Part shown: positions 1 to 64,000 of the stretch, one piece after another
Position numbering within the stretch: the first letter of the stretch is position 1
Layout of the letters: each line of letters starts with the position of its first letter
Assembly: GCA_038043185.1 (NCBI GenBank)
Contig: JBBTCO010000003.1
Coordinates: forward strand, 1,484-65,483
Direction of reading: 5' to 3'
Source: Bdellovibrionota bacterium
GTDB taxonomy: Bacteria > Bdellovibrionota > Bdellovibrionia > Bdellovibrionales > Bdellovibrionaceae
DNA length: 64,000 bases
Position numbers and translations under genes: made by a program
The notes under the pieces: model-generated
Database searches by the model: none
Told to the model about the DNA's origin: nothing
The model's input: only the letters and a program-made list of their open reading frames with translations

Positions 1-3000
1 GGCGAGATCGCCGAAGCTTTTCTTAAAGAAGGTCCTGATGTTGCATTGGAAAAAATTAGAAATTTAAAGAATATTTTTAATGATCGTTTGTATCTTGAAA
101 TGAATCGAACTGGACTTCCGGCATGGAAAAAACTCAATGAATTTATTCTTGAGGCTTCAAAAATATTATCGGTTCCTGTTGTCGCAACAAATGACGTTCA
201 TTATGTGACACCGGATGATCAAATCGCACAAGAAGTTTTAATTTGTATTGGTACAAACAAAACCTTACAGGATGAATCTCGGTTTCGTTTGGGAACGAGC
301 GAATTTTATTTTAAAACCGCCGAAGAAATGACAGCCCTTTTTAAGGATGTTCCGGAAGCAATTAGCAACACTTTGGAAATTGCCAATCGTTGCGATGTCA
401 AATTTAAGATGAAAGATGAAAATGGAAAACCCATTTACCATCTTCCTTCTTTCCCCACTGAACTTGGAGCTACTCTTAAAGATGAAATTGCACAGCGAGC
501 TCGCCTTGGGCTTGAACAAAGACTGGAAGAATCTTTGTCACGACAGGAACCTATTCCCGAAGATAAAATTCCCGTTTATCATGAACGCTTGAATTTCGAA
601 CTTTCTGTTATTGATCGCATGGGCTTCAATGGTTATTTTTTAATTGTTCAAGATTTTATAAATTGGGCAAAAAACAATGATATTCCTGTGGGCCCTGGTC
701 GAGGATCGGGAGCTGGTTCATTAGTTGCCTACAGTCTTCGCATCACTGATCTTGATCCTATTCCTCACTTTTTACTCTTCGAGCGTTTCTTAAATCCAGA
801 ACGTATTTCGATGCCCGATTTCGATATCGATTTTTGTCAGGATCGTCGGCAAGAAGTCATTCAGTACGTAACCGAAAAATACGGTGCGGCTTCGGTTTCT
901 CAAATTATCACTTATGGAAAACTACAAACTCGTGCCGCACTTAAAGATGTCGGACGAGTTTTGGGAATGACTTTTCCCGAAGTCGATGTCGTCAGCAAAT
1001 TAATTCCCGACAAATTAGGTATAACTCTTAAAGAGTCTCTCGAGATGGAGCCGCGAATTCGCGAAATGATGGAATCCGATCCACAAATTGCAACACTCTT
1101 GGATCTCGCTCAAAGGGTGGAAGGCCTGGTTCGTCATGCAGGAATTCATGCCGCAGGAGTCATCATTGCCGATGGTGAGCTAATCAAACATGCTCCTCTT
1201 TATAAAGGGGCCGAAGGCGAAAATGTTGTTCAATACGACATGAAACATGCCGAAAAAATTGGTTTGATTAAGTTCGACTTTTTGGGATTAAAAACTTTGA
1301 CTCATATCAATCATGCGCTTCATATGATCGAAGCCAATCGTGGAAAAAAAATCGCCGCAAAAGATATTCCGATCAACGATCCAGGGATTTACGAATTAAT
1401 GTCGAGAGGAGACACTGCCGGAGTCTTTCAATTTGAGGGTGACGGCATCACCGACGCGACAAAAAAAATTAAACCTACAGGTTTTGCAGATATAACCGCA
1501 ATTACCTCTTTGTATCGTCCTGGTCCGATGGCGAACATTCCGGATTTTACTAAAAGAAAAAATGGTGAGAACCCAGTTGAGTATTTGATCGACGACACTA
1601 AAGAAATTTTACAAGAGACCTTTGGAATCATGGTTTACCAAGAGCAAGTTATGGGAATTGCTTCAAAGATTGCCGGTTACAGTCTTGGAGAAGCAGATAT
1701 GCTTCGTCGGGCCATGGGTAAAAAGATTAAATCCGAGATGGATCAACATCGTGAAAGATTTAAAAAAGGCGCTCAGATCCACGGTCACGATCCAAAAAAA
1801 TCAGATGAGTTGTTTGATCTGATGTATAAATTCGCTGATTATGGTTTTAATAAGTCCCATGCCGCCGCTTATTGCGTGATTACGGCTCAAACAGCTTGGA
1901 TAAAAAATTATTATCCTGCCGAATTTTTTGCGGCTTTGCTGTCGACCGAGATCAGTGACATGGATAAAGTTGTTAAATACGTTAAAGATGCGCAGAAGCG
2001 CGGACTTAAAATTTTGCCTCCACATGTGAATGTTTCCAATTATCTTTTTACCGTCAAAGCAGATGACGTTTATTTCGGTCTTGGAGCCATTAAGGGTGTG
2101 GGACAAGCCGCAGTGGACGCAATTATTGAAGCGCGGGAAGCTCAGCCAGACAAAAAATTTAACACTCTTGAAGATTTTTTTAATTCCTTGGATTTACGTC
2201 GCGTTAACAAAAAAGTCATCGAGTGTTTAATCAAAGCCGGCGCTCTGGATGGATTTAACGCTCATCGGGCGCAATTGATCGGTGGGTATCAAGCCTTTCT
2301 TGACCGCGCTCTGGGGATCAACAAAGACCGATTGTCAGGACAAACTTCTTTGTTTGATTTAGACCCTTCAGAAGTACCTGAAGTTAAATTATCCGAATGT
2401 AAACCTTGGGCAAGAACCGCTTCCTTGGCTTTTGAAAAAGAAGTTTTGGGCTTTTATTTGAGCGACCATCCTTTGAAAGGCTATGAAAGAATAGCACAAA
2501 TATGGACTTCGGGAATGACCAGTGATTTGGCTCGTCTCGCGCAAGAATCACCGTCCTTGGCCTCTTCACCTAATCCAAACCCCTATGAACGAAGAAAAGA
2601 TCAAAAACGTCGAGTCATTCTTGTTGGTTTAATTACCGAACTGAAAGAACTGATCACTAAAAAAGGGACTCGAATGGCTTTTGCCAAGATCGAAGACCTA
2701 GCCGGAAGTTGTGAGTTGGTGATTTTTCCAGATACTTTTGCAAAATATGAAGCTCTTTGTCGGGAAGAAGGACCGGTCTTGATCGCTGGTCTCTTGGAGT
2801 CTGGCGAAGGAAATATTAAAATTATGGTCGATAGTATTTCAACTATGGATGAGGTTTTAAAGAAAACCAAAAGAGTCGTGATGCGATTGGACCGTGTCCA
2901 AGTCGACGAATATGAAAAGTTAAATTCCATATTGCAGGGTCACCCGGGGAGTACATTGGTGGATTTTGAAATTCTTCTTCCAGATGGGAAGCAAAAAGTG

Positions 3001-3108
3001 AAAATGGATTTAGAAAAACCTTTATCGGTACAGATGAGCAATGATTTTTTTGAGTCTGTTCAAACGGAGCTCGGACGCACCGATTTTATCGAATTGAGGC
3101 CCTCGTGA
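1..3108 (+). CDS. dnaE: DNA polymerase III alpha subunit, 5'-truncated by the window edge
   Basis: Frame 1 is open from nt 1, and the listed M at 46 is an internal TTG. Motifs: GPGRGSGAGSLVAYSLRITDLDP, MPDFDIDF, FDFLGLKTLT, YRPGPM, FNKSHAAAYC. There is a C-terminal OB-like region. About 150 N-terminal residues are missing. Confidence 0.95.
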   Translation, partial: GEIAEAFLKEGPDVALEKIRNLKNIFNDRLYLEMNRTGLPAWKKLNEFILEASKILSVPVVATNDVHYVTPDDQIAQEVLICIGTNKTLQDESRFRLGTSEFYFKTAEEMTALFKDVPEAISNTLEIANRCDVKFKMKDENGKPIYHLPSFPTELGATLKDEIAQRARLGLEQRLEESLSRQEPIPEDKIPVYHERLNFELSVIDRMGFNGYFLIVQDFINWAKNNDIPVGPGRGSGAGSLVAYSLRITDLDPIPHFLLFERFLNPERISMPDFDIDFCQDRRQEVIQYVTEKYGAASVSQIITYGKLQTRAALKDVGRVLGMTFPEVDVVSKLIPDKLGITLKESLEMEPRIREMMESDPQIATLLDLAQRVEGLVRHAGIHAAGVIIADGELIKHAPLYKGAEGENVVQYDMKHAEKIGLIKFDFLGLKTLTHINHALHMIEANRGKKIAAKDIPINDPGIYELMSRGDTAGVFQFEGDGITDATKKIKPTGFADITAITSLYRPGPMANIPDFTKRKNGENPVEYLIDDTKEILQETFGIMVYQEQVMGIASKIAGYSLGEADMLRRAMGKKIKSEMDQHRERFKKGAQIHGHDPKKSDELFDLMYKFADYGFNKSHAAAYCVITAQTAWIKNYYPAEFFAALLSTEISDMDKVVKYVKDAQKRGLKILPPHVNVSNYLFTVKADDVYFGLGAIKGVGQAAVDAIIEAREAQPDKKFNTLEDFFNSLDLRRVNKKVIECLIKAGALDGFNAHRAQLIGGYQAFLDRALGINKDRLSGQTSLFDLDPSEVPEVKLSECKPWARTASLAFEKEVLGFYLSDHPLKGYERIAQIWTSGMTSDLARLAQESPSLASSPNPNPYERRKDQKRRVILVGLITELKELITKKGTRMAFAKIEDLAGSCELVIFPDTFAKYEALCREEGPVLIAGLLESGEGNIKIMVDSISTMDEVLKKTKRVVMRLDRVQVDEYEKLNSILQGHPGSTLVDFEILLPDGKQKVKMDLEKPLSVQMSNDFFESVQTELGRTDFIELRPS

Positions 3109-4292
3109 TAAACAAGATATTTTTTTTAGTTACTTTATTTTTCTTTGTGGGGACAAATTTAGTACAGGCTCAAGAAATTGTTAACTTAGTTGAAAAATCA
3201 ATCACCGGAGATTCGGATGATCCCAGTGAAGTTGTCGCAAAAAAAGAAATTCAAGAAGAAGCTATTAATAAGGTTACCGAAGAAATTCTAAAAGATCTTA
3301 TTGGTTCCGAACGAGTGAGTAAAAACAATGCCTTAATTCAAAATAAAATCTACCGTCAATGGACAAAATACATCCCTTACATAAAAAATAACGAAATCAT
3401 TTTAAAAGATAAAAAATTTCATATGACGGTACAGATGAAATTATCAGTATCAAATTTGCGTTCACTACTGAAGTTGCAAGGTTTGTTAATTGAAGACTCA
3501 ACCACGCCAATTTTTATTCCTCTGGTGACTTTTGTTGACCGAGTGAATGCTCAACAGTACCAATGGTGGAGAGCCGAAGTTTATAAAAATTCGACATTTC
3601 TAAATTTACAAAATCAAAAATTTGAAAAAACTTTGGGCCAAGCCTTTTTTAAAAGCGGTTTGAATCTGATTGAACCCAGCTCTCAAAAATTACATGAGCA
3701 GATTCCCTTTGCTTTTCAAAATGAAAACTGGACCCTTGAAGACGATCAATTTTTAGCACTCTATTTCCTGTCAAATGTTGTGTTGGATGGACAAGTGGTC
3801 ATTGAAAAACATCCTGATTTACGTGATGTTTATAAAATTGATTTTAAAATCGCAGCGATTCAAGTCAACAATGGACGGTCTCTGGCAGAACTGCAACGGC
3901 GAGTGGATACTGAAAAAGGTTCATATAATATGGTTGTTGAAAAGAAGATGAATGAGTTACTTGAAACTCTTATGGCGGATCTGTCTACTCAAGTTTTTGA
4001 TGTTTGGCAAAGAGGTTCTATTGGCGCTACTTTAATCCGTTTATCCTTGAAGGGAAAACTAAGCCCATTAAATCAAGAAGCCTTAAAGGAAAAGCTTAAA
4101 TCCAATATCACTCAGATTAAAAATATCAAAGAACGTTTGATTTCGACAGATATGCTCGTTTATGAAATTGACACCACTTCAAATCCAAAAGAGTTGTCGC
4201 AAAAGATACAGGATTTAAAAATTCCAGGCTTTCAACTGCAAAAACTCAACGACACTGACAAAGAGATCGCATTTCAAATTTTAGGGGGCTAA
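3105..4292 (+). CDS. secreted protein of unknown function, with signal peptide
   Basis: GTG start overlaps the dnaE stop (GTGA). The N-terminus MINKIFFLVTLFFFVGTNLVQA-QE looks like a Sec signal. Long uninterrupted ORF of 395 aa. No motif I can name with certainty. Confidence 0.6.
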   Translation: MINKIFFLVTLFFFVGTNLVQAQEIVNLVEKSITGDSDDPSEVVAKKEIQEEAINKVTEEILKDLIGSERVSKNNALIQNKIYRQWTKYIPYIKNNEIILKDKKFHMTVQMKLSVSNLRSLLKLQGLLIEDSTTPIFIPLVTFVDRVNAQQYQWWRAEVYKNSTFLNLQNQKFEKTLGQAFFKSGLNLIEPSSQKLHEQIPFAFQNENWTLEDDQFLALYFLSNVVLDGQVVIEKHPDLRDVYKIDFKIAAIQVNNGRSLAELQRRVDTEKGSYNMVVEKKMNELLETLMADLSTQVFDVWQRGSIGATLIRLSLKGKLSPLNQEALKEKLKSNITQIKNIKERLISTDMLVYEIDTTSNPKELSQKIQDLKIPGFQLQKLNDTDKEIAFQILGG

Positions 4293-4295
4293 AAG

Positions 4296-5225
4296 ATGTA
4301 TTCAAAATTATTTTTATTTTTTATTATTTGTTCAGCTTTAGGCTGTTCACTATTTGAAACAAAACAAAACCTTCCCCGAAAAGAAATTAAAGATTGGAAT
4401 CCTTCTAAAGCCGTTGACACAGGTTCTCCGCGAAAACGTTTGGCTCTTTTGCCTTTCCTTGACAAGAACCCCAATCATCCTACTGATTTCAAAGAATCGT
4501 CTCGCCGCGCTCTGATGCTTGATCTTAATAAGTCAGGTAATCTTATAGCAATGTCAGCCGACGAATTTAATTTGGATCTTACCAAAAAATTAGCTGATGG
4601 AACCTACGATATGAAAGAACTGACTAAACAAACAAAAGATACCGGCGTGTCCGCATTTCTGGTTGGCCAAATTGTCGCTGTTCGAATTGAATCCAAAGCT
4701 GGGCAAATCGGTATTATTCGCAAATTAAAAACAGGAATTGAAGTGGATGTGCAAGTCAAAGTGGCTTCCATTCGTGGTGGCAAAGAAATATTCAATACTG
4801 TTAAGACCGTTCGCATGGAAGATGAAAATGTACGCGTCGCTGAAAGAGTCGATACCGATAGATTCGTCAAAGCAAATACGGAATTAATCCAAGTGATGAT
4901 CAAAGATGCCTTTTTAGAATTTACTTCACAAATTATTGCTTCTCTTGATCGCATCACCTGGGAAGGCCGTATTGCTGCTGTTCAAGGCGACCGTCTCTTT
5001 TTAAATGTGGGAAGAATCTCGGGACTTCAAGTGGGTGACCTTCTTAAAGTCTCAGAAGATGGTGATGATATTTACGATCCTGATTCGGGAGTTCATATCG
5101 GAAAGAGTCCGGGTCGCTTAAAGGGAACTTTAGAAATCATTAGTTATTTCGGCACGGATGGTTCTATTGCAGTTATTCATTCGGGAGCTGGTTTTAAAGA
5201 GAATGACAAAGTGGAAGTTTACTAG
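4296..5225 (+). CDS. probable lipoprotein of unknown function
   Basis: N-terminus MYSKLFLFFIICSALGC has a probable lipobox. The C-terminal segment (GRIAAVQGDRLFLNVGRISGLQVGDLLKV...GTLEIISY...AVIHSG..FKENDKVEV) resembles the small beta-barrel found at the C-termini of FlgT/CsgG-associated periplasmic lipoproteins; this is a recollection and was not searched. Confidence 0.6.
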   Translation: MYSKLFLFFIICSALGCSLFETKQNLPRKEIKDWNPSKAVDTGSPRKRLALLPFLDKNPNHPTDFKESSRRALMLDLNKSGNLIAMSADEFNLDLTKKLADGTYDMKELTKQTKDTGVSAFLVGQIVAVRIESKAGQIGIIRKLKTGIEVDVQVKVASIRGGKEIFNTVKTVRMEDENVRVAERVDTDRFVKANTELIQVMIKDAFLEFTSQIIASLDRITWEGRIAAVQGDRLFLNVGRISGLQVGDLLKVSEDGDDIYDPDSGVHIGKSPGRLKGTLEIISYFGTDGSIAVIHSGAGFKENDKVEVY

Positions 5226-5866
5226 TGCGATTGATTTGGTGGGGCCAGCAGAATTATGAAAAAATTCAACAACTTCAAAAAGAAAAGGTTGTTGAATTGG
5301 CTGGTCAACAACAGGTGGAAATTTGGGGTCTTGAGTTTGAACCCACGGTCACTTTGGGTCTACGGGGTCGTCGCGAACAAGATTTAAAAATTTGCAATGA
5401 CCAACAATTCCAAGTTTTACAAACGGATCGGGGAGGCCGGGCCACACTTCATTCCCCAGGGCAGTTGGTGATTTTTCCAATGCTTGATCTCAAAAGCTAT
5501 AAAATAGGTGTGCAAAATTTTGTCGAACTTTTGTTTCGCACAACTCAAAGCTGTTTAAAAAAGTACTCAGTCGAATCGCACTGGAAAACCTCTGAAGCGG
5601 GGGTTTACACGTCTTTGGGAAAAATTGCTTTCTGTGGTTTAAAAATCGATTCTGGAGTCGTTCGCCATGGTCTTTCCATCAACATTAGCAATGACCTGAA
5701 GCTATTCGATTCCTTGGTGCCCTGTGGAAACTCAGCACTTTCCTTGGATCGTCTGATCGATCATTGCAACGACCAAGCTTCCCATTCGCTTGTTTCGCCA
5801 GAATTATTTTTGCAGGATTGGTTCGAATGTTTTAGTGATGAATGGAAAAGAGTGAGTTTTTCTTGA
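5225..5866 (+). CDS. lipB: octanoyltransferase (lipoyl(octanoyl) transferase)
   Basis: GTG start overlaps the previous stop (TAGTG). Motifs: RGGRATLHSPGQLVIFPMLDL and FCGLKIDSGVVRHGLSINISNDL...LVPCG, typical of LipB. Confidence 0.85.
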   Translation: MRLIWWGQQNYEKIQQLQKEKVVELAGQQQVEIWGLEFEPTVTLGLRGRREQDLKICNDQQFQVLQTDRGGRATLHSPGQLVIFPMLDLKSYKIGVQNFVELLFRTTQSCLKKYSVESHWKTSEAGVYTSLGKIAFCGLKIDSGVVRHGLSINISNDLKLFDSLVPCGNSALSLDRLIDHCNDQASHSLVSPELFLQDWFECFSDEWKRVSFS

Positions 5867-5909
5867 ACTGAGAGTATGGGTTTGCTATACAAAGTAGAAA
5901 TATCTACGC

Positions 5910-5985
5910 GCGATCTTAGCTCAGTTGGTAGAGTACTTGCATGACATGCAAGGTGTCACAGGTTCGAGTCCTGTAGATCGCACCA
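5910..5985 (+). tRNA. tRNA-Val, anticodon GAC
   Basis: Hand-folded 76-nt cloverleaf. Acceptor GCGATCT/AGATCGC. D arm GCTC-AGTTGGTA-GAGT. Anticodon stem CTTGC/GCAAG with loop ATGACAT (anticodon GAC). T arm ACAGG-TTCGAGT-CCTGT. Discriminator A and an encoded CCA. Confidence 0.92.
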
Positions 5986-6014
5986 ATCTTTCTTAAAAGA
6001 CAGAATGCAGACTT

Positions 6015-6083
6015 CAGAATTCGGTACAGTATTCAGAATACAGTTAACAGTATTCTGAATACTGATCTGTATACTGAATTCTG
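6015..6083. terminator. nested hairpin, probable bidirectional terminator between tRNA-Val and the convergent nuclease gene
   Basis: Perfect 15-bp inverted repeat CAGTATTCAGAATAC (6027-6041) / GTATTCTGAATACTG (6050-6064) with an 8-nt loop. An outer 8-bp pair CAGAATTC (6015-6022) / GAATTCTG (6076-6083) encloses it. T-rich tracts follow on both strands. Confidence 0.55.
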
Positions 6084-6086
6084 TAT

Positions 6087-7145
6087 TTATTTTCCGTGAG
6101 CTTCAGGCAATATAATTTCCGTCGATATATCCACAACTACAGGATAATGATCCGATGGAATCATATTAATAAGTTCAGGCGGTGTGTCCATGGGCAAAGG
6201 CCCGTTTCTACCATTTATCTTATAAGGATAAACAAAAGCTTGTTTTACAAAAGGAGCTAGGGAAGGACTCATCATAATAGCATCTACTTGCCGCAGAACT
6301 CTTCGCCCCTCTTTTCCAAGGAAATAACTTGTAGCTCTTCTAGAAAAAGGAACATTAGCGATATCAAAAGCTTCTTTCAATTGATTTAATAGCGGTTGTA
6401 CTTCTGAACCAGGTTTAATGGTTGCATTAAAATCTCCACCCAAAATTAGAGGAACATTTTCGCCAAATTCCTTTTTAAGAGATATAATAATTTTTTCCAT
6501 AGCCGACATTTCAGCGCGTTTTAATGATGCTGAATTTGGATCATTTTTTCTACTTGCTTTGGAATGACCATGGGCTCCTAACGCAATCATAAAGGGTTGT
6601 TTTTCATTCTTACGTCGAAAAATCAAAGCTGGGAAATCTCGTGTAAAAAGAATTTCTTCCTGGTTATTATTCGATGGATTTTTCCATTTCATGTCTCGAT
6701 GAGTTCTTGTCTCTACGTCAACAGGAATGTCTTCTTTAATTAAAAATCCAATTTGCCTTTGGTCATTGCCTTCAAATAAAAAATGAGTCCATTGATTTTT
6801 TAATTTTGCGCTGGCAAGATACTCCATAGAAACTTGATTTACTTCTAGAAGGATCACAAGATCAGGCTGGGTATCCTTGATTAATTCAGGAATAGCATCA
6901 ACCATTGCTTCGACTGTATCTGAAATCGGAAGTGCTTCATTTGGCTTCTGTTCGATATTCTTTAAGTGTTTTTTTACTTTTAAAAAGTAATCTTCCGCAT
7001 TCAACGACATAAACCTCATGCTTTTAATTTTATTTAGTTCTCGATAATTATAAAAAACTTTAGAACAAGATTGAGCATAAGTAATAGAATCGCTAAATAA
7101 AATACCAGCCAATAAACCGATGCTAATTAAAATAAATTTTTTCAT
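6087..7145 (-). CDS. secreted endonuclease/exonuclease/phosphatase (EEP) family protein
   Basis: Signal peptide MKKFILISIGLLAGILFSDSITYA-Q. EEP motifs in order: MSLNAEDYF, LVILLEV, ILGGDFNA, PSDHYPVVVDI. The start overlaps the stop of the upstream gene (ATGA). Confidence 0.85.
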   Translation of the reverse strand: MKKFILISIGLLAGILFSDSITYAQSCSKVFYNYRELNKIKSMRFMSLNAEDYFLKVKKHLKNIEQKPNEALPISDTVEAMVDAIPELIKDTQPDLVILLEVNQVSMEYLASAKLKNQWTHFLFEGNDQRQIGFLIKEDIPVDVETRTHRDMKWKNPSNNNQEEILFTRDFPALIFRRKNEKQPFMIALGAHGHSKASRKNDPNSASLKRAEMSAMEKIIISLKKEFGENVPLILGGDFNATIKPGSEVQPLLNQLKEAFDIANVPFSRRATSYFLGKEGRRVLRQVDAIMMSPSLAPFVKQAFVYPYKINGRNGPLPMDTPPELINMIPSDHYPVVVDISTEIILPEAHGK

Positions 7146-9247
7146 GGTCTTAAATAGTTACCTATTCTAGTAAAAATGTAGTTTTTAAGATCATTTTCTA
7201 ATGGAGTCGTCCGTAAACGAGCCATAGCCACAGTTGATCCATTAGAGATTTTATAAACAACCAAAGGAACAAGCTCTTCAACATGACTTTGAATTGGTGA
7301 ACGAATTTTAACATTGAATTCCATTTTATATTCGTCACGTGGAAAATCATGGAGCAAATAACCAGCTAACATTACAGTTTCTGCATCGCTGATTGTTTTT
7401 TGAACAAAGCCATCTTGTTCAGCTATTTCTTTGCCTTTTTGAAATGCGGCAAGTAGATCAGGATTTTTTGTAGCCGTCCCTGAACCTGAAATCAAACTTA
7501 AAACCTCATTACGAGTGGCAATGAAAGAAGAGCAGGGACCAGGTTTACAAGAAGCTAAATTAGCGTCAGAAGAAACAAAATCCATTAATAAAACTTCATT
7601 TGCGAAAAAACCAGCGTCGACGCTTTTACCCTTGCGAGTTGTTGCCACAACAGGAAAAGATTCGGGCAAAATACCCAATTGCGGAATTGATGGAAATTGA
7701 ACACTGGCTTGGTTTAAGCTTCTTGCTCCTTTATAATGAAGAGCTAAATAATTAAAATATTCTTTCTTTGCTTTTTGTAATTCTAAATTCACCAAGCCAA
7801 CGTCTTTCGCTGAAAGTGACGGGCCACCTCGAGCTTTTGATTTGTGATAATTTTCCCATGATTTTGATAGAGCTTGAAACCTTGTCTGAAGTTGATTCAA
7901 CTTGGGATCCAAAGAAATCTGGCGAGCATATTCTTCAGGAGTTACAGCCTGACTTAATGTTTTTAAATAGGGCTCAGTCCCTTTTGCTAGAATTAAATCA
8001 TCAATTCCTACTTTAGCTCCATCAAAAGCATCAGGAAGGATCCCGACTTTAACCTGACTGAATCCAGCCTGTTTTATTTGTTGCGCAATAATATAAGCGG
8101 CTCTTTGGCTATCTGTAATACCATCCGTTCGCATTAAACCTTTACCGCGAGGATCACGATCCAATACAACTATAACTTCCTTGGGTTTGGCTTGAACAAT
8201 GGCTTTTGCTAAATTGTTATCAAATTGAGTGATCCCAGGGATTCCTAAAGTTAAAATTCCAGTCGTTTGATTTGCTACTAAACATTTAAATTCACCCTCA
8301 GTGATTACAATTGTTTTTCCTTCAGCTTTATTTAAATTCCAAGCATTATAAAGAGTTTCATTCGGAGCGTATTCTCGATCAATCGAGCGATCCATTTGCC
8401 ATCCGATATATTTTTTTCCGTCATCTCGTTTTTCAATGTTACGAGTTCTCCAAATGGGGATCCCGGACTGATTATTTGATGAAAAGTAAGGGATCTTGAT
8501 CGATTCTTCCTTAGGGATGTCATAAAAGGGTCGACCAGACTCATCGAATTTCATTAAACCCCATCCAGCGTCGCGCATTTGTGCCAAAGAATAACCGTTA
8601 GAGTTGGCCCACTGCTGAATAGAAATAATATTTTCACTGTAATAAGCTAAGCGTGCGACATCTTCCAAGCCTTCGGGCCAATTTCTTTTTTGAGCGAATT
8701 CTTTCAACTTTTTTTGGGCTTCTGGATTTTTCCTGAGATCAGATATCAATTTATTATTAATTTCTTCGATGACTTTCAATTCCTCAATGCTAAGCGCTCT
8801 TCCAAAAATATGAGAACGCAGCTCTGTAAGCAATTCCTTAGAGCCAACTCCTATCTCAAGAATCTTACCATTTTCACCGACGGCAATATAATTCACGTTA
8901 GCCAAACGACGAAAATTTTCCTTCTGATAGCCAAAATCAATTTTTTTATAAATTTGTGTTCCTGAAGGCAAAGCTATCGTGGGGGAGTGACTGATTGAAA
9001 AGATCGTATCTTCATAGGCTTTCGCCTGAGTAGGAAAGCTTAAGTTTAACTGTCTTAAGTGAGAGGGGGGTCTAAATTGAAATGGCTGTTTAAGTCTTAA
9101 ATCCGTTGAATTTCTTAATGAAAGAACTGTTTGTTGCCAGGACTCGTGCTCGTTTAAAAAAACTTTATCGCAACTCAAATCCCCCTTTGCAGAAAGGATT
9201 GGCAGTAAGAATAAAAATAAGAGGAGTGAAAAGCTTTTGTTCAACAT
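7142..9247 (-). CDS. large signal-peptide protein with a central Toprim-like domain
   Basis: N-terminus MLNKSFSLLLFLFLLPILSA-KG. The central region has TIVITEGEFKC (conserved Glu), VIVVLDRDPRG (DxD) and GIDDLIL, the arrangement seen in Toprim domains of plasmid/phage primase-like proteins (DUF3854-like, from memory). The rest has no recognisable motif. Confidence 0.65.
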   Translation of the reverse strand: MLNKSFSLLLFLFLLPILSAKGDLSCDKVFLNEHESWQQTVLSLRNSTDLRLKQPFQFRPPSHLRQLNLSFPTQAKAYEDTIFSISHSPTIALPSGTQIYKKIDFGYQKENFRRLANVNYIAVGENGKILEIGVGSKELLTELRSHIFGRALSIEELKVIEEINNKLISDLRKNPEAQKKLKEFAQKRNWPEGLEDVARLAYYSENIISIQQWANSNGYSLAQMRDAGWGLMKFDESGRPFYDIPKEESIKIPYFSSNNQSGIPIWRTRNIEKRDDGKKYIGWQMDRSIDREYAPNETLYNAWNLNKAEGKTIVITEGEFKCLVANQTTGILTLGIPGITQFDNNLAKAIVQAKPKEVIVVLDRDPRGKGLMRTDGITDSQRAAYIIAQQIKQAGFSQVKVGILPDAFDGAKVGIDDLILAKGTEPYLKTLSQAVTPEEYARQISLDPKLNQLQTRFQALSKSWENYHKSKARGGPSLSAKDVGLVNLELQKAKKEYFNYLALHYKGARSLNQASVQFPSIPQLGILPESFPVVATTRKGKSVDAGFFANEVLLMDFVSSDANLASCKPGPCSSFIATRNEVLSLISGSGTATKNPDLLAAFQKGKEIAEQDGFVQKTISDAETVMLAGYLLHDFPRDEYKMEFNVKIRSPIQSHVEELVPLVVYKISNGSTVAMARLRTTPLENDLKNYIFTRIGNYLRP

Positions 9248-9924
9248 ATTTTCCTTCTAGCAATGAAATGCAAATAGATGTCCTTCTGGAGGTTTATGGG
9301 TTGGCTTTGAGGTTGTAAAAAGCTTGTAAAAACAATTAGAGCTAACAACTGTCTAAAAGTTTGACGAAACCAAAAGTTAATACAGGCAACTTAAACCCAT
9401 AATATTTCCCATTCTCCGGCTGATAGCCCCTTCAGTCTCAGCTTTCGATAAGGAATATTCCCCAAAGCTTCTTGCTCGTTAAGCCTGACATAACTTGCGA
9501 CCGTCCGATACGCCTTCCAGCCACGGATAACCCGAGTGAAGGGTCTGTATCTCCATAGTTTTTTGGATTTTTTTGTGTTTCTTTGGTGTCGACGGGGGAT
9601 CGGTCACCTTTTTCTTTTGATTTAAATCCAGTGCAAAATTTAATAAACCATTTTTTTGAAATTGCTGAGCTATTTGTCCTGTGACGACTCGAAAAAAGCT
9701 TTGGTAATCTGTTCTGCGGCTGGCCCGAATTAAAAAATGGACCAGTAAGCTCGGTTGAATCAAAGCGAATAACTAGGTGGAGAAGAGACGACCCTCGAAT
9801 GGAAGTCTTATTGTCGATGAATTTGAATCTATGAGAATGCATTTATTGTTTTACAGACTACGCCACGCATTATTATCTAAGATTCACAGTGACCTTTAAA
9901 AAAAACCTCTCATATCATAAGGAT

Positions 9925-10902
9925 ATGAAAAAATATTTATTTATAATCACTTTGGGATTTTCATTTTTCAGTTTTGCAATGCAAAAAAAACCAACCAACA
10001 AAACGACTCAAATCCCCACCACTCAGCAGATCCGACAAGAGCGACCGACGAGCCAAATTTATAGCTTTGAAGCTCCAGAACAAGGCGAGTTTCAAACACG
10101 AATGGATCTTGGTTTACTGACTGGCACCTTAAAGTTTTCTACCGAAATTCAAACTCAACGAATCGAAGGAATCGATACTTATTTTTCTGCTTCCTATGGC
10201 CTTACTGATGTTCTTTCTATAGGAGCTCGCGGTTCCTATTTGAATTCATCCAGCGGTGGGACAGTTGCAAATACAAGTAGAGCTAGCGCAAGTAAAGCTG
10301 GCCTGGGGGACCCAGAAATATTTTTAACTACAAGAGTTAATCCTGGTCGCATGCAACTGTATTTAATGATGATCGCCGGGATAATGGCCTCAGATTTTGA
10401 AGTTGATAATCTACGGGGAAGTACAACAAACTCGAGTGGCGCCTATTATGTTGAGCCTAAGTTTTCAACAAGCATAACCATGGGCTCATTTTTATTGGGC
10501 GGCTCTGCCAGCTATCGCTATCATTTCAATCGTCAAGTTTCTATAATTAGCAGCTCTGGAACTGAATCACTTCGTTTAGATCCAGGGAATCGTATTCGTG
10601 CAAGTATCAATTCGGAAGTTCTAACTTCGTACCCTTTTGGTTTCGAAATAGAATACCTTTTGCAGGATCGTTATGAAGCTTTTTCCCTCTCGACTCCCGG
10701 TGGACAAAAACTGACATTTGGAAATACCACAATATTGGGAGCATCAGCTTATATAAGATTTTTAACAGATATGGGTTTTGGCAACTTTGAGCTTGTTCCT
10801 TGGATAAGCTATCAAACAAATGTCGGCAAAAAACGAGGAACTGCTAATGTCGAGGACGACCAGTTGATGACATTTATATTGAAACTTCAGATGATGTTTT
10901 AA
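9925..10902 (+). CDS. outer-membrane beta-barrel protein (hypothetical)
   Basis: The ATG at 9925 is preceded by AAGGA; the listed 9889 start is a GTG extension. Signal peptide MKKYLFIITLGFSFFSFA. Gly/Ser/Thr-rich alternating pattern. C-terminus ...LKLQMMF ends in Phe, as in OMP sorting signals. Confidence 0.65.
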   Translation: MKKYLFIITLGFSFFSFAMQKKPTNKTTQIPTTQQIRQERPTSQIYSFEAPEQGEFQTRMDLGLLTGTLKFSTEIQTQRIEGIDTYFSASYGLTDVLSIGARGSYLNSSSGGTVANTSRASASKAGLGDPEIFLTTRVNPGRMQLYLMMIAGIMASDFEVDNLRGSTTNSSGAYYVEPKFSTSITMGSFLLGGSASYRYHFNRQVSIISSSGTESLRLDPGNRIRASINSEVLTSYPFGFEIEYLLQDRYEAFSLSTPGGQKLTFGNTTILGASAYIRFLTDMGFGNFELVPWISYQTNVGKKRGTANVEDDQLMTFILKLQMMF

Positions 10903-11689
10903 GATTATCCTGTGCCGGTTCTGCTTTTAATTCTTTAAAATTTTGCAAATTGTGATCAAGCAGCTGAGTTGGTTTAATATTGCCCAGCGCTTTAATGATA
11001 GAAGCTCCAATATGCGGAATTTCTTTTTCTAGATCTTTAACTAAATTTTTTATTTTTTTGCGTTTAAGTCCCTCTTGCGAACCACAAAGATTGCAGGGAA
11101 TAATTGGGAAATCCCATTCGCTCGCCAATTCAATAATTTCTTTTTCAGCCACATAACAAAGAGGTCGAATCAAAATATTTCGACCGTCATCCGATTTTAA
11201 TTTCGCCGGCATGCTGGCTAAATTTCCGGTGTAAAAAAGATTAAGCAGGGTGGTTTCAATCAGATCATCACGATGATGTCCCAATACAATTTTGGAAAAA
11301 CTATGATCAAAAGCAAAATCATACAAAATAGCGCGTCGTAAGCGAGAACAAAGTGAGCAGTAGGCAGAGCCATCGGTGATTTTTTCTTTAACGATGGAAT
11401 AAGTGTCTTTTTCAACTACATTAAGTTTTATTCCTAAACTTTCAACCCAGGGTTGAAAGTCCTTCAAAGAAAATCCCGGTTGTTTTTGGTCCAAGATGGC
11501 CGCTTCTAGTGTAAAATTAATTTCTGCCCGTCGTTGGATTTCCTGAAGAAGAACCAGCAAAAGGCTGGAATCTTTTCCTCCGGATACACAGACCATCACT
11601 TTATCGCCTTCTTCAATCATATTGAAGTCCGACAAAGCACGAACAATTTCTTTTCTTATTTTTTTTGCTTTATCTGATTCAAGATTCAT
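10874..11689 (-). CDS. ttcA: tRNA 2-thiocytidine(32) synthetase TtcA-family PP-loop ATPase
   Basis: PP-loop CVSGGKDS plus the cysteine motifs CSLCSRLRR and CNLCGSQ. The 3' end overlaps the convergent OMP gene by 29 nt. Confidence 0.8.
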   Translation of the reverse strand: MNLESDKAKKIRKEIVRALSDFNMIEEGDKVMVCVSGGKDSSLLLVLLQEIQRRAEINFTLEAAILDQKQPGFSLKDFQPWVESLGIKLNVVEKDTYSIVKEKITDGSAYCSLCSRLRRAILYDFAFDHSFSKIVLGHHRDDLIETTLLNLFYTGNLASMPAKLKSDDGRNILIRPLCYVAEKEIIELASEWDFPIIPCNLCGSQEGLKRKKIKNLVKDLEKEIPHIGASIIKALGNIKPTQLLDHNLQNFKELKAEPAQDNLKTSSEVSI

Positions 11690-11696
11690 AGATTAT

Positions 11697-12734
11697 TTAG
11701 GCCTCGGTTTTGGAATACTCGACATAGGGACGTGCGAGCGATATAGCACTTTTTTGTAAATCTTCAATCCCTTTTCGCAAAACCTTATCACCAATCACGT
11801 ATTGTAATCCATAAGAATCGATAAAATAAACAAGCTTAAAGCTGATGGCATTATCATTAGTTTCACTGACATAAGCCAGGGGAGCGGGAATACCGCGGAC
11901 TTCGGGTATATCTGAAATCGAGCGTTCTAAAATTTCTTTAACTTGATCAAAAGGCGAATTCAATTTCACGCGAAAGACTTGGCTGCGAATAATCGGTTGA
12001 TCCGGAGGCGAAAAATTTGAAATTTGCGCCGTCGCAATCGCGCGATTAGGCATAGTGATTAATTCATCGGAATGCCCCATTAAGGTTGTCGAACGCCAAG
12101 AAATTTCTTTCACTTGTCCGACGGTTTTTTGCATACCTTGGGTTATTTCTAACCAATCGCCAATTTCAAATGACTTATCAATTTGTAAACTGACCCCCGC
12201 AAATAAATTTCCCAAGGTGTCCTGAAGTGCCAAGCCAAGAACGATTGAAAATGCGGCCGAAGTCGCCAACAGCGGGCCCAATTGAATTCCAAAAATACGA
12301 GAGCCACTCCAAAATAACAAAATGGTCGATAACAGGAGCGAAAAAATATTCACGATCAACAAGGGCACTCCGGCGCGCATCGAACTCATGAACATGTACA
12401 ATAAAACCAATAGACGACAAGATTTTACGAATACAAAAAGTCCCCAAAAGAAGCTGACCATAGCAATATAGGGTTTGATGCGAATAAATCCGCTCCACTG
12501 ATCTTGGGATTCGTTCAGGATTATATAGATGAAAAATAATAATGAGAGCGCCAAGAAATTACGGAAAAGCCCACGAAAGTGAGTTTGAATAATGCGATGT
12601 CTTTCTTCGCTCACTTCTTGCAAAAATAATTTATAAAATAACCAAGTCACAAGGATCAATGAAAAAATAAGAATGAAAGGCTCGAAGTCTAAAAGACTGT
12701 AGAGCATTTGTGTTTGTATGATTTTTTCTTCCAT
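11697..12734 (-). CDS. mechanosensitive ion channel (MscS) family protein
   Basis: Several N-terminal TM helices, then LGNLFAGVSLQIDKSFEIGDWLEI, which is the MscS pore-helix/beta-domain junction motif. Confidence 0.8.
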   Translation of the reverse strand: MEEKIIQTQMLYSLLDFEPFILIFSLILVTWLFYKLFLQEVSEERHRIIQTHFRGLFRNFLALSLLFFIYIILNESQDQWSGFIRIKPYIAMVSFFWGLFVFVKSCRLLVLLYMFMSSMRAGVPLLIVNIFSLLLSTILLFWSGSRIFGIQLGPLLATSAAFSIVLGLALQDTLGNLFAGVSLQIDKSFEIGDWLEITQGMQKTVGQVKEISWRSTTLMGHSDELITMPNRAIATAQISNFSPPDQPIIRSQVFRVKLNSPFDQVKEILERSISDIPEVRGIPAPLAYVSETNDNAISFKLVYFIDSYGLQYVIGDKVLRKGIEDLQKSAISLARPYVEYSKTEA

Positions 12735-12763
12735 TTCATTATTGAAGCAGGAACAGGACTTTA

Positions 12764-12824
12764 GGTCTAGATTTGTGTGTTTTGGCTTAGAGCAAGGTCT
12801 AGATCTTAATCCTTTGGTCTAGCT
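12764..12824. promoter_or_regulatory. three GGTCTAG(A/C)T repeats in a divergent promoter region (candidate operator)
   Basis: GGTCTAGAT at 12764 and 12796, and GGTCTAGCT at 12816. The last two are enclosed by the inverted repeat TTTGTGTG (12772-12779) / CACACAAA (12841-12848). Confidence 0.3.
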
Positions 12825-12918
12825 TCAGAAAGGAATTTTGCACACAAAGTACGGATCTTATTTGAGTATTTTAAAAAAGGACCGATTGAGATACTGAAGA
12901 AATAGGTGAGGTGTTTTT

Positions 12919-15006
12919 ATGAAAGCAAAAAGATTTTTAACTGATATTAAATTCTTTCGCTTTGGTTTTTTCTTGTCATTGATTTCTATGCTTGTGATTG
13001 TCACCGGCCCACTGGCTTTGGCAGAACAGACAAAAAATCAGCAAAAAGAAGCCATCAACATGTTTATGAAAGAATCCGGTCTTGCCAACAACAAAAACCT
13101 GACGATGGGTGAAGTGTGGAAAAATATCCGCAAAAATTTCCCCGCAGAAATGCAAGCCAAATTGGATCTGCCATTTGCAATATATAAAGATGAAAAGTTT
13201 CCTCAAATTGATTTTTCAGAATTGAAAGACTCAAAAGGAAATGACGTTCTAGCAATGAACGTTTCGGATGGCGGCGATACGGCGCGAGTCGAAATTCTAG
13301 GCAAAGATGATGTCTTCATGAAATTCAACGGAAAACCCATTTCTGCCAATGAGCTTCGTGATTTAAACGCCTTTGCAAATAAAATTAAAGATGAAAAAAT
13401 TGTAAAAAAAGATGAAGAAAAATATAAAAGAGCTCTTCTTAGTCAGCCCACGGTTCCGACCTACGAACAATGGAAAATCATGAGCCCGTACGAGCGAGCG
13501 CATTTTATGGTCCTCTTTCGTTTGATGGTTCGTGAAACTCAAGAGGTCTTGGCTTTACATGAAGCCACGAAGCCCGCTTCTAAATCTTCTCAGCTTGAAA
13601 AAGAAATTGAAGTTTATTTGAAATTATTGACTGGCGAAAATGCATTTGCAGCTGAGGATTACACTGATAATGTAAAAAATTTAGAAAGAAGTAAAAAGAG
13701 CCAAGAGGCATACGAGAAAAGGAAACAACAATCTGCTCAGCCGCAAGTCAGTGCCCAATCTAATGTTCCTCAAGACAAACCTGTTTCAAAGAAAAAGCCA
13801 GGACGCTCGGCTGAAAGCAATACTACCAACAAACGTAGCACTTACACTGCACCAACACGTAAAATTGCAGAAGGAGAGTATTGCATTATCGGTGGTTATC
13901 CTAATGGCAGAGTGACATCAAAAGGCATTTGTACTTTAGGCTCGAACCCCAAACCTCAATTTACTAACAACTGTCCGTCTAAAGGAAAGCCTCAAATCTC
14001 GTGTAATCCTGTTCTCTATGGTTATAATCGAAATGCAGGTGGTGGACCACTTTGTTTTCCATATGATGTAAACAATCCCGAGACCACTGTGGCTACAAGC
14101 AAATTTTGCGAAAATAACTCCCTACTTCGTTCCGGTGTTGCTCAAGATTCTTATGATATGATTCAGTCTATTCTGAAAGAAAAAGGTGTACAGGAAAATG
14201 AATTAAACCTTTTTAAAATCTCCAAGGATAGTGGAAAAGAAATTGTTACAGTTGAAAAAGCGGCTTACAACAAATACATGTTAGGGCCCGATGGTATTCT
14301 CGAAAGATTCGAGGCAGAAAAAAATCAAGCCATGGCTGTTTGTAGGAAAATAGAAGCCAATCCAAGTCATTATGAAAGAAAAGAGACCCGCCAACAAACT
14401 AAAGCCTGCGATACTTTAACAAAACGCGTGGTTAGTGTTGCGGAAGCAATGGCTTCGGTCCAAGAAGTTACTGCAGGACCCGCCACAGGTGTAATTGCCC
14501 AAGATCCTTGCCCTCCAACAGCCGCCGTTTCTACCCCTGTTGTGACAAGCCCCGGTGATAACACTGGGGGGGTAAGTCTAAATACTACTCCTATAGCGAC
14601 CGGCCCTGTATCTGGACCACCCGTTAGACATACAGCACCGCCGAGTCCTAATACGGCCTGCATAGGTGCAGGAGCAGGTGGCGCAGCAGCGAGTAACACC
14701 TGCTCCGACGGTAAGCCATGTGATGGAGAAGCAGTTACCAAAAGTGAAACAACAGAAAAAGACGACAAAAAAGGCTTCACATTACCTATGTGGGCAAAAA
14801 CGAGCCTTGTCATTGGGGCTATTGCTGGATTCGCATTTCTTACTTGGTGGGGATTAAAGAAATTATTCAAAAGAAAGAATCCGGTGTACACGGCCCCCGC
14901 AACTAGCGTCGGCGGCGGAGTCGCAACGCCAATAACAACTCCAGTTATTACTCCCATTGAGGGGGGAACAGGGACTTCTTCGGCAACAGGCGGTGGCGTT
15001 AGATAA
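12919..15006 (+). CDS. large membrane-anchored protein of unknown function, with a Cys-rich module and a Pro/Thr/Gly-rich linker
   Basis: 695-aa ORF. Hydrophobic N-terminal segment FGFFLSLISMLVIVTGPLALA. Cys-rich central block (CIIGGYPNG...CTLGSNPKP...CPSKGKPQISCNP...CFPYD...FCENN). GC-rich low-complexity PT/G region. C-terminal TM segment SLVIGAIAGFAFLTWWGL. Confidence 0.6.
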   Translation: MKAKRFLTDIKFFRFGFFLSLISMLVIVTGPLALAEQTKNQQKEAINMFMKESGLANNKNLTMGEVWKNIRKNFPAEMQAKLDLPFAIYKDEKFPQIDFSELKDSKGNDVLAMNVSDGGDTARVEILGKDDVFMKFNGKPISANELRDLNAFANKIKDEKIVKKDEEKYKRALLSQPTVPTYEQWKIMSPYERAHFMVLFRLMVRETQEVLALHEATKPASKSSQLEKEIEVYLKLLTGENAFAAEDYTDNVKNLERSKKSQEAYEKRKQQSAQPQVSAQSNVPQDKPVSKKKPGRSAESNTTNKRSTYTAPTRKIAEGEYCIIGGYPNGRVTSKGICTLGSNPKPQFTNNCPSKGKPQISCNPVLYGYNRNAGGGPLCFPYDVNNPETTVATSKFCENNSLLRSGVAQDSYDMIQSILKEKGVQENELNLFKISKDSGKEIVTVEKAAYNKYMLGPDGILERFEAEKNQAMAVCRKIEANPSHYERKETRQQTKACDTLTKRVVSVAEAMASVQEVTAGPATGVIAQDPCPPTAAVSTPVVTSPGDNTGGVSLNTTPIATGPVSGPPVRHTAPPSPNTACIGAGAGGAAASNTCSDGKPCDGEAVTKSETTEKDDKKGFTLPMWAKTSLVIGAIAGFAFLTWWGLKKLFKRKNPVYTAPATSVGGGVATPITTPVITPIEGGTGTSSATGGGVR

Positions 15007-15007
15007 T

Positions 15008-16159
15008 CTACTGCGAGGACAGCTGCCAAAAGCTGAGGATCTCGAAATGTTTTGTCTGAGGAAATTGATCAAATAAGGCTATTCTCTGCAAGGAATAGCC
15101 TTTTTCTTTTAAAATACGAACATCTTTTTGCCAAGACTCTAAAAAACACGACATCAGAAAAATATCTTTCGGCCTGTTTAAAGAATAACTCAGTGGCTTT
15201 AAAAATTCGCCAAGACCCGAACGGGGAGGGTTTAAAATTAAAAAATCACAATCGCTAAAATCATAATTTGCAATCCGCTGAAAATCTTTAATGGCGATTT
15301 CTGTTTTTTCTTCCTGGCCGGTTCTTTTGAAATTTTCCTTAAGAGCAATTCCCCCTTGCTCATCAAAATCGACCGCGCAAAAGTGCACGGACTGATTTAA
15401 AAAGATTAAACTTAAATTCCCGACACCGGCACCGAATTCAAGGGTCTTGCGAAATGTTTTATTTGCATAATGTTGTTCCAGAATTTCGCCCAAGATTAAA
15501 TTGGCTTTACGACTGGGTTGAGTGAAGGATGAAACATAAGACAGCAGTGGGAAATTTTTTCCTTGAAAGCGAGTTTCAAACCATTCCTTCATTTCGGGGT
15601 CAACCAGTTTGAGTTTTCCGTCTCGATTAACCAAGACTTTTGATTTCTGACCAATCTCCACAAAGGCCATCTTCATTAAACTTCGCAAATGTGTTTGTTC
15701 CTCTAACAAATTCTTGATGTCTTGATTAGCGAAGTCTAGCCACACACCACGCTGACCATCGACCCCAAGCCTTAGGCGAAAAGATCCCTTTTTTATCGGC
15801 CAGGAAATTTTTCGAAAATTCAAATAAAACCGCAAAAGTTCAGGGGAAAGTTGTCCACATGTGTCTAAATCCTGGATTCTTCCTTGGTGCGAATCATAAA
15901 GGCCAAAGCGACCTTCTTCATAGACAAAATCCAAACGGTCTCGAAGTGCAAAATCCCCGGGAGAAATAAATTCAACCTGAGGGGAGCTTAAACCAAGTTT
16001 CGCCAGGGTTTCGGTCATTTTTTTTATTTTAAAATCTTTTTGCTGCCCTAAATTTTGCCCTAAAAACTGACATCCTTGGCAGTGTGTTTTATGAGGGCAA
16101 TCTCTTTGGCTTTCTAAATTCAAAATTCCCCCATCTACAAGATTGACCAGCCTTAACAA
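15008..16159 (-). CDS. RumA/RumB (RlmD/RlmC) family 23S rRNA (uracil-5-)-methyltransferase, no TRAM domain
   Basis: N-terminal C-x5-C-x2-C (CPHKTHCQGC) plus a distal Cys (DTCGQL), as in the RumA Fe-S site. SAM-binding motifs FTQPS, EFGAGVGNLSL and ILNPPRSGL. Probable TTG start. Confidence 0.7.
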   Translation of the reverse strand: MLRLVNLVDGGILNLESQRDCPHKTHCQGCQFLGQNLGQQKDFKIKKMTETLAKLGLSSPQVEFISPGDFALRDRLDFVYEEGRFGLYDSHQGRIQDLDTCGQLSPELLRFYLNFRKISWPIKKGSFRLRLGVDGQRGVWLDFANQDIKNLLEEQTHLRSLMKMAFVEIGQKSKVLVNRDGKLKLVDPEMKEWFETRFQGKNFPLLSYVSSFTQPSRKANLILGEILEQHYANKTFRKTLEFGAGVGNLSLIFLNQSVHFCAVDFDEQGGIALKENFKRTGQEEKTEIAIKDFQRIANYDFSDCDFLILNPPRSGLGEFLKPLSYSLNRPKDIFLMSCFLESWQKDVRILKEKGYSLQRIALFDQFPQTKHFEILSFWQLSSQ

Positions 16160-16178
16160 CTATCCTAGCCTGTTACCC

Positions 16179-19106
16179 ATGAAAAAAACAATTTTGTTAT
16201 CCCTGATTATTATTTCGTTCCCATTTATACAATCAAAAATTCACGCTGAATCGCCTCAGAAAACAGCGGAAAAAGCGCAAGCGGCCACTGCCGCACTTTA
16301 TGCGACTAAAAACACCGCACTGACAGAACCTCGGCAAATCACCTTTGTTGGACCAAAATCGGGCGAAGGTTATTTTAGCGCGGATGGCAACAAAATGATT
16401 TTTCAGAGTGAAAGAACTGCGGAGAATCCTTTTTACCAAATGTTTGTGCTTGATTTCCTAACAGGCAAAACAACTCAACTCTCTCCGGGAAATGGCAAAA
16501 CCACTTGCGGCTGGATTCATCCTAACATGAAAAAAGCTTTATGGGCTTCGACTCATCAAGATCCAGATTGGAAAAAGAAAAAAGATGAAGAGTACGAGAA
16601 TCGCACCAAAGCCGTCAAAGCTAAGTACGCTTGGAGCTTTGACGATACTTACGACATCTATGAATCGGATCTTAAGGGAAAATCCCGCAAGAAATTAACT
16701 AAAGCAAAAGGCTACGATGCAGAGGCCTCTTACTCGCCAGATGGAAATTGGATTGCTTATGCTTCGAATTCTCATGCTTACTCTGAAAAATTAAGTGAAG
16801 AAGACAAAAAGTTATTTGCCCAAGATCCCTCGAGCCAAATGGAAATCTACATTATGAAATCCAACGGCCAAGGCAAAAAGCGATTAACAAATACACTGGG
16901 TTATGACGGCGGACCATTTTTCAGTCCTGACGGTAAAAAAATAACTTGGCGTCGGTTTGCAACCAATGGAGCTACTGCAGAAATTTTGACGATGAATGTT
17001 GATGGCAGCGATCAAAAACAAATCACTCAGATGAATGCACTTTCCTGGGCGCCATTTTTTCATCCTTCTGGCGATTACATTATCTTTACCAGCAGTGTTT
17101 TGGGATATTCCAACTTTGAATTGTTCATTATCGACAGCGAAGGAAAACACAATCCTGTGCGTGTGACTTTCGATGAAGGCTTTGATGGCTTGCCAGCTTT
17201 TCATCCGCGGGGTGATCAAATCACTTGGACTCACCGAAATGAAAAAGGCGAGAGTCAAATCTTGTTGGCACATTGGAACGACAGTGAAGCTCGAAGATTA
17301 CTTGGCCTTCCAGGCAGACCACTCAGTTTCAAAGATTTATCTCCGCAAATATCATCTCAAGATGCTCGAAAAATCATTCGCTACATGACATCCGCCGAGC
17401 TTGGGGGACGACCCACCGCTGGATCTCAAGAAATCCCTTTTGCCGAATCTTTGGTTCAGCTCTTTAAAGCCTGGGGACTTAAAGGCGGCGGCCCAAAGGG
17501 TGAGTTCATTCACGAATTTGAATTCACTTCGGGTGTAAATTTAGGTGCGAAAAATTCTTTTCAAATTTTGCGTGAAAAAAAATCAGAAGTGAATCTAACC
17601 GTCAGCCAAGATTATCTTCCTTCATCGACTTCGGCCTCGGGAACTTTTTCCGAATCGGACGTCATTTTTGCGGGATATGGTTTAAAAATTCCTTCAACTC
17701 ATGACACTCAAGCCTATGATTCTTATAAAAATATCGATGCAAAAGGGAAGTGGGTTGCGGTGCTTCGGGATTTTCCCCTTAATGCGAGTCCAGTATTGAA
17801 GCAGCAGATGCTGAATTTTTCGCAACCTCAACACAAAATCACCGTCGCGAAAAATGAAGGCGCCATTGGCGTTATTTTTATCAATGGTTATAAGAATGGT
17901 CTTAAAGAAAATTTCAGCCAACTCAAATTTGAAGGCAGTTTAAGCGATAACTCCATTCCCGTGGTCAAAGTTAAAACGGCCATTTTTGAAAAAATGATGG
18001 GGGATCATGAGCTCTCGAAATACGAAACCCCATCAAAAGCAGATCAAGCGGTCCAGGGTTTTGAACTTGCGGGAATCAAAGTAAAAGCAGAAATCAGACT
18101 TGATCTGCAGAAGTCCAAGGGGCGAAATGTTATTGCCCGTTTACCTGGAGGCCTTTCCAAATCCGCAGTTCTGATCGGTGCCCATGGCGATCATCTTGGC
18201 ACGGGCTTATTAGGAAGCTCCTTAGCCACATCCAAAGAGCAAGGTCAGATTCATCCCGGAGCTGACGATAATGCCTCTGGAGTCGCGGCCGTCTTGGAAT
18301 TGGCTCATTATTTTTCTTCTCAGAAAAAAACAAATCCAAAGTCTTTGCAAAAAGATTTGTATTTTGCCGTATGGTCTGGGGAAGAAGTCGGTGTCTTGGG
18401 ATCGTCTCAATACGTTAAAGATTGGGGCGATAAGTTTAGCAAAACTTTTGAAGCTGGAATGAACATGGACATGGTTGGTCGTCTGCGTGAAAAACTTCAT
18501 GTTCAAGGCGTAGCCTCTGGGGATCATTGGACTAATTTATCCGAAGAAATTTCTCTGCGAACGGGTATGCAGCTATCGCTGCAAGAGGATCCTTACTTAC
18601 CAACAGATTCCATGGCTATTTATTTGGGCAATGTCCCTTCAATTAGTTTTTTCACGGGCGCGCATCCCGAATATCACACTCCACGCGATGTCGAGTCTTT
18701 GATTAATTTCGATGGCCTACAACGAACAATTGAAGTGGTCAAAACCTATACTCAACTTCTATCCGACTCTTCAGCCCGAATTGTCAGATATAAAAAAGTC
18801 GAGTCTAAAGGAATAAACCGGGGAGCCGGACAATCTTTTCGATTGTATCTAGGAACTATTCCCGATTATTCGCAAGAAGGCGTTAAAGGCGTTCGCATTT
18901 CTGGAGTTAGCAAGGGGAGCCCTGCTGAAAAAGCTGGACTGAAAGAGAAAGACGTTATCGTCGAGTTTGCCGGAGCTAAAATTGAAAATATCTATGATTA
19001 TGTGTATTCACTGCAAACAGTGAAACCATCGATTGAAACCTCGATTAAAGTCAAACGCGGGGATATAACCCAAGAACTTAAGATTGTTCCTTCCGTTAAA
19101 GAATAG
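16179..19106 (+). CDS. secreted multidomain peptidase: TolB-like beta-propeller, PA/M28 aminopeptidase and PDZ
   Basis: ATG at 16179 with signal peptide MKKTILLSLIIISFPFIQS; the listed 16143 start is a TTG extension. PD40-type repeats (FSADGNKMIF, YSPDGNWIAY, FSPDGKKITW). M28 metal ligand motifs (GAHGDHLG, GADDNASGVA, SGEEVGVLGS, NMDMVG, HPEYHTPRD). C-terminal PDZ (GVRISGVSKGSPAEKAGLKEKDVIV). Confidence 0.8.
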   Translation: MKKTILLSLIIISFPFIQSKIHAESPQKTAEKAQAATAALYATKNTALTEPRQITFVGPKSGEGYFSADGNKMIFQSERTAENPFYQMFVLDFLTGKTTQLSPGNGKTTCGWIHPNMKKALWASTHQDPDWKKKKDEEYENRTKAVKAKYAWSFDDTYDIYESDLKGKSRKKLTKAKGYDAEASYSPDGNWIAYASNSHAYSEKLSEEDKKLFAQDPSSQMEIYIMKSNGQGKKRLTNTLGYDGGPFFSPDGKKITWRRFATNGATAEILTMNVDGSDQKQITQMNALSWAPFFHPSGDYIIFTSSVLGYSNFELFIIDSEGKHNPVRVTFDEGFDGLPAFHPRGDQITWTHRNEKGESQILLAHWNDSEARRLLGLPGRPLSFKDLSPQISSQDARKIIRYMTSAELGGRPTAGSQEIPFAESLVQLFKAWGLKGGGPKGEFIHEFEFTSGVNLGAKNSFQILREKKSEVNLTVSQDYLPSSTSASGTFSESDVIFAGYGLKIPSTHDTQAYDSYKNIDAKGKWVAVLRDFPLNASPVLKQQMLNFSQPQHKITVAKNEGAIGVIFINGYKNGLKENFSQLKFEGSLSDNSIPVVKVKTAIFEKMMGDHELSKYETPSKADQAVQGFELAGIKVKAEIRLDLQKSKGRNVIARLPGGLSKSAVLIGAHGDHLGTGLLGSSLATSKEQGQIHPGADDNASGVAAVLELAHYFSSQKKTNPKSLQKDLYFAVWSGEEVGVLGSSQYVKDWGDKFSKTFEAGMNMDMVGRLREKLHVQGVASGDHWTNLSEEISLRTGMQLSLQEDPYLPTDSMAIYLGNVPSISFFTGAHPEYHTPRDVESLINFDGLQRTIEVVKTYTQLLSDSSARIVRYKKVESKGINRGAGQSFRLYLGTIPDYSQEGVKGVRISGVSKGSPAEKAGLKEKDVIVEFAGAKIENIYDYVYSLQTVKPSIETSIKVKRGDITQELKIVPSVKE

Positions 19107-19126
19107 GAATTTTTTTGACGGTTCGG

Positions 19127-19242
19127 TTTTTTAAAAGATTTCTTATTTTACTTAATAAGGACTCACCATCCATGGTTGCCGGCTCTCGCCCTCCTGGCTC
19201 GCCGAGGTCCTTATTAAGTAAAATAAGAAATCTTTTAAAAAA
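19127..19242. repeat. 116-bp palindrome (36-bp perfect arms) carrying copy 1 of a 64-bp GC-rich module at its apex; terminator position
   Basis: Arms 19127-19162 and 19207-19242 are exact reverse complements. The 44-bp centre is TCACCATCCATGGTTGCCGGCTCTCGCCCTCCTGGCTCGCCGAG. The module shared with the second locus spans 19153-19216. It lies between two convergent gene ends. Confidence 0.9.
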
Positions 19243-19315
19243 TAACAGCCAAGAAAATTTTGAGGTGGGCAGAAGGAATAACATTAAGTTTTTGGGTTAT
19301 ATTTTGGGTTTGTAC

Positions 19316-20533
19316 TTACTGCAGGAGCCAGTGGATTTCATTTATGAGTTTGTTCAGGGAGTCGTCTTCGATAGGGCCGCCATAGTGTTTGGTTCCAAGA
19401 CTGTGGCCGCGATTTGGGTATGAGTTGATGTGGATGGGGGAATTGAAAGAGGTTTGGTAAAAATGGAGCACGTTGAATTCTCTTTGCGCGGGAGTGGCGC
19501 CGTCCACATCGCCATTGTTAAAAGATATTTTTCCATTAAAGTTGAAAAAACTATTTAAATTGTTTGGTCCATCGGTGAAAAACAATTTCCACCAATTGTA
19601 GTTGGCCCAAATAACACCGTATTCGCCAAGAAGATATTTGAATGGTTCGGAGTCGGAATGAGTGAACACTTCATCGCGAGTCGCTTGGTATTTTCTGATA
19701 ATTTCTTTCTGCAAAGAACTTTCCGTCCAACTTCCAGTTGACGATTTTAAGGATTCACACTGATCTTGAGGCATCGCATTGGTTTTACAAACTGTACTAA
19801 TCTCGTTGTTTTCGATTTTCTTATCGCTATTGAGATCCATTTCCCAGTAAGCGTCAGCCATTCGTGACGTAAATTGCCACTGAAAGAGGGCTCTTGGGCT
19901 TTCGGCGACAAATCCCATCATTAACAGTCCCTTTGGTTTAATAAGGGACTTAGAAATAAGTCTGGATAAATGAATTGTTCCTTCGGAATGGGCAAAAATA
20001 ATGATCTGAGCAGCATCAATCGTTGGTTGATTCATTAAATACTTATAAACACTTGCAGCATCGTCCCCTGGATTTGTCGCTGTCACGGTAGCGCGAATTT
20101 TATTATCTATACAGCTATTAACATAATGTTGAGTGATGGATTTTTCGTCATTACATGTTTTACAAAGAGGAACAGTTCTTTCACTGCAAGAAACACCTCT
20201 GTAATCATATCGTGCCGCTGCAATCCCATGTTTATTCAAAAATAAAGAAAACTCTTTAAAAAGAAGATCACGGTCCGTATTGCTTGAGCCATAATTGTAA
20301 TCACGATCAAACAACCCAGTTCCACCAACCATTAACACTATCGGAAATTTGCGAACGGAACGGGAAGCCGGCTCATCAGGGAGATCAACTTGACCATGAA
20401 TTTGAGTGATTCCATCCTCAGTGGCTATCGAAAATTGAATTGTTTTCGAAAAGCCACAGACTGGAAGAAGTAAAATTACTAGAAGATTTATATAACCCAA
20501 AATACCCATAATTCCCCGACCCCAAGTGCCCAC
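19316..20533 (-). CDS. secreted alpha/beta-hydrolase fold protein
   Basis: Hydrophobic N-terminus (an alternative start is MGILGYINLLVILLLPVCGFS at 20509). Nucleophile-elbow-like FAHSEGT. GGTGLFDRD is oxyanion-region-like. 405-aa ORF. Confidence 0.6.
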   Translation of the reverse strand: MGTWGRGIMGILGYINLLVILLLPVCGFSKTIQFSIATEDGITQIHGQVDLPDEPASRSVRKFPIVLMVGGTGLFDRDYNYGSSNTDRDLLFKEFSLFLNKHGIAAARYDYRGVSCSERTVPLCKTCNDEKSITQHYVNSCIDNKIRATVTATNPGDDAASVYKYLMNQPTIDAAQIIIFAHSEGTIHLSRLISKSLIKPKGLLMMGFVAESPRALFQWQFTSRMADAYWEMDLNSDKKIENNEISTVCKTNAMPQDQCESLKSSTGSWTESSLQKEIIRKYQATRDEVFTHSDSEPFKYLLGEYGVIWANYNWWKLFFTDGPNNLNSFFNFNGKISFNNGDVDGATPAQREFNVLHFYQTSFNSPIHINSYPNRGHSLGTKHYGGPIEDDSLNKLINEIHWLLQ

Positions 20534-20553
20534 AGGAAAGGACTTAACGAAGT

Positions 20554-20934
20554 TTATTTAACGTAACAATTAAGTTTATTTTTACCTTCTCGAAGAAGAT
20601 TTAAATGCGCTACTCTTAGTTGAGCGAATACACTCTGAGCTTTAATATCCATGATAAGTTGAGCGTTGTAATAATTACTTTGATCAGCACTAACCAATTG
20701 CGTAATTACACCACCTAAAATTTCGCTTCCCATTAAAGCAACTGGGAATTCTGCTTTTCCTTTTACCGTTAATTGTATTATGGGTACTTGTTGCCTGTTG
20801 TAATAAAAAACCGCGATTACATCATGATTTGGCGAGGTACATGTAACTCGTTGGTTCTTTCCAATCCCCTGTGAAAACGCAAGTTGAGACAAAGATAAAA
20901 CTCCTAATAACAAAGCACTTTTTAAAAACTTCAT
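20554..20934 (-). CDS. small secreted protein, unknown function
   Basis: Signal peptide MKFLKSALLLGVLSLSQLAFS-QG. 126 aa with two Cys. It lies 20 nt upstream of the hydrolase gene on the same strand. Confidence 0.55.
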   Translation of the reverse strand: MKFLKSALLLGVLSLSQLAFSQGIGKNQRVTCTSPNHDVIAVFYYNRQQVPIIQLTVKGKAEFPVALMGSEILGGVITQLVSADQSNYYNAQLIMDIKAQSVFAQLRVAHLNLLREGKNKLNCYVK

Positions 20935-21172
20935 GGCTAGCTCCTTACGATTGATACCGTTCCCAATAGAGTGGATTAATTCCCCTTACTTCAAAGTAGA
21001 ACGGTTTCTTATTAGGTCGTAAAATACATTAGTTTTCAAAAAGCTTCTACTGTTAGCCTTTCTGACAGGTAAAAACTACAAGCAGCAAGCAATACGCGCG
21101 CTCGCACAGCCGCCCTCTAATCCAAACCCGATCCCAAACACACCCCAGGAAGTGATTTTTTCATTAGGAAAA

Positions 21173-21280
21173 GTTCTTTAGAGCTTCCTCTATATAATAA
21201 GGACCTCGGCGAGCCAGGAGGGCGAGAGCCGGCAACCATGGATGGTGAGTCCTTATTATATAGAGGAAGCTCTAAAGAAC
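21173..21280. repeat. 108-bp palindrome (32-bp perfect arms) carrying copy 2 of the 64-bp GC-rich module, inverted relative to copy 1
   Basis: Arms 21173-21204 and 21249-21280 are exact reverse complements. The 44-bp centre 21205-21248 is the exact reverse complement of 19163-19206. The shared module spans 21195-21258. Confidence 0.9.
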
Positions 21281-21345
21281 GGCTTGCTAAAGCAAAACAA
21301 TCACTTCCGATAAGTTATATTATGTTACAAATTGAATTTTGCAGT

Positions 21346-21666
21346 CTATCGACCGGCTTTTATCACTGGAGAATGCTTAACTCTTCCTTTTTGATCAACA
21401 ATAGCATCGTTGCCATTTCCAACTTGAGCAAATGACATGTATCCCAAAATAATATCGTCAGGCGGTCGTTTTCCGCCGGTTTTTTCTCCGTATTCCTTTA
21501 ACATGACTTCAGTTGGTTTCCAGGGATACTCGCCCAATTGGATCCCAGCTTTTTTAAAAAAACCAACAACCTTTTCAGGAGTCGCATATGTTGGAGCGGA
21601 CTCCCAAAATCCATAAGATGAACTCGTTAAAATAAGGCCAAATAAGATGCTAAATAGTATTTTCAT
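21346..21666 (-). CDS. small secreted protein, unknown function
   Basis: Signal peptide MKILFSILFGLILTSSSYG. 106 aa. Confidence 0.5.
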   Translation of the reverse strand: MKILFSILFGLILTSSSYGFWESAPTYATPEKVVGFFKKAGIQLGEYPWKPTEVMLKEYGEKTGGKRPPDDIILGYMSFAQVGNGNDAIVDQKGRVKHSPVIKAGR

Positions 21667-21821
21667 AAATTCCTCGTTACTATGAGGGATTTCAAGATTT
21701 AAACCAAAAGTCCAGGGACTAACTTATTGATTTGTTTTGTTATTTATTTTCTTAAATTAGTTTTCTATTTAAAAAGTCATCCAGCTGTTGAGCTTTTCTA
21801 CGTATCACTCTGATACAACAC

Positions 21822-22232
21822 TCAATCAACAGTCCATTCCTTAAAGCCAAGTTGTATGGCTGCTGGTAAATCCTTGCGGTCGATTTCAAAAACGTTGGCC
21901 TGACCTGTGGGGCTTCCGCAGAGTTGCACCCTCATCATGCCGTCGTGGCGTTTCCAGCTCTGATAGACACGAATTGAACCTAAGGTCTTCTGGCTTTGGC
22001 TAAGCGACTGACTATGCCCCAAGCCGCACTGAAGGCTGCCGTCAAATTTATAGATGCGAACTCGATCCGCGCTACTTGTTTTTATGTTTGCCACAGGAAC
22101 CTCCGGGCTAGCCACAGGTGGACCCACATCCGTTTTTTTTGCCGCATCAGCCTCTCGCACATATCGACAATGGCTGTTTGCACAAGCTTGAGCAGAAACT
22201 GCAAAAAGAATAATTAAATAAAGCTTCATCAT
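21822..22232 (-). CDS. small secreted Cys-containing protein, unknown function
   Basis: Signal peptide MMKLYLIILFAVSAQA. 136 aa with 4 Cys after the signal. Confidence 0.5.
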   Translation of the reverse strand: MMKLYLIILFAVSAQACANSHCRYVREADAAKKTDVGPPVASPEVPVANIKTSSADRVRIYKFDGSLQCGLGHSQSLSQSQKTLGSIRVYQSWKRHDGMMRVQLCGSPTGQANVFEIDRKDLPAAIQLGFKEWTVD

Positions 22233-22259
22233 AAACTCCCAACTTTCAAAAACTTACTT

Positions 22260-23411
22260 CTAGGGAATATAGGAATTCAGAGGCGTCCAATTCCATCGGG
22301 CCTCAAGAGCATAAAGATTGGCTTCTCCAGAAATAAAATACACCCGGGATTTTTTTTCATCCACCAATGGCGCTGCTAAAATTCCGCGACCAGGTTCGAA
22401 GTGACCGACTTTTTTCCCAGACTCTGGATCTAAAAAAACCAAACTGGATTGAGACTCACCAAAAACAATTAAACCTTTATAAGGTTTCACTTGAGTGGCT
22501 AGCCCTTCGGAAAGTTTATAATTCCAAAGTTTATCTCCATTTTCCTTATTCAAGGCCCATAATTCACCACTGCTGGTCGGATAAAACAAACGGTTGCCGA
22601 CAATTGTTAAAGGACTATAGCCCCCAGTTTCGACCTTCCATATGACATCCCCTTTTTGAATCGACAAACAATAGAGGCGGTCATCGTAACCCGAAACGTA
22701 AATTCGATCTCCATCAACTAAAGGCGAAGAATCGATGTCGCGAAATTTTTTATTTTTGTTGAGATGATTTTCCCAAATCACACTCCCCGATTTTGCATTA
22801 AACGAGACCAAAGACCCATCGCTGAATCCAACAAATAAATGATCATCCTTTAAAGCCGGTCGCGGTCCACCCCGAATTGAAAATTGAGAAGTGTCTTGTC
22901 GGGTGTGAATCCAAATCTGGCGACCCGTATCCGCTTCTAAAGCATAAACAACGTTGGCACTGGAAACAAAGTAAAGAATCCCGCTGCGATCGTCTAACAA
23001 GGGCTCGGATAAGTTTTCTGACTTCGTATTCACGCTCCAAATTTCATTTCCCGTTTTTGAATCCAAGGCATAGAAAAATCCGTCGCTAGCTGCAACGTAA
23101 GTTCGACCTTTAAACTCAAGAGCGGAAGGCTCGACTCCGGCGTGAATTTTCTTTCGCCATTTTAATTTTCCATCATCTGCCGAATAAGCGGACAGACCAT
23201 CAATGGCATTTCCTTGAAGAAGCAATGAACCAGCTAAAACGGGAGTCATGCGATTGATTTTACGATAACGTTGATTTTCAACAGCTGTCGTTCTTTGGGT
23301 CCAGATCGGGTGAACCGAGAACTTACGATTTTTTACCGACTCGTCCAATTTTAATGACGAACACGAGCTAAAAACCATAAGCCCCAAAGAAAGACTAATG
23401 AATTTCAACAT
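22260..23411 (-). CDS. bamB: outer membrane protein assembly factor BamB (PQQ-like beta-propeller lipoprotein)
   Basis: ATG at 23411 gives MLKFISLSLGLMVFSSC (lipobox). Repeated propeller motifs: YALDSKTGNEIWS, YALEADTGRQIW, SFNAKSGSVIWE, CLSIQKGDVIWK, ALNKENGDKLWN. It follows a yfgM-like gene, as in the proteobacterial yfgM-bamB arrangement. Confidence 0.8.
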   Translation of the reverse strand: MLKFISLSLGLMVFSSCSSLKLDESVKNRKFSVHPIWTQRTTAVENQRYRKINRMTPVLAGSLLLQGNAIDGLSAYSADDGKLKWRKKIHAGVEPSALEFKGRTYVAASDGFFYALDSKTGNEIWSVNTKSENLSEPLLDDRSGILYFVSSANVVYALEADTGRQIWIHTRQDTSQFSIRGGPRPALKDDHLFVGFSDGSLVSFNAKSGSVIWENHLNKNKKFRDIDSSPLVDGDRIYVSGYDDRLYCLSIQKGDVIWKVETGGYSPLTIVGNRLFYPTSSGELWALNKENGDKLWNYKLSEGLATQVKPYKGLIVFGESQSSLVFLDPESGKKVGHFEPGRGILAAPLVDEKKSRVYFISGEANLYALEARWNWTPLNSYIP

Positions 23412-23415
23412 AGAA

Positions 23416-24279
23416 TTAGGACCCACGCTGATCCTTTTTAAGCTTCAGTAATCGTAAAAACTTTTCAGCTTCACGACTGGCAATTTGGTCGGTACTGGTA
23501 TTTGGAGAATTGCCCACCTGTTGGCTTGGATTTTTCACTCGATCAATAAGCTCTTTGTAAATGATTTCGGCTTGTGGAATTTGGTCCATTTTCTCGTAGC
23601 ACAAAGCCATTTTTAATTTTACGTCAGCAGTTAAAAAAGAAAGTCCATTCGAATTTTGATTCAACCGCTGCCATGTTTGCACAGCTTCTGCGCATTGATT
23701 TAAATTCGCTTGAAAATTTCCTTTTGTTTTTATTGCCAGTGCACTTAAGAGGCCGTTCACCTTCGTGCCCTTGGTGACTGGGTCCAGCGACTGAAGCGCC
23801 TCTTCAAGTTTATTTGAGTTACTGTAGATTTCACTTAGGAAAAGAGCCGACAACAAAGCCGCTTTAGATGAAGGGCTAGCCGCAGTTAGCTCCTTTAGTT
23901 CTTTAATGGGACCAGCATAGTCAACATCAGGATTTGTGCTGGGCTTAATAACAATTTCAGGAGTTTTATTTTTCTTTGTGGCGCCTTTGGTTGCCGCATC
24001 CTTTTCGTTCACTTTCGGAGCTTGAGCTTCCTCAAATTTTTTACGAAGATCGATATATTTTTTTTCCGCTAAGTAAAAATTTTCTTGAAGTTTATCTTCT
24101 GTTTGCTGTTGAACTACTGAATAAACAGTCCAACCCCCACCAGCAAAAATGAAGATTGCAAGAAAAGTTAAAACGGCTTTACTGTGAGCCGCTGACCATT
24201 CAAAACCTGTTTTAAGGTTGGCCAAAACTTTATCTGGGTTTTTCAGTTCTGCCTTCGTAAATTCAATCTTTTTGTCCAA
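23416..24279 (-). CDS. YfgM-like membrane-anchored TPR-like protein
   Basis: Short cytoplasmic N-terminus, one TM segment (AVLTFLAIFIFAGGGWTVYSVV), then a helical-repeat periplasmic region. Its position immediately upstream of bamB matches yfgM. Confidence 0.45.
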   Translation of the reverse strand: MDKKIEFTKAELKNPDKVLANLKTGFEWSAAHSKAVLTFLAIFIFAGGGWTVYSVVQQQTEDKLQENFYLAEKKYIDLRKKFEEAQAPKVNEKDAATKGATKKNKTPEIVIKPSTNPDVDYAGPIKELKELTAASPSSKAALLSALFLSEIYSNSNKLEEALQSLDPVTKGTKVNGLLSALAIKTKGNFQANLNQCAEAVQTWQRLNQNSNGLSFLTADVKLKMALCYEKMDQIPQAEIIYKELIDRVKNPSQQVGNSPNTSTDQIASREAEKFLRLLKLKKDQRGS

Positions 24280-24338
24280 AGTTTACTCCTTGAGTTGCAA
24301 AGTAGATTCTTTGAGCGCTCGGGACAAAAGTCAAGGCA

Positions 24339-25454
24339 TCAACGATTATGCACTTCTCTCATTGTCGTAAAAGATCGGCTGGATTTTCCTTGATGTCTTT
24401 GTTTTAAACGCCCGATTGTCGCAATTCTTTCCTCGGCCAAGCGGTCTGCTGCGCGATGCGTTCCGATGCTATCTCTTTCAGCAATTGTGAAAACTTTCAT
24501 TACGTTATCGTAAACTTTTCGAGTTTTTTCAAAAGCTCGATCCCCGGAATAACCTTCCAGTTCAACAAATACATTCATCAATCCCCCAGAGTTGACCACA
24601 TAGTCTGGCGCATAGAGAATTCCTAACTCTTTAAGCTGATCGCCATGGCGGGCTTCGGCCAATTGGTTATTCGCACCCCCAGCAACGGCTTTGCATTTTA
24701 ACTTACCAATTGTTTGATCATTAATAATCGCTCCTAAGGCACAAGGAGCTAGAATCTCGCAATCCTGGAACAAAATGTCATCGGGAGACACCGCTTCGAT
24801 TTTGTATTGGTCGACATGAATTTTAACTCGATCTTGATCAATGTCCGCAACAACAACCTTTGCCCCTTCTAGGCTCAGATATTTTACCAGATGAGACCCG
24901 ACGTTTCCCAAACCTTGAACCGCGATTCTCATCCCTTTTAGATTATCGCTTCCTAGTTTCTTTTGCGCTGTCGCTTTGATCCCCATCAACACACCATGGG
25001 CGGTATAAGGAGACGGATCCCCAGACCCACCAAAATCTTTAGGAATTCCAGTAACCCATGGAGTTTCCATAAAGATATTTTCCATGTCTGCTTCGCAAGT
25101 GCCTACATCTTCAGCCGTGATGTATTTACCATTTAAGGAGTTAACAAATTGTCCGAAAGCACGAAAAAGACCTTCGGTTTTTTGAGTTTTAGAATTTCCG
25201 ATGATAACAGCTTTTCCTCCGCCAAGATTGAGCCCCGCAGCCGCTGCTTTATAAGTCATCCCTTTTGATAATCGCAAAACGTCGGTTAAAGCATCTTCTT
25301 CAGTTTTATAGTTCCACATCCGAGTTCCACCTAAAGCCGGTCCCAGAGCTGTGTTATGAATTGCGATGATCGCTTTTAGTCCCACATTGGGGTCATGACA
25401 AAATACAACTTCCTCGTGTTCCCCGTGCTTAGAAATCATCTCAAATGGCCCCAA
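24339..25454 (-). CDS. ldh: leucine dehydrogenase (Glu/Leu/Phe/Val dehydrogenase family)
   Basis: Motifs: EEVVFCHD, GPALGGTRMWNY, KGMTYKAAAAGLNLGGGKAVIIG and the Rossmann motif VQGLGNVGSHL. The length fits Leu/Val dehydrogenases. Confidence 0.85.
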   Translation of the reverse strand: MGPFEMISKHGEHEEVVFCHDPNVGLKAIIAIHNTALGPALGGTRMWNYKTEEDALTDVLRLSKGMTYKAAAAGLNLGGGKAVIIGNSKTQKTEGLFRAFGQFVNSLNGKYITAEDVGTCEADMENIFMETPWVTGIPKDFGGSGDPSPYTAHGVLMGIKATAQKKLGSDNLKGMRIAVQGLGNVGSHLVKYLSLEGAKVVVADIDQDRVKIHVDQYKIEAVSPDDILFQDCEILAPCALGAIINDQTIGKLKCKAVAGGANNQLAEARHGDQLKELGILYAPDYVVNSGGLMNVFVELEGYSGDRAFEKTRKVYDNVMKVFTIAERDSIGTHRAADRLAEERIATIGRLKQRHQGKSSRSFTTMREVHNR

Positions 25455-25810
25455 TTCCTACCTCCAAAAAAAGTTCAAATTATTGTGGGCGGAGTGTTAA
25501 ACATCTATTCAAAAAATACGAGCTCTTACGCAGAGCGGGGTAAATGACTAAGATTGAAGCAGTTAAAAATCCTATTTTGAGATTAATACGGTAGGGCTCT
25601 TTAGTAGCCCCCTAATACGGCCGATAGTCTAGTATCTGCCGCGGCTATCTGAATATCAGGGCAAGCGTTAAGAGGTTCGAAACTCTTGCAGATAAAAAAC
25701 GAGGAGGATCTGTGCTAAATGAAATCCGAAGGCCTCTGCTGTTGGAATTGGTAAATCGACCCGAAAGAGGTCCGCCAAAATGAGGTAAGGATTAAATAAA
25801 TTCGGAATAT

Positions 25811-25845
25811 AAAAAACGCTCGGATACCCCGGGCGTTTTCTTTTT
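25811..25845. terminator. bidirectional rho-independent terminator
   Basis: 8-bp stem ACGCTCGG/CCGGGCGT (one G-U pair) with a 5-nt loop. It is flanked by an A6 run upstream and TTTCTTTTT downstream, and sits 10 nt past the stop of the minus-strand gene 25856..26407. Confidence 0.7.
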
Positions 25846-25855
25846 AGAGCAGGTC

Positions 25856-26407
25856 CTAAATTGACGGCAGGAAAATCGACTTCACCAGTCTTCCAATTAA
25901 AATTCCCACCAAAAGAAGAACAGTAAAAAACAAAGTCTTAACCGTACGATTTTGACCGGACATGCGGTTTTGCAAATCCAAAACAAGCAATTGCAATTGA
26001 TCCAGCCCCTCTTCCCTTTTCTTTTCGGCTTCTCTTATTTGATTTTCAAAAAACTGGGCGTCCAGCTGCGAGGCCATTTTTATGGTGTTTGTTTTGCCCT
26101 CAACAGGCACGACCGCTAACCCCGGAAGTTTTTCCCGAATAATCATCAGCCATTGAAGTGCCCGATAAATATGAGGAGGAGCAGACTCGCCTTTTTTTAC
26201 CCATCGGGTCCAGGACGAAGGATCAACCATTAATAAGCGAGAGATTTGTCTTTGGGACAAACCCAAATCCTGTCTGATTTTTTCTAGATCTCCAAATTGA
26301 TTTTTAATCAAAGCCACCTGTCCATCATAAGAAACTCTTAGACCTGTTTTAGCTTTGTATTTTTGCACAGGATGGTAGGTTACGACCGAAGAAGATTCAT
26401 TTTCCAT
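25856..26407 (-). CDS. membrane-anchored helix-turn-helix (XRE/YiaG-like) protein
   Basis: IRQDLGLSQRQISRLLMVDPSSWTRWVKKGESAPPHIYRALQWLM resembles an XRE-type HTH. This is followed by a coiled-coil region and a C-terminal TM segment (LFFTVLLLVGILIGRLV). Confidence 0.55.
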   Translation of the reverse strand: MENESSSVVTYHPVQKYKAKTGLRVSYDGQVALIKNQFGDLEKIRQDLGLSQRQISRLLMVDPSSWTRWVKKGESAPPHIYRALQWLMIIREKLPGLAVVPVEGKTNTIKMASQLDAQFFENQIREAEKKREEGLDQLQLLVLDLQNRMSGQNRTVKTLFFTVLLLVGILIGRLVKSIFLPSI

Positions 26408-26489
26408 GTCTTAAAATTACACCAGGACCCTTGCTTTACGCAACACCTGCTGTTGTGTCCTGCAATTAAGTCCAGGCTCTTAGCCGGTC

Positions 26490-26978
26490 TTAGCCTGGAT
26501 GAAATGATGACTGGTAAGATTGGATTAAAAAGCCGGTATCAAAAAGCTCTTTTCGAAGCACAGCTAAGGTCTCGGTAACATCCGCGGGATCAGCACATTT
26601 TTTGAGTGAATCTTGCGCCAAGTATTCTAGACTTTGAAATCGATTATCGACATTTTTTAAGAAGTCCGCATTTAACGAGTTCGAGTTATCTTTAAAGTCT
26701 TTTTTCGCATTTCGAATTTTAACAACAAATGATGAGAGGCTATCTTTAATATCCGCGCATGAGTTTTTAACCAGGTCCGGGGATCTTTCAATAAGTCGCT
26801 CAAGATGTCGATTCTCTAGAGCACGAATCGCCGGGTCTTCTTTTGATAATGAAAGATTTATGGTCTTTAGCAAAACTTCAGGCGCACTGAGTTTTCTTGC
26901 CAATTCATTGGAAACAGCGGCTTCAACTTGTCCTAGACCAAAGAATGATACAATTAAAACAGCAAGATAATGTCTCAT
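26490..26978 (-). CDS. secreted protein, unknown function
   Basis: Signal peptide MRHYLAVLIVSFFGLGQVEA. 162 aa, helical, with 2 Cys. Confidence 0.5.
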   Translation of the reverse strand: MRHYLAVLIVSFFGLGQVEAAVSNELARKLSAPEVLLKTINLSLSKEDPAIRALENRHLERLIERSPDLVKNSCADIKDSLSSFVVKIRNAKKDFKDNSNSLNADFLKNVDNRFQSLEYLAQDSLKKCADPADVTETLAVLRKELFDTGFLIQSYQSSFHPG

Positions 26979-26992
26979 ATCTGTCTTCTCTC

Positions 26993-27331
26993 TTAAAATT
27001 CACGATCAGCGTTTTCAAGCTCAGTCGCAACGCGATCCATTTGTTTTTTTGCGGAAGGTCGATACTGATGAACTTCTTTTTTAAATCGTAATTTTTGTGA
27101 GGGCACACTGTATTGTGAAAAATCCTCCATCACAGTGACTTTGCTTGGACTAGCTTCACGAACGTTTTGTCGAGCCAGATCCATATTTCCTTTTACTTCC
27201 TGATGAAGAGTGTCTTGGGCTTTGATGTTTTCGTTAATCAAATTATTAAAGTCTGCAACCTTAGCAAAAGAGCTTAGGGTGAATAATTGGCTAGACACTA
27301 AAACTGTAAATAACACTAAAAAATTTGTTTT
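26993..27331 (-). CDS. small secreted protein, unknown function
   Basis: The internal ATG at 27331 gives MKTNFLVLFTVLVSSQLFTLSSFA (signal peptide). The listed 27361 start adds 10 residues. Confidence 0.5.
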   Translation of the reverse strand, partial: KTNFLVLFTVLVSSQLFTLSSFAKVADFNNLINENIKAQDTLHQEVKGNMDLARQNVREASPSKVTVMEDFSQYSVPSQKLRFKKEVHQYRPSAKKQMDRVATELENADREF

Positions 27332-27597
27332 CATAACATCTCCTGCTTTCATAAAGAGCAATCAACTGACCAAGAGAAGGATCGATTCAATGCATTTGAG
27401 CCTAAAAAATTGACTACATTTTATACAGGTGCCGTCCTAGGGAACCGCGTTCTCAGAATGAGACATCTTGTTGAAACCACTGAAGTATTCACTTAAGGCA
27501 GGATCTTGGTTTCTACTTAATTTAAGACGTTTGAAGGTTCTTCCTGGAAAACAAGCGAAGCTTGCCCGTTCGCTTAAGAAAGAGTAGATTTTTTCAC

Positions 27598-28215
27598 ATG
27601 AACCACATTTTATTCGCTAGTTTAGTCTATCAAAGTCGTCTGAATTCCCGTCCTGCCAAAATTGTTTCCGAGCTTTTAATTGAAGCCGAACAAATTAAAA
27701 ATGCCGATAAAAAGGGCCTGAGCTGGTCAAAAAAAAACTACCCTGGTGGATACACTTCTTATGGCTCCATGGATCAGCTTCATCAACTTTCCTCGACTTT
27801 CGAAAAATTGCGCAAAGAAATCGATGGTCATGTTGTTCAATTTGTCAGCCAACTTGAAATGGATATTTCTTCCAAAGCTCTGCAAATGAATAGTTGTTGG
27901 CTGAACATTATGCCTAAAGGCACAAGTCATAGCCTCCACCTGCACCCTCTCAGCGTAATTAGTGGAAGTTTTTATGTAGAGGTTCCCGAAAATTCCAGTG
28001 GGATTAAGTTCGAGGATCCTCGATTGATGAATTTTATGGCCTCGCCGCCCCGGAAAAAAACAGCTCGATTGCAGAATCAAAATTTTTTCGAAATCAAACC
28101 TTCGGCTGGCGACCTAATTTTATTTGAAAGTTGGATGAAACATGAAGTTCCAAGAAACAAATCCAACAAAAATAGAATCTCAATTAGTTTTAATTATGAC
28201 TGGGTAAAAAAGTGA
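27598..28215 (+). CDS. putative 2OG-Fe(II) oxygenase-like protein (TIGR02466-type)
   Basis: ATG at 27598. Motifs HSLHLHPLSVISGSFYVEVP, IKFEDPR and GDLILFESWMKHEVPRN...RISISFNY match my recollection of the TIGR02466 family. Confidence 0.6.
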   Translation: MNHILFASLVYQSRLNSRPAKIVSELLIEAEQIKNADKKGLSWSKKNYPGGYTSYGSMDQLHQLSSTFEKLRKEIDGHVVQFVSQLEMDISSKALQMNSCWLNIMPKGTSHSLHLHPLSVISGSFYVEVPENSSGIKFEDPRLMNFMASPPRKKTARLQNQNFFEIKPSAGDLILFESWMKHEVPRNKSNKNRISISFNYDWVKK

Positions 28216-28970
28216 TTTCTTTGCAAAATGTTTCAAAGAAATTTGATTCCCTTTCTGTTCTTCGTCATGTGAATTTAGAAATTCAACCTGGTGAATTTTT
28301 AACAATCCTTGGCCCTTCCGGATGTGGAAAATCCACATTGTTACGATTGCTGGCAGGGCTGGAAAAACCAACCGAAGGCGAATTGGTAAGACCAAAAAAT
28401 AATTTAAATTTTTCTTTTGTTTTTCAGGACTCAGAGCTTCTTCCTTGGCGAAACATCGAAGAAAATATTTTATTACCTTTGGAATTAACTCTTAAAAAAG
28501 AATCTTCTGGACAGCTCGAGGACATTCTTTCTTTAGTCAAACTTTCCTCATTCAAAAAATACTATCCTCACCAGCTTTCGGGAGGAATGAAAATGAGGGT
28601 TTCTATCGCCCGCGCTTTGATGACAAACCCTAGCTTATTGTTAATGGACGAACCTTTTTCTTCGCTGGACGAGAACACCCGATTTGAAATGCAAGATCAG
28701 CTGTTACATTTACAAAAAACTAAAAAGATAAGCATCGTCTTTGTCACTCACTCCATCAGCGAAGCTGTGTACTTAAGTGATAAGGTTCAAGTTTTTTCTT
28801 CTCGAGAAGGCTGTTCGATTTTTGAGCAAAAAATCTTATTTGATGGAAAAAGAAATGATGAAATACGGTTGAGCGGAACGTACAACAATTATGTTACGAT
28901 GTTATCGCAAAAAATGAAACAAGCCGTAATTCCATTCCAGACTGGAGACGCAAATGCGTTGCCCTCTTAG
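28212..28970 (+). CDS. ABC transporter ATP-binding protein (NitT/TauT family)
   Basis: Walker A GPSGCGKST, signature LSGGMKMRVSIARAL, Walker B LLLMDEPFSSLD. GTG start overlaps the previous stop. Confidence 0.9.
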   Translation: MISLQNVSKKFDSLSVLRHVNLEIQPGEFLTILGPSGCGKSTLLRLLAGLEKPTEGELVRPKNNLNFSFVFQDSELLPWRNIEENILLPLELTLKKESSGQLEDILSLVKLSSFKKYYPHQLSGGMKMRVSIARALMTNPSLLLMDEPFSSLDENTRFEMQDQLLHLQKTKKISIVFVTHSISEAVYLSDKVQVFSSREGCSIFEQKILFDGKRNDEIRLSGTYNNYVTMLSQKMKQAVIPFQTGDANALPS

Positions 28971-29733
28971 CTCTCATCTCAAAAAGGCATTACCACCATT
29001 CGTGAGCTTCCTTTTGTTTTTTTCTTTGTTAGAATTAGCTAACCGCCTGAACTTAATTTCTAGCCAATTACTGCCACCACCGAGCCAGCTTTGGGTCACT
29101 TTTGTCAGTATGTTTTCAGATTTTAAGGAAGCCTTTTTACAGACTAGCACCAGCGTATCTGTCGGCTTGATTTTGAGTGCCTTATTGGGAATTTCTGCAG
29201 CAGTGGCATTTTCGCTTTCCCCGATTTTACGTCGTGCAATTTTGCCTTTTGCAATTTTTTTTCAAACGGTTCCAATTATTGCTATTGCACCCTTGATGGT
29301 TATTTATTTTGGTTTTGGCCAACCAACGGTGGTCGCTTCTTCTTTGATTGTGTCGATATTTCCGGTCATTGCAAATACCTTGATCGGCTTGGAAAATGTT
29401 TCGCGAGGCAAGTTAGATCTTTTCCAAATTTACCACGCCAATCGCTGGCAGACTCTGTGGAAGTTGCGCTGGCCCTCTGCCTACAACTCGATTTATGCCG
29501 GCCTTAAGGTGGCCTGCGGGTTGGCTGTTATCGGTGCAATTGCCGGAGAATTCGTCGCCGGTGGAGGTTTAGGTGCAATGATTGATTCGGCTCGAACTCA
29601 GCAAAGAATTGATATTGTTTTTGTCTGTCTATTCTTACTTTCTTCTCTTGGTCTTTTTTTGGTTGGCGCTCTTCGCTTGTTAAATTATTTTATGCAGACG
29701 CATTTTCACTATGGTTTAACATTAAAGGATTAA
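28954..29733 (+). CDS. ABC transporter permease (NitT/TauT family)
   Basis: Six predicted hydrophobic helices. The EAA-like loop region IDSARTQQRID is absent from the canonical position, but the overall BPD_transp_1-like pattern and operon context fit. Confidence 0.8.
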   Translation: MRCPLSSHLKKALPPFVSFLLFFSLLELANRLNLISSQLLPPPSQLWVTFVSMFSDFKEAFLQTSTSVSVGLILSALLGISAAVAFSLSPILRRAILPFAIFFQTVPIIAIAPLMVIYFGFGQPTVVASSLIVSIFPVIANTLIGLENVSRGKLDLFQIYHANRWQTLWKLRWPSAYNSIYAGLKVACGLAVIGAIAGEFVAGGGLGAMIDSARTQQRIDIVFVCLFLLSSLGLFLVGALRLLNYFMQTHFHYGLTLKD

Positions 29734-29735
29734 TC

Positions 29736-30719
29736 ATGTTAAAAAAGATTTTTTCAAAACAAAAACTCATCTGTTTTTTACTCGTTTTGATTCTATTGAA
29801 TTTATTGAAAATAAATAGTTTTGCCCAATCTTCCCCTAAAAAAACGACGACGTTGACGCTGGGATTGAACTGGAAACCTGAACCCCAATTTGGTGGTTTC
29901 TATGAAGCGCAAATCGCGGGTGAATTTACACAGCGTCAGTTGGAAGTTAAAATTCTCGAAGGGGGCTCGGGCACACCAACAGTGCAAATGTTGGCCAACA
30001 ATAAAATTGATTATGGGATTGTCAGCGCTGAAGAACTCATTATAGCGAATGAAAAAAATCCCACTAACAAACTGATTGCATTGTATGCCGTCTACAAAAC
30101 TAATCCCCAAATGATCCTGACTCATGATGAACGCGGCTTTAAAAATCTTAAGGATATTTTTCAAAACGATGGGACCTTGGCCGTCCAACAAGGCTTGTCC
30201 TATTTTCAGTTTTTAAAAAAACTCTACCAGCCACTGAAAGTTCGCCTTGTTCCCTATCTTGGAGGCATTGGAAATTTTCAAAATGATAAGAATTTTTCTC
30301 AGCAAGGATTTGTGAATTCAGAAAACTTATTGGCAGAAAAAGCTGGCCTCAAGATTAAGATTTTTTTAGTCGCGGAATCTGGATTTAATCCTTACACAAC
30401 AGTTCTAGCCACCCAAGCGGAGCGACTGAAAAAATCGGCGCCACAGGTTCAGCAAATGCGGGAAGCCGTCCGTGCAGGATGGACTCGATATCTTGAATCC
30501 CCGAGCGCCTCGAACAAATTTATGCTGAGTTTAAATAAAGCCATGGATATTTCCGTTATGGAAAAAGCAGCAACCGCGCAAAAAGATTTAATCGAAGTTA
30601 AAGGCGAAAAACTTGGCGAAATGAAGCTGTTGCGCTGGAAGAAGCTTCAGGAGCAACTGAAAGAGCTTGGACTCATAAAACAACTCGACGACCCCCAAGA
30701 GTACTTTTTAAAGCAGTAG
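29736..30719 (+). CDS. ABC transporter substrate-binding protein (NMT1/THI5-like)
   Basis: Signal peptide, then LTLGLNWKPEPQFGGFYEA, typical of NMT1/SsuA-like binding proteins. It follows the ATPase and permease genes. Confidence 0.75.
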   Translation: MLKKIFSKQKLICFLLVLILLNLLKINSFAQSSPKKTTTLTLGLNWKPEPQFGGFYEAQIAGEFTQRQLEVKILEGGSGTPTVQMLANNKIDYGIVSAEELIIANEKNPTNKLIALYAVYKTNPQMILTHDERGFKNLKDIFQNDGTLAVQQGLSYFQFLKKLYQPLKVRLVPYLGGIGNFQNDKNFSQQGFVNSENLLAEKAGLKIKIFLVAESGFNPYTTVLATQAERLKKSAPQVQQMREAVRAGWTRYLESPSASNKFMLSLNKAMDISVMEKAATAQKDLIEVKGEKLGEMKLLRWKKLQEQLKELGLIKQLDDPQEYFLKQ

Positions 30720-30755
30720 TTTTTTCATTACATCAGTGGCAAATAACGAGGGCTG

Positions 30756-30784
30756 TTGACTCTGTGAATCATTAAGATTATCAC
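30756..30784 (+). promoter_or_regulatory. candidate sigma70-type promoter for the yceD-rpmF-fab operon
   Basis: TTGACT (30756-30761), 17-nt spacer, TATCAC (30779-30784). This lies about 20 nt upstream of the yceD ATG region. Confidence 0.35.
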
Positions 30785-30804
30785 TCCATTTTTCGGAGAA
30801 TTCT

Positions 30805-31362
30805 ATGAAAATTAATCTATCCGACATTCCAGAAGATGGCCGTGAATATCACTGGACTCGGGAATCTAAAGAACTAGATCAAGTTTTAATCGACGTGATT
30901 GATAAAAACCCTTACGAAGCCAAATTCTTGGTTCATCCCATGAATCATCGTGATTTCGAGATCTCGGGCAGTCTAAAAACTTTAACCAAAGAACAGTGCT
31001 CGCGATGCGGAATCGATTTCAAATTCAACATCATGGAAAAATTTCACTCAATTATCATCCCCGAACAGCCCCAGGATCGCGTTGGAAAGTATGCCCGTGT
31101 CAATCATATCTCGGAGTCGATCGAATCGGGACCTACGGTTGCAGAGTATCCAAGCAATTTCATGTTCGATATTGGTGAATATCTTCACGAGGTCGTAGCG
31201 CTAGCCGTTCCCTTTAACCCCTCGCCGGAAGAGGACTCTATGGGGAATTGCCGGGAATGTAAGATTCCTGTCCATGAAAAAACCTTCAACTATAATGAAG
31301 AACTTCCAAAGGAAGACAAACCTAACCCTTTTGCTGTCCTGAAGAATATTAAACTCCAATAA
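30805..31362 (+). CDS. yceD: YceD/DUF177 family protein
   Basis: Acidic protein with paired Cys motifs (CSRCG ... CRECK). Its position directly upstream of rpmF is conserved. Confidence 0.8.
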   Translation: MKINLSDIPEDGREYHWTRESKELDQVLIDVIDKNPYEAKFLVHPMNHRDFEISGSLKTLTKEQCSRCGIDFKFNIMEKFHSIIIPEQPQDRVGKYARVNHISESIESGPTVAEYPSNFMFDIGEYLHEVVALAVPFNPSPEEDSMGNCRECKIPVHEKTFNYNEELPKEDKPNPFAVLKNIKLQ

Positions 31363-31434
31363 GAGGTTGATTTTTTACCTATTTTGTAACACTTTGCAGG
31401 ACTCATTATTTAGATACTTATTAACGAGGTTAAC

Positions 31435-31623
31435 ATGCCAACTCCAAAGAAGAAGACATCCCGCTCACGTCGCAATATGCGAAGATCTCATGACGGTCTT
31501 GATATGCCTTCAACAGCGACTGATAAAAAAACGGGCGAACTCGTTCGTCCTCACCGCGCTCACAAAGGTACCGATGGTGCCTACTACTACAAAGGCAAAC
31601 AAATTAGCGCTTCTAAAAGCTAA
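31435..31623 (+). CDS. rpmF: 50S ribosomal protein L32
   Basis: MPTPKKKTSRSRRNMRRSHDGL is the canonical L32 N-terminus. Confidence 0.95.
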   Translation: MPTPKKKTSRSRRNMRRSHDGLDMPSTATDKKTGELVRPHRAHKGTDGAYYYKGKQISASKS

Positions 31624-31631
31624 TTCGATTT

Positions 31632-32648
31632 ATGACAACTACGAGTAATTCAATGGCAGGGGCTTACCGATCTCGAGTGGCAGGAACAGGCTCTTATCTT
31701 CCTGCCGACGTCATCACCAATTTTGATATCGAGAAGTTAGTCGACACTAACAACCAATGGATTATCGAACGCACTGGAATTGAAAGACGACATAAAGCTG
31801 CCAAACACGAAGCTTGTTCTGATCTGTGTTACGAAGCCTCGATCAAAGCTCTTAAAGCAGCTGGAAAAACAGCACAAGATTTAGATCTTATTATTGTTTC
31901 TACTGTTAGCGGCGATCAAGTTATGCCATCCACGGCCTGTGTTTTACAGCATAGGCTAGGAGCAAAACAAGTTATGGCTTTCGATCTGCTCGCGGCCTGT
32001 TCTGGTTTTGTCTATGGCCTATCGGTCGCGGACCAATTCATCCGAACTGGGATGTATAAAAATATTTTAGTTGTTGGCGGCGAAGTCTTACATCGATTGG
32101 TGAATTACAAAGATCGTGAAACTTGTATTTTATTTGGCGATGCCGCCGGAGCCTGGGTCATTAGCCGTGCCGAAGAATCAGATCCAAACATTATCATGAG
32201 TACACATCTTCATGCTGACGGTGGCTTGGGTGATCTCTTTGTTCTTCCTGGTGGTGGTTCGCGAATGCCTTTTAACCAAGAGGTTTTAGATAGCGGAAGT
32301 CATTACGTTAAAATGAAGGGCCGCGAAATTTTTAAAAACGCGGTGAGAACTTTGACTCAATGTTGTCACGAAGCTTTAGAAGCCAACAATGTTAAATCCC
32401 ATGAAGTCGACTGGCTCGTTCCTCATCAAGCCAATGTTCGAATTCTTGAAAGTGTTGCTGATTATTTTGAATTTCCAAAAGAGAAAGTTATTTTAAGTTT
32501 AAAGGAAACCGGAAACACCTCTGCGGCCTCGATCCCTGTCGCTTTTGACTTAGCCCTTCAAGAGGGAAAGATTAAACGTGGACAATTAATTTTATTAGCT
32601 GCTTTTGGTGCTGGACTTACTTCAGGTAGCGTCCTTATGAGGTTTTGA
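31632..32648 (+). CDS. fabH: 3-oxoacyl-ACP synthase III
   Basis: GTGSYLP, active-site AACSGF, HQAN and GNTSAASIP motifs. The start may be 31632 or the ATG at 31653. Confidence 0.92.
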   Translation: MTTTSNSMAGAYRSRVAGTGSYLPADVITNFDIEKLVDTNNQWIIERTGIERRHKAAKHEACSDLCYEASIKALKAAGKTAQDLDLIIVSTVSGDQVMPSTACVLQHRLGAKQVMAFDLLAACSGFVYGLSVADQFIRTGMYKNILVVGGEVLHRLVNYKDRETCILFGDAAGAWVISRAEESDPNIIMSTHLHADGGLGDLFVLPGGGSRMPFNQEVLDSGSHYVKMKGREIFKNAVRTLTQCCHEALEANNVKSHEVDWLVPHQANVRILESVADYFEFPKEKVILSLKETGNTSAASIPVAFDLALQEGKIKRGQLILLAAFGAGLTSGSVLMRF

Positions 32649-32649
32649 G

Positions 32650-33624
32650 ATGACATCTTTATCACTTCTTTTCCCAGGACAAGGCAGTCAAGCTCCGGGC
32701 ATGGGCAAGTTTCTTTATTCCGAATTTAAAATTGCCAAAGAGACTTTCGAAGAAGGCAGCGAAGCTATTAAAGTCGATATGAAAAAATTATGTTTCGATG
32801 CTGCCGAGTCTGATCTGGCTTTGACTGAAAATACGCAGCCTGCACTTCTTTGTGTATCTACGGCCACTCAACGAGTTTTGCGCCAAGAAATTCCTGTTAA
32901 GACTTCAGCTTCTGCAGGTCATTCCATTGGTGAGTATGCGGCGCTTGTGGCCGCTCATTCGATTTCCTTTTCTCACGCTATGAAGGCTGTTCGTCAGCGC
33001 GGCCAAGCTATGCAATCGGCTGTTCCTAAGGGTAAAGGTGGCATGTGCGCCTGCCTAGGTCTTGATCCAGAGCAAGCCAAATGGTTGTGCGAGTGGACGG
33101 AAAAAGAATCTGGATTTAGCCCTGTCAGTCCCGCTAATTTCAACAGTCCTGGACAAATCGTTATCAGCGGCTCACAAAAAGCCTTGGATTGGTTAAAGCT
33201 TAACTTTAAGCCCGAGTTGATTCCGGGATCCCCGAAAAGGGCGAAAATAATTCCTCTAAATGTTTCTGCCCCATTCCACTGCGCCTTAATGGAGCCCGCT
33301 GAAAAGGAAATGCGCCAAGTTTTAATGGCCATGGACTTTAAGGATGCCGAGTTTCCGATATTTCAAAATGTAAATGCGAAACCTGAAAAAACGGCTTCTT
33401 TGCTGCGGGAAAATTTAATTCGCCAGATTTCCGCTTCCGTTTTATGGACTCAGAGCATGGAAGCAATGAAAGCACAAAATTTTTTCAATATGATCGAGTG
33501 CGGGCATGGGCAAGTTTTGAAAGGTTTACTTAAGAAAATTGACGAGAAATTCAAGGTTTACAGTCTTAATTCAATCGAAGACTTAAGGAATCTGGAAAAA
33601 GACTTGAAAGCACCGGCTCATTGA
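32650..33624 (+). CDS. fabD: malonyl CoA-ACP transacylase
   Basis: FPGQGSQ, GHSIGEYAALV and NSPGQIVISG motifs. Confidence 0.92.
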   Translation: MTSLSLLFPGQGSQAPGMGKFLYSEFKIAKETFEEGSEAIKVDMKKLCFDAAESDLALTENTQPALLCVSTATQRVLRQEIPVKTSASAGHSIGEYAALVAAHSISFSHAMKAVRQRGQAMQSAVPKGKGGMCACLGLDPEQAKWLCEWTEKESGFSPVSPANFNSPGQIVISGSQKALDWLKLNFKPELIPGSPKRAKIIPLNVSAPFHCALMEPAEKEMRQVLMAMDFKDAEFPIFQNVNAKPEKTASLLRENLIRQISASVLWTQSMEAMKAQNFFNMIECGHGQVLKGLLKKIDEKFKVYSLNSIEDLRNLEKDLKAPAH

Positions 33625-33672
33625 AAGATATTGATAGGGAAAACTGAAATTTAAACGGTAAGGAAATTGTAA

Positions 33673-34419
33673 TTGGGTTCATCTTTAAAAGGTAAAAAAC
33701 TTATAGTCACCGGAGGCAGTCGCGGTATTGGCGCGCAGATTGTTCAACTGCTTGCCGCTGAAGGCGCGCAAGTGGCATTTACCTACTCGTCTAAAGAAGA
33801 ATCCGCTACCCGAGTCGCACAAAGCCTCGTTGGCGAGGGCCATTTCTTTTTGCAAATGAACGTCAGTGACGAAGCTTCCATCGAAAAAACAATGACTGAA
33901 ATTGTCAGCCGATTGGGCGAGGTCGACGGCCTCGTGAATAATGCCGGTATCACTAAAGATCAGCTGCTCGTCCGTATGCGAACCGAAGATTTTGATCAAG
34001 TGATCAACACAAATTTACGTGGTACTTTTTTAGTTACTAAGCATATTGCAAAATACATGATGAAAGCCCGCAAAGGTTCTGTGGTCAACATCACTTCGGT
34101 GGTTGGCCAGACCGGCAATGCCGGGCAATCAAGCTATGCGGCAAGTAAAGCCGGAACCGAGGCTTTTTCCAAATCCGTTGCTATGGAACTCGCTTCGCGA
34201 GGAGTTCGCAGCAATTGCATAGCTCCAGGTTTTATCGGGACCGAGATGACTGAAGGCTTATCCGGTGATACAAAAGAAAAAATTCTGGCAGAAATCCCAA
34301 TGAGTCGATTTGGGGAAACTATCGACGTGGCCCACGCCGTACGCTTTTTGTTGAGTGATGAATCTGCCTACATCACTGGACATACTTTGAGTGTTAATGG
34401 CGGAATGTATATGAATTAA
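33673..34419 (+). CDS. fabG: 3-oxoacyl-ACP reductase
   Basis: SDR motifs TGGSRGIG, NNAGI and YAASKAG. Probable TTG start. Confidence 0.9.
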   Translation: MGSSLKGKKLIVTGGSRGIGAQIVQLLAAEGAQVAFTYSSKEESATRVAQSLVGEGHFFLQMNVSDEASIEKTMTEIVSRLGEVDGLVNNAGITKDQLLVRMRTEDFDQVINTNLRGTFLVTKHIAKYMMKARKGSVVNITSVVGQTGNAGQSSYAASKAGTEAFSKSVAMELASRGVRSNCIAPGFIGTEMTEGLSGDTKEKILAEIPMSRFGETIDVAHAVRFLLSDESAYITGHTLSVNGGMYMN

Positions 34420-34476
34420 AATTTATTTAAAGGAGGATTAATAATGGAAAAAGAAACTGGAAACCAGGAGGAAAAA

Positions 34477-34713
34477 ATGTCTATTCACCCCAAAGTAAAA
34501 GATATCATCGTCGAGCAATTGGGCGTTGATCCGGAAAAAGTTAAAGCTGAAGCTTCGTTTATTGATGATTTGGGCGCTGACAGCCTGGATATCGTTGAAC
34601 TTGTTATGGCTATGGAAGAGGAATTCGATATTGAAATTCCTGATGAAGACGCTGAAAAGTTAAAAACTGTTCAAGACGTTGCTTCATACCTTGAGAAAAA
34701 AGGAAAAGCCTAA
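34477..34713 (+). CDS. acpP: acyl carrier protein
   Basis: The ATG at 34477 is preceded by [25 protein letters not shown] contains the phosphopantetheine Ser. The listed 34444 start adds 11 unlikely residues. Confidence 0.93.
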
Positions 34714-34718
34714 TTTTT

Positions 34719-35987
34719 ATGAACTCTCGATTCGAGCGAGCGCCTCGCCCTAATAAAAGAGTCGTCGTTACAGGTGTTGGAGTTGTAAGCCCTCTTGGGC
34801 TTAACATTGAAGATACCTGGAAGAATGCACTGAAAGGGCAAAGTGGTATAAAAAAAATTACCAAGTTTGACACCACAGGTTTTGACGTCACTTTTGCCGG
34901 AGAAGTTCAGGGATTTAATCCCGACCCTTGGATCGAGAAAAAAGAACAAAAGAAAATGGATACCTTTATCCATTATGCCTTAGCTTGCACAAAAATGACT
35001 TTGCAAATGGCCAATCTTGAAATTACTGAAAGTTTGGCTCCCCGTACAGGCGTTATTATCGGCGTGGGTATTGGGGGACTTCCTTTCATTGAAGAGCAAT
35101 GGTCTAAACTCAAAGAAAAAGGGCCTGGTCGAATCAGTCCTTTCTTTATTCCTGCTGTAATTACAAATTTAGCAGCAGGTCAGGTCAGCATAGCCATTGG
35201 CGCAAAAGGCCCAAATTACTCGATAACCTCAGCCTGCGCTTCTGGAATTCATTCCATTGGTGAAGCTTACAATTATATTCGCAATGATCTATGTGACGTC
35301 ATGCTTACGGGTGGATCTGAAGCCACTGTCTGTCAATTGGCCGTTGGTGGCTTCGCAGCTATGCGAGCACTTTCGACTCGAAATGATTCTCCGGAAACAG
35401 CCAGCCGTCCTTGGGATAAAGATCGTGATGGTTTTGTTTTAGGCGAAGGTTGCGGCATGTTGTGCTTAGAATCTTTGGAGCATGCTGAAAAACGTGGCGC
35501 TAATATTTTGTGTGAAATTACTGGTTACGGAGTTTCCTCTGATGCCAACCATTTCACAGCTCCAGCCCCTGAGCACGAAGGTGGACAACGGGCTATGATT
35601 ATGGCTCTTAAGGATGCTGAGCTCACTCCAGATAAAATAAATTACATCAATGCACATGCGACCTCCACTCCAATTGGGGATGGATTAGAAAGTCTTGCCG
35701 TAAAAAGAGTCTTTGGCGATTCCGCAAAAAAAGTATGGATATCCGGCACTAAATCAATGACTGGACATCTGCTTGGTGCCGCTGGTGCTTTAGAAAGTGT
35801 CTTTTGTGTGATGAGCATCAAAGAACAAATCGTGCTACCGACGATCAACCTGAAAAATCCAAGCGATGATTGCGATTTAGATTATGTTCCTGGGGAAGCC
35901 CGCGCTGGAAAAATAATTCATGTATTAAATAATAGTTTTGGATTTGGTGGAACTAACGGTTCATTGATTTTTTCTAAGTTGAGTTAA
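34719..35987 (+). CDS. fabF: 3-oxoacyl-ACP synthase II
   Basis: RVVVTGVG, active-site SACASG, HATSTPIGD and GHLLGAAG motifs. Confidence 0.92.
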   Translation: MNSRFERAPRPNKRVVVTGVGVVSPLGLNIEDTWKNALKGQSGIKKITKFDTTGFDVTFAGEVQGFNPDPWIEKKEQKKMDTFIHYALACTKMTLQMANLEITESLAPRTGVIIGVGIGGLPFIEEQWSKLKEKGPGRISPFFIPAVITNLAAGQVSIAIGAKGPNYSITSACASGIHSIGEAYNYIRNDLCDVMLTGGSEATVCQLAVGGFAAMRALSTRNDSPETASRPWDKDRDGFVLGEGCGMLCLESLEHAEKRGANILCEITGYGVSSDANHFTAPAPEHEGGQRAMIMALKDAELTPDKINYINAHATSTPIGDGLESLAVKRVFGDSAKKVWISGTKSMTGHLLGAAGALESVFCVMSIKEQIVLPTINLKNPSDDCDLDYVPGEARAGKIIHVLNNSFGFGGTNGSLIFSKLS

Positions 35988-35989
35988 CT

Positions 35990-36430
35990 ATGATTTTTAT
36001 TGCTGCCGATCATGCCGGCTTAGACTTAAAAAATGAATTGATTCAATCACTCCCCGCCATCCCATGGAAAGATCTTGGCCCCTTTAATAAGGACTCTGTT
36101 GATTATCCCGATTTTGCAGATCTCGTTTGTCAGAAGCTAACCACTCAGTGGAATGCTGATAATTTTGGCGTGCTTATTTGTGGTTCAGCACAAGGCATGG
36201 CAATGAGAGCCAATAAATATCCTCATATTCGAGCAGCTTTAGTGTGGAACCGGGAAATAGCTCAGTTATCTCGAGAACATAATGATGCGAATGTTCTGTG
36301 TCTTCCGGCGCGATTCATTTCACCCGAAGAAGCCACCGCGTGTTTTAATGCGTTTCAGAAAACGAATTTTGCTCAAGGACGCCACAGCCAAAGAGTTGCT
36401 AAACTCAACAAATCCACTCATACTTCTTAG
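35990..36430 (+). CDS. rpiB: ribose-5-phosphate isomerase B
   Basis: IAADHAG, LICGSAQGMAMRANK and ANVLCLPARF motifs of the RpiB/LacAB family. Confidence 0.88.
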   Translation: MIFIAADHAGLDLKNELIQSLPAIPWKDLGPFNKDSVDYPDFADLVCQKLTTQWNADNFGVLICGSAQGMAMRANKYPHIRAALVWNREIAQLSREHNDANVLCLPARFISPEEATACFNAFQKTNFAQGRHSQRVAKLNKSTHTS

Positions 36431-36472
36431 GATCTGACCTCATTTGGTCCAAAAAAAATTGAGGAGTTTCAT

Positions 36473-37729
36473 TTGAAAAATTCTTTAAGCGGGCCTTTGT
36501 CCGAAGTTGATCCTGAAATTTATAAAATTATTCAACACGAAGAAGTCCGTCAAAAAGAGGGACTCGAAATGATTGCTTCTGAAAACTACACATCAAGAGC
36601 AGTTATGGAAGCTCAAGGTTCGGTCTTAACTAATAAATACGCCGAGGGTTACCCAGGAAAACGTTATTATGGTGGCTGCCATAATGTGGATGAATCCGAG
36701 ACTTTGGCCATCGAGCGGGTTAAAAAAATATTTTCTTGTTCCTTTGCTAATGTTCAAGCTCATAGTGGATCCCAAGCAAACCAGGCTGTGTTTATGGCTG
36801 CGATGCAAGCTGGAGATAAACTTTTAGGCATGGATCTTTCCCATGGTGGCCACTTAACTCATGGATCCCCGGTGAATGTGAGCGGCTTAATCTACAAAGC
36901 GAGCTCTTACAAATTAGATCCCGAGACCGGCAGATTGAACTACGACAGTATCCGAAAGACGGCCCAAGAAGTTCGTCCAAAACTGATCATCGCTGGTTAC
37001 AGCGCTTATCCCCGCTTTTTGGATTTTAATAAATTTAAAGAAATTGCCAATGATGTTGGCGCCCAATTGATGGTGGACATGGCTCACTTTGCAGGCTTAG
37101 TGGCCTCGGGACATCATCCCTCGCCTTTTCCTGTGGCTGATTATGTGACCAGCACCACTCATAAAACATTACGAGGTCCACGGGGTGGAATTATTCTGAC
37201 CAACACCGAAGAAAAATCAAAAATTATAAACTCAAGAATTTTTCCTGGCATTCAGGGCGGCCCTTTGGAACATGTAATTGCCGCCAAAGCCGTAGCCTTC
37301 GGTGAAATTTTGCGACCCGATTTTAAAATCTATATCGATCATGTTGTTAAAAATGCCAAGGCTCTGGCAGAGGAACTTTTGTCACAAGGATTTAGCTTGG
37401 TGACGGGCGGGACTGATAATCATTTATTATTGATGGATCTTAGCGCTTCTGAAGTTACCGGAAAATTGGCTGAAACAATTTTAGATGAAGCTGGAATTAC
37501 CGTTAATAAAAACACAGTTCCAAATGAAAAAAGATCTCCTTTTGTAACCAGCGGAATTCGTATTGGCACCCCAGCCTTGACCACTCGTGGAATGAAACTT
37601 CCCGAAATGAAAATCATCGCACGATGGATATCACAAATTCTAAAAAATCCAGAAGACCAAAATTTGCGCAGAAAAATTAAAGCGGAGGTTAAAGCTTTAG
37701 GTCAGGATTTTCCCCTATACGATAAATAG
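36473..37729 (+). CDS. glyA: serine hydroxymethyltransferase
   Basis: Motifs: [27 protein letters not shown] and [14 protein letters not shown] (PLP Lys). TTG start. Confidence 0.95.
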
Positions 37730-37820
37730 TTCTATTTCAGAAAAAACTCGACCTTTGGCGGGTTTCTAAAATGGCGATTATAGTACAGACTTAAAAAAGC
37801 AAAAAGGGAGCTTTAATTTG

Positions 37821-38372
37821 ATGAATTTAAAAACCTTATTTTTAGTTGTTTCCTTATTATATATTTCGGCTTGCACAACTTCCAATCATGCCTCTTCAAG
37901 TGGTGAAGAAAACTTAAATCAGCAATCCTATTCAAATGATAACTTAACAAGTCCACCAAAGACTTTTACTTTTGATTGGCCAGTTAACGAAGCTCGCTTA
38001 ACCCGTGGATTTTTACCAAACAAACGAAGGCCACATCTTGGACTTGACCTTGCCGCACCCAAAGGAACAAAAATTTTAGCCTCTCATGATGGGATGGTTA
38101 TCTATGCTGGTCGTGCTTTTAAAGGCTTCGGAAAAATGATTCTTTTAGAATCGGGTTATGGCTGGGCTACTATATATGGTCATTTAGACAAGATCAGCGT
38201 CCGCGAAGGACAGCTTCTAAAGCAGGGCCAAGTTTTAGGGCTTATGGGAAGAACCGGAAGATCCACCGGAGTTCATTTGCATTTCGAGATTCGTAGAAAC
38301 AAGGGGCCGGTTGATCCACTCCCCTTGTTACCTAACAGCGAAAAAGTTGCTCAGAAAGTCGCTAAGAAATAG
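37821..38372 (+). CDS. M23 family metallopeptidase lipoprotein
   Basis: Signal/lipobox LLYISAC. Motifs HLGLDLAAPKGT and GRSTGVHLHFEIR (the HxH motif of LytM/M23). Confidence 0.88.
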   Translation: MNLKTLFLVVSLLYISACTTSNHASSSGEENLNQQSYSNDNLTSPPKTFTFDWPVNEARLTRGFLPNKRRPHLGLDLAAPKGTKILASHDGMVIYAGRAFKGFGKMILLESGYGWATIYGHLDKISVREGQLLKQGQVLGLMGRTGRSTGVHLHFEIRRNKGPVDPLPLLPNSEKVAQKVAKK

Positions 38373-38374
38373 GG

Positions 38375-38388
38375 GGGGGCAAGCCCCC
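38375..38388. terminator. short GC hairpin between convergent stops (possible bidirectional terminator)
   Basis: GGGGG-CAAG-CCCCC lies in the 21-nt gap between the stops at 38372 (+) and 38394 (-). The T-tract is weak. Confidence 0.35.
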
Positions 38389-38393
38389 TTAAC

Positions 38394-39359
38394 TTACAAC
38401 AGATTGATATTAGCTGAAAGACCAACGTTTGTTCGCTCTGCACGAACATCATTTGGAACAAATTGTACGTTTGGATATAAATAGAAATCACGTGTTACGC
38501 TGATTCCGATTCCCATCGATTGATATGGGGTTGCTTCGCTAAATGAAGAAGCTGCTAATGTCTTTTCATAGTTGAAATATCCAAAGACAGTTCGGAAAGA
38601 AAGTTTATCGGTGAATCCATATTCTGCGAAAGGATAAATGCCCAATGAGTATTCTGTTTTATCTTCAACTTTGTTTGAATAAGGATTAAAAAAAGTTTCT
38701 TTAGAATCAGCATAGCCCTCACGAGATATCGCAACAGATATCCCACCTGAAAGTCGGCCAGAATCTAGAATCACAGTTTGATCAACGCCAAGGCTACCAG
38801 TTCCTTTACGAACATCAACATCGAATGATTCTGTGTAACCAGTCACGCTGGCACTGGAAACCATTTGCAAATCGCCAACTTTATAAGCGAAGTTACCTTC
38901 AAGGTAAGGATTTGAAATGTTAAAGTTTTCACTCTTAGAAGTTGCTTCATTAGAGGTGCGATGAAATGGTTTCATAACCGTGATACCAGTTCCAAGATTT
39001 AAACTTGTTCGATCAGTCATGCGATATTTCGCAGCAACATTCATATAAGAATAAACATCACTTCGAGTTCCAGTAGAAGAACGATAATTTGGTCTTTTCT
39101 CATCTAATGGTTTTTCTATCGAGCCACCTTGGTAAGCCATAGCTGTGCGGATACTCCATTTTGATTTTGAACCCAGCTGAGCGCGTAACTTTTTATTGGT
39201 GATTTCCTCGTCAGTATCTTTCAGATCTGAATTTGCAGGCTTCACTTCTGATTGTTTAACAGTTGATTGATTCGACTGTTGTTCTGATTCTGTTTGCGCC
39301 ATAGCAAAACTAGATAATCCCAGAACGGCCCCGATAATGACTAAGTTCATCTTTCCCAT
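38394..39359 (-). CDS. outer-membrane beta-barrel protein (hypothetical porin-like)
   Basis: Signal peptide MGKMNLVIIGAVLGLSSFAMA. Alternating beta-strand pattern rich in Y/G/S/T. Confidence 0.6.
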   Translation of the reverse strand: MGKMNLVIIGAVLGLSSFAMAQTESEQQSNQSTVKQSEVKPANSDLKDTDEEITNKKLRAQLGSKSKWSIRTAMAYQGGSIEKPLDEKRPNYRSSTGTRSDVYSYMNVAAKYRMTDRTSLNLGTGITVMKPFHRTSNEATSKSENFNISNPYLEGNFAYKVGDLQMVSSASVTGYTESFDVDVRKGTGSLGVDQTVILDSGRLSGGISVAISREGYADSKETFFNPYSNKVEDKTEYSLGIYPFAEYGFTDKLSFRTVFGYFNYEKTLAASSFSEATPYQSMGIGISVTRDFYLYPNVQFVPNDVRAERTNVGLSANINLL

Positions 39360-39479
39360 TTTTTCTCCTTAAAGTTTGTAAGAATTTCGCTGAGTTAAAG
39401 TCCTCGTACGAGACCGCGTGGTTATTCCATCAAATAGGAGGTTTTTCAATAGATAAGTGGGAAGCTTAGATAAAATTCC

Positions 39480-40124
39480 CTAAGATGGGGACTGGGAAGG
39501 CTTTCTTATTGCCGCTATTAGCAGCGGCAAAAACGACACAAGGATAACAGCGACAATAACATAGTGGAAATTACTCTTAATTTTAGGAATATTACCAAAG
39601 AAAAACCCTGCACCAATAAAGCTGGACATCCATAAAAGAGATCCAAGACAACTGAACAAAATGTACTTCTTAAGTGGCATGCGGGCGACTCCAGCTACAA
39701 AAGGGGCAAAAGTTCGAAAGATCGGCATAAAGCGGGCAAAGATAACTGCTCGAGCTCCGTAGTCCACGTAAAATCGTTGGGTGCTGACCAAGTGCTTTGG
39801 ATTGAAAAGAAGTGATTTTGGCCTTGTAAATATTTTAGGACCCACCGCCTGCCCTACCTGATAATTGACATTGTCGCCTAACACCGCAGCAAAGACCAGC
39901 AAGCACCAGACTGTCATCACATCTATGCCAGAGCTAGGAATGCTTGCCAAAGCGCCTACAGCGAAGAGCAAGGAGTCTCCAGGTAAAAAGGGCATAAAGA
40001 TAAGACCTGTTTCACAAAAAATGATGAGGAAAAGAATTAAATAGATCCAAGGCCCATAAGCGAGCGTGAGCTCGGCGAGGTGGACATCTAAGTGAAGAAA
40101 ATATTCTAAAATTGTTTGCAACAT
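39480..40124 (-). CDS. DedA family (VTT domain) membrane protein
   Basis: The ATG at 40124 gives MLQTILEYF... FCETGLIFMPFLPGDSLLFAVG is the DedA signature. Confidence 0.85.
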   Translation of the reverse strand: MLQTILEYFLHLDVHLAELTLAYGPWIYLILFLIIFCETGLIFMPFLPGDSLLFAVGALASIPSSGIDVMTVWCLLVFAAVLGDNVNYQVGQAVGPKIFTRPKSLLFNPKHLVSTQRFYVDYGARAVIFARFMPIFRTFAPFVAGVARMPLKKYILFSCLGSLLWMSSFIGAGFFFGNIPKIKSNFHYVIVAVILVSFLPLLIAAIRKPSQSPS

Positions 40125-40190
40125 GAAGAAAATAACTTTTGCAATATCGCCTGGAAATGTCAACAGCCGGAATCAAGGACAGGCCCTAAG

Positions 40191-40550
40191 TTATAATTTT
40201 AATTTATCGCACTCAAGATGGTAAGAGCGCACTCTTTCCGTCTTACTGTCGACATTCATTTGCAACGGGCACTGTGGCGAAGCCAATCTGAGCATCATTT
40301 GAACTTTTTCACAGGCTTCAACACTGACAAATTTAAAAGCACCATGAGCCGATCTTAAGCGGGGTTTTTCTTCGTCTTCACAGATCAAAAAACCTTTGGA
40401 TTTTTCCGAGCTTTTCGCTTTCGCGTTCCATACGATGGCGTGGTCAGGAATTTCAATTCCTAACTCTTGGGGCGTAACCATCATGTACTTAGCGGCAAAG
40501 GCTTGGCTGCTTATTAAAACTAATATTTGTATGAACATAAACACTTTCAT
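40191..40550 (-). CDS. small secreted Cys-containing protein, unknown function
   Basis: The ATG at 40550 is preceded by GGAGG. Signal peptide MKVFMFIQILVLISSQAFA. The listed 40649 start is an unsupported extension. Confidence 0.5.
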   Translation of the reverse strand: MKVFMFIQILVLISSQAFAAKYMMVTPQELGIEIPDHAIVWNAKAKSSEKSKGFLICEDEEKPRLRSAHGAFKFVSVEACEKVQMMLRLASPQCPLQMNVDSKTERVRSYHLECDKLKL

Positions 40551-40813
40551 AAATCCTCCGAATTGCTTACTTCTAACAAGTCCAAGATTTGCGCCAAATC
40601 CGACCTTTTTGGCCCAAGCTAAGTTGCCGTGATCAAAAGCTAATCTCACAATGAGATTTTTTAAAAAGTGTGTTGTTTTGAGAAATACCCAAAAGTGACA
40701 ATTTTGCGTTGCTTGTGAACAAGCTGTGTTCAGAGAGAGACTGCCTATGGAGTTTAAATCACCGTCACCATTGGCATAATTGTCGCACTTTGAAGAGAAA
40801 AGGAATCAAGCCG

Positions 40814-41599
40814 ATGAAAACTTTATTTTTTATATCCTATTTATTTTTTACCCTCTATGGCTCAAATTCCTATTCGCAAGCAATTGAGCCATTAGATACA
40901 ACTGAAATTAAAATCCCCACAACTTTGTATACTTGGGTTTCATTAGAACGCTTTAGAGGCATATTAGAGGACTTTGCGAAGGGAAATGCCATCCTTCGCC
41001 CCATTGATCCAAAGTACCACGTCGCTAAAACTAACCCCGATCTTGCAAATATTCCTGCTCGATTTTTCTGGACAGATCCAATGACAGGAATAGCGAGCAG
41101 CCCAAAAGAAATTTATGGACGAGGCGAGGTCCTTATGCGTTTTGACTTGGATCCAAAAAAAATAAAATCTGTTTCTAATATAGAAGCCCTTCCGACTCAA
41201 GCCACCAGAGATGTTGATATTAAGAAAGCCAAAAAGGGGGATCTTGTTTATTTCGGAATGTACGGTATCACCGAACAAGGTGAATATTATTTATCCTATC
41301 AGGAATGGATCCTGCTCAATCAAAATATTATTAAAAAAATAAGTGCCGATCCGCAGGAATTGATCCCTGTCCTTAAAGAAAAATTAGCTAAAATGGACCG
41401 ATTGAGTAAAAATGGAAAGCCAGTCAAATACCCTGAAAATCAAATTCATAACGTCAAGGCCAACTTACCTAACCAACAAAAAGACTTTTTAAGAGAGATC
41501 ATCCAAACATATATCGATGTTCACGCACCGGCGATACAAAATATTTTACAGCAACAACCTTTAAGCTCTGGCTCTTGCCGCCGCACCTTTACGAACTAG
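40814..41599 (+). CDS. secreted protein, unknown function
   Basis: The ATG at 40814 is preceded by AAGGAA. Signal peptide MKTLFFISYLFFTLYGSNSYSQA. Confidence 0.5.
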   Translation: MKTLFFISYLFFTLYGSNSYSQAIEPLDTTEIKIPTTLYTWVSLERFRGILEDFAKGNAILRPIDPKYHVAKTNPDLANIPARFFWTDPMTGIASSPKEIYGRGEVLMRFDLDPKKIKSVSNIEALPTQATRDVDIKKAKKGDLVYFGMYGITEQGEYYLSYQEWILLNQNIIKKISADPQELIPVLKEKLAKMDRLSKNGKPVKYPENQIHNVKANLPNQQKDFLREIIQTYIDVHAPAIQNILQQQPLSSGSCRRTFTN

Positions 41600-41607
41600 G
41601 TTGTCTC

Positions 41608-42792
41608 CTAAAAATCCCCTAATTTTCTTAACTCTTCCAGTCGGTTTTTTACTTCAACTGGAATAAAGACCCCAGCGCTGCCTGAATAGTCCAAAGCTAA
41701 ACTTTCTTCAAGTTTTTCGAAGCATTTTTTGGCCCACGGGTTTTTGGGATTGCGCCGGATGCAAGTTTCAAAATACTTTTCATCCAGATTTAAAAACAAA
41801 CTGCTCTCGGTTTCTGAGTAGGCCAAACCAAGTAGATACATAATTTCACTAAGTTCATCTTTTTTAAGTGGCTTTAAAAGCAAATCATGCAAATCGCTAA
41901 GACTTCGCAGGACCAAAACTTGACCCGCTAAGCTTCCGCCTTCAAAGCGTCGAACATTGGCCTGATCCAGTCTTTTTCGAATCGTCGTAACTGACAAATT
42001 TGTCTTTTTTTCCTTCTGCCAAGCTTTAACATCCGCTAACCAAAGATCTAAAGATCTCTTCAAGTAAAGTGGCAAGTTTCTGGCAGATTGCATGGATTTG
42101 ATAAACTTTTCTGTATGGTCTTGGCTTTTTTGAAAACGAACTGTGATCGCCATTGCGGATTGGGCGGCTTTCTCGGCTTTTAAAAAATCATTATATGAGT
42201 TATTCGAGTTCTTGAAATACTCGTTGTATAAATCGAGGGCTTTATCAAAATTTCTAACTGCCGTTAGATATTCTGCTCTTTCAAGTACGCTTAAGGTTTG
42301 CAACTTCTGTGATAACTTTTCAGATCCAAAAGAAGGTCCATAAGAATTACGGGTGTGACATTCAATACAATAAGAAGACAGATGAAGAACGTTGAAACGA
42401 GCAAATTCTTTCTTTTTATCGACAAAACTAGACCACGTCATATCCATCTGTTCTTTGAAATCAATCGAGATAAATTGCAAACTTGGATCTGAAATTTGCG
42501 CCATCGGGCTGTGGTTTACGTCTCGTGCCAAATCACGAATGATTTTTAAATTCGCTTCGATTTTCTTTTCATTTGCGGGATTATGAAACTGGGATGAATC
42601 AAAAGCCAAAGGGTAAAGTTCATTCAAGGCCGATTCCAGCGACTGCATTTGATTTTTCCAACTGGCCCCTCCCGGGACATCAGCAGCGACTATCACCCCC
42701 GCATCCGTTTTTTTTTGTTCCTGAACGCAGGAAATAACGAGAAGACTAACCATAAAAATATAAAATGCTGGAAAAATAATTTGAGCTTTCAC
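41608..42792 (-). CDS. putative lipoprotein with a single CXXCH motif and helical-repeat body
   Basis: The GTG at 42792 is preceded by AAGGAG and gives (M)KAQIIFPAFYIFMVSLLVISC. There is one heme-c-type motif, CIECH. The N-terminal 77 residues of the listed ORF overlap the patatin gene and look non-coding. Confidence 0.45.
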   Translation of the reverse strand: MKAQIIFPAFYIFMVSLLVISCVQEQKKTDAGVIVAADVPGGASWKNQMQSLESALNELYPLAFDSSQFHNPANEKKIEANLKIIRDLARDVNHSPMAQISDPSLQFISIDFKEQMDMTWSSFVDKKKEFARFNVLHLSSYCIECHTRNSYGPSFGSEKLSQKLQTLSVLERAEYLTAVRNFDKALDLYNEYFKNSNNSYNDFLKAEKAAQSAMAITVRFQKSQDHTEKFIKSMQSARNLPLYLKRSLDLWLADVKAWQKEKKTNLSVTTIRKRLDQANVRRFEGGSLAGQVLVLRSLSDLHDLLLKPLKKDELSEIMYLLGLAYSETESSLFLNLDEKYFETCIRRNPKNPWAKKCFEKLEESLALDYSGSAGVFIPVEVKNRLEELRKLGDF

Positions 42793-42841
42793 TAGTTCTC
42801 CTTTTAGAATATTCTGCAGGAGCAATGAACTGAGGTCAAAG

Positions 42842-43984
42842 CTGAAAACATCAAAAGCACAAATTGGACTTGTACTTTCAGGCGGTGGAGCTCGTGGCGC
42901 ATACCAAGTCGGCGTGCTTAACGCCATCTCACAGATTTTAATCGAAGAAAAAATCGACAGGTCTGTTGATATTATTTCTGGTGTCAGCGCTGGAGCCATT
43001 AATGCGACCATGCTTGCCGCCAATGCCCAAGATTTTCATCTAGCTGCAAAAAAACTTTCTGACCTTTGGAGTAAGATCACCGCTAATCAAGTTTTTTTCA
43101 CCGATGCTTTGCACATTGGAAAACTTGGTTTTAAATGGATGAGCGAGTTATCATTGGGGGGGCTGTCGGGCTCAAGCCCGGGTCGTTCACTTCTCGACAC
43201 CACTCCTTTAAGGTCTTTATTGAGCAACAACATCGCCTTTGATCAAATTCAAAGAAACCTTGATGAAGGGCATTTAAAAGCCTTGGCCCTTACCGCTATT
43301 GATTACCGAGATTCTACCGCTGTTACTTTTGTTCAGTCGAAAATGGAAAAGGGCTGGAAAAAAGCCCGACGCTATTCGGAGCCCGCGACAATCACCACTG
43401 AACACATTATGGCTTCCTCGGCAATTCCATTGCTGTTTCCACCTGTCAAAGTCGACACCCGATTTTTTGGCGACGGTTGCGTCCGGAACACTCACCCCTG
43501 CGGACCAAGTATTTATTTGGGCGCGCAAAAACTGATTGTTATCGGAGTTCGCTGCCAAAACGTCAATGCCACCGAGCGAGGCAATGCGCTTACCCGAGCG
43601 CCTAGCGTAGCCAGGGTCCTTAATATCCTCCTGAACGCTGTTCTTCTTGATGGCGTTGATCTGGATATCGAGCGCCTCGCGCGAGTGAATGATTTCATTC
43701 ACGGCGTACCTGCAGAACACCGGACAACAATCAATTACAAGGCTATAGACTACGCCTGGATTTCGCCTTCGATCGACATCGGAGAATTAGCATCGGCAAA
43801 AGCCCATCGTTTGCCAAGAATGATTCGTTATTTGATCAAAGGCCTAGGAACGCTCGAAGAAGCCCACGAGATTATCAGCTACTTGTTGTTTGATCCTGAT
43901 TTTTGCACTGAGCTGATTGATCTGGGTTTTCAGGATGGAATGAAACAACGCCAAGAAATTTTAGCCTTATTTACCGAAGATTAA
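42842..43984 (+). CDS. patatin-like phospholipase
   Basis: GxSxG (GVSAGAINA) and the Asp motif (FFGDGCVRN). The oxyanion motif LSGGGARGAY is encoded at 42875-42904, upstream of the listed GTG at 42914. The only in-frame candidate starts upstream are non-canonical; I chose the CTG at 42842 because GAGG lies 6 nt upstream. Confidence 0.75.
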   Translation: MKTSKAQIGLVLSGGGARGAYQVGVLNAISQILIEEKIDRSVDIISGVSAGAINATMLAANAQDFHLAAKKLSDLWSKITANQVFFTDALHIGKLGFKWMSELSLGGLSGSSPGRSLLDTTPLRSLLSNNIAFDQIQRNLDEGHLKALALTAIDYRDSTAVTFVQSKMEKGWKKARRYSEPATITTEHIMASSAIPLLFPPVKVDTRFFGDGCVRNTHPCGPSIYLGAQKLIVIGVRCQNVNATERGNALTRAPSVARVLNILLNAVLLDGVDLDIERLARVNDFIHGVPAEHRTTINYKAIDYAWISPSIDIGELASAKAHRLPRMIRYLIKGLGTLEEAHEIISYLLFDPDFCTELIDLGFQDGMKQRQEILALFTED

Positions 43985-45897
43985 ACTTCAATCTGAATTC
44001 CCACTTCAATCACTTGATTCGGCGGAATTTTAAAAAAGGCGGTTGGTCTTTGCGCATTTCGCGACATAAAAGCAAATAAACTTTCCTGCCAAAGCGACAT
44101 TGAAGGATCATTACTTGGCAAAATCGTTTCTCGACCAAGTACAAAAGTTGTTTCATTTACATTAAAATGAATATTCTTTTGGCGGCAAGCTTCAAGAATA
44201 TGTTTCATCTTCGGTGTTTCCATAAATCCGTAATAAACTAAGATACGATAAAAATTGGGAATAATTTCTTGAATATCGACTCTTGCTAATTTCGAGATCG
44301 AGGGAACTTCTTTAGTCATAATAGTCAGAATAGCGATGCGTTCGTGCAAAACCTTATTGTGTTTGATGTTATGCAAAAGTGGCACTGGAACTCCCCACGG
44401 ATCACCAGCCATATAGATAGCTGTACCGGAAATTCGTAGCGGCGGTTTTTGCAAAAGTCTTTGGCAAAAAGTTTCAATCGAAATGGACCTCTCTTTAAGT
44501 TTTTTATAAAGAACCTTCCGACCTTTTTGCCAAGTGGTCATCAACAAATAAATAATTGTACCCATAAGAAGGGGAACCCATCCGCCATCTTGTATTTTTA
44601 AAATGTTAGCGCCGAAAAAAGCCATATCAATAATAAAAAATCCACCAAAAATAAAAATGGCTCGACTGAAACTCCAATTCCATTTATTTCGGCAGACTAC
44701 ATAAGCCAAAAGCGTTGTGATCACCATAGTTCCGGTAACCGCAATTCCGTAGGCCGAGGCCAGATTGCTGGAATTCTTGAATGTCAAAACGAGCCAAATC
44801 ACACCCGCGAATAAAGCCCAATTTACAAATGGAATATAGATTTGTCCTATTTCGGATCTTGAAGTATGCACAATTGTTAAGCGCGGCCAAAAACCCAGTT
44901 GTATCGCCTGACGCGTGATCGAAAATATTCCGGTAATCAATGCTTGGGAAGCAATCACTGTGGCGGCCGTCGATAAGAGCACTAATGGAACCAAAGCCCA
45001 TTTTGGTGCTAATAAATAAAATGGATTGGTAATGGCTTCGGGATTGTTCAACAGCATCGCGCCTTGGCCAAAATAATTTAGGACTAGCCCTGGAAGTGCA
45101 ACAACAAACCAACTCCACCGAATAGGCCGTCGGCCAAAGTGTCCCATGTCAGCGTAAAGCGCCTCACCACCCGTCACAACCAGGAAAACACTGCCAAGGA
45201 CTAAAAAAGCATTAAACTGATTATCGATAAAAAATTGAATCGCATAAATTGGAGAAAGAGCATACAAAACTTCGGGATTCAGCATAATCCCATGAATTCC
45301 CAATGCCCCAATAGCAATAAACCAAATCATAATTATTGGCCCAAAGACACCACCAATACGAGCCGTCCCAAATCTTTGAACAAGAAAAATAGCATTCATA
45401 ATAAATATTGTTAAAGGAACAACATAGGGTTCAAAAGCAGGTGTAATGAATTTTAAACCTTCAACTGCAGAAAGAACCGAGATCGCCGGAGTTATAACTC
45501 CATCACCGTAAAGCAAGGCCGCTCCAAAAAGGCCCAGGGTTAACATCAACAATTTTCCTTTTGTTGATTGATTGCCCGTTCCACTTCTTACCGCCAGCGC
45601 CATTAACGAAAGAATTCCACCTTCACCTTTATTATCGGCTCGAAGAACAAAGATCATATATTTAATACAGATGACGAGAATGAGAGTCCAAAAAATTAAA
45701 GAAAGTACTCCAAAAATATTTTCTGGCGAAACCGCAACGCCGTGTTCATGAGCAAAACATTCCCTTAATGCGTACAGAGGACTTGTTCCGATATCTCCAA
45801 AAACAACGCCCAGCGCACTTAAGGATAACCATAAAAAATTTCGATGCGAGTCTTGATTTAATTGGTCCGATGTTTTCGTATTGATGAAATACTCCAA
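43981..45897 (-). CDS. kup: KUP/HAK/KT family potassium uptake protein
   Basis: GVVFGDIGTSPLYAL, 12 hydrophobic helices and a C-terminal cytoplasmic domain. The stop overlaps the patatin stop on the opposite strand (shared TTAA). Confidence 0.92.
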   Translation of the reverse strand: MEYFINTKTSDQLNQDSHRNFLWLSLSALGVVFGDIGTSPLYALRECFAHEHGVAVSPENIFGVLSLIFWTLILVICIKYMIFVLRADNKGEGGILSLMALAVRSGTGNQSTKGKLLMLTLGLFGAALLYGDGVITPAISVLSAVEGLKFITPAFEPYVVPLTIFIMNAIFLVQRFGTARIGGVFGPIIMIWFIAIGALGIHGIMLNPEVLYALSPIYAIQFFIDNQFNAFLVLGSVFLVVTGGEALYADMGHFGRRPIRWSWFVVALPGLVLNYFGQGAMLLNNPEAITNPFYLLAPKWALVPLVLLSTAATVIASQALITGIFSITRQAIQLGFWPRLTIVHTSRSEIGQIYIPFVNWALFAGVIWLVLTFKNSSNLASAYGIAVTGTMVITTLLAYVVCRNKWNWSFSRAIFIFGGFFIIDMAFFGANILKIQDGGWVPLLMGTIIYLLMTTWQKGRKVLYKKLKERSISIETFCQRLLQKPPLRISGTAIYMAGDPWGVPVPLLHNIKHNKVLHERIAILTIMTKEVPSISKLARVDIQEIIPNFYRILVYYGFMETPKMKHILEACRQKNIHFNVNETTFVLGRETILPSNDPSMSLWQESLFAFMSRNAQRPTAFFKIPPNQVIEVGIQIEV

Positions 45898-46039
45898 GTT
45901 GCTGACTTAACTTTAAGAAAGTCTAACACTAATGTCATGAACTCACTTCACAAAATTAATCCTAGATTTAGGATCGCGTCATAATCTCTGCTTTACATTT
46001 TTCTGACCTCGACTATCGTTTTGAGTTGAGGGGGCTCAC

Positions 46040-47383
46040 ATGAAATTTATTTTTATATTTTTTGCTATGTCTTACAGCGCGATAAGCTCGCAAGCACAGG
46101 AATTACCGTACATTGATAATCAATTTGCCTGTACGAATGCCGCGGAAGCCAACCAAATGATCGCTGACTTTAAAGTCAATGTGTCTTCATTTGGCGGCCT
46201 CGAGCTGTGCAATGAGAAAAAAGATATTAAAAAGTTATTCAATGATTTAACCATTATTAAAAATGGTCGTTTCACGAATACTGGGTCTAATTTATTCATT
46301 CGAAATTTTATTGCTTCGGATCGATATTACGATTGGATGAAATCGATGACTCGAGGAATGAATCGCGGTAACGATATTCCTGCAGCCACGGCCTACAATC
46401 GCAGTGGTCATTTCACCATGCAAGATGGGTGGACTAAATTATCAACTCTTGGTCGCGTTGGAACTGTCTTGCATGAAGCCAGACACACCGCAAATTATGC
46501 TCATACCCGCTGCAAACATGGCCCTTACATGAACACGAATTCCGCTGGTTGTGATGAAGATTACGCCTACGGCGGCTCCCATGCGGTTGAAATGGAATAT
46601 TACGCCCGAGTTTCTGTATTAGGACAAAACTTTCACCCAGTCTTTAAAGCAATGGCCCGTTTGATGGCTGTGGCTCGCAGTAATTTTGTTTTTAACACTT
46701 CGCCCATTCAGACCCGTGAGGCTCTTTTAGCCATCAATAGCTCCAACCAAGGAGTTCTTTTTGATAAACAGAACGTGATCCAACGAGAAGTTCCAAACGC
46801 GAAAGGAACTCTTAAGCGCACATCTTATGGCGCAGCGATTTTTACCGGACCACAAGCTTATTCCATAGAGATGTATGGAAAAACCGGACTTCCACCTCTA
46901 ATCCTTGATACCTATTCGTATTTTAAACTTCTTTTAAGTTTAGATAAACAAATTAAAGATTTCGAAGAGTTTGATACCAACCAAAAAAGATATGTTGTTG
47001 GTCTTACTGAAGCTAACAAACTGGTTTCTTTTAATTTTCCACTTGGCGAATGGAACCCCGAAGTGGACGTCAATTTTACTCCTCATCGGAGTGTAACTAC
47101 GGTCGAGACCGGAGCTCAAGGTTACTTCCTTATCGATTCCAATATGGACATTTACAAATACGATATCTCGACAAAAAAATTATCCGCGCCGCTCGACTTT
47201 AAATGGAACCCGGAATACATCAACATCGCGAAAGTGGATAACCATCTCTTCATCCTAAAAAATGATGGGAAAATTTATGAAAAATTAGCCTCAGGAAACA
47301 TCGAATTGAGTCGCTTCCCTGCCGCAAACTATTCAAATCTTGTTTCTGTTCCTCTTTATGATGGATTCGAGGTCACTCCCTAG
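46040..47383 (+). CDS. secreted protein with an HEXXH motif (putative zinc metalloprotease)
   Basis: Signal peptide MKFIFIFFAMSYSAISSQA. VLHEARHTANYAH contains HEARH. The C-terminal half looks beta-rich. Confidence 0.45.
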   Translation: MKFIFIFFAMSYSAISSQAQELPYIDNQFACTNAAEANQMIADFKVNVSSFGGLELCNEKKDIKKLFNDLTIIKNGRFTNTGSNLFIRNFIASDRYYDWMKSMTRGMNRGNDIPAATAYNRSGHFTMQDGWTKLSTLGRVGTVLHEARHTANYAHTRCKHGPYMNTNSAGCDEDYAYGGSHAVEMEYYARVSVLGQNFHPVFKAMARLMAVARSNFVFNTSPIQTREALLAINSSNQGVLFDKQNVIQREVPNAKGTLKRTSYGAAIFTGPQAYSIEMYGKTGLPPLILDTYSYFKLLLSLDKQIKDFEEFDTNQKRYVVGLTEANKLVSFNFPLGEWNPEVDVNFTPHRSVTTVETGAQGYFLIDSNMDIYKYDISTKKLSAPLDFKWNPEYINIAKVDNHLFILKNDGKIYEKLASGNIELSRFPAANYSNLVSVPLYDGFEVTP

Positions 47384-47385
47384 TT

Positions 47386-48075
47386 ATGAAAAATCGAAAG
47401 GTTTTAGGATTCATTTTTATTTTAATTGTTCTCGCGGTTTACCAACTGCGTGATTTCAGCTCTCGGAATGCTTTTTCAACTAGCCCCGAGGGCTCTGCTT
47501 CATCTTTTCTTACTCAAAAAAAGCCCACCGAGAATCCGCCGGCTAAAAATCAAGATCCTCGTCAAAAGGATTCCTCTTCCCCGAATCTCCTTCAATCATT
47601 TGAAACTGAAGTTGATGAGATTGGACAATTGGATGAACACCCTGACCAAACCGAAGCGAAGTTAAAGAACCAAGCCGGCACTTTAAATGAAGCTGAGCTA
47701 AAGGAACTTAAATCTAAAGCTTTGGATCCAAATCAATATGGTGACGATCGGATGTTAGCTATTTACATGTTAAGTCTTTCACAACATCCCATTTCGGCCC
47801 ATCTTCTTGAAGAAATCGCGCTTTCCCCGTTTGAAAAGGATGTTGGCCAAAATTCAAATTCTGCTTTCGAGATTATTACTCGCGCCCAAGCCATCGAAGG
47901 TTTGCAAAACCGCGAGGACAAACAACAAGCTGTGAAAAGTCTAAGCAAACTGACTGCCAAACTTTCGGATAGCAATTTGTTGGATCGCGCTCAACGAGCC
48001 CTTTCACACCATCATCATGCCACCCCACGAGTCGAAGACCAGGACCTTGAAGCTCTGGAAAAGTTTGTTCGCTGA
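47386..48075 (+). CDS. membrane-anchored helical-repeat protein, unknown function
   Basis: N-terminal TM segment VLGFIFILIVLAVY, a low-complexity linker, then a HEAT-like helical C-terminal region. It starts 3 nt after the previous stop. Confidence 0.5.
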   Translation: MKNRKVLGFIFILIVLAVYQLRDFSSRNAFSTSPEGSASSFLTQKKPTENPPAKNQDPRQKDSSSPNLLQSFETEVDEIGQLDEHPDQTEAKLKNQAGTLNEAELKELKSKALDPNQYGDDRMLAIYMLSLSQHPISAHLLEEIALSPFEKDVGQNSNSAFEIITRAQAIEGLQNREDKQQAVKSLSKLTAKLSDSNLLDRAQRALSHHHHATPRVEDQDLEALEKFVR

Positions 48076-48117
48076 ATTTTATTTGACCGCTTTTAGTCCC
48101 TGCTTTTAAATATTCCT

Positions 48118-48801
48118 ATGAATGAAAAAATTTGGTTTATCATGAAAGGCGATCAGATCACTGGTCCCTTTGAAAAGCTCCAAGCGGAAATAGAACTTAA
48201 TGCTGCTCCCAAATGCTTAATTTGGGGAAAAGGAATGACAGAATGGCTTACCGATACGGAATGGCAAGACTATAAAAACCAACCCCAACCGCAAGTTGTA
48301 TCAGAAAATTATCAATGGAAATACAAATTCAGTGATGAAACTATAACGGGCCCTATGGGTTATCAAGAAATGATCTTTTCTCTTAAAAAAGTTAAGGATT
48401 ATGAAGATCTCCAAATATGGTCTGAGTCATTTGAAGATTGGAAGAGCATTTTTTTGCTTCCTTCAGTCTCTGATGATTTAGGAATTTCGAGAAGAAAACA
48501 CTCTCGCGTACCGATCATGGGTTTGCTGGAAGCAGAACTTGACGATAAGGGAACTCAATCCTTTCGTGTTATCTCGATTAGCCAGGGTGGTGTGGGCTTA
48601 AGCGCCGCAAAATCATTAAAATTGGGTGCTAACTTCAAAGGAGTCATAACAAGCATAAATCTCAACAATACAATTCACTGCGACTGTAACGTCACCTATG
48701 CTCGGGAAGATGGCTACATTGGCATTGAGTTTGGCAGTTTGCCCGCAGAGTCCTTGAATACCATTGTCGAGTACGTAAAAAAATTTGAAGAAGCCTATTA
48801 G
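48118..48801 (+). CDS. GYF_2-domain / PilZ-domain protein (putative c-di-GMP receptor)
   Basis: Two GYF_2-like segments (WFIMKGDQITGPF, WKYKFSDETITGPMGYQEM). The C-terminal PilZ motifs are RKHSR (RxxxR) and ISISQGGVGL (xSxxG). Confidence 0.6.
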   Translation: MNEKIWFIMKGDQITGPFEKLQAEIELNAAPKCLIWGKGMTEWLTDTEWQDYKNQPQPQVVSENYQWKYKFSDETITGPMGYQEMIFSLKKVKDYEDLQIWSESFEDWKSIFLLPSVSDDLGISRRKHSRVPIMGLLEAELDDKGTQSFRVISISQGGVGLSAAKSLKLGANFKGVITSINLNNTIHCDCNVTYAREDGYIGIEFGSLPAESLNTIVEYVKKFEEAY

Positions 48802-49607
48802 GTCGTGCTCTCATTTGCCTGAACTACTTTAAAAACTCCCCGCCGGGCCTGGGTTGAATTACGTTTTCCCAAAAAACCATCTCTAATATGAATTTCATAA
48901 TTGCAATTCTTCAAAGCTTGTTTCAGAGAAGCACGACAGGCGTAGGTTCCAAATAAAGCATCCGGAGCTGAGCACACCATCAGCTTCCGGGTTAAAAACT
49001 CTTCAGTCCATAAACTTTGATTCGTTTTTCCACTGAAAGCGTCATAAAGCAAAACATGACAAGATTCTTTTTCCGAAATCACCGAGAAATCCCTGTCAAT
49101 TTTCCAGCGCCCCTCATCCCAAGCCTGAACAAGGCATTTTAAAATTTCCGAGGGTGCTAATCGAAAGTTTTTTTCATAAAATGTCATCATCTTCTGGTAG
49201 GTCTCTTTCACCTCTAACGCTAATATTTCACCGCGACAGAAGGATAAAAAACTTGAAATTAATTCAGGGACGATCTCGTAACTTTGCAATCGAAAGTTTT
49301 TTTCGATGCCATTTTGAATGCTTGTCGCCGCCACTAAAAGTTCATTGTATCCAAGTCCCAAACCCAAGCTCAAAACACCTACGGGCTGTTTTTGTGGACT
49401 TAATTTTCTCATGGCCTCATTAATAATTTCCCCGTAAATGTAAACACTTTCGCTGTAAGCCCCTCCGGAATGATGCATGGACTCGGGCCGCTCTTCCGTG
49501 GACTGACTGAGCGGTAAAAGTCTGAGCGTTGGGCTACCATCTTGGGTTTCTTCGACGGAAAATCCGATTTCTTTCCAAAGAGAGAATTGACTTTGCACTC
49601 TATTCAT
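48798..49607 (-). CDS. MnmC/MnmD-type (DUF752) tRNA methyltransferase-like protein
   Basis: TQDGSPTLRL, SMHHSGGAYSESVYIY and LLYDAFSGKTNQSLWTEEFL match my recollection of the MnmC methyltransferase domain. Confidence 0.6.
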   Translation of the reverse strand: MNRVQSQFSLWKEIGFSVEETQDGSPTLRLLPLSQSTEERPESMHHSGGAYSESVYIYGEIINEAMRKLSPQKQPVGVLSLGLGLGYNELLVAATSIQNGIEKNFRLQSYEIVPELISSFLSFCRGEILALEVKETYQKMMTFYEKNFRLAPSEILKCLVQAWDEGRWKIDRDFSVISEKESCHVLLYDAFSGKTNQSLWTEEFLTRKLMVCSAPDALFGTYACRASLKQALKNCNYEIHIRDGFLGKRNSTQARRGVFKVVQANESTT

Positions 49608-49612
49608 CGCAC

Positions 49613-50584
49613 ATGACCTCTGAGGAGTTTAACACCATGGAAAAAGGTTGGCCCGGTCTTCCCTACCATACCATAGCTGGACATTACCAGAAGCTATTTG
49701 GCCAAAAGGTTTACAAGATTCCTGTCAGCGTTGTGGATGATTGTCCTAACCGTCGCGGACTGAAGGGCATGCAGACCTGTGTTTTTTGCGATGTGTGGGG
49801 TTCTGCTGCAAACTCGGAATCGGCTTTGATGAACCTCAAAGAACAAATTGAAAAATATCGCACACAAATTCAAAAAAAATACAAAGCAAACAAGTTTTTG
49901 GTTTATTTTCAAGCCTACACCAATACTTTTACTAAAATTTCTGCACTGAGGGCCAATTTCGATACCGCCCTTTCTTTTGCTGATGTTCTTGGTTTTGTCG
50001 TCGGTACACGTCCCGATTGCCTTTCCCCAGCTGTGCTTGAACTTTGGCAGGAATACCATCAAAAATCATTTGTTGCTGTCGAGTTAGGTGTGCAAAGTTT
50101 TTTTGATGATCAGCTTGAATTTATGCGTCGTGGGCACACTTCTCAGGATTCTTTGGATGCCATTCGCAAAATTTCAAATTCAACCAATGTTGATCTCGGC
50201 ATTCATTTAATTTTTGGTTCTCCCGGCGAAACAGACGAACATATTTTGCAAACAGCTCGCATTGTGAATGATTTACCCATCACCAATGTCAAATTGCACA
50301 ACCTTCATGTCCTCACTCAAACTCCCCTTGAAGAATTATTTCACCAAGGAAAATTCACGCCGATCGAATTTGTTCCTTACGCAGAACGCGTGCAACTTTT
50401 TATCGAAAACTTACGACCTGGAATCGCTCTTCATCGCTTGGCCGCGTTTGCTCCACGCTGGGAAGAACTTGTCGCACCCAAATGGACTGCAGACAAAATG
50501 GGAACTCATCAAAAATTGGTGGATTATTTGCGCGATAAAAAAAGCTTTCAGAGCAAACAGTTTTCACTAGATAAACTTTTTTAA
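49613..50584 (+). CDS. TIGR01212 (YhcC-like) radical SAM protein
   Basis: Collinear with E. coli YhcC from memory: FGQKVYKIPV, CPNRRG...CVFCDV, YFQAYTNTF, VGTRPDC, VELGVQS, RGHT and IFGSPGE. ATG at 49613 or 49637. Confidence 0.8.
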   Translation: MTSEEFNTMEKGWPGLPYHTIAGHYQKLFGQKVYKIPVSVVDDCPNRRGLKGMQTCVFCDVWGSAANSESALMNLKEQIEKYRTQIQKKYKANKFLVYFQAYTNTFTKISALRANFDTALSFADVLGFVVGTRPDCLSPAVLELWQEYHQKSFVAVELGVQSFFDDQLEFMRRGHTSQDSLDAIRKISNSTNVDLGIHLIFGSPGETDEHILQTARIVNDLPITNVKLHNLHVLTQTPLEELFHQGKFTPIEFVPYAERVQLFIENLRPGIALHRLAAFAPRWEELVAPKWTADKMGTHQKLVDYLRDKKSFQSKQFSLDKLF

Positions 50585-50857
50585 TTCCAGCTTACAGTTT
50601 TTTACATATTTAAGATTTTTTCAGAAATTGCTTTTTTTCCAAGCCAGCGATGGCTTGGCTGATTAAGGTTTCAGTTTATTGACTTAAGTCTTGCTGTAAA
50701 AATAAGCTCGACTGCAAAAACTAAATGCAAGACAGAATTGTCAAGAGTCTGGTTTTTTATGCCTATTTGATCAGCAGCATCGAAAAAAAGTGAAAAAAAA
50801 TATTGAATCACACTTGACCGGAAAAAAATTCCTCCGCAAGCTTTAACTCAAGCAGGG

Positions 50858-50904
50858 TCTCTATATAGTTGGTTTTGCCTAAGCATGCCTACTAGGTATA
50901 GTCG
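50858..50904. promoter_or_regulatory. candidate tandem NrdR boxes upstream of nrdAB
   Basis: Box 2, CTACTAGGTATAGTCG (50889-50904), fits the recalled consensus acaCwAtATaTwGtgt in 10-11 of 16 positions. Box 1, around CTATATAG (50858-50873), fits less well. The centre-to-centre spacing is 32 bp. Confidence 0.4.
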
Positions 50905-51161
50905 ACCTTTAGAGTCAAATAGAGTTAAATTTTGTACTCCAGAGGAAAGCCTGCCCGCCTAGACTCCAAAAAGAGAAAATAAAGAGTTAGGCAAATTAAA
51001 AATAACATCATCTGACGAAACTGGACTTTCGATAGAAGATGAAAAGAAACTGTCCATCCTAAAAGCTGAAAGGCTTTTTCGATTAACCAAAAAGTCTGAG
51101 GGGGCCTTTTGGGATTCATTCTTTCAATGACTGAGAGAATGCCAAATGAGGGGAAATAAAA

Positions 51162-53582
51162 ATGCAAACCGAGATGAATAGCTATGCCGACGGCGTGCCT
51201 CACGTAATGAGAGTAAAAAAACGAGATGGCAGCCTAGAGCCCGTTGATGTAACCAAGATCGTAGAACGCGTTACACGATGCTGCCAGGGTCTTTCCCAGA
51301 TTGATCCTTTGCGCGTGGCTACCAAAGCCATCAGCGGCTTGTATGACGGCGCCTCTACCAATGAACTTGATAATCTTTGTATTCAAACGGCTTCTTTATT
51401 GATTAGCGAGGAACCGGAATATTCTCGGCTAGCTTCCCGACTTCTTGCGACTTATATTGACGAGGAAGTTCGCTCGCAAAAAATTCAATCTTTTGCTGAT
51501 GCTGTCAACTACGGTTTCAATGCGGGGTTGATGGCTGAAAGCTTATATAAATTTGTCATGGCTAACAAAGCGACCCTTTGTGCTGCTATTGAACCTTTTC
51601 GCACCGATCGTTTTGAATACTTCGGTCTTCGCACTGTTTATGATCGTTATCTTTTAAAAAATCCTCAATCTCGCCAAGTTTTCGAAACCCCTCAATACTT
51701 TTTTATGCGCGTGGCTTGTGGGCTCTCGAAATCTCCAGAAGAAGCTATCGAATTTTACCGTTTGATTTCTTCCCATGATTACATGCCATCAACACCAACC
51801 TTGTTTAACTCAGGCACACTTCGCCCACAGATGAGTTCTTGCTACTTACTGGATTCCCCGCTTGATGATCTGCAATCCATTTATAATAAATACACCGACA
51901 TTGCCTTATTATCAAAATTTGCTGGCGGCATCGGCGTGGCTTATCACCGCGTTCGCTCACGCGGCTCCTTAATCAAAGGCACGAACGGTCATTCCAATGG
52001 CATTATTCCTTGGCTAAAAACTTTGGACAGCTCTGTGGCTGCAGTAAATCAAGGAGGCAAACGAAAAGGCGCGGCCTGCGTTTATCTCGAGACCTGGCAC
52101 GCTGACATCGAAGAATTTTTGGAAATGCGTGACAACACCGGTGACGAAGCTAAAAGAACTCATAATTTGAATTTTGCAAACTGGGTTCCTGATTTATTTA
52201 TGAAACGGGTCGAGGAAGATGCTCTTTGGTCACTTTTTGATCCTCGAGTTGTGCCCAATTTTACTGATATTTACGGCCCCGAGTTTGAAAAAGCTTATCT
52301 TGAAGCCGAGTCTCAAAAACTTTATTTCAAGCAAATTAAAGCTCGTGAACTTTATATGCGGATGATGAAAAGCCTGGCGCAAACAGGAAATGGCTGGATG
52401 ACTTGGAAGGACGCTTCCAATTTAAAATCAAATCAAACAGGAAAGCCAGAAAACACCATTCATCTTTCCAATCTTTGTACAGAAATATTAGAAGTCACTT
52501 CCAATAACGAAACGGCTGTTTGCAATCTGGGTTCCGTTAATCTTTCACGCCATATCATTGATGGCCGATTTGATTTTGATAAGCTTGCCCGCAGTGTGAA
52601 AACGGCAGTGAAATATCTAGACCGTGTGGTCGACATCAATTTTTATCCAATCCCTCAAGCCGAAAGCTCGAATCATAAATGGCGCCCCGTGGGTTTAGGA
52701 CTTATGGGATTGCAAGATGCTTTTTTCCAACTGAAATTGCCTTTCGACAGTGCTGAGGCTCGGCAGTTATCGACAAAAATTCAAGAAGAAATCTACTATA
52801 ATGCTTTAGCAACTTCTTGCGAGCTCGCCGAAAAACAAGGTCCCCACGCCGCCTTTGCGGACACCAAAGCAGCCCAAGGTGTTTTACAATTTGATCTTTG
52901 GGGGATAACTCCATCTGATTCCGTTCGCTGGACGAACCTCAAAGAAAAAATTCAAAAGCACGGCTTAAGAAACTCACTGCTGATTGCGATTGCACCCACA
53001 GCAACAATCGCCTCGATCGTAGGTTGTTATGAAGCCACCGAACCGCAAATCAGCAATCTTTTTAAACGAGAAACCTTATCCGGCGAATTTTTGCAAATCA
53101 ATCGCTACTTAGTTTCAGATCTTAAGGCTTTATCGCTTTGGAATGAAAATTTAAGAAACCAAATTAAAGCTAAGGAAGGTTCGATTCAAGACATCGCGGA
53201 AATCCCCCCGACCTTGAGAGATCTTTATCGTACGGTTTGGGAAGTCCCAATGAAATCGCTGATCGACCTCGGAGCAGAAAGAGCTTCCTATATTGATCAA
53301 AGCCAAAGTTTAAATCTTTTTATGGAAAGTCCTACCATTGGAAAACTTTCAAGCATGTACATGTACGCCTGGAAAAAAGGTTTAAAAACAACCTACTATC
53401 TGCGTTCACGTCCTGCGACAAGCATTGCAAAAACGACCATCAAAATGATGAGTTCTGGATCTGCTCTTGAAAGTTCAAACGCAGAATCCATGAATGCTTT
53501 GGCTGAAAAGAAAACTTACTCTGAATCTGAAATTATCGCTTGCAGCCTAGACAATCCAGAAGCTTGCGAAGCCTGTCAATAA
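51162..53582 (+). CDS. nrdA: class Ia ribonucleoside-diphosphate reductase alpha subunit
   Basis: N-terminal ATP-cone (VKKRDGSLEPVDVTKIVERV). Motifs: catalytic-region NLCTEI, CNLGS, and the C-terminal YYLRS plus a Cys pair (ACEAC). Confidence 0.93.
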   Translation: MQTEMNSYADGVPHVMRVKKRDGSLEPVDVTKIVERVTRCCQGLSQIDPLRVATKAISGLYDGASTNELDNLCIQTASLLISEEPEYSRLASRLLATYIDEEVRSQKIQSFADAVNYGFNAGLMAESLYKFVMANKATLCAAIEPFRTDRFEYFGLRTVYDRYLLKNPQSRQVFETPQYFFMRVACGLSKSPEEAIEFYRLISSHDYMPSTPTLFNSGTLRPQMSSCYLLDSPLDDLQSIYNKYTDIALLSKFAGGIGVAYHRVRSRGSLIKGTNGHSNGIIPWLKTLDSSVAAVNQGGKRKGAACVYLETWHADIEEFLEMRDNTGDEAKRTHNLNFANWVPDLFMKRVEEDALWSLFDPRVVPNFTDIYGPEFEKAYLEAESQKLYFKQIKARELYMRMMKSLAQTGNGWMTWKDASNLKSNQTGKPENTIHLSNLCTEILEVTSNNETAVCNLGSVNLSRHIIDGRFDFDKLARSVKTAVKYLDRVVDINFYPIPQAESSNHKWRPVGLGLMGLQDAFFQLKLPFDSAEARQLSTKIQEEIYYNALATSCELAEKQGPHAAFADTKAAQGVLQFDLWGITPSDSVRWTNLKEKIQKHGLRNSLLIAIAPTATIASIVGCYEATEPQISNLFKRETLSGEFLQINRYLVSDLKALSLWNENLRNQIKAKEGSIQDIAEIPPTLRDLYRTVWEVPMKSLIDLGAERASYIDQSQSLNLFMESPTIGKLSSMYMYAWKKGLKTTYYLRSRPATSIAKTTIKMMSSGSALESSNAESMNALAEKKTYSESEIIACSLDNPEACEACQ

Positions 53583-53606
53583 TCACAACACACGGAGGTT
53601 TTTGTT

Positions 53607-54605
53607 ATGTTGTTAGATCCTGGATTTGATTTAAATTTACGTCCGATGAAATACCCTCTCTTTTTTGAAATGTACAAAAATGGGATCAAAAATACTTGGA
53701 CCGTTGATGAAGTTGATTTCTCGACAGATCTTGTCGATTTAAATTCGAAAATGAGCAAATCTGAAAAGCATTTGATCAATCGGCTGGTCGCATTTTTTGC
53801 TACCGGAGATTCCATTGTCGGAAATAATCTTGTAGTGAATTTATACACTCATGTTAATTCTCCGGAAGGAAGACTTTATTTGAGTCGCCAGCTTTACGAA
53901 GAGGCTTTGCACGTTCAATTCTACTTAACGCTTTTAGATACCTATATTCCTAATCCTGAAGAGCGAGCTTTGGCTTTTTCTGCAATCGACAAAATTCCTT
54001 CAATTAAAAAGAAAGCTCAATTTTGTTTTAAGTGGATGGATTCAATTCATAACTTAAAAACTTTAAAAACCATCGAAGATCGCCGCCGATTTTTAATGAA
54101 CATGACTTGTTTTGCGTCTTGCATTGAAGGGCTGTTCTTTTTTGCTGCTTTTGCTTACGTGTACTTTCTTCGATCTAAAGGTTTGTTAGCTGGACTTGCC
54201 ACGGGAACCAATTGGGTTTTTAGAGACGAAAGTATGCACATCGCTTTTGCTAATGAAGTGATCCACACCGCCAGAAAAGAAGAACCAGCCTTAATGAATG
54301 AACAAATGAGTGAGATGGTCGTGCAAATGATGGAAGATGCTATTGATTGCGAAATGGGTTTTGCTCAAGACATTCTTGAGCATGGCATTGCCGGCCTTTC
54401 AATCAAGGACATGCGCCAATATTTAGAATTTGTTGCCGATCAACGTTTAGAAGCTTTAAATATTGCTCCACGATATCGAGTAAAAAATCCATTTCCATTT
54501 ATGGAACTTCAGGACATGCAAGAACTGGCTAATTTCTTTGAAAGAAGAGTCTCGGCCTATCAAACAGGAGTCTCTGGGCAAGTGGCTTTCGATGAAATTT
54601 TCTGA
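53607..54605 (+). CDS. nrdB: ribonucleoside-diphosphate reductase beta subunit
   Basis: Di-iron/tyrosyl motifs EEALHVQFY, EGLFFFAAFAY and RDESMH. Acidic C-terminal tail. Confidence 0.92.
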   Translation: MLLDPGFDLNLRPMKYPLFFEMYKNGIKNTWTVDEVDFSTDLVDLNSKMSKSEKHLINRLVAFFATGDSIVGNNLVVNLYTHVNSPEGRLYLSRQLYEEALHVQFYLTLLDTYIPNPEERALAFSAIDKIPSIKKKAQFCFKWMDSIHNLKTLKTIEDRRRFLMNMTCFASCIEGLFFFAAFAYVYFLRSKGLLAGLATGTNWVFRDESMHIAFANEVIHTARKEEPALMNEQMSEMVVQMMEDAIDCEMGFAQDILEHGIAGLSIKDMRQYLEFVADQRLEALNIAPRYRVKNPFPFMELQDMQELANFFERRVSAYQTGVSGQVAFDEIF

Positions 54606-55546
54606 TGCGTTGGAAAGAGTTTAGTTTTTGGCTTCTCTTTTTATTGCTGTGCTTTGGAGCTGGATACCTTCATGGGAACTTACCCGATTTTCGACTGCAA
54701 TTTGCTTTTTCAGAGCCAGAAAAAGTACGTATCGTTGTTTTCGAGAAAGCCCTTTTCAATCCAGCCATCATTCAGCTTCTTGAAGAAAAAACCCACACTC
54801 AAATTCAAATTGATGAAGTGAGCAACTGGCAAGAAGCTCGTTTAAAAACAGTTCTCAATCCCGGAGCTCATCTTTTATTTCTTCCTTCCTATTGGATTCC
54901 TCCACTTGTGCGGGAAGGACGACTTCGCACCATCACATCAATAACGTCCTTACTTGATTCGGAAATTGCACCTGAATTAAGGCAAACCAACAAAGAAAAA
55001 ATCTATGAGGTCCCACTGTTTTGGACCATATTCGAATTTGCATTTGCAGAAATATACAAAAATGAAAATCTTCAAAAATTACTTGAAGGTACAAAAATAA
55101 GTTCTATTTACATTTACTCTGATCCCGAGTTGAACCAACTTCGATCACATCAAGAACCATGGAATTATCCAAAAATTAAAGTAAAAACAAAAGCCACGCT
55201 GACTTTGGAAAATAAATTTAAAACTCTAGCTGATAATGAAGTTGTGGAAATTTCTTTACATGCAAAGAAAGAACTAAAATCCGTTTTTTATCATGCTATT
55301 GATAATAAAAAGCCACTTGAAATATTCTCGCTGGCCGTCCCCAACAACAGTCCCCAACGAACCACCAGCTTAGCCTTAATCAAAGCTCTGATTAGCGACG
55401 CTGATTTTGATTCGATTTATGCCGAACTTCCGGCAGGATCTGGTCTTAAAAGACTGGATTTAAAACTAGATGATCGCTTAAAAAAAGCGAGCTACCTGAA
55501 AGAGTTGTCCTTTAAAGAGCTGTACCTTCCAGAGATGACCCAATAA
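54605..55546 (+). CDS. membrane-anchored or periplasmic protein, possibly solute-binding-protein-like
   Basis: The ATG overlaps the nrdB stop (TGATG). The N-terminus has a hydrophobic helix. There is weak PotD-like patterning (RIVVFEKALFNP..., LLFLPSYWIP). Confidence 0.45.
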   Translation: MRWKEFSFWLLFLLLCFGAGYLHGNLPDFRLQFAFSEPEKVRIVVFEKALFNPAIIQLLEEKTHTQIQIDEVSNWQEARLKTVLNPGAHLLFLPSYWIPPLVREGRLRTITSITSLLDSEIAPELRQTNKEKIYEVPLFWTIFEFAFAEIYKNENLQKLLEGTKISSIYIYSDPELNQLRSHQEPWNYPKIKVKTKATLTLENKFKTLADNEVVEISLHAKKELKSVFYHAIDNKKPLEIFSLAVPNNSPQRTTSLALIKALISDADFDSIYAELPAGSGLKRLDLKLDDRLKKASYLKELSFKELYLPEMTQ

Positions 55547-55575
55547 TTTTTTAATAAAAGGTTGCCGCGCCGGAG

Positions 55576-56109
55576 CTAACGACAAACATTTGGATCGAGT
55601 GCAGCGATACGACTAAAATTCACCGTAAAAGAGGCATCGGCATCAACGACCTGCTGAGTTTGATCCAGAGGTTTTAAACTGACTTGCAAACTATAACCCG
55701 AGAGCGAGTTAAACTTACAGGCATCAACAAAAATATAAAATCTTCCCATTGAACATTTTGGAACTAAAGCTGAGGTCCCCAGATTAATTGCGTAAAAACT
55801 GACTGAATTCCCGCCCGAGGTAACTTCAATTCTATTATCAGGAAAAGTCGAGGAAGAGCACGATCCACTGATTTCTAAGCTGCTATCTAAAGCACCTAGG
55901 AATATCGAGTTGCTATTATCCCTTTGCAAATAAACCTTTTCCGAGCTTGGTGCCGCATCCGCACAACCTGTTGTTGGACATCGCGCCGACGAATTCATAT
56001 CACCCAGCAAGGAATTATCACGAGAACTGCTGCAGGAAGAAAGCATCATTCCAGAAAATACCAATAATAAAATAAATCCTAAGCGAAGATTATTCATAGA
56101 ATGAACCAA
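55576..56109 (-). CDS. lipoprotein with multiple Cys, unknown function
   Basis: Lipobox MLSSC. 177 aa with 7 further Cys. It lies downstream of the HTTM gene on the same strand. Confidence 0.5.
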   Translation of the reverse strand: MVHSMNNLRLGFILLLVFSGMMLSSCSSSRDNSLLGDMNSSARCPTTGCADAAPSSEKVYLQRDNSNSIFLGALDSSLEISGSCSSSTFPDNRIEVTSGGNSVSFYAINLGTSALVPKCSMGRFYIFVDACKFNSLSGYSLQVSLKPLDQTQQVVDADASFTVNFSRIAALDPNVCR

Positions 56110-56162
56110 TGATCCCCCTGCTCTTTAGTTTATCGGAATTCTTTGAAAAGAGTTTGATTTTC

Positions 56163-57068
56163 TTATTTGAATGCCAACTTTTGTCTCATTTCGAGAATAA
56201 GACGTCTCAAATCGAGAGGGTCTATAAATACAAAATAAATAGATAATATGACCAAAGAAAATGCCCAAAGAGACATAAGAAATCCAATACCAATATGAAA
56301 AAAAATCCCAGCGACCAGCCAATAATATCTCACTTTTTTTGAAAGCATTGCGGCCGGAAAATAAATTTCAAAAACAATCGTTAAAAAAGCCATCGCCGGC
56401 AAAATCCAAGAAATATTTTTAATAAAACTTAAATCCATCCACACCATTTGGGGATTTGCAAAAATACTCCACAAAGCGGTCCCATCCCACCAGGTCACTC
56501 CTTTTAATTTTTCAAAGCCGGTGTACGCATAAATCACAGATAGTTGAATTTGTAATAAACGCAACAGAGCAGTTGAGATAAAATCTGAAGTGGGCAAGTT
56601 GGTTATAAATAAATTATTTTTTTTAAAAAAAGAAAAATTTTTCATCTGGGGAGGCGTCTCAATCAAAACAAGATAAAATAAGAAAATTCCCGCCATCACA
56701 TCGGCACCAAAAACAATCGCATAATTTCTTTGTAAAAATCCCATGTGAACAATCCACAACAAAACCCCTAAGGCCCTTCCGCCAACCCCAAAAACCCAAA
56801 GGAATAGTCCTAAACAAAAAAGGCCATGCACCGCCAAGGACCAAGAGTCTGGCCAAAAAGTCCAACTCCAGGCAGGCCTCATCATCTCTGGAAAAAGCAA
56901 CAAAGCCTGTTCCTTTGGAAGCAAAGCTTCCGAGGTTAACAAGTTCATATTTTGAAAACGAAAAAGATAAGTTACAAATAAAGTTAAACCCAGTGCCATT
57001 CGAGTCAGTGCAACACCGGTCAAATCAACTGGATCAAACCAAAATTTTTGCCAAAATGAACACTTCAT
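56163..57068 (-). CDS. HTTM-domain (vitamin K-dependent gamma-carboxylase-like) integral membrane protein
   Basis: The N-terminus FWFDPVDLTGVALTRMALGLTLFVTYLFRF and the polytopic pattern are typical of HTTM domains (from memory). Confidence 0.6.
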   Translation of the reverse strand: MKCSFWQKFWFDPVDLTGVALTRMALGLTLFVTYLFRFQNMNLLTSEALLPKEQALLLFPEMMRPAWSWTFWPDSWSLAVHGLFCLGLFLWVFGVGGRALGVLLWIVHMGFLQRNYAIVFGADVMAGIFLFYLVLIETPPQMKNFSFFKKNNLFITNLPTSDFISTALLRLLQIQLSVIYAYTGFEKLKGVTWWDGTALWSIFANPQMVWMDLSFIKNISWILPAMAFLTIVFEIYFPAAMLSKKVRYYWLVAGIFFHIGIGFLMSLWAFSLVILSIYFVFIDPLDLRRLILEMRQKLAFK

Positions 57069-57631
57069 AAGCTGACCTCATCCAAATCTTGGCAGTTAAA
57101 GTCTCGGTCTACCATTTTGATTAAACTCGGTGCTGATTGAGTCGCATTTTCGGGATCAAAAATTACATTGTCCAACATAGGAATTGGCTCAATCTTATGT
57201 TGGACATGAATGTTTGCGGCCTCGGGATGCATTCGACAAATCCAAGGGCCAAGTAAGGAATCCACCCGCCTTTGATCAATAATCACAAATCTCATTGCGT
57301 ACATAATTCTGCGCTCGGACACGCCAAATGGACCCTTGTTCTTTTCGGGAGGAATAAAGAAGTCCGGGCTTTCTTCATTTGGGTCCTGATTTTTTTTTGT
57401 AATATTATATTGAAAATACATAATGTGGGCAGGATCTGGTGAAAAAAAATTCCAACTTGTGTTGAGCCCCAGGACATTGGCATAAGGAAGAACCTTATCC
57501 CCCATCAACCGAAGCAAATAGGAACTCGAGTTCGGCATAAACACAATGCAAAATAAATGATAAATTATCCAAACACTAAGAATAGTTTTAATTAAATATC
57601 TTGTTCTAGACCCATCATCCTTGGTCACCAA
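57065..57631 (-). CDS. membrane-anchored protein of unknown function, translationally coupled to the HTTM gene
   Basis: One N-terminal TM segment (LIKTILSVWIIYHLFCIVF). Its stop overlaps the HTTM start by 4 nt. Confidence 0.5.
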   Translation of the reverse strand: MVTKDDGSRTRYLIKTILSVWIIYHLFCIVFMPNSSSYLLRLMGDKVLPYANVLGLNTSWNFFSPDPAHIMYFQYNITKKNQDPNEESPDFFIPPEKNKGPFGVSERRIMYAMRFVIIDQRRVDSLLGPWICRMHPEAANIHVQHKIEPIPMLDNVIFDPENATQSAPSLIKMVDRDFNCQDLDEVSL

Positions 57632-57642
57632 GAAATCTCCTG

Positions 57643-58794
57643 TCAGGGTCCTTCCAGCTCTTCGTCCGTTGCTAGATTAGGTAATTCTTCATGAGTTTCA
57701 CTTTCAAAAAGAGATTCAACTTCCACCGATGTTTCTTCGACAAATTTTTCTTCTTGAAGAGTCACAGTTTTACCTGCCGCTAAAATTTCATCATATTTTT
57801 TTAACCAATTCAGATCTCGGTTTCCAACTGTTTCTCCAAGCGCCAAAGCTTCTCGAATATTCTGCGCTTTTTCGAAATCACGTTTTTGACGTTGTCGCTC
57901 TTTTTCTTCTTCAAAAAAACGGCTGGAAGTAGTAATCACTTCCAGTTGTTCTTGAATTTTTGTCAGTTCGTCCTCGCCTTGCGAATAACTATCAACAATC
58001 ACCTCTTGCGAAAGCTGGGACGTCAAATCACTTAATTTTTGCTTTTCAACTTCGTCTTCTTCGCCGATTCCGTCAGGCAATAGTTCATCAATCTGACTTA
58101 AAGTTGGAAGCTCTTTTAAATTTCTGAGACCGAAAATTTCTAAAAACTTTCGAGTTGTTCCATATTGCATCGGCCGTCCTGGCAATTCGCTTTTTCCTTC
58201 GAAATTAACAATCCCACGCTCCATTAAAGCGCGAAGCAAATGTCCTGATTCAACTCCGCGAATGACGTCGATTTCAGATTTAATAATCGGTTGTTTGTAG
58301 GCAACAATGGATAAAACTTCCATCGCTGGTCCAGATAACCTAAAACTTCGTGCTTTAATATTTCGACGAATGAAGTCCATGTTATCAATTTTTGTTCTTA
58401 GCTGATAACCGCCTGTGACTTCTTCTAAACACACTCCCCGTTTGGCACCAGCATACTCAACTGATAATTGCTCGATAGCACGACGAATATGATCCGTTTT
58501 AACGTTGGTTCCTTTAAATGCAACTTTAAGTGAACTTAAACTCACAGGCCGATCAGAGGCAAAAAGAACACTTTCAACAATAGATTCAACTCGTTCTTGT
58601 TCAACAAAAAGAATATCTTCAATCGATACCGATTCAAAACTTTCAAGTTCGGTGCCTTCGACATCGGCCTCGATATTAATCTCAGTTACAACACTCGCAT
58701 CAGCCTGAACAACAAGCCCAAAGGCTTCATCCAGCTGGACAAGTTCGATTTCTTCATCTGGAGTTTCTTTACGTCGTGACATCTTCCCCCTCAA
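57643..58794 (-). CDS. scpB: segregation and condensation protein B with long acidic extensions
   Basis: The core IVESVLFASDRPVSLSSL ... GGYQLRTK ... PIIKSEIDVIRGV matches the ScpB winged-helix pair. It is flanked by about 70 N-terminal and about 130 C-terminal acidic residues. Confidence 0.85.
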   Translation of the reverse strand: MRGKMSRRKETPDEEIELVQLDEAFGLVVQADASVVTEINIEADVEGTELESFESVSIEDILFVEQERVESIVESVLFASDRPVSLSSLKVAFKGTNVKTDHIRRAIEQLSVEYAGAKRGVCLEEVTGGYQLRTKIDNMDFIRRNIKARSFRLSGPAMEVLSIVAYKQPIIKSEIDVIRGVESGHLLRALMERGIVNFEGKSELPGRPMQYGTTRKFLEIFGLRNLKELPTLSQIDELLPDGIGEEDEVEKQKLSDLTSQLSQEVIVDSYSQGEDELTKIQEQLEVITTSSRFFEEEKERQRQKRDFEKAQNIREALALGETVGNRDLNWLKKYDEILAAGKTVTLQEEKFVEETSVEVESLFESETHEELPNLATDEELEGP

Positions 58795-59761
58795 TTATTG
58801 ATCCGCCTGAATTTATTTCTAGCTCTGCGGCCTCAATTTCTTCATCTGTGGCCATATCAGCATCGGCGACTATCGACTCCACAGAATTAACATCTTCAGT
58901 CAATAGATCATCCGGGTCCTCATTCAAATGCTGGACAGTTTCTTCGGCCGATAATATTTCCGATTCGTCAAAAATTCTTTGTGCTAAACTTTCGTTATTT
59001 ACAGTTTCGTATTCTTCAACCCGGGAAATAACGTCATAATCAATGGGTCGAAGCGCTTCGACCCAAAGTGTGGAATAAGCTTCTGTTTGATACAAAGAAA
59101 CAAATCCCAGTTTGCCAAGCTCGAGCAAGGATAAAAAAGTAATTAAGGTTTGGCGCATTTGATTTTGCATGTCCGTCACCAGGTCCTGAAGGCTGATTTT
59201 TTGCCCCAGAATGAGTTTGTCCTTAAATTCTAAAATACGACTTGCAACGGATTGAACTTTCGTCGTCACCTGATGAATGCGCTTCTGTGCCGTTTTCAGC
59301 ATCATCCGATAGGCTGAAATTAAAGAAAACAAACCATTATCTTCGATGATGATTTCTTCCTCTTTTTGAGACTCAAAGCTTTCACGCACGCCCCTCAGCC
59401 AGATATCACGTCCAACCAAAGGCCTCTCATAAAGTAATTTTGAAGCCTCTTGATACTTTTGGTATTCCAAAAGTTTTTGCACTAATTCTTTGCGAGGATC
59501 ATCAACGTCGACGATCTCGCCATTTTCGTTGTATTGAGGCAACAACATATGACTTTTTATCTGAATCAAAGTCGCAGCCATTAAAATGAACTCAGCTGCG
59601 ACTTCCAGATCCAGTTCTTTCATCAGTTTTATATATTGAAGATACTGCGAAGTGATCTCATGGATTTTAATATCCATGATGTCCATTTCTTCCTTGCGAA
59701 TAAGATACAGCAAAAGTGCAAGCGGTCCTTCGAATTTAGGCAAACTGATCTGAAGACTCAT
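58769..59761 (-). CDS. scpA: segregation and condensation protein A
   Basis: FEGPLALLLYLIRKEEMDIMDIKIHEITSQYL is the canonical ScpA N-terminus. It overlaps scpB by 26 nt. Confidence 0.88.
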   Translation of the reverse strand: MSLQISLPKFEGPLALLLYLIRKEEMDIMDIKIHEITSQYLQYIKLMKELDLEVAAEFILMAATLIQIKSHMLLPQYNENGEIVDVDDPRKELVQKLLEYQKYQEASKLLYERPLVGRDIWLRGVRESFESQKEEEIIIEDNGLFSLISAYRMMLKTAQKRIHQVTTKVQSVASRILEFKDKLILGQKISLQDLVTDMQNQMRQTLITFLSLLELGKLGFVSLYQTEAYSTLWVEALRPIDYDVISRVEEYETVNNESLAQRIFDESEILSAEETVQHLNEDPDDLLTEDVNSVESIVADADMATDEEIEAAELEINSGGSIIEGEDVTT

Positions 59762-59765
59762 ATTG

Positions 59766-60752
59766 TCACCATTTCATACATGTTCGAACAATTTCAAGAG
59801 TTTTACGCGCTTCTTTACGCGCCTTTTCATTACCCATTTCCATGATCTCACTTAATTTTTTTTGATCAGCAAGTAATTCTTTTTTTTGTTCACGAGGGCC
59901 ACTGGTTAATTTTTCGATATTCAAAGCCAATTTCGCTTTGCAGTCACCACAGCCTATACCAGCCGTCCTACAGCCTGTGGCCGCCCATTCCTGATCTTCG
60001 CTTGAAGAATACAATTTGTGATAAGTAAAGACCGGGCAGATCTCGGGGTTTCCAGGATTTTCTCTTCGCGCCCGTTGCGGATCTGTTAACATCATATTTA
60101 CTTTTTTCTTCAAAGTTTTTTCATCAGGCTCAGTCAACAGCAAGGTATTACCATAGGATTTTGACATTTTTCGACCATCCAAACCTGGCAAAAGCGGAAC
60201 TTCAGTCAATAAAGGTTTTGGTTCTGGCAACTTGGCTTTGTAGGTGTGATTGAATCGCCGAACAATTTCACGCGATATTTCCAGGTGAGCCACTTGATCT
60301 TGTCCCACGGGAACTTTTTCTCCTTGATAAATGGCAATATCTGCCGTTTGCAAAACAGGATAAGCAAACCGTCCCAAATTATGAGTGTCATTGAGCTTAG
60401 CTTCTTCTTCCGCATCTTTCCATGTTGTGACTCGCTCAAGCCAACCCATAGGAGTGAGGTTAGCAAAAATCATAAAGAGCTCCAAGTGCTCTTTGACCTG
60501 ACTCTGCACAAAGATCGTATTTTTAACAGGGTCAAGACCCCAAGCTAAAAGCTCGGCGTACATTTCTTTTGTCCACAAAGCTATTTCGTGCGAACTGCGA
60601 TAAGCCGTGGTCATCCCATGCCAATCCATAACACCGAAATAACATTCAAAATCTTTTTGCAAAACAAGCCAGTTCCGGAAAGCACCCCAATAATTGCCGA
60701 TATGCAAAGGACCAGTGACCCGAATCCCACTCATGACTCGAGGACTAGGCAT
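59766..60752 (-). CDS. trpS: tryptophan--tRNA ligase
   Basis: HIGH-type GPLHIGNYWGA, KMSKS and the GQDQVAH motif. ATG at 60752 (GGAG 9 nt upstream). The listed 60767 start is a TTG. Confidence 0.9.
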   Translation of the reverse strand: MPSPRVMSGIRVTGPLHIGNYWGAFRNWLVLQKDFECYFGVMDWHGMTTAYRSSHEIALWTKEMYAELLAWGLDPVKNTIFVQSQVKEHLELFMIFANLTPMGWLERVTTWKDAEEEAKLNDTHNLGRFAYPVLQTADIAIYQGEKVPVGQDQVAHLEISREIVRRFNHTYKAKLPEPKPLLTEVPLLPGLDGRKMSKSYGNTLLLTEPDEKTLKKKVNMMLTDPQRARRENPGNPEICPVFTYHKLYSSSEDQEWAATGCRTAGIGCGDCKAKLALNIEKLTSGPREQKKELLADQKKLSEIMEMGNEKARKEARKTLEIVRTCMKW

Positions 60753-61407
60753 GGAAAAAAGCTCCAAAGAAATTTAACAGAACCTGATAAGAAAAATACA
60801 CCGGATAGACTAAAAATCGCAAGGCCCCGGAAATAAAAAGTAACAGCAATAAAAAACTTAACTGTTGTTGATTTTGTTCTAATTTGTAATTCCATGCTGT
60901 CGGTAAAAATCGCGCCAATACTTTTCCACCATCTAAAGGATGAATTGGAATCAAATTAAAAATCGCTAAAAATAAATTTGTTAAAATAAACTGCGACAGC
61001 AACATGGCCATAGGTTGCTGAATATCCGAAGTTTGCATTCGAACCGCAATAGCGCTGGCGATGAACGCGCCGATGATCGCCAATAACACATTTGACATAG
61101 GTCCCGCCAAGGCGATCCAAAACATGTCCGTTCTTGGCTTCTTTAAATTTCTTTCATTAACAGGCACTGGCTTGGCCCAACCAAAAAAGATATTTAAATT
61201 AGTAACGATTGAGAGAATGGGAAGGATAACAGTGCCTAGCCAATCGATATGAGCCATTGGATTCAGCGTCAGCCGACCCATCATCTGAGCCGTATTATCG
61301 CCTCGCAATTTTGCGACGTATCCATGAGCAAACTCATGAAAACAAAGTGCAAACAAAAAAGGCATATAAATAAGTGCTAGCTTAGCGCCGATATCAACAA
61401 CATCCAT
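60745..61407 (-). CDS. M50 family (site-2 protease-like) membrane metalloprotease
   Basis: HEFAHGYVA (HExxH) and NLIPIHPLDGG motifs. ATG at 61407. The listed 61512 start adds 35 Cys/Arg-rich residues that look non-coding. Confidence 0.85.
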   Translation of the reverse strand: MDVVDIGAKLALIYMPFLFALCFHEFAHGYVAKLRGDNTAQMMGRLTLNPMAHIDWLGTVILPILSIVTNLNIFFGWAKPVPVNERNLKKPRTDMFWIALAGPMSNVLLAIIGAFIASAIAVRMQTSDIQQPMAMLLSQFILTNLFLAIFNLIPIHPLDGGKVLARFLPTAWNYKLEQNQQQLSFLLLLLFISGALRFLVYPVYFSYQVLLNFFGAFFHA

Positions 61408-61530
61408 ATTTAAAAAGGCTAAACAACTCCTAGAGCAATGTCTAGTTGTCCAATCAGATTGATCAAAAGATGGACGTAGTTTAACGCAACATGTTTTGAT
61501 CTCTCGATTCAAATGAGAGAAGGTGCAGTC

Positions 61531-62700
61531 ATGTCAACAGCAAACCCTAATGCTCGCCCTGCTTTAACTATTTTCTCGGAAGAAGAAATAGCCTTCCGCG
61601 AAGCTATTCGACAATTCGCTGAAGCCGAGATTAAACCCCATGTTAATGCCATGGACATCGCTGCCCAAATGAAACCGGAAATTGTCGCCCAACTTTTCGC
61701 GATGGGTTTAATGGGTATTGAATCTCCAGAAAAATACGGTGGTGCTGCTTCCACCTTTACAATGGCTTGTCTTGCTGTAGAAGAAATCGCCCGAGTTGAT
61801 GCAAGCATTGGAGTTTTGGTCGATGTGCAAAACACTTTGGTTACCAACGCCTTCTTGCGATGGGGAAGCGAAGCTCAAAAAGAAAAATATCTTTCAAAAA
61901 TGTCCAAAGAATGGGTTGGAGCTTATGCTCTTTCGGAAAGCTCCAGTGGATCTGATGCTTTTGCATTGAAACTTCGTGCTGAGCAAAAAGGTGATAAATA
62001 CATTTTGAATGGCAATAAACTTTGGATCACCAATGGCAACGAAGCTAATGTTTTTTTGGTGTTTGCAAATATCGACCCCTCAAAAGGTTACAAAGGCATT
62101 ACCGGATTTATTGTCGAAAAATCATTTCCTGGTTTCAAAGTTGGCAAAAAGGAAGATAAACTTGGAATCCGCGCCAGCTCTACCACCGAATTGTTATTTG
62201 AAAACTGTGAAGTTCCAGCCACCAATGTCATAGGCGAAGTTGGCAAGGGTTACAAAATAGCGATTGAGACTTTGAATGAAGGTCGAATTGGCATTGGCGC
62301 CCAAATGTTGGGTATTGCTCAAGGCGCCTTTGAAGCCACGCTCGCTTATATTAAAACTCGCGAACAATTCGGCAAACCAATTGCCCATAATCAAGGCGTG
62401 CAATTTCAGATAGCAGAAATGCGCACGGAATTGGAAGCTTCGCGCCTGATGGTTTACAATGCAGCAAGATTAAAAGATCAAGGGCTGGACTTTATCGAGG
62501 CCGCAGCTATGGCAAAACTCTATTCGTCGCGAGCTGCAGAAAATATCACTTCAATGGCAATCGACTTATTTGGCGGCAATGGCTTCACTCGCGAATATCC
62601 GGTGGAAAAATTTTGGCGCGATTCAAAAATTGGACAAATCTATGAAGGCACCAGTAACATGCAACTTCAAACTATCGCTAAAATCGAACTCGAACGGTAA
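61531..62700 (+). CDS. acyl-CoA dehydrogenase (short/branched-chain type)
   Basis: YALSESSSGSDA, LNGNKLWITNG, QFGKPI and IYEGTSNMQ motifs. ATG at 61531 (or 61513). Confidence 0.9.
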   Translation: MSTANPNARPALTIFSEEEIAFREAIRQFAEAEIKPHVNAMDIAAQMKPEIVAQLFAMGLMGIESPEKYGGAASTFTMACLAVEEIARVDASIGVLVDVQNTLVTNAFLRWGSEAQKEKYLSKMSKEWVGAYALSESSSGSDAFALKLRAEQKGDKYILNGNKLWITNGNEANVFLVFANIDPSKGYKGITGFIVEKSFPGFKVGKKEDKLGIRASSTTELLFENCEVPATNVIGEVGKGYKIAIETLNEGRIGIGAQMLGIAQGAFEATLAYIKTREQFGKPIAHNQGVQFQIAEMRTELEASRLMVYNAARLKDQGLDFIEAAAMAKLYSSRAAENITSMAIDLFGGNGFTREYPVEKFWRDSKIGQIYEGTSNMQLQTIAKIELER

Positions 62701-64000
62701 TTCCAAGCCCTTCAAATTTCTTTTATTTCTTTTATTGATTCCTCAACTTGGGATAGCTGCTTTTAAATTGCACGTTTTAAAAGAACCCTTGAGTCTGGAT
62801 CCCCAGTCTCAGGGTGGCGCCGTAAGTAGCTATTTGCTACAGAATCTTCATCGCGGACTTTTTAAATTCGATAATGAAAAAGGTCTTGTCCCCGATCTAG
62901 CCGAAAAAAAATGCACTCGCAGCTCTAAAGACTTAAAACTTACCTGTAAACTTAAAAAAAATCTTAAGTGGAGTGACGGCACAGCCTTAAAATCGTCGGA
63001 CTTTGTAAACGCTTACGAATTTTTGCTGAAGAATCCAATTAATTCCGGGCAAGGACTAAGTTTGTTAAGTTTAAAAAATGCAGAAAAGTTTATTTCCACA
63101 AAAACCAACTTCAATGAAGTGGGAATTAAAGCGATTGACGATAGAACTTTACAATTTGAATTCACGGAGCCCCAGCCCGAATTTGAATACAACTTATGTC
63201 AAACCACTTTAAGTCCTCGACCCTCGAACCCGAAACAATTTAGCGGACCTTATCAGCTTAAAGATTGGAAAAAATCCAAAAGTCTTTTGTTAACTCAAAA
63301 TCCAAACTACCCTACTGGAAATTCCAAACGACCTGATGTTGAGTTTCTTTTTATTATCGATGACTCGACCGCACTTAAGCTTTACGAGAAAAATCAGCTC
63401 GATTTTTTACGTCGTCTGCCGACTTCACTTTATCAACAATGGAAAGATAAACCCGATTTTAAATCCTTCGAGATTTTGCGTTTTGATTATTATGGATTTA
63501 ATCAAGATCTTGACTCAATCGAACAACGGAAACTTCTTAGCGAAGCACTCGATTATGAGGATTTACAAAAAATCTTTCAATCCAAAGGACGACCAGGCTG
63601 TGTGGCTTTGCCCTCTTCCTTTTTTCAAAATGGCGAAATCCCCTGTGTTAACTTTAAATCTACTTCAACCCCACCGCCAAAAATTTCTTGGCCAAAAGAT
63701 ATGGTTATCAGCTATTCCGCGCAAGGTGGCGATGATCATCGCCGACTTGCCGAATGGCTGCAATCACATTGGAAAAAACGCTTAGATTTAGATTTTCGAA
63801 TTCAAGCGATGGAAAACAAAGTCTTTATTTCACAACTTCACAGCAAACCCACCTCCGTGTTTCGCAAAGGCGTCACCTTGGACCGACCCACTTGCCTTGC
63901 CGCACTTGAAATTTTTCATCACGCCCATCCCGAGAATTTTTTAAAAATTAATTCTAAGGACTATGAAAAACTACTTTCTGAAATCAAATTGACAACCAAC
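62642..64000 (+). CDS. ABC transporter substrate-binding protein, family 5 (peptide/nickel type), 3'-truncated by the window edge
   Basis: This ORF is not in the supplied track because it has no stop before the window end. The frame is open from the ATG at 62642 to 64000. My translation gives a signal-like KPFKFLLFLLLIPQLGIAA, then LKEPLSLDPQ..., LKWSDGTALKSSDF, GPYQLKDWKK and FLFIIDDSTALKLYEKNQLDF, typical of the SBP_bac_5 family. The start is uncertain; it would overlap the acyl-CoA dehydrogenase gene by 59 nt. Confidence 0.7.
   Translation, partial: MKAPVTCNFKLSLKSNSNGNSKPFKFLLFLLLIPQLGIAAFKLHVLKEPLSLDPQSQGGAVSSYLLQNLHRGLFKFDNEKGLVPDLAEKKCTRSSKDLKLTCKLKKNLKWSDGTALKSSDFVNAYEFLLKNPINSGQGLSLLSLKNAEKFISTKTNFNEVGIKAIDDRTLQFEFTEPQPEFEYNLCQTTLSPRPSNPKQFSGPYQLKDWKKSKSLLLTQNPNYPTGNSKRPDVEFLFIIDDSTALKLYEKNQLDFLRRLPTSLYQQWKDKPDFKSFEILRFDYYGFNQDLDSIEQRKLLSEALDYEDLQKIFQSKGRPGCVALPSSFFQNGEIPCVNFKSTSTPPPKISWPKDMVISYSAQGGDDHRRLAEWLQSHWKKRLDLDFRIQAMENKVFISQLHSKPTSVFRKGVTLDRPTCLAALEIFHHAHPENFLKINSKDYEKLLSEIKLTTN

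Follow-up and report, generated by a model that had tools for sequence, protein, structure and literature searches.

Textbooks place DnaG-type primase cores and Toprim enzymes in the cytoplasm, and the operon described here raises the question of why a protein with such a core should begin with a predicted Sec signal peptide and be coupled to a second leader-bearing enzyme. The operon lies in a window of 64,000 nucleotides, by which the whole stretch of DNA analysed is meant; its source is a groundwater relative of Bdellovibrio. A first-pass annotation had described the products as a signal-peptide Toprim protein and a secreted EEP nuclease sharing a post-signal motif. That observation as a whole was confirmed, and its interpretation was supported in part: the Toprim assignment, the motif, the leaders and the two-component link held, and the alternative of a tRNA-integrated element did not.

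According to the list of open reading frames and direct reading of the sequence, the operon consists of two translationally coupled genes on the minus strand. The first (P0001, 7142..9247) encodes a 701-aa DnaG-core/Toprim protein that is predicted to be exported and has at least 44 homologues in Bdellovibrionota MAGs. The second (P0045, 6087..7145) encodes a 352-aa EEP-fold phosphodiesterase, likewise predicted to be exported. Both reading frames were as previously described, and the ATGA stop/start overlap (7142..7145, minus strand) was read directly, as was a Shine-Dalgarno sequence, GAAGGA (9252..9257, minus strand), placed 4 nt before the first ATG of the 701-aa gene. A tRNA-Val(GAC) gene (5910-5985, plus strand) is convergent with the operon.

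The Toprim domain of the 701-aa protein (residues 310-425; 7973..8320, minus strand) carries the motifs ITEGEFKC (residues 315-322), VLDRDPRG (361-368) and GIDDLIL (414-420). In a 31-sequence family alignment, the motif residues T316, E317, G318, E319, K321, D363, D365, D416 and D417 occupied invariant columns. Outside the Toprim domain, R188, R269 and Y280 were also invariant, with K279 conserved in at least 90%, so that the family retains its catalytic acidic residues as well as R269, K279 and Y280 of the basic motifs. Pfam located DUF3854 (PF12965; 21.9 bits, E=1.8e-4, cut-off 23) and Toprim_3 (20 bits, cut-off 27.2) at residues 310-425, in both cases with a score just short of the cut-off. 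DUF3854 was matched by 25 of the 31 relatives (E<0.01, best E=4e-7), several of which have precomputed PF12965 matches; judged by sequence, the protein in the window is a divergent outlier of its family. The central region is nevertheless Toprim, as annotated at first pass, though its Pfam scores fall just under threshold: all 31 aligned sequences keep the glutamate E317 (TEGE) and D363-R-D365, and the domain matches the Toprim domains of RNase M5 and DnaG in structure.

The AF2 model of the 701-aa protein (pLDDT 90.2, pTM 0.87) points to a whole DnaG-type primase RNA-polymerase core, beyond the Toprim domain alone. The best 20 Foldseek matches in the PDB were all DnaG RPDs (TMt 0.63-0.69, E down to 6.5e-12), with 5guj first (E=6.5e-12, TMt 0.69). 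The same entry was matched by the family profile against PDB sequences (E=7.7e-4), the phage DNA primase family phrog_47 matched at E=9.3e-13, and all BFVD structural matches were primases. The core spans residues ~191-505 (N-subdomain, Toprim and helical hairpin; 7733..8677, minus strand), and the N-subdomain motifs IKIPYF, WRTRN and KKYIGW lie within this interval. Aligned to B. subtilis DnaG, the N-subdomain motifs pair as IKIPFF/RVMFPI, WRTR/FSGR and PKYLSWP/PKYMNSP. The core is flanked by two confidently modelled alpha/beta domains. The N-terminal one (residues ~44-190; 8678..9118, minus strand) is common to the long leaderless class and had no match in Pfam or the PDB, where those searches returned the DnaG core only; the C-terminal one (residues 506-701; 7145..7732, minus strand) likewise had no Pfam or PDB match.

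With bacterial DnaG RPDs (5guj, 1dd9, 4edg, 3b39) the protein shares the N-subdomain, Toprim and helical subdomain (TM ~0.65-0.69 over ~320 residues), the Toprim glutamate, the DxD, the second acidic pair and the basic-ridge motifs K-Y-L, (W/G)R-x-R and R-G-(W/L). It differs in having a predicted Sec leader and a cysteine handle in place of the CHC2 zinc-binding domain, no DnaB-binding C-terminal domain, extra N- and C-terminal domains that match no known fold, an exported-class cysteine pair, and a lysine (EGEFK) where DnaG has D269 of EGYMD; in addition, it is paired or fused with a phosphodiesterase, and its gene is not a replication gene. Pfam gave no zf-CHC2 match at E<=1 and no DnaB_bind or helicase domain, and the N-terminal domain contains no Cys/His cluster, the only cysteines of the protein being at positions 26, 322, 567 and 572. 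A bona fide replicative DnaG primase was ruled out by the lack of a CHC2 zinc-binding domain and of a DnaB-binding domain or fused helicase.

Two further groups of Toprim proteins were compared. DUF3854 (PF12965)/Toprim_3 proteins of plasmids and phages (cyanobacterial CyRepA, phrog_47) have the same Toprim subtype, TEGxxK ... DxD. DUF3854 proteins, including cyanobacterial CyRepA, are cytoplasmic replication initiators fused to helicases (PMC10079941), whereas the family in the window is chromosomal, leader-bearing, free of helicases and restricted to Bdellovibrionota. In Toprim nucleases (RNase M5, OLD/Gabija GajA, PARIS AriB), the Toprim metal centre is used for phosphodiester hydrolysis, and the RNase M5 Toprim superposes on that of the 701-aa protein with TMt 0.74-0.77. 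However, the 701-aa protein has a full DnaG N-subdomain, absent from RNase M5, GajA and AriB, and its match to Toprim nucleases was far weaker (E 4e-2 and weaker) than that to primases (1e-11 to 1e-8). It also lacks an ATPase domain in Pfam and PADLOC searches; with no N-terminal ABC-type ATPase domain, it is not an OLD-family or Gabija-type Toprim nuclease.

Such a core might still be a nucleotidyl transferase. The DnaG-like protein would then act as a primase-like RNA or oligonucleotide synthase where NTPs occur, for example in prey cytoplasm, the EEP enzyme would process its products or substrates, and the module would sabotage or signal. Nucleotidyl transfer is possible because the core keeps the conserved basic motif residues; like the Toprim acidic residues, they show little or no variation, the N-subdomain can be aligned motif by motif with B. 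subtilis DnaG, and every one of the best matches by fold and by profile is a bona fide primase. The retention of R188, R269 and K279, which we take to be the NTP-contacting residues in DnaG structures, counts against a pure nuclease, which would not obviously need them, and we know of no DnaG-core protein that is a nuclease. On the other hand, NTPs are absent from the periplasm and the medium, the zinc-binding domain for template recognition and the helicase-binding domain are missing, the alternative partners described below are nuclease-like (sub-threshold), and the dsRBDs of the sister class are found more typically in enzymes that cleave or bind RNA. Synthesis was regarded as unlikely, and hydrolysis by the DnaG-like core as the more plausible chemistry.

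The first-pass assignment of the partner to the EEP fold proved correct. The 352-aa protein reached the gathering cut-off for Exo_endo_phos (PF03372) with a score of 24.7 against 24.5. N49, E101, D170, H192, D238, N240, D288, D332 and H333 are invariant in its EEP homologues, which includes the complete catalytic set N49, E101, D238, N240, D288, D332 and H333. Its AF2 model (pLDDT 86.9) gave 223 PDB matches at E<=1e-3, of which the best 50 were all EEP-fold enzymes. Among the matches listed, the top ones were TDP2, nocturnin, CNOT6L and LINE-1 EN: TDP2 was best (E about 6e-15, TMt up to 0.77), and nocturnin, CNOT6L, Bacteroides EEPs and LINE-1 EN followed within 1-2 orders of magnitude at 11-17% identity. 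On the model, the enzyme thus appears nearest in fold to TDP2/nocturnin/CCR4 rather than to DNase I-type nucleases, with E-values of the EEP subfamilies lying too close together to single one out. It shares with TDP2, nocturnin and CCR4-CNOT6L the fold and the canonical N, E, D, N, D and H catalytic residues, and differs from them in its low identity, bacterial origin, predicted Sec leader, single N-terminal cysteine and lack of UBA or LRR domains.

When the EEP sequence profile was searched against the PDB, the ranking differed from that by fold, the best matches being mannosyl-6-phosphatase, nocturnin and beta-hemolysin/sphingomyelinase. By sequence, these matches would count against a nucleic-acid reading, and the non-nuclease enzymes among the nearest modelled folds, such as the NADPH phosphatase nocturnin, would count against a nuclease. 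The pair could accordingly be imagined to act outside the cell on other phosphoesters (phospholipid or sphingolipid-like head groups, sugar phosphates, envelope polymers or dinucleotide cofactors), with the DnaG-like protein as a phosphate-ester-binding or catalytic subunit. We consider this quite unlikely, as the DnaG core fold and the dsRBD-fused sister class point to nucleic acid, TDP2, CNOT6L and LINE-1 endonuclease prevail among the fold matches listed, and the locus has no linked genes related to lipids or sugars.

Both proteins appear, from their sequences, to be sent outside the cytoplasm. For Sec substrates of SPase I, a positive n-region, a hydrophobic core of 7-15 residues and small residues at -3/-1 were taken as criteria. 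Heuristic n/h/c-region analysis predicted a signal peptide at residues 1-22 of the 701-aa protein (MLNK / SFSLLLFLFLLPIL / SAKG; 9182..9247, minus strand) and at residues 1-24 of the EEP protein (MKK / FILISIGLLAGILF / SDSITYA; 7074..7145, minus strand), both with a positive n-region, an uncharged hydrophobic core and small-x-small sites. The former leader is conserved in 44 family members and is helical with low pLDDT in the AF2 model; the latter is conserved in 6-7 homologues. A heuristic scan recovered the three features across 50 leader-bearing homologues, and they persist among sequences diverged to ~30% identity. Predicted export is further supported by a cysteine pair confined to the leader class: C567-x4-C572, a putative structural disulfide in a loop (7532..7549, minus strand), occurs in 35 of 50 leader-class or fusion members and in 0 of 23 leaderless long-class members (Fisher p=2.9e-9). 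The leaders proposed at first pass therefore look like signal peptides by these heuristics.

Were the N-termini membrane anchors or annotation artefacts, the pair would form a cytoplasmic replication, repair or defence module, namely a DUF3854-type primase with a nuclease. This reading, to which we attach a very low probability, draws on the fact that every characterised protein of the DUF3854, Toprim and DnaG types is cytoplasmic, as with DUF3854 in the Rep proteins of cyanobacterial plasmids (PMC10079941), on a weak PADLOC match to a DRT-associated DnaG-like protein (E=1e-3) and on the existence of the leaderless sister class. It is opposed by the conservation of n-region, h-region and small-x-small site just described, by the restriction of the cysteine pair to the leader class, by the single leader kept at the N-terminus of both fusions (see below), by operon partners in other clades, which also bear leaders, and by the neighbourhood, in which no helicase, replication or defence genes were found. 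We thus continue with exported proteins as the preferred reading.

Both leaders are followed by a cysteine. The segments are D23-N32 of the 701-aa protein (DLSCDKVFLN; 9152..9181, minus strand), with the invariant Cys26 (codon 9170-9172; alignment A1), and Q25-N33 of the EEP protein (QSCSKVFYN; 7047..7073, minus strand), with Cys27, its sole cysteine; in the EEPs the handle cysteine is likewise the only one. A cysteine after the hydrophobic core was present in 44 of 44 leader-bearing DnaG-like homologues and 6 of 6 leader-bearing EEP homologues. Position +3 from it was hydrophobic in 39/44 and 4/6, respectively, and position +4 was F, Y or W in 26/44 (36/44 counting L/I/M) and 4/6. Of the S-C-x-K-V-F-x-N motif noted earlier, the cysteine and the hydrophobic/aromatic pattern are therefore conserved in orthologues of both proteins, whereas the identities S(-1), K(+2) and N(+6) are peculiar to this locus. 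The resulting consensus, C-x-x-hydrophobic-[F/Y/L], occurs once per polypeptide in both fusions.

The segment is not a lipobox. The SPase II pattern L-[ASTVI]-[GAS]-C was absent from the leader-bearing homologues: the residue before the cysteine was G, A or S in 16 of 43 sequences, as counted from printed contexts, and R, Q, N, T or others elsewhere (most frequently S, R, Q, A, N and T overall), leucine stood at -2 and not at -3, charged residues (K, D, E, R) lay between h-region and cysteine, and a separate SPase I-type site preceded the cysteine by 2-7 residues. The handle, x(2-7)-Cys-x-x-hydrophobic-[F/Y/L] after the leader, probably serves to pair the components, or to tether them, by way of a disulfide or a common docking site. 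As a single post-leader cysteine in two, possibly more, unrelated partners, it offers a testable hypothesis and, if true, would represent a new type of tag, placed after the signal peptide, for pairing or sorting.

The family is uncharacterised and was found solely in Bdellovibrionota metagenome genomes. The same gene pair is adjacent in one relative (L001). At a syntenic locus in another (L030, P0003), the two are fused in place as Toprim->EEP, and in a third (L029, P0032) in the opposite order, EEP->Toprim; both fusions are continuous reading frames with a single N-terminal leader. Natural fusions in both orders indicate that the two proteins are functionally linked. For the exported nucleic-acid-degrading module proposed at first pass, the two-component part is thus strongly supported; degradation stays a putative activity, with the EEP fold nearest TDP2/nocturnin/CCR4 and the basic residues of the core kept.

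Among about 20 independent loci, only about 4 have an EEP gene next to or fused with the DnaG-like gene, which counts against the module. Other adjacent partners carry PD-(D/E)xK-like signatures, both sub-threshold: a weak NERD match (E=0.025) in L002 and a motif seen by eye in L027. A modular exported machine is conceivable, and we regard it as a tentative possibility, in which a DnaG-core scaffold or enzyme would be coupled, covalently or by specific binding, via the cysteine handle to interchangeable catalytic partners bearing that handle too (EEP; NERD/PD-(D/E)xK-like; others), the core being catalytic as a nuclease or in template-bound oligonucleotide synthesis in prey. The leaderless long sister class, likewise uncharacterised, consists of a double DnaG core with dsRNA-binding repeats, the same module being fused to dsRNA-binding domains (dsrm E=8e-25) and adjoining a dsrm protein. 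Its dsRNA link recalls RNase M5 and, together with the PD-(D/E)xK-like partners, would favour a link to nucleic acid at the level of sequence. It also offers a built-in comparison of cytoplasmic and predicted exported versions.

The reading that we favour, at about even confidence, is that of a two-enzyme module working outside the cytoplasm (in the periplasm, the medium or invaded prey), most likely on nucleic acid. The 701-aa protein would be a Sec-exported derivative of the DnaG catalytic core, with an intact Toprim metal centre and a basic ridge binding nucleic acid or nucleotides, and the 352-aa protein an EEP metallo-phosphodiesterase from the TDP2/nocturnin/CCR4 branch, also exported through Sec. 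Single-stranded or A-form nucleic acid may be bound in the groove of the DnaG-like core, whose Toprim centre would cleave phosphodiester bonds or which would present the strand to its partner; the EEP enzyme could then trim ends or cut, giving 5'-phosphorylated products importable by the cell. A precedent for a non-replicative role is archaeal DnaG in the RNA exosome, where a DnaG-core protein is the RNA-binding, RNA-presenting subunit beside an exoribonuclease. Unlike the module described here, it is cytoplasmic and part of a multi-subunit exosome, with no EEP partner and no leader.

Bdellovibrionota are known for predation on other bacteria, and a family confined to this phylum and welded to a phosphodiesterase by fusions is a candidate component, so far unrecognised, of the processing of prey or extracellular nucleic acid, which would probably account for a primase-type enzyme in so unusual a place. 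A conserved, apparently exported DnaG-core lineage with intact catalytic residues would extend where and why such chemistry serves; no catalytic role for a DnaG core is known from outside the cytoplasm. By analogy, a nucleic-acid role would also be favoured by the secreted nucleases with which Bdellovibrio digests prey DNA (PMC7925074, PMC3593177). Those of B. bacteriovorus (Bd0934, Bd3507, Bd1244, Bd1934) are likewise exported and come from this phylum, and they have been proposed to digest nucleic acid of prey or of the surroundings; they are described as single-protein nucleases, with no two-gene or fused module, DnaG-like partner or cysteine handle reported in the abstracts, and the comparison is by description only.

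As for the position of the operon, a decaying mobile-element remnant at tRNA-Val, whose primase gene gained a hydrophobic N-terminus by accident, had been offered as an alternative. This is extremely improbable and already largely refuted. Both reading frames are intact, with invariant catalytic residues and evident purifying selection, and leader and cysteine are conserved across the family. Neither an integrase in the window neighbourhood nor a direct repeat of the tRNA-Val end within 7 kb was found. Housekeeping genes flank the operon, three genomes share the upstream gene order, with six upstream genes syntenic in L001 and L030 and the operon at the same position in both, and most other loci of the family have no adjacent tRNA. 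A tRNA-integrated genomic island was rejected on the missing integrase and att repeat and on this shared position; the locus is chromosomal and its tRNA-Val neighbour incidental. In favour of a remnant, the operon abuts the 3' side of tRNA-Val, the downstream flank varies among relatives, with an integrase fragment ~2 kb away in L030, a tRNA-Arg adjoins the L028 copy, and base composition is low in GC. The greater AT-richness than that of the neighbours, previously judged by eye, is real and modest: GC of the operon region was 0.366, at the 0.7th percentile, where the window mean is 0.407 (sd 0.016 among stretches of equal size), and GC3 of the two genes was 0.247 and 0.290, where the mean is 0.361 (sd 0.043).

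The best-supported reading of the operon, with about even confidence, is a module of two exported enzymes that work on nucleic acid outside the cytoplasm. Both open reading frames claimed in the first-pass annotation were found exactly as described beside tRNA-Val: the gene of the 352-aa protein at 6087..7145 and that of the 701-aa protein at 7142..9247, both on the reverse strand and joined by an ATGA overlap (…AGA CCA TGA AAA…, read directly from the sequence). A Shine-Dalgarno sequence, GAAGGA, ends 4 nt upstream of the first ATG of the 701-aa gene. The tRNA-Val(GAC) gene (5910-5985), which was the sole Rfam match, lies on the other strand and converges on the operon.

The AT-richness that had been noted by eye was genuine though modest. 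GC content of the operon was 0.366 versus 0.407 for the window (0.7th percentile among same-size windows), and GC3 of the two genes was 0.29 and 0.247, with a mean of 0.361 (sd 0.043). Promoter and terminator scans gave no excess relative to shuffled sequences. The spacer of ~100 nt between the EEP stop codon and tRNA-Val (5990-6086) is packed with palindromic 'CAGTATTCAGAATACTG / TATTCTGAATACTG' repeats, which may terminate transcription in both directions or constitute a small repeat element; a simple terminator scan left this spacer unflagged. The 640-nt gap upstream of the operon (9248-9888) contains a 134-aa ORF (9438-9842, reverse strand) that public annotations list as a gene; it is of low complexity, matches nothing in Pfam and is probably spurious. 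The equivalent spacer in L030, the locus of a close relative, is ~175 nt long and lacks this ORF; the spacer in the window may be an insertion.

The 701-aa protein had been described as a Toprim protein. In a 31-sequence family alignment the Toprim acidic set (T316-E317-G318-E319-x-K321, D363-x-D365 and D416-D417) was indeed invariant, but the description proved too narrow, as a whole DnaG-type core is present. R188, R269 and Y280 were also invariant, and R267 and K279 nearly so. Pfam searches of residues 310-425 gave 21.9 bits for DUF3854 (cut-off 23) and 20 bits for Toprim_3 (cut-off 27.2), while DUF3854 was matched by 25 of the 31 relatives (best E=4e-7).

An AlphaFold2 model built from the same alignment reached a pLDDT of 90.2 and a pTM of 0.87, with residues 1-33 alone poorly defined. 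All of its best 20 PDB structure matches were RNA-polymerase domains of DnaG, led by B. subtilis 5guj (E=6.5e-12, TM 0.69 on target) and followed by E. coli 1dd9/3b39, S. aureus 4edg and M. tuberculosis 5w33; the primase domains of Twinkle and T7 gp4 came thereafter. Matches to isolated Toprim domains (RNase M5, RecR) were far weaker than those to DnaG. Searching PDB with the single 701-aa sequence yielded noise; the family profile independently matched 5guj (E=7.7e-4), pairing IKIPFF with RVMFPI, WRTR with FSGR and PKYLSWP with PKYMNSP. PHROGs returned phrog_47 'DNA primase' (E=9.3e-13), and the viral structure matches were all DnaG/Twinkle primases. Because fold, profile, PHROG and viral matches agree, the protein contains a complete DnaG-type catalytic core (approximately residues 191-505), beyond a mere Toprim domain.

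By alignment with 5guj, R188, R269 and K279 are presumably equivalent to the basic residues with which DnaG contacts an incoming NTP. Since these basic motif residues are intact, the main rival explanation, which we consider unlikely, is that the DnaG-like core has kept its ability to polymerise NTPs and does so in the prey cytoplasm, for instance. Replicative DnaG primases share the scaffold, but two of their defining features are missing here: Pfam found neither a CHC2 zinc finger nor a helicase or helicase-binding domain in the 701-aa protein. The flanking domains (N-terminal ~44-190 and C-terminal 506-701) had no recognisable relatives. The DUF3854 proteins characterised so far are plasmid Rep proteins of the cytoplasm (PMC10079941), and the 701-aa protein is a divergent outlier of that family.

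For the 352-aa protein, the proposed EEP nuclease/phosphatase identity held with respect to fold and catalytic set, while 'nuclease' is a plausible label. Exo_endo_phos was matched at the Pfam gathering score, and the canonical catalytic residues (N49, E101, D170, H192, D238, N240, D288, D332 and H333) were invariant in a 14-sequence alignment. The structure model (pLDDT 86.9) had its nearest match in TDP2 (E about 6e-15, TM up to 0.77), with nocturnin, CNOT6L/CCR4, Bacteroides EEPs and LINE-1 endonuclease close behind. Taken together with the sequence-profile matches, which were weak and mixed (mannosyl-6-phosphatase, nocturnin, sphingomyelinases, TDP2), these features point to an EEP phosphodiesterase that looks active and belongs to the end-processing branch. 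Such mixed matches leave some room for a pair acting on non-nucleic-acid substrates; next to the DnaG-type core of the partner, this appears quite improbable.

The two proteins are functionally linked, as the proposal of a two-component module had implied, because the genes are translationally coupled, recur as a pair in L001, the nearest genomic relative (57% and 45% identity), and have been fused in both orders. In a close relative with the same syntenic position (P0003/L030), the pair forms one 984-aa ORF, and in a more distant one (P0032/L029, 1174 aa) the order is reversed, EEP preceding the DnaG-like part. At both junctions a hydrophilic linker replaces the internal leader and Cys segment, and the N-terminal leader and Cys are kept. 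In an exported module, the DnaG-like core would bind strands and either cleave them at the Toprim centre or present them, and the EEP would trim or cut, leaving 5'-phosphorylated products. This would fit the known reliance of Bdellovibrio on secreted nucleases (PMC7925074, PMC3593177).

In a heuristic scan, 44 DnaG-like and 6 EEP homologues with leaders, diverged to ~30% identity, showed positively charged n-regions, hydrophobic cores free of charge and small-x-small sites, in agreement with the signal peptides predicted earlier for both N-termini. Apparent exceptions were mis-called starts (P0033 versus L010, P0018 versus L034), and further operon partners in other lineages were also leader-bearing. 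With these leaders conserved, a pair that is not exported is very unlikely.

A deep profile search returned 529 relatives, 67 of them with E below 1e-30, and brought out a sister class of proteins 1300-2100 aa long, which start at approximately profile position 45-58 and have neither leader nor N-terminal Cys. One loop carries a C-x(3-5)-C pair (here C567/C572) in 35/50 leader-class or fusion members and in 0/23 leaderless members (Fisher p=2.9e-9), a contrast that would be expected of a disulfide gained in an oxidising compartment. The leaderless proteins (P0061-P0091; for example L007:9830-16126, L008:9935-13951 and L035:2935-6957, all on the forward strand) are diverse. In them the same 650-residue module is followed by a second, DnaG_N/Toprim-like module and C-terminal dsRNA-binding (dsrm) repeats, and this uncharacterised class could be an RNA-directed enzyme. 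In L007, a small protein with 2x dsrm is encoded upstream (L007:9122-9775), with chromosomal genes around (cysS, DAO).

The post-signal motif that had been noticed in both proteins is kept in their homologues. A Cys follows the leader in 44/44 DnaG-like and 6/6 EEP leader-bearing members (here C26 and C27), at about +3 to +8 from the predicted cleavage sites. A hydrophobic residue occupies handle position +3 in 39/44 and 4/6, and position +4 is F/Y/W in 26/44 (36/44 with L/I/M) and 4/6, respectively. This Cys is the sole cysteine of the EEPs, and EEP homologues standing alone in their genomes keep the motif.

Several explanations of the Cys were discarded. A lipoprotein does not fit, given the missing lipobox, the charged residues between h-region and Cys, and a separate upstream SPase I-type site. 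A proteome-wide sorting tag found no support in the sample (~129-196 leader-like ORFs from the window and ~30 loci), where the signature was confined to the two families and a few immediate neighbours, other occurrences being chance matches within membrane helices. Pairing of C26 with C322 (TEGEFKC) is unlikely, because the leaderless class conserves C322 just as well although it has no C26. Because the fusions keep the handle, a simple heterodimer-only disulfide is also argued against. We infer that each polypeptide has one N-terminal handle by which it is paired or tethered; the handle could form a disulfide or dock at a shared site.

In other lineages, the DnaG-like gene adjoins different leader-bearing proteins with an early, sole or near-sole Cys. 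Partner post-signal segments were closer within than between loci (top 3-6 of 120 permutations; five loci, two of which drive the result). Four such neighbours are lineage-specific orphans whose Cys context resembles that of the adjoining DnaG-like protein: P0183 (358 aa, L027:8114-9190, forward; KGPVCADIL), a 288-aa protein (L002:8895-9761, reverse; EVNSNCVRSLLP), a 305-aa protein (L003:2503-3420, forward; SGALFCNAIE) and a 132-aa protein (L033:2950-3381, forward; APRTLNCPQLVY). PD-(D/E)xK-like motifs were seen in two of them, namely 'PDG…ESK' by eye in P0183 and 'EID…CEAK' in the L002 protein, which also has a weak NERD match (E=0.025); no other feature was identified in the L003 and L033 proteins. 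No homologues of P0183 were found and its PDB search gave noise; when the EEP profile was compared with the L002 and L003 partners by hhalign, no relationship emerged.

The suggestion of a degenerate tRNA-integrated element was not borne out, and a mobile-element remnant is extremely improbable. The window flanks consist of housekeeping genes (dnaE, guaA, guaB, lipB, ttcA, mscS, trmA-like), with no integrase in the neighbourhood and no repeat of the tRNA end, and six upstream genes are in synteny with L001 and L030. Among the other loci scanned, a tRNA directly adjoins the gene only in L028 (tRNA-Arg, L028:8168-8243, reverse); in L006, a tRNA-Cys lies ~10 kb off at the locus edge. The downstream flank varies among relatives, and in L030 it carries an HTH gene and a phage-integrase fragment (L030:10934-11539, reverse). 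The DnaG-like gene itself is vertically inherited, though at the edge of a plastic region. Known defence systems were also dismissed, as PADLOC gave sub-threshold matches only (RTasDnaG-like, E=1e-3, and a spurious SLATT on the signal peptide).

Genomic matches came from Bdellovibrionota MAGs (Bdellovibrionaceae, Pseudobdellovibrionaceae, Bacteriovoracaceae, Oligoflexia), with no cultured strain among the family accessions. The one exception, L008 (CAZAFC010000010.1), carries a long-class member under the label 'uncultured Candidatus Saccharibacteria', probably a binning error. Sequence clusters of the family held 1-2 members each, without functional names, and the identical protein was present in Hainich groundwater metagenomes. 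A literature search brought up no paper describing export of a Toprim, DnaG-like or DUF3854 protein, nor one on this family in Bdellovibrio. The DnaG-like protein, predicted to be exported, has an unexplained conserved Cys handle and an uncharacterised cytoplasmic sister class.

Recurrent neighbour families were found only in the Bdellovibrio/Pseudobdellovibrionaceae clade, where an MFS transporter and motAB lie upstream and the gene after the DnaG-like one invariably encodes a conserved ~747-aa protein (L011:11672-13912, L014:11672-13912, L016:11908-14154, L012:3295-5541 and L010:4422-6695, all forward). It carries a signal peptide (…VYA|LDSRS), lacks a Cys handle and matches nothing in Pfam. 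In the window, a divergently transcribed gene (9889-10902, forward) encodes a 337-aa protein that has a signal peptide, ends in …LQMMF and resembles an outer-membrane beta-barrel; it is syntenic beside the operon in L001 and L030 (52-54% identity), and a functional link to the operon, as channel or uptake component, is possible. Between dnaE and lipB (3105-5225, forward), two unannotated proteins without Pfam match are predicted to be exported: one of 395 aa has a signal peptide, and the other is a lipoprotein of 309 aa with the lipobox ALGC followed by SLF.

Follow-up and report, generated by a model that had tools for sequence, protein, structure and literature searches.

A family of small palindromic repeats with a conserved apex and a diverging stem in groundwater Bdellovibrionota

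REP and REPIN sequences are small non-coding intergenic hairpin repeats of about 100 nt which persist in a lineage and for which a folded single-stranded intermediate is suspected. In REPIN hairpins, changes on one side are matched on the other (PMC3116915). Conservation in a REPIN lies in its two REP ends, at the hairpin base, and the middle is free. The bacterial MITEs (Correia/NEMIS, ERIC, RPE) are short palindromic insertions, dispersed between genes and polymorphic for presence and absence, and they are often co-transcribed with neighbouring genes. Families of these kinds (REP, REPIN, MITE) are usually defined by their conserved ends.

Folded single-stranded DNA is also the form in which some other sequences work. 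Integron attC sites are orientation-specific, conserve structure more than sequence and are located at the 3' ends of genes in variable regions; they conserve outer R and L boxes, with R''/R' core sites (RYYYAAC / GTTRRRY) at the hairpin base, have extrahelical bases and a variable apex, and require an integrase. The ITR of the parvovirus AAV and the ssoA of rolling-circle plasmids have a long stem capped by either a pair of small hairpins or a conserved loop motif, are read as ssDNA in one orientation, and give rise to inverted copies through hairpin-primed synthesis. Finally, there is a general mutational process that acts on inverted repeats without being an element: template switching between the arms homogenises them and makes them grow into their flanks, copies multinucleotide changes and indels from arm to arm, and can invert the spacer (PMC8604942, PMC13100816, PMC7202029).

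Here we describe a family of repeats which, compared with those defined by conserved ends, is built inside out, with a conserved asymmetric apex and a free stem. It is most like the REPINs and MITEs, its closest working parallels in being small, structured, intergenic and occasionally mobile, although it lacks the features that define either. The differences from REPINs are that the apex is conserved and the base free, that the alignments contain no GTAG/CGTC tag, that copy number is far lower, that no RAYT was found in ~100 kb of the genome studied, and that the element is accompanied by an inversion of flanking sequence, which is not a REPIN feature. In contrast to MITEs, no conserved terminal inverted repeats, direct target duplication or parent insertion sequence were found, and the arms diverge freely yet stay perfect. 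None of the attC features (outer boxes, extrahelical bases, variable apex, integrase) is seen here. The AAV ITR and ssoA, which the element resembles in shape, lie on small linear or circular replicons beside Rep genes, whereas the element is chromosomal, has no Rep gene nearby and shows no sequence similarity to them. Template switching explains neither the 44-nt apex nor the presence of the element at new loci; of its traits, homogenisation and outward expansion are seen here, but flip/flop alleles are not (six assemblies). The element also differs from an intrinsic terminator: it has an AT-rich stem and a 44-nt loop, an A-run rather than a T-run closes the right arm, and a terminator scan flags other sites. 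The family matches no described repeat or RNA family, and is best read as an undescribed family of small palindromic repeats in a clade of uncultured, groundwater Bdellovibrio-like Bdellovibrionota.

Two palindromes in the window and the copies in related genomes

The window, that is, the whole stretch of 64 kb that was analysed, contains two long perfect inverted repeats, named A and B, and no others. Copy A had been described in a first-pass annotation of the sequence as a pair of exact, AT-rich 36-bp arms around a GC-rich centre of 44 bp, and this description is correct: 36 of 36 positions are complementary, and the GC content is 17% in the arms and 68% in the centre, the sequence of which is TCACCATCCATGGTTGCCGGCTCTCGCCCTCCTGGCTCGCCGAG. 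The same 44-mer is found once more in the window, on the opposite strand, in copy B (two occurrences, against an expectation of 0 in dinucleotide shuffles). The identity of A and B covers exactly 64 nt, the core plus 10 bp per side. This exact recurrence at 21195-21258 had already been seen, but its extent was understated, as B is itself a perfect palindrome with arms of 32 bp (32/32) and a gap of 44 nt. At both loci an imperfect palindromy continues beyond the perfect arms, to ~19063/19302 at A and to ~21148/21308 at B. The whole 116-nt unit of copy A folds with a z-score of -12 to -13. The features of both copies are listed in Table 1.

Table 1. Features of palindromes A and B in the window
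Feature	Position	Strand	Observation
Copy A core, tip of the hairpin, TCACC...CCGAG	19163..19206	+	Identical at B; 91-95% identical to the L010 and L009 orthologues
Copy A left arm, 36 bp, 17% GC, element rather than flank	19127..19162	.	36/36 pairing; arm homology to L001, copy B and the second L013 copy (z > 4)
Copy A right arm, 36 bp	19207..19242	.	Complementary to left arm
Core hairpin H1, ACCA / loop TCCA / TGGT	19165..19176	+	Fold; outer pair 19165:19176 covaries
Core hairpin H2, CGGC..GCC / loop CTCCT / GGC..GCCG	19180..19204	+	Fold; inner pair 19189:19197 covaries
Copy A source flank: 3'-terminal 44 nt of the M28 peptidase gene, whose stop codon ends at 19106, and 20-nt spacer	19063..19126	+	
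Copy A imperfect inverted copy of the upstream flank	19243..19302	.	19272-19302 is 87% complementary to 19063-19093
Copy B core, same 44-mer	21205..21248	-	
Copy B arm, 32 bp, inner 10 bp as in copy A	21173..21204	.	
Copy B other arm, 32 bp	21249..21280	.	32/32 complementary
Copy B imperfect palindromy beyond the perfect arms, one side	21148..21172	.	
Copy B outer imperfect palindrome, side facing the 106-aa gene (21346-21666, -)	21281..21308	.	
Two ORFan genes (405 aa, 126 aa) between the inverted copies A and B	19316..20934	-	

The window is identical to contig CAYHJN010000003.1 of assembly GCA_964356945.1, a Bdellovibrionota MAG from Hainich H41 groundwater, and the locus is unchanged in the NCBI MAG and in five separate contigs (four from ENA assemblies, one from Logan). 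Since the same sequence is present in all of them, the palindrome is not an assembly artefact. A flipped core, as expected from an inverted spacer, is absent from these six assemblies of the locus, which all carry the core in the same orientation. We also considered whether the 2-kb segment between A and B is invertible, and rejected the idea because all assemblies share one arrangement. Contig breaks at the elements are uninformative on inversion, because 64-bp inverted repeats would cause them anyway.

Pattern scans and a comparison of orthologous loci identified ten copies in ~185 kb from three related Bdellovibrionota genomes: A and B in the window, one in L011, one in L012 and two in L013 (all from the Hainich community), one in L001 and two in L010 (MAG GCA_021731025.1), and one decayed copy in L009 (a Logan assembly). 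The window's genome is covered for ~100 kb, made up of the 64-kb window and L011-L013. The genome scan used an exact 24-mer, a pattern that misses the CCATCC variant of the core; a covariance model built from eight copies recovers exactly these ten in the 185 kb and nothing more. Nine of the ten copies keep 44 nt between their arms; the decayed L009 copy has 43 nt there, with deletions of 24 nt in one arm and 1 nt in the core. Perfect arms of 32-36 bp are found in six copies and of at least 22 bp in one that is truncated by a contig end, while two copies (arms of 33 and 40 bp) carry two mismatches each. The unit of arm, core and arm thus measures ~108-124 bp, with a stem of 32-40 bp.

The known range of the family is narrow, with three related genomes and a low copy number. 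Two patterns searched against viral contigs and blastn searches of plasmid and phage collections returned no match to the element. With Rfam 15 at the gathering score, tRNA alone passes in the window and no family does in L001 or L011-L013; at E <= 10 the element gives only sub-threshold matches to microRNA precursors, which are due to its long stem.

Divergence of the stem arms and conservation of the cap

Because A and B share only the inner 10 bp of their arms, the outer 26 bp of copy A had been regarded as specific to the locus. A comparison between arms from non-orthologous loci shows that they are instead diverged element sequence. The arms align with z values of up to 5.5, six pairs exceed z = 4, and 35 of the 36 pairs lie above the null mean; in addition, a motif, TTTTTAAATTTnCTTATTT, recurs in arms from unrelated loci. 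Given this homology, the arms belong to the element and the unit is arm plus core plus arm. The 10-bp inner arm, TAATAAGGAC, is common to A and B only and is absent from the eight other copies.

These results bear on the first of three explanations offered by the first-pass annotation, a MITE whose terminal repeats are 10 bp long and whose targets are the apices of hairpins already present. The observation behind it, that A and B share exactly the core and 10 bp per side while their outer arms differ, is accurate, but the explanation itself now seems highly improbable. The 10-bp repeat is not conserved, and the outer arms, being homologous between loci, are part of the element. Moreover, all but two of the perfect palindromes with arms of at least 12 bp in the ~185 kb of related DNA carry the core, which leaves no stock of empty hairpins as targets, and no target-site duplication was found at the site described below. 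The possibility had also been raised that orthologous loci carry the same palindromes without the core, as a local duplication would. There are no empty long palindromes in the 185 kb, and the empty sites between the FGase and ResB genes, described below, have no hairpin.

The way in which the arms diverge is informative. In an ungapped alignment of eight copies the only invariant stem pairs are the C-G pair that closes the cap and one more arm pair (columns 14/95, T-A), and 30 of the 32 stem pairs have changed on both sides. The alignment has 256 stem cells, of which 252 are Watson-Crick, none is G-U, and four are mismatched (three C-A and one T-T on the sense strand). About half of the differences between homologous arms are transversions, accompanied by 1-7 internal indel columns, and each difference is mirrored in the partner arm; the arms are perfect despite a divergence of ~40% between homologues. 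Stepwise compensation at the RNA level would leave G-U intermediates and would very rarely produce mirrored indels; therefore, one arm has been copied from the other as DNA. We conclude that the arms evolve in concert and that their pairing is maintained by copying at the DNA level and not by selection at the RNA level. The stem evolves at a near neutral rate and yet remains an exact DNA palindrome, and perfect covariation along a long stem can stem from DNA-templated copying rather than from RNA selection, which calls for caution in covariation-based RNA discovery.

The cap, in turn, is structured and conserved in sequence. The first-pass annotation had folded the core by hand into two small hairpins which, with the long stem, make a three-way junction, and the minimum free energy fold is the same. 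Compensatory changes support one pair in each hairpin: core positions 3:14 in hairpin 1 have changed from the A-T of most copies to G-C in L001, and positions 27:35 in hairpin 2 from the majority C-G to G-C in the second L013 copy (L013:23-66). Few core positions vary at all. Three other variable sites are located in loops, and an A6C change makes the final pair of hairpin 1 weaker. The fold and the compensatory pairs together support a T- or Y-shaped three-way junction, made of two hairpins and the long stem. By itself, the 44-nt core folds no better than its shuffles (z = -0.4 and -0.9).

Comparison of the orthologous copies (window, L010 and L009) gives an identity of 91-95% for the core and of 54-70% for the arms. 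In the M28 peptidase gene next to them, in the same three genomes, four-fold sites are 43-46% identical and codon positions 1+2 are 82-94% identical; the cap is, consequently, more conserved than the neighbouring protein. Such conservation requires either a selected function or repeated overwriting from constrained copies, and the exact 64-bp identity of A and B amid diverged outer arms hints at overwriting between copies. As the cap is asymmetric and lies in the loop, homogenisation of the arms does not act on it, and from its conservation we infer a sequence-specific ligand. Were the element purely selfish, it ought to decay wherever a locus is inherited vertically, so the conserved cap points to a role at the level of the host, which an RNA could fill just as well, or to overwriting.

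Several other identities for the core were tried. A coding function was rejected, since the arms differ and the ORFs across the element are accordingly not conserved; when six-frame core peptides, including the ORF called from the core ATG (MVAGSRPPGSPR...), were compared with a protein database, none of the 21 short-word candidates reached E <= 10. Inspection of the sequence and a promoter scan gave no support for a tRNA or rRNA fragment or for a sigma-54 or sigma-70 promoter. A Rho-binding C-rich tract would agree with the strand bias reported below, yet the tract is short and structured.

Palindromy in the flanks and a filled site compared with empty ones

Beyond the perfect arms, outer arms extend the palindromes to 55-144 nt, with patchy identity: 87-92% in the parts derived from coding sequence versus ~50% in the spacer beside the arms. 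At four loci the left side is the 3' end of a coding sequence, namely M28 (window and L010), FGase (L011) and CoaE (L013), so the right side must be the copy. The source of the inverted flank copy is thus the 5' side at 4/4 loci where the source can be told. At the M28 locus, the element and the inverted coding copy are present in all three genomes, and the synonymous codons that distinguish the window (CTTAAG) from L010 (TTGAAG) are mirrored in the non-coding arm. These lineage-specific codons show that copying from arm to arm is ongoing and reaches ~100 nt from the tip, pulling neighbouring DNA, including the 3' ends of coding sequences, into palindromy.

The spacer between the FGase and ResB genes allowed a filled site to be compared with empty ones, with one clean filled locus (L011) and five aligned empty sites. 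The spacer is 248 nt long in L011 and 90-93 nt in L015, L016, L017 and L018; it is 16 nt in L019, and 179 nt in L020, where it has no element. The extra DNA in L011 consists of a 124-nt element followed by a ~50-nt inverted complement of the left flank, after which the conserved downstream sequence picks up intact. Alignment with L015-L018 reveals no direct duplication of the target. In the empty sites, the point at which the downstream sequence resumes already has a 16-nt inverted microhomology to the coding region (score 22 versus a null of 15.5 ± 2.3). The downstream DNA in L011 has been partly converted toward complementarity with the coding arm, which it now matches at 24 of 26 positions. 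An insertion that creates inverted duplications of the flank had been the second explanation in the first-pass annotation. It holds for the upstream flank beyond the arms, whose inverted copy the filled site has and the empty ones lack; it does not hold for the outer 26 bp of the arms, which are not flank.

To account for these observations we tentatively favour, with a confidence that stays a little below even, a DNA-level palindromic repeat element with a recognition cap, the arms of which are homogenised and extended by template switching. The cap would be the sequence-specific part, probably a binding site for a trans-acting protein that reads the folded single strand, and the stem would need only to pair. 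During replication, the nascent strand may fold back and copy the opposite arm, as in quasipalindrome or template-switch correction. Where the fold-back synthesis overran the end of the arm, an inverted copy of the upstream flank would be written downstream, and the strand would rejoin at an inverted microhomology. The palindrome would thereby grow into neighbouring DNA, gene 3' ends included. New copies would be rare, would form without direct target duplication, and would settle mostly just downstream of a gene and in the same orientation. Read in this manner, the family would offer a natural, datable case in which template switching has homogenised and expanded inverted repeats in bacteria, with a clean pair of filled and empty sites.

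The L011 insertion is likewise what would be expected from a dedicated hairpin-primed transposition, in which a folded single-stranded copy joins a nicked target and 3' extension along the target strand makes the inverted flank duplication, a reaction that would be akin to the rolling-hairpin synthesis of T-shaped parvoviral termini. The T-shaped topology of the element, its combination with an inverted 5' flank and no direct duplication, and the 5' source at all four loci where it can be told are in agreement with such a reaction, which we nevertheless find doubtful. The identity of the outer arms is patchy and not uniform, and no HUH/Rep-like or other candidate enzyme is encoded among the genes around the copies. 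Furthermore, part of the downstream DNA that was there beforehand has been converted, and co-evolution of the arms goes on long after insertion, so that an ongoing process is needed in any case. We give similarly little credence to a self-propagating T-shaped hairpin that would use fold-back synthesis to copy itself, to restore its second arm and to invert the target DNA beside it, the cap being a putative site for a nickase or recombinase. If this were true, it would represent bacterial chromosomal mobility marked by inverted, not direct, target duplication; and should a dedicated enzyme act at the cap, the family would exemplify a new mechanism of insertion.

Orientation and gene context

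The core, in the direction TCACC..GAG, reads along the upstream gene at 6/6 informative loci (p ≈ 0.016, one-sided), and most copies start 8-65 nt past a stop codon. The copy in L012 sits between divergent genes. This strand bias fits a selected form that is ssDNA and one that is RNA alike. GC skew was uninformative as a guide to orientation relative to replication, the skews being small and mixed.

Orientation and position are reasons to consider that the cap is a cis-acting structured RNA at mRNA 3' ends, presented by the long stem, with palindromy as a mutational side effect. Such an RNA could serve as a stabiliser, as a site of processing by RNase III or otherwise, as a 3'-UTR module that binds a protein, or as a small RNA in its own right. 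The two compensatory pairs in the cap and its 91-95% conservation at vertically inherited loci add to this case. We regard it as rather unlikely, however, in view of the stem: none of its 256 cells is G-U, C-A on the sense strand accounts for three of the four mismatches, and transversions and indels are mirrored. The stem is not followed by a U-tract, and the terminator scan does not flag the element; Rfam gives no match, and the core alone folds no better than shuffles. The L012 copy lies between divergent genes, and the element is polymorphic for presence and absence behind genes that are unrelated. Of the third explanation in the first-pass annotation, a structured 3'-end RNA with a closing stem free to covary, the three-way junction and the co-orientation with upstream genes have thus been retained, while the lack of G-U pairs, the mirrored indels and the L012 copy speak against it. 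In the template-switch reading that we prefer, the active form of the cap would be ssDNA rather than RNA.

The genes next to the copies are unrelated to each other (M28 peptidase, CoaE, FGase/ResB, lytic transglycosylase and several ORFans), and the copies were found inside chromosomal contigs of 20-120 kb, among housekeeping genes. No transposase, integrase or reverse transcriptase is encoded around the copies, and no integrase or recombinase Pfam domain was detected in the genes at 6179-30934 of the window (13-16 kb upstream of A and ~10-12 kb downstream of both).

The interval from the M28 gene to the 135-aa/PQQ genes is a variable hot spot in which the accessory genes differ per genome; in L014, from a relative with 61% identity, it contains toxin-antitoxin genes and no element. 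In this interval, the elements follow individual small genes: in L010, M28 and a 71-aa ORF; in the window, the 106-aa gene. An arrangement of this kind, together with the orientation specificity and the maintenance of structure while sequence varies, recalls a hot spot in the chromosome where gene cassettes are bounded by attC-like recombination sites, whose folded single strands a site-specific recombinase would recombine. This is very unlikely. A conserved apex with a free base is the reverse of attC, there are no R''/R' GTTRRRY boxes, and the stems are perfect, without extrahelical bases. No integrase is present within ~10 kb in either direction, other copies occupy ordinary housekeeping loci, and the L011 insertion brought no gene with it. 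The M28 peptidase at this locus is 975 aa long when read from its ATG, and that version was matched in an exact look-up.

Copying between arms and the ends of genes

Copying from one arm of the element to the other extends into the final 30-80 nt of protein-coding genes, as can be seen both in the window and in L010, a contig of MAG GCA_021731025.1, where the coding 3' end is paired with an inverted copy. The C-terminal codons of the M28 peptidase gene, and those of the FGase and CoaE genes found upstream of other copies, therefore swap sequence with the non-coding inverted copy. Arm copying is a possible origin of clustered substitutions at the 3' ends of genes. A terminator-like hairpin, whose 11 pairs lead into a T-run, overlaps the stop codon of the M28 gene. 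It occupies the stretch of poor matching that separates the perfect arms from the outer palindrome derived from coding sequence, and its T-run constitutes the first bases of the left arm of copy A.

Gene callers also annotated an 83-aa ORF starting at an ATG within the core (MVAGSRPPGSPR...). It shows no conservation between element copies and is almost certainly spurious.

Coordinates of the features described (window numbering, or that of the contig named)
Feature	Sequence	Position	Content
Coding 3' end and inverted copy	Window	19063-19106 with 19272-19302	
Coding 3' end and inverted copy	L010	12458-12494 with its right flank	
Terminator-like hairpin	Window	19093-19121	
83-aa ORF	Window	19172-19423 (+)	
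Hot spot	Window	19107-21821	Three ORFans
Hot spot	L010	12495-13951	Two ORFans, other than the window's
Hot spot	L009	12911-21744	About 9 kb including ParE, patatin, hydrolase
Hot spot (M28 side of interval only)	L014	5908-6635	HepT/MNT toxin-antitoxin genes directly after M28
A-to-B segment	Window	about 19213-21202	
GC-rich module with arms	L012	4152-4256	
tRNA-Val(GAC)	Window	5910-5985	
Imperfect palindrome	Window	6004-6087	

A hot spot, and contig breaks within elements

The conserved M28 gene and, on the far side, the 135-aa/PQQ-repeat genes bound a hot spot whose accessory genes differ in each relative, including L009 (a Logan assembly) and L014 (a 61%-identical relative lacking the element at this locus). 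In metagenome assemblies contig breaks fall within elements: three contigs (L005, L006 and L007) are made solely of the 2-kb A-to-B segment, and the first base of L013, a 77-kb contig, lies inside an element copy. Elements of this kind are expected to be under-represented and split in MAGs.

Other palindromes

A 71-nt module (69% GC) in L012, another element-bearing contig, forms the tip of a palindrome with perfect, AT-rich 17-bp arms (TTTAAATTCCAAAGGCC / GGCCTTTGGAATTTAAA); it lies shortly 3' of an Ada-like methyltransferase gene whose final Pfam domain is truncated. This module has the architecture of the element with a different core, unrelated to the 44-nt one. It occurs once among the window and the related contigs examined, and an Rfam search with it gave no match.

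In the window, tRNA-Val is followed directly by an imperfect palindrome whose arms, each 42 nt long and 81% complementary, meet without a spacer. It adjoins a convergent Exo_endo_phos-like gene (352 aa) at that gene's end, and may represent a terminator acting in both directions or what remains of an attachment site.

Follow-up and report, generated by a model that had tools for sequence, protein, structure and literature searches.

A family of intergenic hairpin elements of about 110 bp, lineage-restricted, low in copy number and undescribed before, was identified in uncultured Bdellovibrionaceae from two of its members in the window (the whole stretch of DNA analysed, 64 kb). Their conservation pattern is unusual, in that the tip of the hairpin is fixed and the stem drifts yet is always perfect. 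The explanation that we favor, and that as a whole has in our view about an even chance of being right, joins a DNA-level process, in which each arm is copied from its partner, with an apical module that would serve in binding. The repeat unit is a 32–36 bp AT-rich stem with a 44-nt GC-rich, non-palindromic module at its apex. A conserved 44-nt module of this kind in an uncultured predator lineage is new.

The window is ordinary chromosome, with DnaE, a fab cluster, ribonucleotide reductase, Kup, ScpAB and tRNA-Val. By way of its 106-aa protein it was placed on contig CAYHJN010000003.1 of MAG GCA_964356945.1. Copy 2, at positions 21173–21280, is a perfect hairpin of 32+44+32 nt and lies 2 kb from copy 1 in the opposite orientation. 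Small hairpins within the core are predicted folds, and L007 and L015 denote a further locus and a second strain, respectively. The features of the region are as follows:

19127–19242, plus strand: copy 1, 36+44+36 nt, inverted relative to copy 2; starts 20 nt past the stop codon of an M28/PDZ peptidase gene
19316–20934, minus strand: two-gene block between the inverted copies, consisting of a 126-aa ORF (20554–20934) and a 405-aa alpha/beta-hydrolase-like ORF (19316–20533)
21173–21204, minus strand: arm of copy 2 on the 3' side of the core (read in the sense of the core); 32 nt, AT-rich, 100% complementary to 21249–21280
21205–21248, minus strand: core of copy 2, 44 nt, GC-rich, asymmetric, apical; the minus strand reads TCACCATCCATGGTTGCCGGCTCTCGCCCTCCTGGCTCGCCGAG
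21207–21231, minus strand: predicted small hairpin 2 of the core, CGGC..GCC-CUCCU-GGC..GCCG, core positions 18–42
21235–21246, minus strand: predicted small hairpin 1 of the core, ACCA-UCCA-UGGU, core positions 3–14; compensatory A-U to G-C change in L007
21249–21280, minus strand: arm of copy 2 on the 5' side of the core (same reading); 32 nt; two substitutions mirrored in L015
21319–21348, minus strand: sigma-70-like promoter match, TAGACT-18-CATAAT, ending some 40 nt short of copy 2 on its upstream side (core-sense reading); a consensus match only
21346–21666, minus strand: 106-aa ORF ending 65 nt upstream of copy 2 in the minus-strand sense; coding score 0.257 bits/codon

Homologues of the 405-aa ORF were Bdellovibrio proteins carrying PF12146. 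The promoter scan found 4 sigma-70-like sites where 5.9 were expected, so that the match at 21319–21348 is not significant. Promoter and terminator scans near the copies gave nothing above shuffle expectation, and no copy of the element was called as a terminator. Both strands of both window copies folded very stably (−55 to −66 kcal/mol for either strand, z about −10.5 to −11.7).

An earlier, sequence-only reading of this DNA had described the center of copy 2 as the exact reverse complement of that of copy 1, with the next 10 bp on each side also shared, and this was confirmed. The 44-mer TCACCATCCATGGTTGCCGGCTCTCGCCCTCCTGGCTCGCCGAG occurred exactly twice in the window, at 19163–19206 (plus strand) and 21205–21248 (minus strand), with 44/44 positions identical and 0 mismatches; a shuffle control gave a match in 0 of 100 shuffles. 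The 10 nt flanking the core on each side (TAATAAGGAC / GTCCTTATTA) were found in both copies. The arms of copy 1 (19127–19162 and 19207–19242) are 36 nt long and 100% complementary, with the 44-nt core between them, and similarity between the two copies extended over 86 nt at 88%. The genes for the 126-aa and 405-aa proteins lie between the two inverted copies (19127–21280). If one minus-strand transcript ran across both copies, its 5' leader would be complementary to its 3' end, perfectly over 64 nt and at 88% over 86 nt.

Two further loci were recovered in large scans limited to exact matches of a 20–23-mer, and the sample of the family is small. Among the GTDB representative genomes there was one locus (L007), in the Bdellovibrionaceae MAG ND5_Bin_38_1. 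In metagenome contigs the exact core matched one genuine locus (L009), which lies on a contig of 78 kb assembled from Hainich H41 groundwater, and six chance sites in high-GC coding DNA. In addition, an assembly from another study with 98% protein identity (GCA_021733565.1, L015) carried both window copies at the orthologous sites and in the same orientation. The family thus totals four independent loci and six sequenced copies, with stems of 32–36 bp; the carriers are the Hainich H41 groundwater MAG GCA_964356945.1 and the ND5 assemblies JAKFZD and JAKFYD. Copy number was two in the 64 kb window, one in the 78-kb contig and, counted as exact cores, one in the whole L007 genome. The four loci have the following contexts:

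Copy 1: starts 20 nt past the peptidase stop codon; the flanking genes are convergent
Copy 2: separated by 65 nt from the stop codon of the preceding 106-aa ORF and by 238 nt from the start of the following 126-aa ORF; both genes on the minus strand, with the core in their sense
L007: separated by 14 nt from the preceding ORF and by 175 nt from the following one; core in their sense
L009: flanked by divergent genes, with 53 nt to the start of an SLT transglycosylase gene on one side and 86 nt to the start of a 254-aa ORF with a coding score on the other

Further searches returned little beyond these copies. A covariance-model search of 137 kb found the six copies and no decayed one. Perfect hairpins of at least 12 bp were otherwise almost absent from the carrier DNA (94 kb), and 90 kb from more distant Bdellovibrio relatives held no perfect hairpin of at least 13 bp. 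Viral contigs gave 0 matches to the exact core and to a looser core pattern, and no match to the two arms in an exact search, while the plasmid collection held nothing relevant for the core. Arm 20-mers (up to 2 mismatches) had no other match in about 170 kb, and a reading of the stem as a guide or spacer was dropped. A six-frame concatenation of the core translations gave nothing at E ≤ 10, and a 17-position profile of these translations matched one irrelevant repeat protein in the representative library. In a comparison for empty sites, the next relatives (at most 53% identity for the 405-aa protein) were not syntenic, the lineage being sampled in two datasets only, and a look-up by ACP yielded no species but this one.

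Separate ENA and Logan assemblies of the Hainich site (including L002, L004 and L005) contained the same palindromes in the same orientation. Since independent assemblies and a second strain carry both copies, the structure is real and not an assembly artefact. Several contigs end inside the element, as is expected of a repeat. Orientation was constant wherever it could be read, for copy 2 in L001, L002, L004, L005 and L015 and for copy 1 in L001, L004 and L015. Every assembly spanning a copy showed one orientation only, with no sign of an invertible DNA switch (inverton).

The sequence-only reading had called the outer arms of the two copies perfectly complementary and yet unrelated. The first part held for both stems (32 nt and 36 nt). 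The second did not, given the 88% similarity over 86 nt noted above and arm comparisons between loci that beat shuffles in three of the six locus pairs: copy 1 with L007 (p = 0.0025), L007 with L009 (p = 0.0035) and copy 1 with copy 2 (p = 0.0005). By blastn, the whole L007 element was 80.7% identical to copy 1 over 114 nt and 77.6% identical to L009 over 116 nt. These comparisons identify the stems at different loci as diverged homologues, and the repeat unit is therefore the whole hairpin. Arms differ by 20–50% between loci.

Throughout this divergence the pairing is intact. The 137 independent stem pairs of the four loci included 0 mismatches and 0 G-T pairs. In the six-copy alignment both sides had changed in 29 of 37 stem pairs, with no pair changed on one side only and none unpaired. 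No G-U occurred among the variable stem pairs, the sole wobble being the invariant U-G that closes the core. Pairing was 100%, compared to 80% in shuffles and 37–55% with the partners slid. Arm lengths were 36, 32, 34 and 35 nt across the four loci, equal within each pair, and the core was always 44 nt. As lengths are unequal between loci and equal within each hairpin, indels must have been mirrored too.

Mirroring was also seen between the two strains, against a background of ~1.4% difference in the neighboring genes and spacers (26 of 1879 aligned positions). In copy 2, arm positions 14 (T to A) and 16 (C to T) differ between the window and L015, and both partner bases have changed to match. 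By our own calculation, the chance of two mirrored substitutions under independent mutation is ~2e-4. In copy 1 of L015 a T-run is one T shorter, and the perfect stem there is 35 bp compared to 36 bp in the window.

The core behaves differently from the arms. The cores of copy 1, copy 2 and L009, which come from one population, are identical (44/44), and that of L007 matches at 42/44. The two L007 changes, A3G and T14C, convert an A-U pair of hairpin 1 (ACCA/UGGU) to G-C and are compensatory; this one change supports the predicted hairpin 1. In L015, the core of copy 2 has A10T, in the loop of hairpin 1, and C18A, at the outermost position of hairpin 2 (C at window position 21231), which breaks the outermost C-G pair. 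Core positions 19–44 are invariant in all six copies. Near-invariance of the core next to 20–50% divergence of the arms suggests purifying selection on the core, as judged from paralogue and cross-genome comparisons only. Between the window and its L015 orthologues, change was about equal in the two parts (2 of 88 core nt, 2 of 68 stem pairs). Folded alone, the core did no better than shuffles (z −0.4 to −1.0).

The sequence-only reading had proposed either selection on the helix or a mechanism that generates it, and the second is the one favored here. Watson–Crick-only pairs together with mirrored substitutions and mirrored indels argue for arm copying at the DNA level over compensation at the RNA level, because selection on RNA pairing tolerates and passes through G-U and does not mirror indels, and so does not fit the stem data. 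One arm would serve as template for the other and so keep the pairing perfect, probably through intramolecular template switching in replication (quasi-palindrome correction) or through repair of a hairpin heteroduplex. Template switching that homogenizes the arms of inverted repeats has been documented in E. coli and yeast, and it has also been proposed to keep inverted repeats perfect in proteobacterial genomes (PMC5941160, PMC7202029, PMC8604942). This process accounts for Watson–Crick-only arms and for mirrored substitutions, multinucleotide changes and indels. In the elements, changes in one arm appear as the complement in the other, and no G-T intermediates were seen. They differ from the process in that quasi-palindrome correction is a mutational process and not an element family, and leaves the conserved 44-nt spacer and the narrow range of arm lengths (32–36 bp) unexplained. 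Inversion of the spacer, which quasi-palindrome correction would allow, was seen in no assembly. Correction is also not universal, as an inverted repeat in the same window (6004–6087, 81% complementary) has not been homogenized. The elements offer a clean natural case of inverted-repeat arms evolving in concert. They also indicate that 'covariation' in long perfect hairpins may be mutational and that, alone, it is no proof of a functional RNA helix.

The apical module, nearly constant putatively through purifying selection, would then be the functional part. Most likely it would be presented by hairpins transcribed as part of UTRs or intergenic RNAs, at whose tip it stands, while the stem need only pair. 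Our best guess is that the tip of this putatively transcribed hairpin acts as a binding platform, with a protein or an RNA as the candidate partner.

The main rival to a recognition platform is a selfish, non-autonomous mobile element of the MITE or REPIN type, which would move as DNA and have no host function. Its core would be the site for a transposase encoded elsewhere, e.g., an HUH/Y1 enzyme of the kind that binds small hairpins in single-stranded DNA. We consider this unlikely, although several observations agree with it: the elements are dispersed, intergenic and multi-copy, contigs break inside them, the whole hairpin is homologous across loci and genomes, and between orthologues the core and the arms have similar rates of change. 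MITEs such as Correia elements, RUP and Nezha are about 100–150 bp long and intergenic, have terminal inverted repeats that fold as a hairpin, and can sit in UTRs and affect transcripts. However, the terminal repeats of MITEs are conserved transposase sites and similarity runs over their full length, whereas the arms here differ by 20–50% around identical cores. No direct duplication of a target site flanked the arms at any of the four loci.

Integron attC sites offer another comparison, since their sequence varies between copies and their folded, single-strand palindromic structure is conserved, as in the element. Unlike in the element, the ends of attC sites are conserved (R and L boxes), the stems are imperfect and carry extrahelical bases, the centers vary, and the sites stand in cassette arrays next to an integrase.

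REPs and REPINs, which are RAYT-associated palindromic repeats, are likewise short, intergenic and hairpin-forming. A change on one side of their hairpin is often compensated on the other (PMC3116915), and this agreement extends to the mobile-element reading. REPINs conserve two REP sequences at the base and vary in the middle, whereas the element conserves its apex and varies its stem: the outer arms are the most variable part and the center is invariant. Its stems are also much longer and perfect, and in the sequence covered its copy number is far below the tens to hundreds per genome expected of REPINs. Thus, conservation is reversed relative to both MITEs and REPINs. Also against mobility, the 58 ORFs of the window included no transposase, RAYT, reverse transcriptase or integrase, copy number was low with no decayed copies in 137 kb, and both copies were kept at the same sites in two strains. 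Finally, as the two window copies stand 2 kb apart in opposite orientations, there is no replication-strand bias. The sequence-only reading had held that decaying arms at other copies and random orientation would favor a neutral mobile repeat. No such decay was found in 137 kb, in a small census. Two loci are informative on orientation, and a 3'-end rule fails at one of the four (L009).

It is rather improbable, in our assessment, that the element is a 3'-end RNA, a terminator or stabilizer in the sense of the upstream gene whose helix is kept by selection on RNA pairing. The sequence-only reading had suggested a strand-specific role at 3' ends, and its observation behind this was correct: in both window copies the TCACCATCC strand is the sense of the gene ending just upstream. 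At three of the four loci a gene in the sense orientation stops 14–65 nt before the element, the hairpins fold very stably, and UUUUCCU follows the stem of copy 2. As a rule the suggestion failed, however. The L009 copy lies between divergent gene starts, and only two of the four loci, those with co-directional flanking genes, are informative about orientation. The U-run is present at copy 2 alone among the four loci, with no U-tract after the stem at copy 1, L007 or L009. Intrinsic (Rho-independent) terminators resemble the element in placing a stable hairpin soon after a stop codon, but the stem of the element is 3–6 times longer and AT-rich rather than GC-rich, and it encloses a 44-nt structured loop. 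Furthermore, zero G-U in 137 pairs and the mirrored indels are unlike selection at the RNA level, and the peptidase gene already has a terminator-like hairpin at 19093–19121. This hairpin overlaps the peptidase stop codon, and its T-run forms the outer end of the left arm of copy 1.

More doubtful still is a function for the opposite strand, on which predicted apical loops AGGAG and UGGA, 23 nt apart, might form a CsrA/RsmA-binding pair like that of the TwoAYGGAY RNA (RF01731, clan CL00106). A gathering-threshold scan of the window with Rfam found tRNA-Val only, and no family matched the element at threshold. Scans by E-value gave only generic long-hairpin matches (plant and animal miRNA precursors) and sub-threshold matches to TwoAYGGAY. 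The latter occurred at all four loci (27.0, 30.7, 32.6 and 35.7 bits), and in L009 the model hairpin CCaUGGAuGG aligned to ACCAUGGAUGGU. As in TwoAYGGAY RNA, a long outer stem (32–36 bp) encloses two small hairpins, and the reverse-strand loops read AUGGAU and AGGAG. GGA is present in both predicted loops, and the L015 variant retains it (AAGGAU). TwoAYGGAY is a proposed CsrA binder with an outer stem, which is poorly conserved in the Rfam model (PMC4333381), and in Bdellovibrio bacteriovorus CsrA is functional while no Csr sRNA is known (PMC13443453).

Against this, all scores (27–36 bits) were below the gathering score of 43 and came mostly from the generic long stem. In L007 the two strands scored alike (35.7 and 33.7 bits) with the apex skipped, so it is largely the long AT-rich stem that produces the matches, as it does for many of those to miRNA precursors. 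AYGGAY fits one loop only, the second loop region being CAGGAG, and the motif was chosen after the sequence had been seen. The core fold was no better than shuffles, TwoAYGGAY RNA is known from gut Clostridiales and gammaproteobacteria, and at both co-directional loci the reverse strand is antisense to its neighbors. A two-site GGA platform for CsrA on the reverse strand, with the long self-correcting stem as a nuclease-resistant scaffold, is a long shot in our judgement. If it were true, Bdellovibrionota, a predator lineage with no known partner RNA of CsrA although CsrA is reportedly needed for predation, would have its first RNAs of the Csr type, titrating or cis-acting.

Very unlikely is a reading in which the mobile unit is just the 44-nt core and a few bases next to it, which would enter the loops of existing palindromes, the arms being target DNA. 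Some insertion sequences do target hairpin loops, e.g., IS1397 in palindromic units, and such insertion would agree with identical cores where arms differ and with a similarity between copies 1 and 2 that drops outward from the core. However, neither the carrier DNA (94 kb) nor that of relatives (90 kb) held an empty palindrome of this kind, the arms are homologous over their full length across loci and genomes, and 44 nt without coding capacity or terminal repeats of their own would make a poor transposon. That the element arose in assembly or library preparation, e.g., as a chimeric fold-back or an adapter, is of negligible probability: missed hairpin adapters do yield perfect palindromes around a constant center, and several contigs end inside the element, but assemblies made independently, from different samples and studies, show it with strain-specific substitutions and between normal, unique flanking sequences, and to our knowledge the core has no resemblance to common adapters.

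Several minor observations were made in the surrounding DNA. Two reading frames, at 19115–19423 (plus strand) and 19096–19284 (minus strand), cross the core and both arms without a stop in most copies, and one such frame is annotated as an 83-aa gene in a public MAG. A protein-coding reading of the element was rejected, as the ORFs score non-coding and element lengths are not all multiples of three; these frames are probably spurious gene calls.

Comparison of the window with L015 also indicated differences beyond the elements. The peptidase gene (16143–19050 vs. L015:5020-7503) is ~12% different, compared to 1.0–1.4% in adjacent genes. This divergent tract stops ~55 nt before the peptidase stop codon, just ahead of copy 1, and its edge looks like a recombination import boundary. 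A hot spot at 19275–19300 has 8 differences in 25 nt. Synteny is lost ~55 nt beyond copy 2 (window 21331–21345 vs. L015:2744-2760), where the 106-aa ORF of the window stands opposite a GDSL-lipase/ricin-lectin gene in L015. Inside this break, the promoter-like spacer, copy 2 and the downstream genes are common to both. Positions L015:512-610 are a run of N, a scaffold gap in the public contig JAKFZD010010484.1.

Two other palindromic structures were noted. In the window, tRNA-Val(GAC) at 5910–5985 is followed 19 nt on by an AT-rich quasi-palindrome of 84 nt (6004–6087), which abuts the end of the ORF at 6087–7145 (minus strand). Its 42-nt arms are 81% complementary with no spacer, and it has an inner perfect stem of 15 bp with an 8-nt loop. 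In L009, a second element of similar build and with another center lies at L009:4152-4256. It had no Rfam match and was not found in the window or in viral contigs. This element begins 10 nt past the stop codon of an ABC-permease ORF. Its arms are perfect, AT-rich and 17 nt long (TTTAAATTCCAAAGGCC), and the GC-rich core of 71 nt between them holds a CGCAC-AGGAA-GUGCG hairpin.
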